Shown here: positions 1-32,129 of the stretch, one piece after another
Position numbering within the stretch: the stretch's first letter is position 1
Layout: each line of letters opens with the position of its first letter
Source of the DNA: Octopus sinensis
Taxonomy: Eukaryota
Direction of reading: 5' to 3'
DNA length: 32,129 nt
Assembly (NCBI RefSeq): GCF_006345805.1
Contig: NW_021829619.1
Span: forward strand, 1-32,129
Notes under the pieces: generated by a model
Told to the model about the DNA's origin: nothing
Database searches by the model: none
What the model saw: only the letters and a program-made list of their open reading frames with translations
Translations under genes and position numbers: made by a program

Positions 1-315
1 TTATTACCAACAAATTTACATAAAAATCTAGATACACTCGGTTTCTCGGGAAAAAAGCAAAAGAAACTGACGCGGATTCTCCAAATCCAATTTATTAGTG
101 GCACAGTGAAGATCTGTATGACATTCCAAAAATTCTCCATGTGAGATTGTTATGTGAATAGATGCACACACTCGGGTGCATGCATCGACAGTTCAACCAA
201 CACACCAACTCGACCACATATTCAGAAACACCGGGAAGTCTCTTCGCTCAAAATGCCATGTTAGCAACCGGATCGAACTCTCTTAAGAACTTGCATTAAA
301 CAAAAAGAAAAAAAA
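1..315 (+). mobile_element. 3' end of an RLE-type (R2/R4/NeSL-group) non-LTR retrotransposon
   Basis: Frame 1 reads LLPTNLHKNLDTLGFSGKKQKKLTRILQIQFISGTVKICMTFQKFSM* (stop 142-144), resembling the C-terminus after the restriction-like endonuclease. It is followed by a ~150-nt 3'UTR, an A-rich tail (298-315) and a (CATA)n array. Confidence 0.65.
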
Positions 316-454
316 CATACATATATACATACGTACATACATAGGTACGAACATACATACATACATGCATGCATGCATACGTACATACATATATACACAT
401 ATAGACATGCATATACACCCACTTATGCACATACATACATCCATCTCTCTTTTA

Positions 455-760
455 GTTCTTAATCCTCCAGTGCTATTAACACAACGGGCAACGAACTTTC
501 TAAAATTGCTCGCCCTCTTCCTTCCAGGTTTTTCTCCCCTCCGGCGTCCACTCCATCCCGATGATAGCATGTGTCTCCTGTGGTAATCGAAGCAGTTGGC
601 CAGTAAACCTTATCCACCGCTTGGTCACCGTGTCCTGCAAACATTCCATGCCGGCGACTCTTATCACCCCTTTACTTCGCACCCTGTTCCTTACCGGGAT
701 AGAGCGAGAAACAGGAGGTGATAAGAACCGCTTGCAAACGATTATCATATGAAGTTCATA
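455..760 (-). mobile_element. Degenerate RTE-clade LINE 3' fragment
   Basis: Minus ORF contains KRWIRFTGQLLRLPQETHAIIGMEWTPEG-RKTW, similar to the RTE C-terminal motif RxRWxGHxxRM...xWxPxGxRxxGRPxxTW. Confidence 0.6.
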
Positions 761-835
761 ACATAACCGTTTATTCTTTCGTCTTCTCTTTTTTCTCATT
801 ACAGCTCTGTACTCGACTAACGCTTCTAATTTAAT

Positions 836-897
836 CCCGAGCCGACTAAAGCCTTACGAGTGGATTTAGCAGACGGAAACGGAAAGAAGCCTGTCGT
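836..897 (+). mobile_element. SINE family 1 fragment
   Basis: gccgactaaagccttacgagtggatttagcagacggaaacggaaagaagcctgtcg matches the reverse complement of ~1877-1935 and ~8200-8260. Confidence 0.7.
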
Positions 898-1013
898 ATG
901 TATGAATGTATGTATGTATGTGTGTGGTGTATGTATGTATGTATGTATGTATGTATGTATGTATGTATGTATGTATTATGTATGTATGTATGATGTATGT
1001 ATGAATTTATGTA

Positions 1014-1115
<102 letters not shown>

Positions 1116-1636
1116 TATAATATATATAATATTAGGGAGTATAACTCCAAGCTTACAGGGAGAATTCAATTTAGTATTAAATTAAATTTCACAGTATAAA
1201 TATATAAAATATAAATTAGAGATAAAACCACTATTATGCAACTCAATTTAAACTTAATTGTAATACGAATTTAATTGTAGCCATGAAACGTACGTAGTGT
1301 TTTTACTTATTATATTATATATTGATCATTCATTTTATACTTTTTGAGATCTAGTTATAAGTTATATGTTTTATAAAAATATATATTATTTGTTATTTAT
1401 GAATTGGTTTATGTCTATCACTGTTTGAGTTGTATAATAGTAGTTTTATCTCGGGGAAAAAAATTATATGGTAATGGACAATATGTCCAATTTTCGGCAT
1501 ATTTGACATTAAAAATTTTTTCGCTTGCCCTTATTTATAAGTTGTTTATAACTTAACCTTTAAAGGTATTTTTAATATGCTGGCCATTGATAGAATTTGT
1601 TTTCGAAAAAAAAATGTTATCCTACATTAGACATAT

Positions 1637-2030
1637 ACTCTTTAACTTGTTTCAGTCAGTTGACTGCGGCCATGCTGGAGCACCGCCTTTAGTCGAGCAA
1701 CTCGACCCCGGGACTTATTCTTTGTAAGCCCAGTACTTATTCTATCGGTCTCTTTTGCCGAACCGTTAAGTGACGGGGACATAAACACACCAGCATCGGT
1801 TGTCAAGCAATGCTAGGGGGCAAACACAGACACACAAACATACACGCAAACATATATATATATATATACATATATACGACGGGCTTCTTTCAGTTTCCGT
1901 CTACCAAATCCACTCACAAGGCTTTGGTCGACCCGAGGTTATAGTAGAAGACACTTGCCCAAGGTGCTACGCAGTGGGACTGAACCCAGAAACATGTGGC
2001 TGGTAAGCAAGTTACTTACCACACAGCCAT
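1637..2030 (-). mobile_element. tRNA-derived SINE family 1 with internal (TA/TG) microsatellite
   Basis: Minus strand has an A-box-like TGGCTGTGTGGTAAG, a B-box-like GGTTCAGTCCC, a central CACCTTGGGCAAGTGTCTT, an internal microsatellite and the tail GGCGGTGCTCCAGCATGGCCGCAGTCA. Further copies at 7985, 12224 and 23636. Confidence 0.85.
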
Positions 2031-2269
2031 ATATATATATACATACATGTAGGTGTATGTATTTGTGTGTACCCTTGTCTAGACATTATATGAGTATTAT
2101 CGTCATACAAGCGTGGGTGTTCGTTTTTAGTCTTCCGTGAAAAATATGTCCGGCCATAGGAAAATATTGCCGTATTTGGGAGTGAGTGATGCTAACTAGA
2201 AGGGCATCTCTCAATAGAAATGCTGCCTCAAGAAATTCCATCTGACTCATACAAGCAATGGAAAAATAG

Positions 2270-2316
2270 ATGAAGAAGACGATGATGACGATGATGATGA
2301 TGATGATGATGATGAC

Positions 2317-2356
<40 letters not shown>

Positions 2357-2385
2357 ATGATGATAACAATGATGATGATGATGAT
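2270..2385. repeat. (GAT)n microsatellite
   Basis: Seen directly; follows a SINE-tail-like segment at ~2045-2270. Confidence 0.95.
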
Positions 2386-2629
2386 GGCGGTCTATTATTT
2401 GCCAGATTTTGTGTGGTGGCTAATTGAAATAATCTGCTGTTGGTATTAACGGTTTATTTGTTTGTTATCTGGTATCAGATCACCGGTGAGAATGAACATT
2501 AATTATATGAGGTATTGATCAATAAATTTTTAAGTATTATTTACACAGATAACCAACAGTATTTTCGTTTTTTTCTTCTATTTGATTCATTACCGTTTAA
2601 TTAATTGCTGTTATTAAATATTTTTTTCA

Positions 2630-2920
2630 TAACAATCAAATAATGTTCGCAACTTTGATTTTTCGTTAAAACCATGTCCAGTCTTCTTGCTGACTTACGC
2701 AGTTTTTCGCTTTCGAACCCCTCTCAAAGCTGATAATCTTGTTCTATCCCTAATTGATGTCATATTTAAACGTTGAAGTAAGCTCCTTTCCTTTCCTGTA
2801 ATATTCTTTTCTTCCGTGGATTAAAACTTGTTTCTGCCCACACAACTACTTTTTCCCTTCGGATTGTTCAATGGTCTTTTTGTCATTTCTTGTTTCGTTT
2901 CCTCTTCTACGCAGCCATGT
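2630..2920 (-). mobile_element. Possible N-terminal ORF fragment of an R4/Dong-like retrotransposon
   Basis: Frameshifted minus translation RTRLSALRGVRKRK/LRKSARRLDMVL/RKIKVANI resembles the pre-RT region of R4-clade ORFs. Recognised from memory only. Confidence 0.35.
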
Positions 2921-3034
2921 TGATCATCTTTCATCGTTTTGAAGGCGTTTTCCTGCTCTAACTAAATAAACGTCATTGTTTTATGATTTTATTTTTTTGA
3001 TCGAGATGACTTGTGATACGGAATACATACATAC

Positions 3035-3086
<52 letters not shown>

Positions 3087-3232
3087 TAAGTAATTAATTA
3101 CTTAGTATACTTAAACCTTCCTTGAATGGGGCTTTTACATGCCGAAATCTACTTGGTGAAATTAATGATTATTCCAAATTAATTGATTTCCACTATATTA
3201 TTATTGATAATTATATATATATATATATATAG

Positions 3233-3256
<24 letters not shown>

Positions 3257-3263
<7 letters not shown>

Positions 3264-3860
3264 CAAAGACGTACTGTGGACAAGGCTGCGTGGTGTTCGA
3301 TTATAAATGAATAAATATAAGATACATCATGTACAGGACATCACCAACGAGTGAAAACTACGTAAACACATGAGAGACAGACAAGAACGGGACAAAATAC
3401 CATAAGAAATCTAACCCTTCCTCAGTCGTTGACTGTTAATTACTCCCTATTTCGAGCTTTCTACGACAAGATAGGAAACTTTCATAAAACAGCAGCATCC
3501 AGAAATTTAAAAAAAAATATAAAATTTGTGGAGAGTTCGAGCTTTGAATGAACAAACATCCACAGAGTGGACATACAGGGTAAACAAATGACAAACATCA
3601 AAGGCCGTTAGGACAAGACGCATTGTAATGGGTAAGGCCTGGGAGAAATTTTGAAAGGATATAGAATAAATAGAAGAGAAGAAAACAGTAGAAGGCAAAA
3701 GGGAAAAAATGTCGGGATGCGATAGAGAATTACGTCCAGCTAGGTACACATTGCATCCAGAAAGACAAACATTAAGGGCCGTAATGTTTGTCTTTATCGA
3801 TTGTGTACCCTGTACGACACTGGTTGGTGATGTCCTGTACATGATGTATTTATATTTAGA
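3257..3860. mobile_element. PLE pseudo-LTR-like remnant with an inverted repeat
   Basis: 3312-3353 is the inverted complement of 3818-3858. The segment lies between TA and CA microsatellites. A related sequence (aacagccagcaactgatgaaggg) occurs at ~5820-5980. Confidence 0.45.
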
Positions 3861-3905
3861 CACACACACACACACAACATACATATTGTTAATCTCCTTC
3901 CTCCT

Positions 3906-4290
3906 CTCAAATGTCCCTTACTGAAATGTTAAGGAATCCTAGCTCCCCTTCCTCCCATTCAACACCTACCACCTCTCCAATCCGCCTCTCTGGAATGTTC
4001 AAGAAACCTTCCTCATCTTCTTCCCATTCCGCCTCTTCCCCTTCCCAAATCCCCCTATCTAGAATGTTTTAGAATACCTTATCCCCTTTCTCTCATTTAC
4101 CTACTCAAATCCCTTTCTCTGGAATTTACAATAATCATTCCTACAGTTCCTTCCATTTCTCCCCTTACCCCTTTCAAATCCCCATCTCTCAAATGTTCAA
4201 GTATCTTTCCTCCCCTTTCTCCCCACCCCTCTCAATTCACACTCTCTGGAATATTCAATAAACTTACCTCCCTTTCCTCCCCCTCCCCCT
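3906..4290. repeat. Degenerate pyrimidine-rich minisatellite, ~6 units of ~55-70 bp
   Basis: Recurrent motif caaatcccc.tctctggaatgttcaagaa.cttcctc. Confidence 0.7.
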
Positions 4291-4313
4291 CCTCAGTAGC
4301 ACGCCTACGTTAA

Positions 4314-5550
4314 GTGGGTAAGACTATCGAGGCTTACGAGGAGGTGGCAGGAGCAAAGATTAACCGGGAAAAGTCAGTCGGCTTGCAGCTCGGCACCTGG
4401 GTTGGCAAGTCGATGCCTTCAGACAGCTTTGTTGGGCGCTGGACGGAGGGACCGGTTAAGTTGCTGGTAGTTTGGTTTGGACGAGGCCTCCAGAGAGAGA
4501 AGAAATGGACGGAGGTATTGAGCAGGGTGGCTGCAGTAGTCAAGACCTGGCCTTGGCGATGGCTATCCCTGAAAGGGAGGGCGGAGGTGGCCAATATGTT
4601 TACCGCATCGGTCCTTACCTACCGCCTGACCGTCGTGTCCTGTCCGGATTCGTGGTTGATCAGGTTGGAGAGGCAGCTCTTTCGCTTTTTGTGGAAGGGC
4701 GGGTTACTACTTGTGAAACGCTCTGTCTGCTGTCAAAAGCCTTTAAAGGGAGGTTTAGGGATGCGTTGGTTAATGATGCGCAGACATGCGTTGAGGTTGA
4801 GGCACCTCTGGATTCTCCTGGATAGTGAACGGGTGTGGTCTCTGATGGCCAGACAAATGTTCCCCGAGTTCAAAAGTTTTTGCGAACAGGAAGCCTGGTG
4901 TTCTCGTAGACCGAGGTCGAGTGAGTGGTATAAAGAGTGCCGTAAGGCCCTCTTGCTATTCCGGCGCTCGGGCAACGCCAGCGGTGGGGGTTCCACAAAG
5001 ATTTTATATAGTGGGTTGGTAGAGTCTGAATGCTACGATGGCCTGGGGGTGACTCTAGGTCTCGGGTTTATTCAACTGGACAACCTGTTTCACCGTACAT
5101 TCGGGTTGAGAGCGTTGGACAACTTCAAAAAGTCCTCAATCTGGCAATGCTACAGAGGTGCCTTGTCCCTTTGGGTTAAAGCTCGCAAGACACGGTAAGC
5201 GTCAGTCACCGACCTGTCCAAGATGCGGGGTGGGGGAACAGTGAAACCGCCCCTCACGCTATTGTTCAGTGTCCGGAGATAACTGAAATGTGGCCTTATG
5301 CTGAACATCTGTTATCTGGCGAAGGAAGAGTACAGCTGTCGACTGAGTCAATTATTAGAATTGATCCACCGGGAGTTTTGATGAACGGAGGTAAGAAATG
5401 TTTTTTCACGGTTGTCGCAATAGCGAAAGAGGCAGTATTGAAGACAAGAAGAAAAGGAATTAAGACAGGCAACTTTATCTCTGGCCACAATTTACGATCA
5501 TTTTTTCTTTTCATTTGAAAAGGAAGCTGTGACTGGAGAAGAGATGTCTA
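4314..5550 (+). mobile_element. 5'-truncated, decayed Tx1/L1-clade ORF2 (RT C-terminal part plus Cys/His zinc finger)
   Basis: YEEVAGAKINREKS...VKLLxVWFG...LSLKGRAEVAN...LFRFLWKG...KGGLG (ORF 4314-5198), then frameshifted CPRCG...ETAPHAIVQCP (~5213-5275), typical of Tx1-type ORF2p. Confidence 0.9.
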
Positions 5551-6386
5551 CTCTATGTTTAAATTGATGCAATGATTGCATTGTTCAATTAAATGGAGTC
5601 GCATGAAACGATCGTACTGCATTACCACTGGATATCCTTGTTGCTTATTTTGATATATATATATATATTTATATGTATGTATAAATAGATATAGATATAC
5701 ATATATACATAAATCTACCTATATATATGCATAGATCTATCTATGTGAATATATGTACACACACACACATATATGTATGTATGTACATACATACATTCAA
5801 ATATACATATATAGTCATTCGAAATACGAAGTAGAAAAACAGCCAGCAACTGATGAAGGGTCGTTTTTCTACGTTGCGTGTCTTCTTTTCCATTTGTTTC
5901 TTTCGTTCGCAAAAAAAGTTCGTATTCCATGATTTCGTAATTCGTATTCCATGTTGTTTACGTTCTGTGTGTCCCGTGCCCATACATGCATGTGTATATA
6001 CATATATATGTATGTACATATATGTATGTATGCATATATATTTATATATATATATTAAACACACACACACACACGCATATATATATAGTTGCGCAAACAT
6101 ATCTGTCTACATTGTGTGTATATATACATATATATTACGTATATTTTGATGTAATATATAACCGTAAATATATATGCATATTTAAATATATGCATTTTCT
6201 TATTCATTACACACAACAGGAAAACTTGTATGTAAAAGGTTCGTGGAATTCTGCTTCTCAAAACATTGTTTTGAAAACAGTTTAACGAAATCTTTAAGTA
6301 TTGTGACAGTATCAAATAATATTTAGAGATACTTTTCATTATATACACATACACACACATATACGTACACACGCGCGCGCGCGCAA

Positions 6387-6784
6387 AATCTTTTCTACTC
6401 TAGGCACTCAGATTCGAAATTTTGGGGAAGGGGCCAGTCGATTAGATCGAACCCAGTACATAACTGGTGCTTAATTTATCGACTCCTAAAGGATGAATGG
6501 CAAAGTCGACCTCGGCAGAATTTGAACTCAGAACGTAAAGACAGACGAAATACCTATTTCTTTACTACCCACAAGGGGCTAAACACAGAGAAGACAAACA
6601 AGGACAGACACAGATTAAGTCGATTATATCGACCCCACTGCGTAACTGGTACTTATTTAATCGACCCCGAAAGGATGAAAGGCTAAGTCGACCTCGGCGG
6701 AATTTGAACTCAGAACTTAGTCGCAGACGAAATACTGCTAAGCATTTCGCCCGGCGTGCTAACGTTTCTGCCAGCTCGCCTCCT
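6387..6784 (-). mobile_element. Dimeric SINE family 2: A-tail unit 6554-6784 fused to a headless B-tail unit 6387-6553
   Basis: Head GGCGAGCTGGCAGAAACGTTAGCACGCCGGGCG...GAGTTCAAATTC. The central CCTTTCATCCTTTCGGGGTCGA...GTACCAG resembles the Meta/Sauria-type central SINE domain. Both units share the body but have different tails. Confidence 0.85.
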
Positions 6785-7127
6785 TCACACACATTTATAT
6801 GCATGATTAATGAGAGAGACGAGAAATGGAAGATACAAGAATGTTCATTGATCACTACAATTGTTTTGACCCATCTAGCATTGATCCCCCAAGGCTGGGA
6901 TACTGAACAAATGGTTTAGAAGTATGTAGTCTGTGTAGATGTATCAGGTGATTAAAAGATGTATCTCGTTAAAATAGCGTCTGCCCCGCTAGTTTTCTTC
7001 CCGGTATGTATATGCAGAAGCATCAAATTAAGGGATACAGCTTCCAGTCTTTTGACCAAGAACAAGGTAATATCTATTCTTATCAGCTTATATATATATA
7101 TATATATAACCCTACCATTTATTGATC

Positions 7128-7205
<78 letters not shown>

Positions 7206-7277
7206 AACAAAAGACGAAGACTGGTGGTGTAGACAACAAACAGATGTTTTAGTATAATGTTCAGGAAGTGAAAAAGT

Positions 7278-7313
7278 CTTTAACGTTTCGAGCTTACGCT
7301 CTTCCACAGAAAG
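7278..7313 (-). ncRNA. Minimal type I hammerhead-like motif (variant core)
   Basis: CUUU-CUGUGGAA-GAGC GUAA GCUC-GAAACGUU-AAAG: stem I cuuu/aaag, stem II GAGC/GCUC, palindromic stem III AACGUU. Confidence 0.45.
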
Positions 7314-7318
7314 GAACA

Positions 7319-7400
<82 letters not shown>

Positions 7401-7466
7401 ACCGCGTGTGTACCGTTGGCGATTTTTTTCCTCTGTCTTCCCTTCTCTGGACCTTTCCTCTCCTAT

Positions 7467-7501
7467 GTTTCCGACGAAGAGCTCCGCTCGAAACGTTAAA
7501 C
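7467..7501 (+). ncRNA. Minimal type I hammerhead-like motif (variant core)
   Basis: GUUU-CCGACGAA-GAGC UCC GCUC-GAAACGUU-AAAC. Stem I guuu/aaac co-varies with the 7278-7313 copy. Confidence 0.5.
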
Positions 7502-7575
7502 CCTCCTTCTTTCCTGAGCGCAATAATAGTCCTTGCGTTGTTGTGTTTTTTTGTTGTGCTTTCTTGTTTGGATTA

Positions 7576-7606
<31 letters not shown>

Positions 7607-7940
7607 GCTGAGGCCCTCTTCGGTCATGACTGACCATGGGATTGCACCTAGAATGTTACCCTCCGAAGCACAAGTCCGGACAAGGTTGTTTATGGAAGAC
7701 CAGCAGTCATCCATACATACCGGCCTCCCCTCACCACACCACTGATGTTATCCAAGGGAAAGGCAAAGGTCGATACAGCTTGGCACCTGTGACGTCGCAA
7801 CTCATTTCTACAGCTGAGCGAACTGGAGCAACGTGAAATAAAGTGTCTTGCTCAAGAACACAACACGCAGCCCGGTCTGGGATTCGAACTCACAACCTCA
7901 CGATCGTAAGCGTGACACTAACCACTGAGCCATACGCCTT

Positions 7941-7941
<1 letters not shown>
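7607..7941 (-). mobile_element. tRNA-derived SINE family 3
   Basis: Minus strand has A box TGGCTCAGTGG, B box AGTTCGAATCC and a central GTGTTCTTGAGCAAGACACTT...CTCAGCTGTAGAAATGAG. Confidence 0.85.
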
Positions 7942-7972
<31 letters not shown>

Positions 7973-7984
7973 TATCATATATGT

Positions 7985-8357
7985 TCTTTTACTCTTTTAT
8001 TCTCTTACTTGTTTCAGTCATTTGACTGCGGCCATGCTGGAGCACCGCATTTGGTCGAGAAAATCGACTCCAGCACTTATTCTATCGGTCTCATGCCGAA
8101 CCGCTAAGTTACGAGGACGTAAGCACACCAGCATCGGTTGTCAAACGATGTTGGGTGGGGGGCAAACACACACGTACACATATATACATATTTATATATA
8201 CGACGGTCTTCTTTCAGTTTCCGTCTACCAAATCTACTCACAAGGCTTTGGTCGACCCGAAGCTATAGTAGAGGACACTTACCCAAGGTGCCACGCAGTG
8301 AGATTGAACCCGGAACCATGTGATTAGTAAGCAAACTACTTACCATACAACCACTCC
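7985..8357 (-). mobile_element. SINE family 1 copy
   Basis: Colinear with 1637-2030. Confidence 0.85.
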
Positions 8358-8477
8358 TATATATATGATATAATATACATTATGTGTGAATATATATATA
8401 TATATATATGTACATACACAAATGTATATAATATATTATATATACGTGTATATACATAGATATATATATAAGTACAT

Positions 8478-8536
<59 letters not shown>

Positions 8537-9640
8537 GTGTTGTGTGTGTGTGTGTGTGTGTGTATGTGTGTGCACATATATTGTGATGATGGGTTCTATA
8601 ATGCATTAGACATAGACTTCTGAAACTTCGTCCCTATGTAATGAGGTGAAAGGAAGGGAGTGAAAACTAACTCTTTACCGAAATGGTTCATTCCCCGAGC
8701 TACACCTACCCACAGGAATAGTCCAACTAAAGTCCAGATGTGATTAGTTGAGTTCAGTTCTTTAATTGTGTATTCCAATACGGCATATAGTTTTTCTGAA
8801 ACTAAGAGCTGTATGATATGTTAAAGGTAATAAGGCGAGTGTTGACGATGAAATGACTATAGTTTCTCTCTCACAGCGGAACCACGTAGAAAGTTTATTC
8901 GATTCGTCTATTTCTGGTTGTTTTCACTGATATTGCTTTAGATAATCTCTATTTCTAACAGTTATTTCTGCCTACATCTTTGCTAGTATTGTTGGTGGTG
9001 GCGCCAACTCTGTATCCATTGTTGTAATTGTTGGTCTTATTATTGAAGAAAAAATAATTAAAATGTATAGAAACAAACCAAAAATAACCCTCTAAAATAC
9101 CAACGGCATCAATACTGCCACTATAGTTACCTCATTTTACATTATAATTAACGAGAGAAGGATGCCAAATTCACTCCGTTGAAATGATAAGGATAAAATA
9201 AATTCGAAAATTCTTATGTTGAATAAAGACTTTACATTAAAAACATACTTCTCTGCCACTTTAATTTCAACATCGAACAATAAAAAGAAAATTGAAGCAA
9301 TAATGTTAAATGGTGAGAAATGAAAAAGAAAAAAAAATTCAAGTAACGAAAATAAAATCTAACAATGAAAATAAAATTACTTTACGATAATTCTAAGATT
9401 GTAAAATTACCAAAATTTACTGTAATTAAGGGAAACAGAAAAAAAGAATAAAAATTTTGAGAAAGAAGAAAAAAAAGAGACAGACGGTTTCTTAAATAAT
9501 TGGATCTAGGAGTGAAATTTATCAGATTTTTTTTTATAGATTTAAAAGAGTTAAATCAGTTCTCCCGTTGCCAAACAAGTTAATCACACTAACACAATTG
9601 ATTTGATATATAACACTACATACATATATATATATAATAT

Positions 9641-9675
<35 letters not shown>

Positions 9676-10282
9676 CATACATATAGTTATATATATGTAT
9701 GTACACACACACATATCTGTATACATATGCATGTGTGTACAAAAAATGAACGTATAAAAAGCGATGAATAAAAATATCGTGACATTATTGATTTCTTCTG
9801 TCTAATTCATCTTCATCCACCATCTTTTGTATTTTTGTGTGGTTTTTATCTTCTATTTATCTTCTTCTTTTCTCCAACTTATTCTTTTTTCCCTTCGTTT
9901 TCTTCACGATTTTTCATCTCTAAATATGTTTTGTCATCTCAATTATACTAAAAAATGATTTTTTTTAAAGAATTTTTTAAAATAAAAATAAACGCCTCAT
10001 ATAACACTTTTTAAAAAAAAAGTCAGATTCTTCTCTTTTGTTGTGATATTACAAATTTATATTTCTCTTCTCGCTTGGAAGAAGACCAACATGTCTGCAG
10101 GAAGCTTATAATCGATTCAATGAATTTTATTCCACGGTAAATTACAGGTATTTATTTATTATATTTATGTACAATGAAATGATGAAAAAAAAAGAGAAGT
10201 AATTTCGAGTGGAAATTGAACGTGAAACACTCAGGGTACGAAAACCGTACGTTTTTGCTTATGATATTAGTTTCATCTTTTT

Positions 10283-10311
10283 AGGTGGTGAGCTGGCAGA
10301 AACGTCACCAC
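10283..10311 (+). mobile_element. 5' head of SINE family 2, interrupted by an insertion
   Basis: aggtggtgagctggcagaaacgt matches the SINE2 head, which resumes at 12055. Confidence 0.8.
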
Positions 10312-12054
10312 TTCGTTTGACGTCGGTCGTGTTTTTTTACGCTCTGTAAAATTCGGTAAAAAAGAACAAAAAGCGTGGTTGTTGTTGTGGAAATTCTGAA
10401 CGGCGTTGACGCGGTTTCGCGTTTCGCTCGTTCAGCGCGTTAAACTTTCTTCTGTTTTGGCGGCCGTTTTCGGTCTGTCAGACAGAAGGAAATGGACTAT
10501 GAGTCTCTAACAGACTTATCCACGACACAGATGAGGAACTGGAACGGCAATTGCAATGAAGCTGATGGAAGAAAAGCTGGAGTTTTCGAGTCTTATCAAG
10601 ACTCGCCTACGTCTGAAAGGAGCTAGAAATGGCAGCGAGGAATTTGGAAGAGAAGCTGAGTTATACCTATGCCGGTGTAACCAAGAAGGCGGAAGAGAAA
10701 GGGGTCGACATGGCCAAGTTGCCAAGTTACCAGAAATACATGAAAAAGGAAAGCGGTGAGGTGGAACTATCACCGACACCCAGGAGAAAAGAATGGTATG
10801 ATAAGAGGACCATTATTTACAGGGTGTTCGCAACGAAAGGAAGAGGGTAGAAGTTGTAACCATGGAATGGATAGAGGAAGCCCTGCGAAGAACTGAGGAG
10901 GAAATAAACTTTCTGACTCGAGGATCCAAGTACGTTACCGTAGTTGTGCATTTCAAAACTGAGTCTGCAGCGAGGAAGATGGCGCGAAGGCGGTGAAGTC
11001 GGAAAAGGTAACACTGTTACCTACGTATTTAAACAGGAGGATTACACGAATAAGGGTGGAGGGATGCCACCAAACGTGGAGGCAGAATGGATTGTGTGGC
11101 GGCTGTGATCAGCGGCCACGAGGACGAAGTGGATATTCTCCATGCCTCGGTTAAGTCCGAGGGCTGGAGAGGCGTAACAGTGGAGCTGAACGTACAGGCA
11201 GAGACCGAGGTACTGGTGGACCTGACGAAAGCATCAGAACTGGGAGAAGTGATCATGAGAGTGTGGGTGGAGGGCAGGGCTCCACGTTGTTACAAGTGTG
11301 GCCTGATGGGGGTCACATAAGAGCCTTCTGCCCTCCCCCAGGGAAAGAAATGGATCCCGAACCAGAGAGAGAGAAGCAGAAACCAGAGGAGAAGGAAACA
11401 GAGGAAGAGAATACACAGAAATGGAAGGAAGCTGGAAGTAAGAGGAAGAGAAGAATACGTGGAAAAGAAAATAATATGGAACTCCAATCCACCCCAAAAC
11501 CACCCACGCCCTCTGAGTCCCACCCTATCCATGCAGACATTGAACCCACCCGCTCCCCCCCAACAAGAAAACAAAAGAAAAAAAAGAATACCACACACAA
11601 GAGATTGAAATCGATATCAGGCCTACATTTGTACTATGACTGAACAGAAAGAAGTTAAAAGTCTAATGGAAGAGTATAAATGGTATGATGTTGGTGAGAC
11701 TAGGTATGCTGTGATTGAAAAGAAGAACATAGGTGACTTTATGGTGATGTGTGAATGCGAGAATTGGGAGGTGAAAGATATAAGAATGAGCGATGAATTC
11801 GTGGAAAATATGGATGAGTATTTCGGAGTAAGAATGGATATGGAATTTGTTCGTATTGGCAAGGAACATTCAAGTGACTATGAAAAACAAAGGACAGGTA
11901 AGTGATGCTGACGGACGGGGCCGTTGGTATCGCTTTCATTTAATCATTTTTTCGTTTAACAATTCATGTTCATAAAGTTTAATTATAATGTTATATGTCC
12001 CCATGTTTCTTAGTGTCCCTTTCTGTGTCGCCCCTAGTGGGTAATAAAGAAATA
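10306..12054 (+). mobile_element. Non-autonomous ORF1-only Tx1/L1-like retroelement (HAL1-like architecture), frameshifted
   Basis: Disrupted ORF ~10492-11905 with an RRM-like region and a zinc knuckle RVWVEGRAPRCYKCGLMG/HIRAFC (CX2CX4HX4C). No EN/RT coding follows. Ends in gcccctagtgggtaataaagaaata. TSD agaaacgt at 10298-10305 and 12055-12062. Confidence 0.8.
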
Positions 12055-12193
12055 AGAAACGTTAGCACGTCGGGCGAAATGTTTAGCGTTATTTCGTCTG
12101 TCTTTACGTTCTGTGTATAAATTTCGCCGAGGTCGACTTTGCCTTTCATCCATTAAGGGCCGATAAATTAAATAGCAGTTGCGTACTGGGGTC
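12055..12193 (+). mobile_element. Remainder of the interrupted SINE family 2 copy
   Basis: agaaacgttagcacgtcgggcgaaatg...gaggtcgactttgcctttcatcc...ctggggtc. Confidence 0.85.
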
Positions 12194-12223
12194 TTCATTA
12201 AAAAAGGTAGAAATACAAAAATA

Positions 12224-12926
12224 GGTGCAGGCATGTTTGTGTTAAGAATCTTGTTTTAAAACCAAGTGTTTTCGGGTTCAATTCCACTGCACAGCGTCTT
12301 GGCAAGTGTCTTCTACTATAGCCCTGCGTCGACTAATGCCTTCTGAGTGAATTTGATTAACGGAAACTGTGTGGAAGCCCGTTTCCGTTATATATATATA
12401 TAAAACAGATTATCTTATGTTTTTTTTAATCAGAACAATAGGAGACATGTGGGATGGAGAGTCGCTGAAGAGGTCACAGGATGTTTGACGAAAGATATCA
12501 GCCAAAAGATGATTTAAGAACAATAATAAAGCTGAACAGAAGACTAAATATTTGGTGCCTGTGGTCAACTGGAAAAAAAGGGCATCACCAAATATAACAG
12601 TGTGTATATATATATATATGGGAAAAAATCAAGGTAGAAAATACTAAAATAATTTTATAAAAAACATTTCAGTACCGGTTTCAGTCATTGAAACTTCTTC
12701 AACTGTAAGCATGAAAAACAATAAATTCTGGAAAAATTAAATGAAAAGTTTTTAAAAAGAATATTTGCATAGTATTCATAAAACTATGTATGTAAACAAA
12801 GTTTGGTTATTTAGAAGCATTGTTAACATTTTTTTCTGCAATATAAGGACTTCTGTCCTACTTAATGCTATTCAGCATTATTATTATGCATTTGAGAGTA
12901 AAATATTCCCATATCTGTGTGTGTAA

Positions 12927-12980
<54 letters not shown>

Positions 12981-13273
12981 TGTGTGTTGTGAGTGTGTGT
13001 GTGTGTGTCTGTGTGTATATTTGAGTGTGTGTGTGTGTGTGTCTGAGTGTGTGTATATGTGTGTGTATTTGTGTTCGTTCTCCGCCACCACTTGACAACT
13101 GGCGTGTTTGTTTGCATCCCCATAACTTAGCAGTTCGGTGATAGAGATCGATAGAGTAAGTAGCATACTTAAAAATAAAATAATAAGTATTGAGTTGATT
13201 TGTTCGACTGACCTCATCGAGGCGGTGCCACAGCATGGCCGCAATCCAATGAATGAAACCAGTAGAAGATAGA
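12224..13273 (+). mobile_element. Older SINE family 1 copy with ~550 bp of later insertions in its internal microsatellite
   Basis: Head and body at ~12224-12388, tail at ~13060-13273 (gaggcggtgccacagcatggccgc). Confidence 0.65.
12670..12705 (-). ncRNA. Minimal type I hammerhead-like motif
   Basis: CAG-UUGAAGA-AGU UUCAAUG ACU-GAAACCGGUA-CUG, with palindromic stem III ACCGGU and a C3-to-U core variant. Confidence 0.45.
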
Positions 13274-13700
13274 TGATAATTATCTAGGGTTATAAGTTAC
13301 CAAATGATTTGACCCCTAACCATAAACAAACTATATTTGCTTACTGAGTGACGAGACAATGTCTGCCCACGTATCTAGCGAAATCCTTTTCGTCTTCGTA
13401 TAAAGCTTTCACAACTTCCATTTTATATTTTTATGGATGAATAAATTACAAAATTAGTAAAAAGATTTGTTAAATTCATAAAAGCAAGCGATAAAAATAT
13501 GACAGAATACTTTTATTTTTGGAGAAATGAGATAAAACAGCCACAGTTGGAAAGGATATAAAGCAGCATAAACCCCCCGACTATGATCCGAATGATATTA
13601 GGTAGAGTTCGGGGTGAGGATGTGTTGTTAGGTTAACGATTTGCCCTCGGGAATTAGTGACGTAAATTAAAAATGGTGATTCATAAAAAGAAATGCTTAC

Positions 13701-13802
13701 CTCTTCCCTGATATAAAAATAAACGTGTGCTCTGGTATTTGTGGCAGGGCCCTAATGACTTTTAAAGCTGTGTCAATATCAACACTCCGCTCCCACGAAC
13801 AT
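13701..13802 (-). CDS. Candidate host-gene exon (unidentified protein)
   Basis: 102 bp, open in one frame only (CSWERSVDIDTALKVIRALPQIPEHTFIFISGK). Strong donor GAG|gtaagc, weak acceptor aag|. Confidence 0.3.
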
Positions 13803-13910
13803 CTTTCAGTTAAATATATCAATCAAAACAACAACAACAACAACGACGACGACGCTGACGCTGACGCTGACGATGATGATGATGATAACAATAATAATAA
13901 TGATGATAAT

Positions 13911-14177
13911 GAGATTAAGCAGTTGTGGTCGATAAAAAAGGTGGTAGTAGTACCAATAATTGTTGGAGCTCTGGGAACAGTGAGTAAAAATCTCGAGAAG
14001 TACATGGAACAAATAGGGGTTGCAATAAGGGTGGAGCACTTGCAGAAAGTAGCACTGCTTGAAACCGCTCGAATACTCCGGAAGGTACTCGAAAAATAAG
14101 AGGTGTTACTTTAGTTCACTGGTAGTGAACAGCTGACATCGTAGTACATCTCCAGCGTTAGAAGCTGTGCAAAGGCA
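13911..14177 (+). mobile_element. 5'-truncated R4/Dong-like RLE retrotransposon 3' end in a (TAA)n array
   Basis: EIKQLWSIKKVVVVPIIVGALGTVSKNLEKYMEQIGVAIRVEHLQKVALLETARILRKVLEK*, a short 3'UTR, and TAA/TGA repeats on both sides. Confidence 0.85.
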
Positions 14178-14220
14178 ATAGATAATAATAATAATAATAA
14201 TAATGATGATGATGATGATG

Positions 14221-14289
<69 letters not shown>

Positions 14290-14488
14290 TGATGATAATA
14301 ATAATAATAATATAATAATAAAATAATAATAATAATAATAATAATCAATAATAATAATGATGATGATGATAATAATAATAATATAATAATAATAATAATA
14401 ATAAATAATAATATAATAATAATGATGATGATGATGATGATTGATGATGATGATGATGATGATGAATGATGATGATGATGATGATGAT

Positions 14489-14567
<79 letters not shown>
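14178..14567. repeat. (AAT)n/(GAT)n compound microsatellite
   Basis: Seen directly. Confidence 0.95.
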
Positions 14568-14569
<2 letters not shown>

Positions 14570-14776
14570 GTTTCAAATTTTTCCACAAGGGCAACAGCTT
14601 TGGGGGAGGGGTGAGTTGACTACATCGACCCCTGTGTTCAACTGGTACTTATTGCCCCCGAAAGGATGAAACGCAAAGTGAACCTCGGTGGAATTTGAAC
14701 TCAGAACATACCGACGAGCGAAATACTGCTAAGCATTTCGTCCAGCGTGCTAACGATTCTGCCAAGCTCGCCGCTT
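14568..14776 (-). mobile_element. SINE family 2 copy with a third tail type
   Basis: Same head and body as 6554-6784. Tail ends AAATTTGAAACCA followed by (TTA)n. Confidence 0.85.
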
Positions 14777-14841
14777 TAATGATGATGAATGATGATGACG
14801 ATAATAGTAATAATGATAACAACAACAACAACAACAACAAC

Positions 14842-14875
<34 letters not shown>

Positions 14876-14901
14876 TAATAATAATAATAATAATAATATA
14901 C

Positions 14902-14961
14902 CTTACCGCAAGGGCACTGAGATGATGAGTAAATAAGTGTTTACTTAAACTTTCCAGATGG
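14902..14961 (-). CDS. Candidate host-gene exon
   Basis: 60 bp, tag|...AG|gtatat (alternative donor GCG|gtaagg ends the exon at 14907). Encodes HLESLSKHLFTHHLSALAV. Phase is compatible with 13701-13802. Confidence 0.25.
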
Positions 14962-14980
14962 CTATAATGTTAGGATTCTG

Positions 14981-15015
<35 letters not shown>

Positions 15016-15322
15016 AAACGAGCGGCTCGCGCATACACATATTGGGTACTGAATAAATAATACCTAACGAAACATTATACGTTGAGGAACTAATCTGATA
15101 TCACAGTAACAGCAAATGTGACTGCATTTAACTTCTTCGGTGTTACTTTAGACGCAGCACACTTCAATATAAACCATAAGCATAATGAACGAATGTCTTA
15201 TACACATGTTCACGCCACTACGCAAACTTTATCCAACTATCTTTAAGATCCTTGTTTGCAATGTTACTAAGAAATCTCCAGCATAACTGCCGGGGACGTA
15301 GCGTTTAAGAGACATTTAAAAA

Positions 15323-15632
15323 CTTTTTTACGCGCCCTTTTCAAGCCTAGCCAGGCTCATGGGCCCGGTTTCCCGGTTTCTGTGGCGTATGCGCTCCCCC
15401 CAGCTGGATGGGACGCCAGTCCATCGCAGCGTTACTCAAGAAACAAGAAGAAAGAGTGTGAGAAAGTTGGGGCGAAAGAGTACAACAGGGGTCGCCACTA
15501 CCCCATGCCGGAGCCTCGTGGAGCTTTAGGTGTTTTCGCTCAATAAACACACACAACGCCTGGTCTGGGAATCGAAATCGCGATCCTCCGACCGCAAGTC
15601 CGCTGCCCTAACCACTGGGCCATTTCGCCTCC
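15323..15632 (-). mobile_element. tRNA(Arg-like)-derived SINE family 4
   Basis: Head GGAGGCGAAATGGCCCAGTGGTTAGGGCAGCGGACTTGCGG...TTCGATTCCC. Contains GCGATGGACTGGCGTCCCATCCAG (V-domain-like) and an A-rich end. The head is shared with 29780. Confidence 0.85.
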
Positions 15633-15901
15633 ACGTTTAACGGACATAGAAACATGAATAACAAACATCGACGACAGTGGATTTAAAAGATAAAAATTTT
15701 TTAATTCACCCTCAAAACTGAAACATCTCCAGTTCAGCACACTTCAGTGTAGAATGCGTTTTGCCAAGTGTTTCTCAAACCTTCTTCAGAGCCATATTTC
15801 CACTGGACGAAAATATTCCAAGCTGTGTAAGCAGTTGAATATAAAAAAACATTATAAATATACGACAAATATGAAGAGCTTCATTTCATATTATTAGTGC
15901 C

Positions 15902-16071
15902 CAGACCAGTCTTAGCAATATTATAGGCCCCGGGGCAAAATCAGTGCACCGTGCCCTATATTATTTATTTCATGATGGCACGCCACGGCAATCGTAAATC
16001 ATAATCAGGCTCCTACACCCGTGACGCCCTTAGGCAACTGCCTAGCGTACCAATGCCTTAGGGCGGCTCTG
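15902..16071. mobile_element. hAT-type MITE (170 bp)
   Basis: CAG...CTG termini with imperfect TIRs. 8-bp TSD ttagtgcc (15894-15901) / taagtgcc (16072-16079). Confidence 0.7.
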
Positions 16072-16461
16072 TAAGTGCCCAAACCCACTGAATAAATCCA
16101 GAATAACGATGTCAAATTCCATAGCCATTTATCAGTAGAATGCAAACTACGACCGCGTCTGCAGAAAATCTGAAAACCAGTATAACAGGGAGATAATTAT
16201 AATTGGCGAAGCGGAATGATATATCCCTGGGTAATTTATGAAAGCTGGAAACCCTAACCCCTCTTTTAATATTTATTCGTGTTGGGTAATAATCTGGTTG
16301 AAATTTTGTATATATTAAATTCTAACGAATTGTTTGGTTATAGCCATTTACTAACATCAATAGGTTGATCTTTAGGCGATACAAGTACCTGTTACAGACG
16401 TACTTGTACCAACACACCACATACATATGTACATAGTGCTAGTTTCTTTGGTCTCTATATA

Positions 16462-16693
16462 TATTTCTTTACTACCCACAAGGGGCTAAACATAGAGGGG
16501 ACAAACAAGGACAGACATAGGTATTAAGTCGATTACATCGACCCCAGTGCGTAACTGGTACTTAATTTATCGACCCCGAAAGGATGAAAGGCAAAGTCGA
16601 CCTCGGCAGAATTTGAACTCAGAACGCAGCGGCGGACGAAATACCGCAAAGCATTTCGCCCGGCGTGCTAACGATTCTGCCAGCTCGCCGCCT
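16462..16693 (-). mobile_element. Full-length SINE family 2 (A tail) with a long TSD
   Basis: Complete head and tail. Direct repeat ctttggtctctatatatat at 16446-16464 and 16692-16710. Confidence 0.9.
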
Positions 16694-16770
16694 TTGGTCT
16701 CTATATATATGTGTGTGTGTATGAGTGTGTGTATATGTGTGTGTGTGTGTATGTGTGTGTGTGTGTGTGT

Positions 16771-17067
16771 GAGGACGCATGACCTAGTGGTTAAGGTGTT
16801 AGGTTCAAGATCGCGTGATCATGGTTTCAATTCCTAGACCGGGTGGTGCGTTGTGCACTTGAGCAAAACACTTCATCTCATGTTACTCTGCAATCACATC
16901 GACACCTGACGCGTGGTATACCTGTGCACCTGTTCAGGTAATGTCGATTTGATGGAGATGCTGAGCTAATGTGCAGCACGAACAGTTGATTTCTGTAAAT
17001 AAATCATTGGAGCAGGTCGTTCGGCAAAAGCTGAACGCTCATTCGTCGTCTTCGGTGGGAGAATCCA
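16771..17067 (+). mobile_element. tRNA-derived SINE family 5
   Basis: A box TGACCTAGTGG, B box GGTTTCAATTCC, central CTTGAGCAAAACACTT. Confidence 0.75.
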
Positions 17068-17093
17068 TCAATATGTATGTATCGATGTATATA

Positions 17094-17335
17094 TTGGGTT
17101 GGTGCATAATTATTGCGGCGTTCTTTTACAACAAATTTTATTCAACAAAAACAATAACAATATTTAACAAAATCATCTTTAAATGACGGTCTGACCGCCT
17201 GCCAAGCAATTGGGAAGCAGTAATTGAAGTAGATGGTGAATATGCTCCGGAATAATCATTTAAAGATGTTTTTGTTACATGTTGTTATTGCTTTTGTTGA
17301 ATACAATTTGAAAAAAGCCACAATAATTATGCACC

Positions 17336-17338
<3 letters not shown>
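17094..17338. mobile_element. Mariner-derived MITE
   Basis: TA-flanked TIR ttgggttggtgcataattattgcggc and its complement at 17317-17338. The interior encodes a transposase C-terminus RLPSNWEAVIEVDGEYAPE*. A third TIR lies at 17416-17446. Confidence 0.8.
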
Positions 17339-17416
<78 letters not shown>

Positions 17417-17450
17417 TGGGTTGGTGCATAATTATTGCGGCTTTTTGTCA

Positions 17451-18350
17451 ATGCATGGAGCACAGCAATAAACTACCTTTTCTTGACATCGTAATTAAAA
17501 TAGTCAATAATCACATTGAAAAGGATATCTTTTATAAAGTCAGATTCAAAACAATACCTATTATTCAACTCATACCACCCCAAACACATAAAAATTAATA
17601 TACCTGATAATCTTGCGAAAAGAACCGGTACCATAGTGTCGGATACCAATACACGTGAACAAAGACTTCCTGAACTTAAATCAACACTAATCATGAGACA
17701 TTAATAGATGATGGGATCAAACGAGTAAGAAAGTAGACATACAAACATTAAGGGATTTAAAAGTACTTCCCTACATCTCCACAAACAACCCAAGAAACAA
17801 TGAGGCATTCAACATCCTCATCCAAAATCTACCCATTCTCGCTAGAGATAAAACAATGAACGAAATTTTGGGTACACACAAATTTATCAAAAGCAAAATA
17901 CAACCGAAATCATTGAAAAGAATATTAACCGACGCAAAACTATAACCCTTAACAACGGAACCAAAAGTGGAGGAATGCCGGCCTCCTAACTGTGACATAT
18001 GCTCCCACTTTTTGGAGAGTTCAGAATTTCACTTCAAACAAGACAAAATATTTAAGATAAAGTCAAATTTCACTTGTGCCTCTGAAAACTTAATCTATGT
18101 TATTACTTGCTTAGATTGAGGAAACCACCATATAGACCAAAGACAGATGTCTCCCAGACGAAGAACAACACTTCACAAGGAACAAATCCACTTCTCACAA
18201 TATAGACAAATATTGATAAATGTGCTAGGAACCTCGAACCAAACTTCCTAATCGTTCTTCTTTTCAATGTTCCCAGGAACCTCAATGCAGCAAAGATTAA
18301 ATAGAGGAAACTTCTATTGATAAATATCAACCACAAATTTATATGAACAT
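17451..18350 (+). mobile_element. Decayed Penelope-like element (RT thumb plus GIY-YIG endonuclease)
   Basis: LPFLDI...DIFYK/SDSKQYLLFNSYHPKHIKINIPDNLAKR...LPYISTNNPRN...CRPPNCDIC...FTCASENLIYVITC. Confidence 0.85.
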
Positions 18351-18941
18351 ACAACTCAATACAGGACACTTCTGACCTTACTAATATCAATAATCCCACT
18401 AATCCTCATATATCCCAAATGCTACTTTATATTCTAGTGATTGTATCTACATTAATTACATCTCTTTCATAACTGCTTACTTCGCTTGCATCAAAAATTT
18501 TTTTTCACTTAGGTGTATGTTTATACCCAACACCGCTTGACAACCGGTGTTGATTCACAGTCAGTGACCATCTATAGCGAAAACCAGCATGACTTTTTAT
18601 AATGATTTTTATACATCTTAATATAACTTCAACTCATTTGTTTGTAAATATATTTGTCTTTGAAAAAAGCCATTACATTCATACCTAGAGAGCATTTTCT
18701 TTATTTGTTTTTACTTTTCATTTAATTACGCCACGTGTAGTTTCCCCCCTTAAAACCTGTTTCAATTATATATATATATATATATACATATACTGTAAAT
18801 ATCACTAAATGTAACTAAGGTGTTAGGAAATACCTACATTGCTATGAATAAGAGCTAAACTGTTCTAATATTGTAGTTAACGGACACGAATAAAAGCATA
18901 TACACTAACAGGGACCATAATTGCCCGAAAACTGCCTAGTG

Positions 18942-19006
18942 GTCTCAACTGACGAGGCAACGAAAATGACCGAAACTGACGCGTCAGTATCAAAAGTTCT
19001 CGATCG
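18942..19006 (+). ncRNA. Type I hammerhead ribozyme, partly decayed copy
   Basis: CUGACGA-GGCAACGAAAAUGACC-GAAA-CUGAC GC GUCAG-UA (predicted cleavage after 18989). Core is intact; stems I and II are mismatched. Confidence 0.6.
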
Positions 19007-19288
19007 GCACTTTTCGGACGATTATGGTCCCTGTCAGTGTATGTGGTCATTCGTGTGCGTTAACTAGAGCAGTAGAGCGTTTTAGCTCTTATTTCTAGCA
19101 ATGTAAGTGTTTCCTAATACCCTAGTCACATTTAGTGAAATTTGTACTTCTCCTTTTTGTTGAAACATTGCAAACTGGTGTTTATATGAATTTTATATAT
19201 ACACATTGGCGAATCGCTAAATCACCCAATTATTTGGATGACGGAAACATAAATACTAATGGCGAAGCAACTACGGAAAGAGTCGGAC

Positions 19289-19361
19289 GATCGAGCTGTC
19301 TAAACTGATGAGGCAGCGGAAATTGCCGAAACTGATGTGTCAGTATTAAGAATTCTTGATC
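19289..19361 (+). ncRNA. Type I hammerhead ribozyme
   Basis: Canonical core CUGAUGA (19305-19311); stem II GGCAG/UUGCC; GAAA; stem III ACUGA/UCAGU; GUA site (after 19345); stem I ucuaaa/uuaaga (one mismatch) plus distal gaucgag/cuugauc. Confidence 0.8.
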
Positions 19362-20004
19362 AACACTTTTCGGACGATTATTGTCCCTGATAGTGTATAT
19401 GTTTTCATTCATGTGCGTTAACCACAACGTTAGAGCGGTTTTTCTCAAGCAATGTAGGTGTTTCCTAATACCCTAGTGACATTTAGTGACACTTGTAACT
19501 TTCCTTTCTGTTGAAACATTGCAAACTGGTGTTTATATCAGTTTTATATATAAGTGGACAAACGAAAGAAGGGCACTCAATATTGGGAGTTACATGTATG
19601 GATCAAAGCAGATTTTGTTTGTTTGTTTGTTTGTTTGTTTGTTTGTTTGTTTGTATGTATGTATGTATGTATGTATGTATGTATGCATGCATGTACGTAT
19701 GTACGTATGTACGTATTATGTATGTATGTATGTATGTATAAATAATTTTAAATGTGAATGTATTCGTTTCGCAAAATCATGGTCTCTCTATTCTGTTCGA
19801 CGTTTCTTTTATTTACTTTTTGTTTTTAATATATATATATATGTGTATATATATGTATACGTACATATGCGTGCGTGTAGGGGAAAGGTAAAGACCTATA
19901 TGTGCTTATCAGATATATATATAACCATTATAGATCTATATATGCAGAGACACGCATATCTATTTACAGAGATATCTATCTGTCTATCTATCTATCTATC
20001 TATA

Positions 20005-20073
<69 letters not shown>

Positions 20074-20193
20074 CCCTCAGTGTATATATATTCTATATAT
20101 ATATCATATATATATATATATTATATATATATATATCTATATATATTATATATATGTATATTATATGTGAATATATATGTGTGTATATATCGC

Positions 20194-20246
<53 letters not shown>

Positions 20247-20815
20247 TATATATACATATATATGAATATATATATATACATAGATGTACCTATATATAAT
20301 ATGCATATGTCTTCTGAGCGTAAATTTTTATAACATTTCTTCTTAATCCTCCTTCACTATTTTTAGTGATGATATAAATAAGTTCATGTATTTTCTCAAG
20401 ATATCTCGTTATTTTCGCAAAAAACTCCCCTCCAAAACAAAAGAAGCAAAAAAAAAATCAACCGAAGAGGCTCTTTACACATTTTAACGAAAGTAGTGCA
20501 TCATCAAGAACAAGAACAAGAACAACGACAACAAAAACAGCAGCAACAGTTACAACAACAACAACAACAACAAATAACAAATTATTTCAATACATTTTAC
20601 CATGCACACCTCTCGACCTTATGTGAAGTACAAGAAAAATAACAATATCGAGAAAAAATTAAAATGATGGGTAAAATAAGAAGTGAAAAAACAATATGGC
20701 GATATATAAATATTCAATACGAAATGAACTATTTATTTCTGTTATTCCGCATACATACATACATATATACATACATACATACATACATAGATAATATATA
20801 TATATATATATACTA

Positions 20816-20926
<111 letters not shown>

Positions 20927-21006
20927 ATATCTATCTATCTATCTATCTATCTATCTAGCTAGCTAGCTAGCTAGCTACACACATATACACATACACACCA
21001 CACATA

Positions 21007-21058
<52 letters not shown>

Positions 21059-21308
21059 TATTTTACACACACCCACACATACACCAACACACACACACAC
21101 CACACACACACATATATATATATGTACATATATACATATATATGCGTGTGCATACACAGAAAAAGAGAGAAACAGATATGTACTGAAAATATTTAATATA
21201 TATACATATTAATCATAAAATGAGCCATTTATTTCTCTCTTTTTCTGCACACGCACACTGCACACCACACACCATACACACAGATACATGGACTCACACA
21301 CACACACA

Positions 21309-21340
<32 letters not shown>

Positions 21341-21763
21341 TATATGTCCCTCTGATATATATATATATCTTCTCATCTCGACACCTTTCATTAATCTCTA
21401 TTCCCAATATCTATCCACCCGTCTTCTCATCCATCCATTCATCCATCCACCCATTTACTCTTCTATTCACCTGTTAATTTGCTTCCCCCCCCTTCCACTC
21501 ATCCATCGGTCCACTCTCATGCACTCCTCCACTGATTCCATCACGCATTCAATCGTCTCTATACTCTACACTCAATCTATGCATTCTTGGATATGTCTAT
21601 TCGCCCATGCACAGCCCTATGTTTCCACTCTCAGATATTTTCCATTACGCACCCGTATTTCACTTTCCTCTACATACCCCCATATGCTTTGCGTGCATGC
21701 CTGTGCGCGCACGCGCGTGTTAGTGATTAAGTGTGTGTGTGTGTGTGTCTGTGTGTACACAAT

Positions 21764-22162
21764 AACATAGTGGCTTTAAATAAAGATGAAAAAAGCCCTG
21801 TTTAATTATAGATATAACAGCTCTGGTGATGACAGAGTAATGGAAAAGAAGAGCAGCAGGTAAGATATAGTGATCTGAAGTGGGAAATAAAAAGATGGTG
21901 GTCATTGAAGAAGGCGTGCGGTACATATGTTGGTGTTGGAGCCTTCGGTAATATTTGTGCCAGGCTCACAAAACTGGACTAAAAAAGTGAAAGTAAATGT
22001 GAAGATAGAGCATCTAAAGAAAACAGTGTCACTTAAAAGTGTATGAATCCTCCACAGAGTTGTAGAAGTCTGAATGAAGAAGATTATTTCTTCAGACCAC
22101 TGATTGTGGATAGCTGCTGACTCTTTAGCCGACAATTTGATACATTCTTCAGCGAAGTTGCG
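21764..22162 (+). mobile_element. Older R4/Dong-like RLE retrotransposon 3' end, ending in (GAT)n
   Basis: Frameshifted NIVALNKDEK/CLIIDIT...RYSDLKWEIKRWWSLKK...VGAFG...IEHLKKT...ILHRVVEV*. The 3'UTR resembles 14100-14177. Confidence 0.75.
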
Positions 22163-22232
22163 ATGATGATGAAGATTATGATGATGATAAGGGTGATGAG
22201 TATGATGATGATGATGATGATGATGATGACCC

Positions 22233-22425
22233 CCTCTAATATAGACACATAGCTTGAAATTTTGGGGGATGGGCTAGTCCTTTACATCAGCCCCCAGTGC
22301 TCAACTGGTACTTGTTTTATCGACTCCAAAAGGACGAAAAGCAAAGTCGACCTCGGCAGAATTCGAACTCAGAACGTAGCGACGGACGAGATGCCACTAA
22401 GCATTTTGTCCGATGATAATGTTTC
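22233..22425 (-). mobile_element. SINE family 2 copy lacking the first ~15 nt of its head
   Basis: Body matches the other SINE2 copies. The 5' boundary is at GAAACATTA. Confidence 0.8.
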
Positions 22426-23635
22426 AATGGGAGGTTCGCCAGGTGGAGAGTGAAAGAATGTAACCCGGTTTCTCGGTTTGGCTGGAGAAGATAGAGAAAT
22501 AATTATAGTGCATCCAATGATTTTGGCCCCAATATCTGTAAACAATTAAAGGTACCCCTGATTAAAAAAGAGGTGACTCAATTTTCCAGATTTAGAGTAG
22601 AAGTGTGAATGGATGCTGCGAAAACGGATGAAATGAAAGAAAGGGATAAAAGATATGGTTTATGTGGGTTGAGAGGAGTAACAGTGATTTGTGGTATTTT
22701 CGTCCATTGATATAGGCACAAGAAAAAAAAGAAGTTTTCAGTGAATTATAAAGTGGTTTGTGTAACTCGGAACCATCTTAGTAACCGCAGCGACTTCACT
22801 GTCATTTTGAAATCCTCATCTCAAAAGGGTGGGGGAAAACAAACAATAAATTGAGCAATACGAAACAAAAGTAAATAAAAAATATAATCGACGGTGAGAA
22901 CAAATTCGGTTAAACAGGGGGAGGGTGATGCGGTTGAGTATGTAAGAATATGGGAATACGAATGTGGGAAGGTGGTTTAGAAAGTTTTTAAGGGCTTCTA
23001 GAAAGTCACTGATGAAGATAGCTGTGTAAAAGAATTACTTAGAGTGAGTAGAACCTTCGAATATTCATGGGAAATGAGTAGAAGAGGTTTAGAGATTTGT
23101 TGATGTACTTTATTTGTGCTGGCAAGCAAAGATGACAGATGATAAGTTGTCGAGGCAGGCGGTGAGAAGCTTTGTGGGACACTTGCCATCGGAAACAAGA
23201 TTTTTGTATTTGTCGATTCGAGCGAAGAAATAAATGATGAAAATGCCTGATGTGGTTAGGTTAAAGTTAGCAGCAGAAGAGGAGTGGAAAATGAACCAGA
23301 AGAGACGAGTTGATGTGCAGTAGCAGACACTTGCTTCTTGTAGTAATGACGTACTTGGATAATAAATTACTTGTGATAGAAGAACAGGTTGTTGCATCAG
23401 CAAAAATCATGTTCCTTTTTGCGGTCGGTCCTTCAGAACACTAAGATGCTGCTTGTTTCATGACATTATATTAAAATTACTGAGTCCGGAGAGCGTGTCG
23501 GATCAATGGTGAAGAATTTAATCGACTGTACGAAAGACGCCCAGATCGTAGCGGGTTTTGTAAGCCAATAGATCGACCGAATTGTCTGGGATAAGGTTGG
23601 GTGTTTAGTTAGAGTGAAATTTTAGAAGTGGGGTT
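22426..23635 (-). mobile_element. Degenerate L1/Tx1 ORF1-like remnants (uncertain)
   Basis: Peptides LFTDIGAKIIGCTIIISLSSPAKPRNRVTFFHSPPGEPP and RLFWFIFHSSSAANFNLTTSGIFI resemble ORF1 RRM regions. An AAGATGGTTCCGAG L1-like 5' motif lies near 22780. Confidence 0.3.
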
Positions 23636-23797
23636 TACTCTCTCTCTTTACTCTCTTTTACTTGTTTCAGTCATTTGACTGCGGCCATGCTGGAGCACCG
23701 CCTTTAATCGAGCAACTCGACCCCGGGACTTATTCTTTTTTTATAAGCCTAGTACTTATTCTATCGGTCTCTTTTGCCGAACCGCTAAGTAACGGGG
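23636..23797 (-). mobile_element. SINE family 1 3' half
   Basis: Nearly identical to 1637-1778. Confidence 0.85.
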
Positions 23798-25315
23798 TTG
23801 CACACTTTTGTTATGGAAGTAGGCGTTTATTGGGTCCGGTGTAGGAAACACTCGGTATCAGCTTTTACATCAAACTCATATGGTTTTGCTTGAATGAAGC
23901 TAGTGTTTAGGTCTCATCTGAAGAGAGATGCCTTTAATATGTCAGAAGATCTCGGAAATATGATTACAATTACTACACTTACAAGGCAACAGAGGAGAAA
24001 AAGAAAGGAGTGGTCGAAATGCGATGCTTGCAGATTTTGCAGAATCTTCTGGAGGAGGAACCGACTAGAAAGTCTTAGAGATCGTTGTTGAGGTGACACA
24101 TTATGGGTTGAGGAGGTGCAAAGGAGCAGAAGAGAAGGGAGCGACAGTTAGTAACCTCATGTATTAAGCAATTTGTTTGATGCACATGGACGGATGGAAG
24201 CTCGTATAAGCCGTTACGGAAGATGCGATGTGCGTATTTCCGCGCGCGCGCGCGTGTGTGTGCGTGTGGGCGCGTATGTGTGTAGCATGCTGTGCATGTA
24301 TACCTGTATCGTTGTGTGTAGGTGTGAGTGTGTGTGTGTATGTGTGTATATGTGTATGTACGTGTGTCTGCATATCTGCATGACTGCGTGAATATGTATG
24401 TAAGTGCTCGTACTCTTAATTCTATATGTAAGTATGGATGTAATCGTTTGTGTGTTTGCGTTTGAGCGTTTTCGGGTGCAAATGGCTTTAGAATATGAAT
24501 GTTTTCGGGTGTGTGCACGCGCGCGTGAGAAAGTCTGTTTGAACGAATGCGCGCGCATTAGCGCTTGTGTAAGTGCGCGCGTGTATGCAGCATATATAAT
24601 ATATATATGCATACATGCATACATAGGTATACATACATACATACATACATATATATATATATAGATATATATATATATATCTATATGTATATATATATCA
24701 TATATATATATTATATATAACTACACATATATTTTGTTTGTATATATATTATATATATATATGATATATAATGTATATAAATATATAATATATATATATC
24801 TATATATATATTATATATATATATAATATATATGTATACATATATAATATACATATATATGTACATATATATATTATAAATATATGTTTGTACGTGTGTA
24901 CATACATATATACATATATATATATGTGCACATGCATATTATATATATATATACGTATATATGTATATATATAACTATATCTGCATATATTTATATGTGT
25001 ACATACAAATATATATGTATATACGCATATATGTATCTATGTATATAATTGTACATATGTATAAATGAACTTACGCCGATATGGCAGGAACGTGTAACCG
25101 ATGTATGTACGAAAGTGCATATGTATATATATATAATATATATATATAAACAAGTCAAATTGCGATAAAATAAAATTAATTATTATCGCTGGTGAAACTA
25201 GCTCAGGCAATATATTATTCATATATCAGTACATTAAAGGCGAAATATGTGCTAGAAACACAGAAGCTAGATAAATTCAGTGAAATGAAAATAAAAACAT
25301 TTACTAACTCGGTTC

Positions 25316-25389
25316 CTCTTAGACTGCAGTTTCGTTCTTTTCAGCAATAAAGATAATTTATTTGCTCAGGGAGAATTCATCGGTAAGAG
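25316..25389 (-). ncRNA. Type I hammerhead-like ribozyme with extended stem II
   Basis: CUCUUA-CCGAUGA-AUUCU...AGAAC-GAAA-CUGCAG-UC-UAAGAG: perfect 6-bp stem I, palindromic stem III ACUGCAGU, GUC site. Confidence 0.65.
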
Positions 25390-25875
25390 CCCTGTTGTTC
25401 TGAGATCCTAACTTACTAGAAGCATGTGCTTCTAATGATTTGCTCTCTCTAACTAAACAGGTATATATATATAAATGTATATATATATCTATATAATATA
25501 TATTATATATATATTATATATGTATATGTATATACACATGAAGAGTAAGCATAAAAGCCCGTTGCTTCAAGTGTTTCCAATTCTTAATAAACTCTTTACA
25601 AAACTATTGACTGATTCAGTTTTTCTTTCACTCAAATATTTCGTCTTAAAACAATTAAAAACAGAAACGAGTTGCATTTTTTTTATATCGATTATTGTTT
25701 ATTTAGTTTTTGAAAATTACCATATTTTTTCTTTTTATGAATTCTTCAACTTATTTTTTTATTTTAGTTTTTTTTTTTAGTTTTTATTTTACTTTTTATT
25801 TATGTTTCTCTTTCGCTCACGATTCTTACTTCATGCGCGCTCACACGCACTTATACACATGCACAGGCATATACT

Positions 25876-25906
<31 letters not shown>

Positions 25907-26155
25907 TTCATATATTATACACACTCACACGTGCATACACACGCACACACATGTTTGTATGTATGCACGTGTATGTGTGTATGTGTGTATAATTTGAAGT
26001 GAAATATGAATGATAAGTAGGATGAAAAACAAGGATAAAAGAGAGGAAGAGTATATATGTATATTGAGAGAGAGAGAGAGAAAGAGAGAGAAAGAGAGAG
26101 AAATGCATTGATAAATATATATACATACATATATACACACATAGATACATTATCA

Positions 26156-26178
26156 TGTCTGTCTGTCTGTCTCTCTTA

Positions 26179-26217
<39 letters not shown>

Positions 26218-26303
26218 ATCTATCTATCTATCTATCTATCTATCTGTCTGTCTGTCTGTCTGTCTGCCTACCTGTCTGTCTGTCTGTCTGTCTGTCTGCC
26301 TAC

Positions 26304-26342
<39 letters not shown>

Positions 26343-26363
26343 TCTATCTAGCTATCTATCTAC

Positions 26364-26436
<73 letters not shown>

Positions 26437-26461
26437 AATCTATCTATCTATCTATCTATCA

Positions 26462-26505
<44 letters not shown>
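26156..26505. repeat. (TCTG)n/(TCTA)n microsatellite
   Basis: Seen directly. Similar TCTA arrays at ~19975-20072, 20815-20975 and 30370-30460. Confidence 0.95.
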
Positions 26506-26506
<1 letters not shown>

Positions 26507-27909
26507 AACTGGCAGAGTCATTAGAATGTCAGACGATTGCATTGTGACGATTGAGCCGGTTCTTTGATCTCTGAGTTCAAATCCAGAGTCAGCACGAGTG
26601 AAGTAACACTTTCGAATCGGAGTCGCTTTCTCTCCCTTTTGTTCTCTCTCTCTGTGCCCCAAATCGCCCCCCCCCCTGAAAGATTCGTGATGGGGAGGAC
26701 CACTCACAATCTCCATTTCCCAAAACAAACAAACAAACGGTATTCCTTGAATGATGGTTTAGTAACCTCTCCTCACCAAGCATGTTATAAAAGCAAGACC
26801 CTGCAAACACCACAAAAGATACCAGAGAATGGGCTGTGCGGAGAAACCGATGTGCATTGCAGCATGGAACATTACAAAAAAAGGAAATTGGTCTTGTGAT
26901 ATTTCCATGTTTTCTAATTTCCCTTTTATCTTTTATCTTCCCTTCTTTTCTCTGCTTTTCTCCCCCCCACCTTTAGTCTTTTCTCTCTTTTCTTTTTCTT
27001 GTCTGTATTTAGTACTCTGTTCTGGCTCTCTCATTCCTCTCTGTCTGTCTGTTTGTCTCTCCTCCTTCATGTTTCGTGCTTTGCTCTGCTTGTCTGTCTG
27101 TCTGTCTGTCTATCAGCCTCTCTCTCTCCTCTTTATGTTTCGCGCTTTGTTCTGCTTGTCTGCTTGTCTGTCTGTGTATCCGTCTGTCCGTCCGTCCGTC
27201 CGTCCGTCTGCCTGTCTGCCTGTTTGTCTGTCTGTCTGGTAGCATCTCTCTCTGTCTCTCTCTTCTCCTTATGCTTCGTACCTTGCTCTGCTTGTCTCTC
27301 TTTTTTTGTCTCCACGTTCCGTACTTTCTCTAACTCTCTTGCCCCCCCCTCTCTTTCTCCTCACATTCGCTCTTCACTTCTTCTGCAGCCAATCTTATCC
27401 TCTAACTCAGATCCTTCCTAATTACTTCATTTCCCTCCACACCCACTCAATTCTTCTTTCTTTCCTTTCACTTATCTCTCTCATCATCTCACAATCTCTT
27501 TCTTTAGATGTTTTCATTGACTTCAACACGTTCTTTTCCTTTTAGTCCCCATTACTCTCCCTTTTCAGCCGGTCGGATGCGGCCACGCTGGGGCCTCAGT
27601 TCTCCAAAACTTTTCTTTTTCTACTTTCATTTTTTTAAAGTAGAAATGTAAGTATTTCTACTTGGTCGCTCAGAATGCTAGAAATAACAGAAAAAATCCC
27701 TTTTAAATGGCAGATACCGCCATCTTAAGAAGAGTAGGATAAACCAAAGAATATGATACAAAAATCGTATAAAAGATACCGAAAAAGGAAAAAAAAATAG
27801 CGGGAGTGTCTGGTTATGCTTCATCATAGGTTAGCGCAGTTAGGGTAGGTTCGGGGTGTTAGACTACGACTGCATGAAAATCCTACTCTTTCTCCTCCTC
27901 CTTCACAGA

Positions 27910-28040
27910 TATCATCATCACCATCATCATCACCACCACCACCACAACCACCACCACCACCACCATCAACACCACCACCACCACCACCACCACCACCAGC
28001 ATCATCATCATTGTCACCATCATCACCATCACCATCATCG

Positions 28041-28073
<33 letters not shown>

Positions 28074-28080
28074 CTACCAT

Positions 28081-28114
<34 letters not shown>

Positions 28115-28216
28115 GTCATCATCATCACCATCACCACCACCACCATCATCATTACCTTTATCATCATCATCATCATCATCATCATCATTATCATCATCGT
28201 CATCATCATCCCCATC

Positions 28217-28266
<50 letters not shown>
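27910..28266. repeat. (CAT)n/(CAC)n microsatellite
   Basis: Seen directly; it produces the poly-His and poly-Met ORFs. Confidence 0.95.
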
Positions 28267-28399
28267 TCCCTTTTTTAATATTCTTTTAACACTTCTTCAC
28301 TCATTTCAATTTTAGATTTAAATCCCACACACACACACACCACACAAACACATACACACATACACGCTCTCTCTCAAAAAGCCAACCCTACTGTAATTG

Positions 28400-29330
28400 C
28401 CCCACTCACTCACTCACTCACCCTCTCACTCATTCACTCACTCACTCACTCACCCTCTCACTCACTCACTCACTCATTCACTCACTCACTCACTCACTCA
28501 CTCACTCACTCACTCACTCTCTCACTCACTCACTCATTCTTCTACTCTCTTTCTTGCACTCTTTATCTTCACAACATAATTTCGCTAATTCTCGTTAGAA
28601 TTGATGAATGGTCTCAAGTGTGAAAGAACTTCATATCTTTCCGTAATGCATACACACCCACACGTACTGATACATACATACATACATACATGCATACATA
28701 CATACATACATACATACATACATACATACATACATACATAAATACATACACATATACATGCATACATACATACATACACACATACACACATACATACATA
28801 CATACACACATATATACACATATATATACGCATACATACACCTAAACATACATATATACATACACACATACATACACACATACATGCATACATGCACATA
28901 CATACACGCATACATACACGCATACATACACACACATACATACATACATACATACATACATACATACATACAAACATACATGCATACATACATACACACA
29001 TAAATGCATGCATACATACATGCACAAATGCACACAGACATACACATACATACACACACACACGCATATACACACACATATATGTATCAATATCTGTATT
29101 TTATGTGTGCATGCACATATATATATATATATTTATAAATAATTATAAGTATATATATATATGTATATATGTGTATGTACATATGTAAATATATCTATAT
29201 ATGTATGCATCTTATACACATACACACACACCACACAAACATATACACACACACACACATATATATATACATACACATATATACACTCTCACACACGCAT
29301 ACACACACAGACATATATATATATATATAT
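28400..29330. repeat. (CTCA)n array followed by (TACA)n/(CA)n arrays
   Basis: Seen directly. Confidence 0.9.
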
Positions 29331-29706
29331 GAAGTATTTTTAGGTACCAATTCTTTTAATATGTGACTCTTGCGAGAGAGAGAGAGAGAGAGAAAGAGAG
29401 ATAGCAGAAAAATGAGTGAGAGAAATATATATAGAGAGCAAGAAAGTGAGTGAGAGAGGAGAGAGAGACAGCGATAAGTGTAATAATACACGAAAATAGA
29501 AAAAAAAAATCGAGGCTAATAATAAAAAGAATTGTAGAATTACCACTATGCTATTTTTTCCAACCTCATTTTCGAAATAAATTCTTTTGTTTCATAAATG
29601 GTTCCAATAAAATTCATATAATTCTATATTTTTATATTTTCCGCAAATACGCATGCACAGACGCCTGCCTATACACACACACACGTGTGTTGTGTATGTA
29701 TGTATG

Positions 29707-29740
<34 letters not shown>

Positions 29741-29779
29741 TGTATGTATGTATGTATGTATGTATGTATGTATGTACGG

Positions 29780-30275
29780 TGGAGGCGCAATGGCCCAGTG
29801 GTTAGAGCAGTGGACTCGTGGTCGAAGGATCGGTGTTTGAGTGATAACACTGAAGCTTCCACAGAAGCTCCCGCTGGGGGTGGCGAACCTGTTGTACTTT
29901 TCACTCAACCTCTCTCACCCTTTCTCCTGTTTCTGCTGTACCTGTATTTCGATTCTCAGATCGGACGTTGTGAGTGTTTGAGTGATAACACTGAAGCTCC
30001 ACGAGCTCCCGCTGGGGGTGGTGGCGAACCCTGTTGTACTTTTTCACTACAACTCTCTCTCACCCTTTCTTCCTGTTTCTGCTGTACCTGTATTTCAAAG
30101 GGCCAGCCTTGTCACACACTGTGTCACGCTGAATCTCCCCCGAGAACTACGTTAAGGATATATGTGTCTGTGCAATGTTCAACCACTTGCTCAGCCACTT
30201 GCACAAATTCACGAGCAGGTTATTCCGTTAATCGGATCAACTGGTACCCTCGTCGTCGTAACCTATGGATGCCAC
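29780..30275 (+). mobile_element. SINE family 4 variant with an internal ~120-bp duplication, inserted in (TATG)n
   Basis: Head shared with 15323-15632. 29833-29950 is duplicated at 29974-30096. The 3' tail differs. Confidence 0.8.
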
Positions 30276-30426
30276 GATGTATGTATGTATGTATGTATGT
30301 ATGTATGTATGTATGTATGTATGTATGTATGTATGTATGTATGTTGGTATGTATGTATGTATGTATATAGCTGCCTGTCTGCCTGTCTGTCTGTCTGTCT
30401 ATCTATATCTATCTATCTATCTATCA

Positions 30427-30460
<34 letters not shown>

Positions 30461-30569
30461 GCATATATTGCAACGTATATGAACTGTTGAAAAACAATTC
30501 GGAAAGCACAAAGTGCGACAAAGACGATGTTAATTTAACGCTGGAACTCTATAACGTTTCGTATGTTAG

Positions 30570-30690
30570 ATCTTCTTCAAAAAAGGAGAAAAAAGTTCTG
30601 AATCTAAGGTCAAGGTTGTTTGGGCAATGCTGATGGTAGACTCTCTACATTATGCAAATGATATAGCGCTCACGGCGGCGCTGGAGAGAA
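30570..30690 (+). mobile_element. Possible decayed RTE-like RT fragment
   Basis: KKVLNLRSRL followed by LHYANDIAL, a YADD-like motif. Confidence 0.3.
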
Positions 30691-30801
30691 TAAAGATTCA
30701 ATATTTTAAGCTGCTGATTATCTCAGCTACAACTATTGTAAGCGATCTATGGTGGTTCTCTTATTTGTCAGATGATTTCTCTCACCCACTTACCCATGAG
30801 T

Positions 30802-30847
<46 letters not shown>

Positions 30848-30899
30848 AGAGGGAGGGAGAGAGAGAGAGAGAAGGAGGAAGATAAGGAGATAGACCGTC

Positions 30900-31230
30900 A
30901 GATGCAGAAGTAGTAAGCAATGTTGGTGTGGTCTTGCACAATTTTTAGGTTTCGTGGACATCCGTTCATATCCACCTAAGATAAAAATTGGGCGGGGTTT
31001 CATGATTGTTTTAAGTTCATCTGCTCTCGTAGACACGTCTTTTTAATTCTGTCAGGGAGAGTATCCCCACTCCTCATATCGAGCGAGATTGTAGATTGAC
31101 GTTACTGTCGGAGACGACAACAGCTTTACCGTAATACAAGTCGTACTGGCTTACAGGATTACCACAAGGATATGACATCAAACTGAAATGACATCGTTTG
31201 GAATACTGTTGTCCCATTAAAAAGTACAAA
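30900..31230 (-). mobile_element. Possible decayed PLE GIY-YIG fragment
   Basis: YYGKAVVVS...SLTELKRRVYE...ILGGY resembles VYKAxV...GLTExxFKxR...LSxYIW. Confidence 0.3.
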
Positions 31231-31343
31231 AATGTCAAATGGCTGTGATAGTGTTGGTAATAATGTTACAGTTATTGGTGCTAACCCGGTCATCGGATCA
31301 ACTCCATCAACCCTCAAAGTACACACACTTCCTTCGATTAAGA

Positions 31344-31864
31344 GAGGGGAGCAGTCGATTAGATCGACCCCAGTACGCAACTGGTATTTAATTTATCGAC
31401 TCCGAAAGGATGAAAGGCAAAGTCGACCTCGGCGGAATTTGAACTCAGAACGTAAAGACAGACGAAATACTACTAGCATTCTTTTCTACTCAAGGCACAA
31501 GGACCGCAATTTTTGGGGAGGGGGAGCAATCGATTAGATCAACCTCAGTACGCAACTGGTATTTAATTTATCGACCCCGAAAGGATGAAAGGCAAAGTCG
31601 AATTTGAACTCAGAACGCAAAGACAGACGAAATACCTATTTCTTACTACCCACAAGGCTAAACGCAGAGAGGACAAACAAGGACAGACAAACAGATTAAG
31701 TCGATTATATGGACCCCAGTGCGTAACTGGTACTTATTTAATCGACCCCGGAAGGATAAAAGGCAAAGTCGACCTCGGCGGAATTTGAACTCAGAACGTA
31801 ACCGCAGACGAAATACCACTAAGCATTCGCCCGGCGTGCTAACGTTTCTACCAGCTCACCGCCT
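31344..31864 (-). mobile_element. Trimeric SINE family 2 array (units 31636-31864, 31478-31635, 31344-31477)
   Basis: Three consecutive bodies; only the first on the minus strand has a head. The A/B junction is identical to that at 6553/6554. Confidence 0.85.
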
Positions 31865-31975
31865 TTCAGATGCTCATAATTACGAAGCGAACTTCTTAAA
31901 CACACAGCCATAGCTTTACTGGCATTCACAGTAAAATCAAGCCAGCAACGACAACGAAAACATCAACAGCTACTA

Positions 31976-32026
<51 letters not shown>

Positions 32027-32129
32027 ATACTACTTGTTTATTTAATGTCTTGAGACACATCTAAGAATTGGGGAGCTTTGAGCTGGAAGATGTTTAGTCG
32101 GTTACTAATAAGCATGTGTTTGTGTGTTT

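What the first reader, a model, noticed from the sequence alone, without database searches (positions are those of the whole stretch)
10283..12193. ORF1-only Tx1-like element inserted into a SINE's tRNA-like head and sharing its 3' tail with that SINE family
Seen: the SINE2 head (10283-10305) is split by a 1.75-kb element and resumes at 12055. The TSD is agaaacgt, extendable to 14 bp with 2 mismatches. The insert encodes only a gag-like ORF1 (CCHC knuckle, charged linker, extra C-terminal segment 11636-11905) and no EN/RT. Its last ~45 nt (tgtccctttctgtgtcgcccctagtgggtaataaagaaata) match the A-type SINE2 tail (tgtcccctctatgtttagccccttgtgggtagtaaagaaata). Known: Tx1-clade elements are often target-specific for multicopy RNA genes or repeats, SINEs borrow the 3' ends of partner LINEs, and HAL1-type ORF1-only elements exist. 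Inference: a three-part system in which an autonomous Tx1 mobilises both this half-element and the SINE, while the SINE also supplies the target site.
Basis: partly seen in the sequence, partly recalled or inferred. Interest (0 to 1): 0.8.

Follow-up and report, generated by a model that had tools for sequence, protein, structure and literature searches.

The report
Half-LINE nested in octopus SINE heads
An octopus jumping gene that encodes only a predicted RNA-binding protein sits inside a very common short repeat, stacks head to tail, and ends in the same tail as one form of that repeat, so both likely borrow the same, still unidentified, copying enzyme.

Summary
Observation confirmed. A 1,749-nt element (10306-12054) splits a SINE head between two copies of AGAAACGT, encodes only a broken RRM/CCHC-type ORF1, and shares a 41-nt tail with A-type SINEs. 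It is a multi-copy family, not a one-off deletion: depth is flat along it in 4 of 4 runs laid, contigs bridge ORF1 stop, 3' UTR and tail without ORF2, and Octopus vulgaris gene models carry its C-terminal segment on 20 large contigs. In one run the main path goes tail, AGAAACGT, then branches to the SINE or to the element's own start. Target preference is well supported but not counted, and some other flanks exist. The autonomous partner was not found, so 'Tx1' and 'one enzyme moves both' remain inference; 0 of 3 A-type SINEs in the window sit at this site. Precedents exist for each part (HAL1/HeT-A; Tx1-Mar with SINEU). A SINE as target that also shares the tail was not found in 9 paper searches. 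This scan noted the same kind of system before on other DNA (three notes). New variant of a known kind.

The parts
10283..10305 (+). 5' part of host SINE head up to and including the first duplicated 8-mer
   Evidence: blastn to intact heads
10298..10305 (+). left target-site duplication AGAAACGT, overlapping the predicted A-box/D-loop
10306..12054 (+). ORF1-only element, 1,749 nt, multi-copy family
   Evidence: flat depth in 4 runs; bridging contigs
10306..10491 (+). 5' UTR; its first 6 nt match the SINE sequence after the site at 4 of 6; a subfamily appears to start near 10328-10331
   Evidence: joint 12054->10331 and depth at 10328
10492..11905 (+). ORF1, broken in this copy by at least 6 frame changes
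   Evidence: tblastn of Octopus homologues; indel table
10810..11287 (+). region homologous to the predicted RRM part of Octopus ORF1-like proteins
   Evidence: model of homologue P0098 with weak RRM fold hits; Atlas lead to ZCCHC3 RBD clusters
11288..11331 (+). single CCHC zinc knuckle, split by a frame change near 11310
   Evidence: zf-CCHC in 7 of 10 alignment members
11332..11600 (+). charged, Pro/Lys-rich linker
   Evidence: translation; homology to P0093
11621..11905 (+). C-terminal segment, likely the last domain of ORF1p; predicted small alpha/beta fold, no recognised family
   Evidence: 78-98% identity hits in O. vulgaris; in-frame linker in gene models
12014..12054 (+). 3' tail shared with A-type SINEs; predicted GCCC/GGGU hairpin; AATAAA at 12043
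12055..12062 (+). right target-site duplication AGAAACGT
12055..12193 (+). rest of host SINE (B-type body letters; its own tail is missing)
16462..16693 (-). comparison copy: full A-type SINE with the shared tail and a 15-17-nt duplication in non-SINE DNA

Best explanation
A 1,749-nt multi-copy element that encodes only an ORF1-type protein sits between two copies of AGAAACGT in an Octopus SINE head, ends in the same 41-nt tail as A-type SINEs and forms head-to-tail chains; it likely borrows endonuclease and reverse transcriptase from an unidentified autonomous LINE (probably Tx1 clade) whose nuclease would prefer this site. Shown: the anatomy, family status, tail sharing, chains, and repeated use of this junction. 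Inferred steps: (1) the element arose from a LINE by loss of ORF2 and spread as a unit; (2) its RNA, with an AATAAA signal, is recognised through the tail by the partner's ORF2p; (3) nicking at the SINE A-box and target-primed reverse transcription duplicate 8 nt; (4) each insertion regenerates the site, so later copies stack; (5) its ORF1p coats its own RNA or co-assembles with the partner's; (6) the A-type SINE took the same tail and uses the same enzyme, with much looser targeting.
For: Family as a unit: depth is level from about 10366 to 12021 in 4 of 4 runs and 0 on the left flank (10150-10221) in 2 of them; contigs cross the ORF1 stop into the 3' UTR (X10 record 7, depth 736; X14 record 13, 0 differences) and the UTR into the tail (X8 record 29, depth 4,309, 0 differences; X1 record 1). 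22 + 19 O. vulgaris proteins match the C-terminal segment, on 20 different contigs of 41-226 Mb (hand count). Chains: 32 of 91 fetched proteins with the segment hold 2-3 copies; 44 of 72 listed accessions have a neighbour within 3 numbers, null mean 1.1, maximum 12 in 10,000; joint 12054->10331 at depth 1,453 and 247 in X7. Site: in X1 the only element-type path (768 nt, depth 33.8) runs unbroken through AGAAACGT and stops at 12062; one contig goes on into the SINE (depth 8.9) and one into the element's own first bases. X1 is near-identical and may be this DNA's source, but the tandem junction is not the window's locus. Contigs spanning tail and SINE head occur in 4 of 4 runs. Precedent: tandem SINEU-3 copies sandwich a TSD at a Tx1-Mar target (PMC4494074, section 14). 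O. vulgaris has 13 recently active L1-Tx1 families (PMC13282606, Table 1).
Against: No autonomous element with this tail or ORF1 was found; the window's own L1/Tx1-like ORF2 fragment (4314-5540) does not share the tail. RRM + CCHC ORF1 is not diagnostic of Tx1: the L2 and CR1 lineages carry all five ORF1 types (PMC4120745, abstract). 0 of 3 A-type SINEs in the window sit at this site. Of 13 'behind' loose-end rows shown (19 of 51 rows shown in all), 5 leave before or within 5 nt of the duplication into unrelated sequence. Short matches appear not to be laid, which undercounts random flanks, and junction contigs of 39 nt cannot be assigned to this element rather than to SINEs or other tail-sharing families. 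The X7 tandem joint lacks the 8-mer. 0 of 91 O. vulgaris proteins with the C-terminal segment include the knuckle, so no intact full ORF1 of this family was seen. Consecutive accessions can be isoforms.
Confidence: 0.7

Rival explanations
1. Same anatomy and targeting, but the element got its tail from the SINE (template switch or 3' capture) and the partner is not Tx1, for example an L2/CR1-group or other LINE that also moves the SINE.
For: ORF1 type does not fix the clade (PMC4120745, abstract; PMC5203782, passages). Mollusc SINE tails are linked to CR1 and L2 in bivalves (PMC4824008, passages). Similarity ends abruptly near 12014.
Against: AATAAA end, 8-nt duplication and preference for another repeat fit Tx1 (PMC4494074). 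Other upstream sequences join the same tail (6 'before' loose-end rows), as expected if several LINE-derived families carry it.
Confidence: 0.17
2. No true target specificity: the tail's AGAAA end anneals to any AGAAA-like nick, the SINE is simply the commonest such site, and chains grow by unequal crossing-over or tandem duplication from a few founder insertions.
For: The tail ends in AAAGAAATA and the site begins AGAAA. SINE depth exceeds element depth by about three orders of magnitude (summed depth). Non-SINE flanks exist. Units within a multi-copy gene model are often identical.
Against: Unbroken main path through the whole 8-mer in X1, diverged SINE heads after the junction in X8 and X10, and 16 separate multi-model clusters among 44.
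Confidence: 0.1
3. A decayed, internally deleted single LINE copy with a truncated SINE stuck to its end.
For: This copy is heavily frameshifted.
Against: High-depth contigs bridge stop, UTR and tail; dozens of O. vulgaris copies.
Confidence: 0.03

Closest known systems
Tx1-Mar with SINEU-1/2/3 in crocodilians (Kojima 2015, PMC4494074; passages and sections 14-15 read)
   Same: Non-autonomous elements insert at one site of another abundant repeat, stack in tandem around a TSD, and show strong (90%) or weak (13-23%) preference; a Tx1 partner is inferred.
   Different: Target there is a Mariner DNA transposon and the passengers are non-coding. Here the target is a SINE head, the passenger encodes ORF1, and the target family shares the passenger's tail. 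The partner is identified there, not here.
ORF1-only non-autonomous LINEs: HAL1 (L1), HeT-A (Jockey), Ag-Sponge (CR1) (PMC5786205, PMC5753468; passages read)
   Same: ORF1 kept, ORF2 lost, spreads as a family; the protein is proposed to multimerise with the partner's.
   Different: ORF1 here is RRM + single CCHC with an unrecognised C-terminal domain, not Transposase_22. Those passages list no Tx1-derived example and no SINE target. HeT-A chains are telomeric (recalled).
Dada DNA transposons in tRNA/snRNA genes (PMC3706591; passages read)
   Same: TSD lies in the Pol III A box; tandem copies are separated by the TSD.
   Different: DNA transposons with a transposase, targeting true RNA genes.
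Octopus tRNA-derived SINEs OR1/OR2 (named in PMC4824008 and PMC4758252 passages; the 1994 paper not read)
   Same: Abundant tRNA-headed Octopus SINEs.
   Different: Whether the host SINE is OR1 or OR2 was not tested.

Membership tests
ORF1-only non-autonomous LINE (HAL1/HeT-A/Ag-Sponge kind) | ORF1 present, ORF2 absent | tested here: met
   bridging contigs
ORF1-only non-autonomous LINE (HAL1/HeT-A/Ag-Sponge kind) | amplified as a family in this short form | tested here: met
ORF1-only non-autonomous LINE (HAL1/HeT-A/Ag-Sponge kind) | retrotransposition marks (TSD, distinct 3' tail, no terminal repeats) | tested here: met
   8-nt TSD, AATAAA tail, no terminal repeat in self-BLAST; no long poly(A)
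ORF1-only non-autonomous LINE (HAL1/HeT-A/Ag-Sponge kind) | ends shared with an autonomous counterpart | tested here: inconclusive
   no counterpart found; the one ORF2 fragment in the window lacks the tail; no genome held
HAL1 proper (L1-derived) | mammalian-type Transposase_22 ORF1p | tested here: not met
   no such Pfam hit in 9 window pieces or 10 alignment members
Tx1 clade | RT phylogeny within Tx1 | not testable with these tools
   element has no RT; partner not available
Tx1 clade | type I ORF1p (RRM + CCHC) | tested here: met
   zf-CCHC; RRM by weak fold hits, best E 7.5e-3, on a homologue's model and an Atlas lead at 0.89; necessary but not diagnostic
Tx1 clade | target preference (over 20% of flanks of one kind, criterion in PMC4494074) | tested here: inconclusive
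   strongly suggested by X1's main path and junction contigs, but no unbiased count
SINE/LINE pair with shared tail | 3' tail similarity | tested here: met
   element versus 3 of 3 A-type SINE tails, 0 of 2,000 shuffles; LINE side missing
SINE2 (tRNA-derived) host | tRNA-derived head with A and B boxes | tested here: inconclusive
   head folds into tRNA-like hairpins, z -2.3 and -2.8; ARAGORN and Rfam give no tRNA
CORE-SINE OR1/OR2 | CORE domain and identity to published consensus | not tested
   no consensus available to compare
LTR element or retroviral gag | long terminal repeats and capsid domain | tested here: not met
   no terminal repeat; nucleocapsid matches limited to the knuckle; fold hits are RRM-like

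The most novel reading that the evidence does not exclude
A closed loop: one LINE moves a SINE, that SINE's promoter box is the LINE's landing site, and several ORF1-only half-LINE families with their own C-terminal domains ride the same enzyme. Each copy carries a near-copy of the target at its front end (12 of 14 nt), so every insertion renews the landing pad and chains grow inside the genome's commonest repeat while breaking the SINE's promoter.
Probability: 0.3. Interest if true: 0.78.

Novelty: new variant of a known kind. Interest (0 to 1): 0.55.

Why it matters
It would add a Tx1-type, SINE-targeted member to the short list of ORF1-only retroelements and give a natural test of why such elements keep ORF1. 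A target supplied by a passenger of the same enzyme links the copy numbers of LINE, SINE and half-LINE, and each insertion separates a SINE's A and B boxes. A practical side result: dozens of 'hypothetical' O. vulgaris proteins (91 fetched here) are pieces of this repeat spliced together by gene prediction.

Tried and rejected
No whole genome is held, so copies could not be collected. Word-index search with 11054-11317 against longer proteins: 26 candidates, 0 hits. Exact tail pattern in metagenome contigs: 0. Pfam on 9 window pieces: nothing significant; the Ephrin hit on the C-terminal segment (E 0.013, lower only in repeated models) is treated as chance. Atlas for that segment: best 0.77, uninformative. 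Its model (pLDDT 63) gave no Foldseek match at E <= 0.001; the wide structural search could not be run, machine busy. Homology of the segment to the C-terminus of O. bimaculoides P0096: not significant (E 0.5). Idea that the segment is a second ORF started by an ATGA stop/start overlap: rejected, as O. vulgaris models read through in frame from the upstream strand. Idea that the ORF2 fragment at 4314-5540 is the partner: its only match to the 3' UTR is a T-run, equalled by unrelated windows. No RNA holder listed. P0102 (bacterial pilin-like, E 9e-4) was dropped from the 10 phmmer hits as chance. Sequence look-up among earlier findings: 0. SINE tails do not fold better than shuffles (3 of 3), the element tail does (z -2.5), so a conserved tail hairpin is not established.

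Full report
Observation. The SINE head at 10283-10305 matches intact heads elsewhere in the window, and the body resumes at 12055. The 8-mer AGAAACGT flanks a 1,749-nt insert on both sides and overlaps the first hairpin of the head, where the A box lies (box placed by eye from the recalled consensus). The last 41 nt align to 3 of 3 A-type SINE tails in the window above all 2,000 shuffles, and to 0 of 3 B-type tails. AATAAA stands at 12043. The insert has no frame large enough for ORF2.

The protein. phmmer with the 71-residue piece 11096-11308 gave 10 hits among 1.84 billion proteins: six are named from O. sinensis, O. bimaculoides or O. vulgaris, three are unnamed, and one pilin-like protein was dropped as chance. 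They are 35-52% identical to the piece, so several diverged ORF1 families exist. Laid back on the window they cover about 10695-11577 across frame changes. Seven of 10 alignment members have a zf-CCHC match. A model of the longest homologue (P0098, pLDDT 63) gives RRM-like hits, none at E <= 0.001, and the Atlas lists CCHC clusters at 0.92 and ZCCHC3 RNA-binding-domain clusters at 0.89. This is a type I ORF1p, which PMC5203782 (passages) calls consistent with Tx1 in non-mammalian animals, but which also occurs among L2 and CR1 elements (PMC4120745, abstract). The C-terminal segment is in frame with the strand just upstream in O. vulgaris models, so it is likely ORF1p's last domain; its fold is unassigned. 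This copy has at least 6 frame changes and is dead or misassembled.

Family status. Twenty runs from 10 studies and four organism labels hold part of the insert, 14 of them half or more of its words. In the 4 runs laid, depth is level along the insert and absent on the left flank in two. Contigs cross the ORF1 stop into the UTR and the UTR into the tail with 0-4 differences. So the short form and its tail are the family's main structure. The segment matches 22 near-length and 19 longer O. vulgaris gene models at 78-98%, on 20 large contigs (hand count).

Chains. Of 91 fetched proteins carrying the segment, 29 hold two copies and 3 hold three, spliced together by gene prediction. Of 72 accessions listed for 7 clusters (lists are capped), 44 have a neighbour within 3 numbers against a null mean of 1.1; isoforms could inflate this. 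In run X7 a joint links the tail to the element's start near 10331 (depths 1,453 and 247). In run X1 a contig goes from the tail through AGAAACGT into the element's first bases.

Target. In X1 the single element-type path (depth 33.8) runs through the whole 8-mer and ends at 12062, where it forks to the SINE (depth 8.9) or to the next unit (depth not shown). Read loosely, about a quarter of copies would be last in a chain; depth is not a copy number, low-depth flanks may be pruned, and X1 may be this DNA's source. Contigs spanning tail and SINE head occur in all 4 runs, and summed depth at 12065-12068 exceeds that at the element's 11949 end in all 4 (258 vs 34; 468,404 vs 117,759; 348,442 vs 5,497; 12,728 vs 570). 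This hints that other tail-bearing families use the same site, but short matches appear not to be laid, which favours such contigs. Against strict targeting: 5 of the 13 'behind' loose-end rows shown go into unrelated DNA before or within 5 nt of the 8-mer (19 of 51 rows shown). In the window, one A-type SINE has a 15-17-nt duplication in non-SINE DNA and two are followed by headless B-type bodies; none is at the site.

Mechanism. Most likely an internally deleted LINE derivative kept ORF1 and the 3' tail and is copied in trans by target-primed reverse transcription, with the partner's endonuclease choosing the SINE A-box. Each insertion leaves the 8-mer on both sides, so later copies stack. 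The partner, its clade, the role of ORF1p and shared mobilisation of the SINE are inferred, not shown.

Comparison and novelty. ORF1-only LINEs are known from L1, Jockey and CR1 (PMC5786205, PMC5753468; passages). Tx1 families and their passengers target other repeats and stack around a TSD (PMC4494074; sections 14-15 and passages). Dada transposons duplicate part of the A box (PMC3706591; passages). O. vulgaris has active L1-Tx1 families (PMC13282606; first third and passages read, no mention of this system seen; supplement not read). PMC9115989 has no occurrence of 'Tx1'. Nine searches listed no paper on an ORF1-only element targeting a SINE that shares its tail; subscription papers and Repbase were not covered. 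Three earlier notes of this scan describe the same kind of system, two in this genome; two of them mention an enzyme-bearing partner, which I could not check.

Verdict. Interest 0.55.

Noticed in passing
window 4314-5540 (+): 5'-truncated C-terminal part of an L1/Tx1-type ORF2 (judged by eye; weak hit E 0.12 to PDB 8c8j RNA-directed DNA polymerase; no Pfam hit); lacks the shared tail.
   Followed up: partly
window 6784-6400 and 31864-31350 (-): Composite SINEs: an A-type copy joined at the same base to a headless B-type body; the second has a further headless unit. The same joint (12054->12090) appears in runs. Possibly a dimer family or a second target site.
   Followed up: partly
window 16693-16462 (-): Full A-type SINE with a 15-17-nt target-site duplication in AT-rich, non-SINE DNA.
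   Followed up: yes
window 12193-12400 (+): Host SINE lacks its own tail; a second, different SINE-like repeat follows at about 12238-12400, with relatives at 2023-1863 and 8318-8188.
   Followed up: no
proteins P0041, P0033: O. vulgaris gene models join this element's segment to a different ORF1 family's knuckle and linker (P0041) or to a charged linker and an endonuclease-like piece (P0033), suggesting mixed clusters.
   Followed up: partly
proteins P0097, P0100, P0101: Related ORF1 proteins lie on contigs of 1,431-1,759 nt, the size of an ORF1-only element; may also be fragmentation.
   Followed up: no
window 11896-11905 (+): A strong splice-donor-like sequence just before the stop is used by most O. 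vulgaris gene models to join the segment to downstream DNA, inflating the annotation with false genes.
   Followed up: partly
window 7037-7120 (+): Weak Rfam U2 snRNA match (31 bits, below the gathering score of 46).
   Followed up: no

What the first reader, a model, noticed from the sequence alone, without database searches (positions are those of the whole stretch)
18942..19551. 356-nt tandem unit bounded by type I hammerhead ribozymes: a candidate retrozyme / circular-RNA-producing element
Seen: two direct copies each carry CUGANGA-stem II-GAAA-stem III-GUA, with predicted cleavage after 18989 and 19345 (356 nt apart). Copy 2 has a canonical core and all three stems. Copy 1 keeps the core and a perfect palindromic stem III (ACUGACGCGUCAGU), but its stems I and II have decayed. 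A released monomer would have ends able to pair (gaucgag at 19289 with cucgauc at 18999). Known: metazoan non-LTR retrozymes are non-coding tandem units of a few hundred nt with type I hammerheads that yield circRNAs, and PLE pseudo-LTRs also carry hammerheads. A PLE fragment on the same strand lies ~450 bp upstream. Inference: this is a cephalopod retrozyme family or the pseudo-LTR of a PLE.
Basis: partly seen in the sequence, partly recalled or inferred. Interest (0 to 1): 0.82.

Follow-up and report, generated by a model that had tools for sequence, protein, structure and literature searches.

The report
Fossil retrozyme with dimer-type hammerhead ribozyme
This is an old, broken copy of a repeated, protein-free element whose units each carry a hammerhead (self-cutting RNA) motif and which was likely pasted in by a Penelope-type retrotransposon; the intact family sequence is predicted to lock its own cutting site when single and to open it in pairs, which would explain how such RNA circles avoid cutting themselves.

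Summary
The two hammerhead cores, 356 nt apart, are real and beyond chance. The unit is a repeat family: hundreds of contigs in each of four DNA-type runs, with head-to-tail units and no ORF seen. Family-majority letters make all five imperfect pairs of copy 2 Watson-Crick; no core letter varies at 20%; no compensatory change was seen. This locus is decayed: copy 1 cannot fold, copy 2 misfolds. The upstream PLE fragment looks like a separate insertion. The unusual part is helix III, a 14-nt palindrome whose 5' arm repeats the core. With majority letters, monomer and circle are predicted self-blocked (3 of 4 energy sets), while tandems fold into a double hammerhead. Cleavage, circles and expression are untested. 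Non-LTR retrozymes are a known class, and this scan has noted other families with this footprint on other DNA of this genome. Verdict: a variant of a known kind, moderate interest.

The parts
18767..18792 (.). (TA)10 plus CATATA: left target microsatellite, 4 nt from the end of the inverted arm
   Evidence: sequence
18797..18936 (-). Inverted partial copy of the unit (equals 19006-19143), head-to-head with copy 1; it begins right after the distal stem I strand and holds no hammerhead
   Evidence: (I1, I2), 9, 34: 23 and 26 differences in 131 columns to copies 1 and 2
18942..19201 (+). Copy 1 of the repeated (pseudo-LTR-like) part of the unit
   Evidence: 81.7% to copy 2
18943..18995 (+). Hammerhead copy 1: core intact, stems I (3/6) and II (3/5) broken; site after 18989; predicted dead
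18975..18988 (+). Perfect 14-nt palindrome: helix III (5 bp + CGCG loop as monomer, 14-bp duplex as dimer)
18990..19345 (+). 356-nt site-to-site monomer, 39.6% GC, no ORF of 100 aa or more; circular fold z = -2.2 (1 of 60 shuffles as stable)
19202..19297 (+). 96-nt spacer, present once here but part of the family unit (joins the end of one unit to the next hammerhead)
19289..19361 (+). Hammerhead copy 2 (type I): distal stem 7 bp, stem I 6 bp with one mismatch, stem II 5 bp, helix III 5 bp; site after 19345; predicted misfolded at this locus
19298..19552 (+). Copy 2 of the repeated part; ends in the unit's internal TATATATA (19545-19552), which cannot be told apart from a target (TA)n
17440..18340 (+). 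Neighbour, likely a separate insertion: 5'-truncated, broken PLE ORF (end of RT region, CX2-5CxxC linker, C-terminal GIY-YIG nuclease)

Best explanation
This is an old, decayed insertion of a repeated, protein-free element of about 356-358 nt with one type I hammerhead motif per unit, likely copied into a (TA)n microsatellite by a borrowed Penelope-like (PLE) reverse transcriptase-nuclease as two head-to-head arms. Shown: the three arms, the TA ends, the repeat family, intact stems in the family majority, and no coding homology. Inferred steps: (1) a tandem master copy is transcribed; (2) two neighbouring hammerheads pair through the 14-nt palindrome and cut as a double hammerhead (predicted), releasing a unit-length RNA whose ends are held together by stem I; (3) a host ligase such as RtcB likely closes the circle (by analogy with mussel and axolotl), and in the circle the 3' arm of helix III is predicted to pair with the core and block re-cutting; (4) a PLE protein cuts AT-rich DNA and extends both broken ends on this RNA. 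The right arm crosses the cleavage site twice, so its template was not a cut linear monomer: a circle is likelier, an uncut multimer is possible. Since then each arm has drifted by about 6-10%, and this locus is likely inactive.
For: Footprint: an inverted truncated copy next to direct copies, ending in (TA)n, matches the PLE structure and the (TA)n bias described in PMC8557442 (passages). A purified PLE protein cuts and extends both strands of AT-rich DNA (PMC11167929). Family: 351, 389 and 477 contigs lie on a 205-nt stretch in three DNA-type runs of three coded organisms. No letter of the core, of GAAA, of the cleavage site or of the 3' strand of stem I varies at 20%. Majority letters at 19302 (90-98% of depth), 19316 (93-97%), 19336 (74-77%), 19338 (56-82%) and 19357 (73-79%) turn all 5 imperfect pairs of copy 2 into Watson-Crick pairs. 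ORF-less tandem order: 24 of 24 listed DNA contigs bridge spacer and hammerhead (these are the longest of 1217 laid, so selected). Five listed contigs in three runs, each with 31-64 differing letters, bridge unit end, spacer and next hammerhead, one from hammerhead to hammerhead (records 7, 14, 21, 23, 24). The best loose ends lead back into the unit. tblastn of 150 PLE-type proteins on 18780-19600 gives best E 2.0. The three arms differ like a star: 13, 8 and 11 private changes in 131 columns. Dimer fold: palindrome duplex 0.99, both cores open 0.93-0.94.
Against: No compensatory base change was seen at the 20% level. 19289 G>A (36-65%) lacks a matching partner change (2-8%), and 19299 T>G (20-32%) breaks the outer pair of stem I. 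Only 24 of 349 loose-end rows and 15 of 27 joints were shown, so ORF-linked copies could be hidden. One contig in one run joins 18610 to 19076 with a 24-letter side. No target-site duplication can be told. The star pattern fits three family copies as well as one event, and copies 1 and 2 share no non-majority letter over 69 positions, so a single template is not shown. In PMC11167929 hammerhead cleavage was not needed for insertion and uncut RNA was the main template. In the 2026 preprint 8 of 9 predicted Xenopus dimers did not cleave. One of four energy sets does not give the self-block. Rfam score is below the gathering threshold.
Confidence: 0.72

Rival explanations
1. The arms are leftover pseudo-LTRs of an autonomous PLE whose ORF-bearing copies lie elsewhere; this is an ordinary 5'-truncated PLE insertion.
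For: Same footprint. The codons CTT AAC TGA (L-N-stop) overlap stem I and the core in the family majority, and 60 of 150 related PLE-type proteins have PxLN near their end, though only 3 end in LN. Most loose ends were not shown.
Against: Other copies join unit end, 96-nt spacer and next hammerhead with no ORF between. No coding homology in the unit. The P of PxLN is absent in the spacer frame.
Confidence: 0.15
2. A single inserted unit was duplicated and inverted in place at the DNA level (satellite-style growth), and the hammerhead is a passenger.
For: The 2026 preprint proposes local amplification of PLE ends. No cleavage or circle is shown here.
Against: All three arms are about equally far from each other, both outer ends lie in TA runs, and head-to-tail dimers recur in other copies and organisms. 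Perfect stems in the majority point to a working ribozyme in the master copy.
Confidence: 0.08
3. The repeat is the 3' pseudo-LTR of the PLE fragment at 17440-18340.
For: Same strand, close by; one contig joins 18610 to 19076.
Against: No DNA similarity between 18400-18780 and the unit. Summed depth falls to 75, 17 and 253 at 18675-18749 in three runs. That PLE has its own inverted joint 18303/18592 in three runs. The inverted arm and a (TA)n lie between them.
Confidence: 0.04

Closest known systems
Metazoan non-LTR retrozymes (Cervera and de la Pena 2020, PMC7229834), above all the 350-390-bp Mytilus family
   Same: Non-coding tandem unit of a few hundred nt, GC under 45%, one type I hammerhead per unit, PLEs in the same genome.
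   Different: Helix III is 5 bp with a 14-nt palindrome, against 1-2 bp plus a tetraloop in the text I read; the mussel figure is in a supplement I could not read. The circle is predicted self-blocked, whereas most described circles leave the ribozyme free. Cleavage and circles are not shown here.
Animal retrozymes as non-autonomous PLE sequences (Li, Clavereau, Pollet 2026, bioRxiv 10.64898/2026.07.22.740005)
   Same: Unit length in range; link to PLE pseudo-LTRs.
   Different: That survey covers 31 vertebrates, three insects and one anthozoan, and argues from phylogeny. Here the link is the insertion footprint, and no parent PLE was found. This locus fails their 'active' criterion of two complete hammerheads.
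PLE pseudo-LTRs with hammerheads (Cervera and de la Pena 2014, PMC4209133; Craig et al. 2021, PMC8557442)
   Same: Partial tandem plus inverted truncated copy, (TA)n target, palindromic helix III, dimer logic.
   Different: No ORF between the repeats. The hammerhead is full-size (stem I 6 bp plus a distal helix), not the minimal metazoan PLE form. A large helix III was described for fungal and protist PLEs, where the tested one works as a monomer.
Double hammerhead of newt and axolotl satellite 2 (Forster 1988, as cited in PMC4209133 and PMC7229834; original not read)
   Same: Two ribozymes pair through palindromic helix III and cut each other's site.
   Different: There the monomer is weak because helix III is too short. 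Here it is long, and is predicted to be diverted onto the core.

Membership tests
Type I hammerhead ribozyme | Core CUGANGA, GAAA, UH with G10.1-C11.1 | tested here: met
   Both copies; no variant at 20% in three DNA-type runs
Type I hammerhead ribozyme | Three helices, helix I open | tested here: met
   Family majority 6/6, 5/5, 5/5 Watson-Crick; copy 2 5/6, 4/5, 5/5; copy 1 fails with 3/6 and 3/5
Type I hammerhead ribozyme | Rfam gathering score | tested here: not met
   25.6 bits against 48.5 for RF00008, a type III model
Type I hammerhead ribozyme | Covariation in the stems | tested here: inconclusive
   No compensatory pair at 20%; per-position counts only, no alignment of copies
Type I hammerhead ribozyme | Self-cleavage at UH | not testable with these tools
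   Needs an in vitro assay
Non-LTR retrozyme | Head-to-tail units of about 150-450 bp, one hammerhead each | tested here: met
   356 nt; 1.7 units here; other tandem junctions
Non-LTR retrozyme | No protein coding, GC under 45-50% | tested here: met
   No ORF of 100 aa within the monomer; tblastn best E 2.0; GC 39.6%
Non-LTR retrozyme | Repeated in the genome | tested here: met
   351, 389, 477 contigs in three runs; not a copy number
Non-LTR retrozyme | Two consecutive complete hammerheads at the locus ('active' by Li et al.) | tested here: not met
   Copy 1 cannot fold: the locus is a decayed member, not an active one
Non-LTR retrozyme | Expressed as unit-length linear and circular RNA | not testable with these tools
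   Only contigs were available; they cannot show RNA ends or circles
PLE insertion (footprint) | Partial tandem plus inverted truncated copy | tested here: met
   against PMC8557442
PLE insertion (footprint) | (TA)n target | tested here: met
   18767-18792 and 19545-19552; the right run is also part of the unit
PLE insertion (footprint) | Fixed end points with a 30-40-bp tail | tested here: inconclusive
   The two arms end about 58 nt apart in the unit (equivalents of 19143 and 19201); one locus only
Autonomous PLE (pseudo-LTR of) | RT and GIY-YIG ORF between or next to the repeats | tested here: not met
   96-nt spacer only; the upstream ORF is unlinked; unseen copies may differ

The most novel reading that the evidence does not exclude
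This family uses a self-locking hammerhead. The 5' arm of helix III repeats the A-CUGA of the catalytic core, so in a single unit or circle the 3' arm pairs with the core and switches it off, while in a tandem transcript the 14-nt palindromes pair with each other and free both cores. This would be a self-contained on/off switch for making stable circular RNA in an animal retrozyme, by self-pairing, where the 2020 paper had to invoke an unknown blocking mechanism.
Probability: 0.3. Interest if true: 0.65.

Novelty: new variant of a known kind. Interest (0 to 1): 0.45.

Why it matters
The class is known and this copy is a fossil, so the locus alone matters little. Two things lift it. First, its insertion footprint ties an ORF-less hammerhead repeat to Penelope-type enzymes, a link so far argued from co-occurrence and phylogeny in the papers I read. 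Second, Cervera and de la Pena left open how animal retrozyme circles avoid cutting themselves. This family gives a concrete answer that an 80-nt monomer, a dimer and two mutants can test. If it holds, it is also a compact natural design for making circular RNA that does not reopen. 'Variant' rests on the helix III anatomy, which is shown; its function is only predicted.

Tried and rejected
No genome is held for this window, so there was no genome-wide BLAST, no alignment of copies and no covariance model. A 31-letter core pattern found 0 matches in metagenome and viral contigs. No RNA holder was listed among 24 runs. Two runs guessed to be RNA held 53 and 19 contigs on the stretches laid, but contigs show no ends, strand or level, and DNA may be in them: no evidence either way. 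Pfam gave nothing relevant on five short stop-free pieces of the PLE fragment, and a word-based search with one piece found no relative; the HMMER search read through stops with X worked. That both cores are intact despite about 10% drift has P 0.15 and 0.19: weak, and biased because the locus was picked for its cores. The L-N-stop overlap as a remnant of a PLE ORF end was considered and given little weight. No CUGANGA with at most one mismatch lies on the + strand of 18300-18780. In one search three alternative energy sets gave identical numbers, a loading fault; I reran them separately and use only those. Two short motifs were absent from the supplement of PMC8557442. The supplement of PMC7229834 could not be read, and bioRxiv supplements are closed; both may show similar hammerheads. 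The microRNA hits are microsatellite artefacts. No earlier scan note matched this sequence or the self-block words.

Full report
1. Observation. The two direct copies (18942-19201, 19298-19552) are 81.7% identical over 262 columns. Each has CUGANGA, stem II, GAAA, helix III and GUA, with predicted sites after 18989 and 19345. A descriptor scan finds only these two cores in the window. In 200 dinucleotide shuffles it found no copy-2-like hit and 0.035 copy-1-like hits per window. Rfam gives a sub-threshold hammerhead hit on copy 2 only (25.6 bits against 48.5, E 0.0054).

2. A third partial copy lies inverted at 18797-18936, head-to-head with copy 1. It equals unit positions 19006-19143 and starts right after the distal stem I strand. 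Over 131 shared columns the three arms have 13, 8 and 11 private changes, so they are about equally old. The inverted arm ends 4 nt from a (TA)10 tract; copy 2 ends in TATATATA. Partial tandems with an inverted truncated copy and a (TA)n bias are the described shape of PLE insertions (PMC8557442, passages).

3. The family. No genome was available, so I used contigs of public runs. Twenty of 24 listed runs, from 12 studies, hold a part of the stretch, each with a share of 0.25 or less; I laid 6 of them. On 19196-19400, three DNA-type runs of three coded organisms gave 351, 389 and 477 contigs. At the 20% level no letter varies in the core, in GAAA, at the cleavage site or in the 3' strand of stem I. 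Where copy 2 differs from the majority inside the helices (19302, 19316, 19336, 19338, 19357), the majority letter restores a Watson-Crick pair in 5 of 5 cases. A minor variant lacking two central letters keeps helix III a palindrome (2-7% of depth). Against: no compensatory change was seen; the outermost distal pair (19289) and the outer pair of stem I (19299) vary without partners; clipped alignments will understate variation.

4. ORF-less or pseudo-LTR? All 24 listed DNA contigs bridge spacer and hammerhead, but they are the longest of 1217 laid. In one search, five listed contigs from three runs, with 31-64 differing letters, bridge the end of one unit, the spacer and the next hammerhead; one runs from hammerhead to hammerhead. 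The best loose ends lead back into the unit (24 of 349 rows shown). The 150 best relatives of the upstream ORF find nothing in 18780-19600 (best E 2.0). So the visible copies are ORF-less tandems; ORF-linked copies may exist unseen, and no parent PLE was found.

5. The upstream PLE. Read through with X, 17757-18251 finds 825 proteins at E up to 0.001. Of 8 scanned, 7 have GIY-YIG and 5 have RVT_1; all 14 long ones have a CX2-5CxxC linker. This is the Neptune/Nematis architecture; I built no tree. It shares no DNA with the unit, is parted from it by low-depth DNA at 18675-18749, and has its own inverted joint at 18303/18592 in three runs. One weak contig links 18610 to 19076. I read it as a separate insertion, of a type that could supply the enzyme.

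6. State of this locus. Copy 1 has 3 of 6 pairs in stem I and 3 of 5 in stem II, and cannot form the ribozyme. Copy 2's ribozyme fold lies 5.1 kcal/mol above its best fold, 7.4 in a wider context. In the genomic dimer the palindromes pair, but stem I forms on neither side. The locus is likely inactive.

7. How the intact element likely works. With majority letters put in, the single hammerhead is still predicted not to fold: the 3' arm of helix III (19340-44) pairs with 19304-08, because the 5' arm (19331-35) repeats those five letters. Helix III has probability 0.006, the lowest of 64 palindrome-keeping variants, 58 of which exceed 0.5. Two hammerheads in tandem form a full double hammerhead: 14-bp duplex 0.99, crossed stems I 0.9, cores open 0.93-0.94; the circle stays blocked at 0.93. 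Across four energy sets the block is 0.93, 0.78, 0.89 and 0.13; the natural sequence ranks lowest in three and second lowest in one; the dimer core is open in all four. Caveats: the gap is only 2.6-2.9 kcal/mol, Mg2+ and tertiary contacts are not modelled, the 1-in-64 match was noticed after the fact, and the repeat could be a neutral short duplication. The remaining steps are inferred: ligation by a host ligase, as shown for axolotl and mussel, and copying by a PLE protein that extends both strands at an AT-rich cut. The right arm crosses the cleavage site twice, which excludes a cut linear monomer as template but not an uncut multimer; that paper found uncut RNA to be the main template.

8. 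Comparison. It works like a non-LTR retrozyme and meets the structural criteria, but expression and circles are untested, and this locus fails the 'two complete hammerheads' criterion. It has the PLE footprint but no ORF. Described metazoan helices III are 1-2 bp with a short palindromic loop; here it is 5 bp within a 14-nt palindrome. Six library searches listed no paper on a cephalopod hammerhead repeat or on this self-block, and a 2026 octopus repeat annotation does not mention ribozymes; the library lacks most subscription papers. What I read: PMC8557442 passages and one supplement search; PMC7229834 passages, supplement unreadable; PMC4209133 and PMC11167929 parts 1-2 of 4; the 2026 preprint parts 1-3 of 5, supplements closed; PMC13282606 passages. 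Hammerhead position numbers are recalled convention.

9. Earlier scan notes. Several other hammerhead repeat families with two arms in (TA)n were noted on other DNA of this genome. They are unchecked leads and not support; none matched this sequence. I had recorded the inverted arm and TA ends before reading them. The reading 'primed from both broken ends' is reused from them. The octopus label comes from them and was not tested.

10. Verdict. A real but fossil insertion of an ORF-less, likely PLE-mobilised hammerhead repeat: confidence 0.72, interest 0.45. The self-locking hammerhead is the bold reading: probability 0.3, interest 0.65 if true.

Noticed in passing
window 18537-18592: Possible decayed hammerhead of the upstream PLE: TTGACAA (two transitions from CTGACGA) at 18537-43 and CGAAA at 18578-82. 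Summed depth peaks in this bin, and an inverted joint 18303/18592 recurs in three runs.
   Followed up: partly
window 17093-17338 and 17415-17444: A MITE-like element of about 245 bp with 30-bp terminal inverted repeats and an inner 55-bp inverted repeat, then a third copy of the terminus just before the PLE fragment. A likeness to mariner-type ends is recalled, not tested.
   Followed up: no
window 18930-18945 and 18999-19006: The inversion break lies at the distal helix of stem I: the inverted arm starts right after its 3' strand, and copy 1 starts just after where its 5' strand would be. This hints at a template switch at that helix; one event only.
   Followed up: partly
window 19296-19307: In the family majority, L-N-stop codons overlap stem I and the core; a minor variant joint reads N-G-L-N-stop (table 5c). 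It could be a remnant of a PLE ORF end.
   Followed up: partly
window 6389-6785, 12055-12193, 14614-14777, 16462-16695, 22235-22425, 31344-31866: Many copies of a dispersed SINE-like repeat, some in tandem, 75-91% alike.
   Followed up: no
window 4314-5198 and 11155-11643: A 294-codon frame that reads like the 3' part of an L1/Tx1-type reverse transcriptase, and a frame with a zinc-knuckle-like stretch; both labels are recalled, not tested.
   Followed up: no
window 18797-19143: A transcript through the locus would form a long hairpin between the inverted arm and copy 1 (-80 kcal/mol for 18884-19064): a possible double-stranded RNA or editing substrate.
   Followed up: no
window 19575-19640: Another high-depth repeat begins about 20 nt after copy 2.
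   Followed up: no
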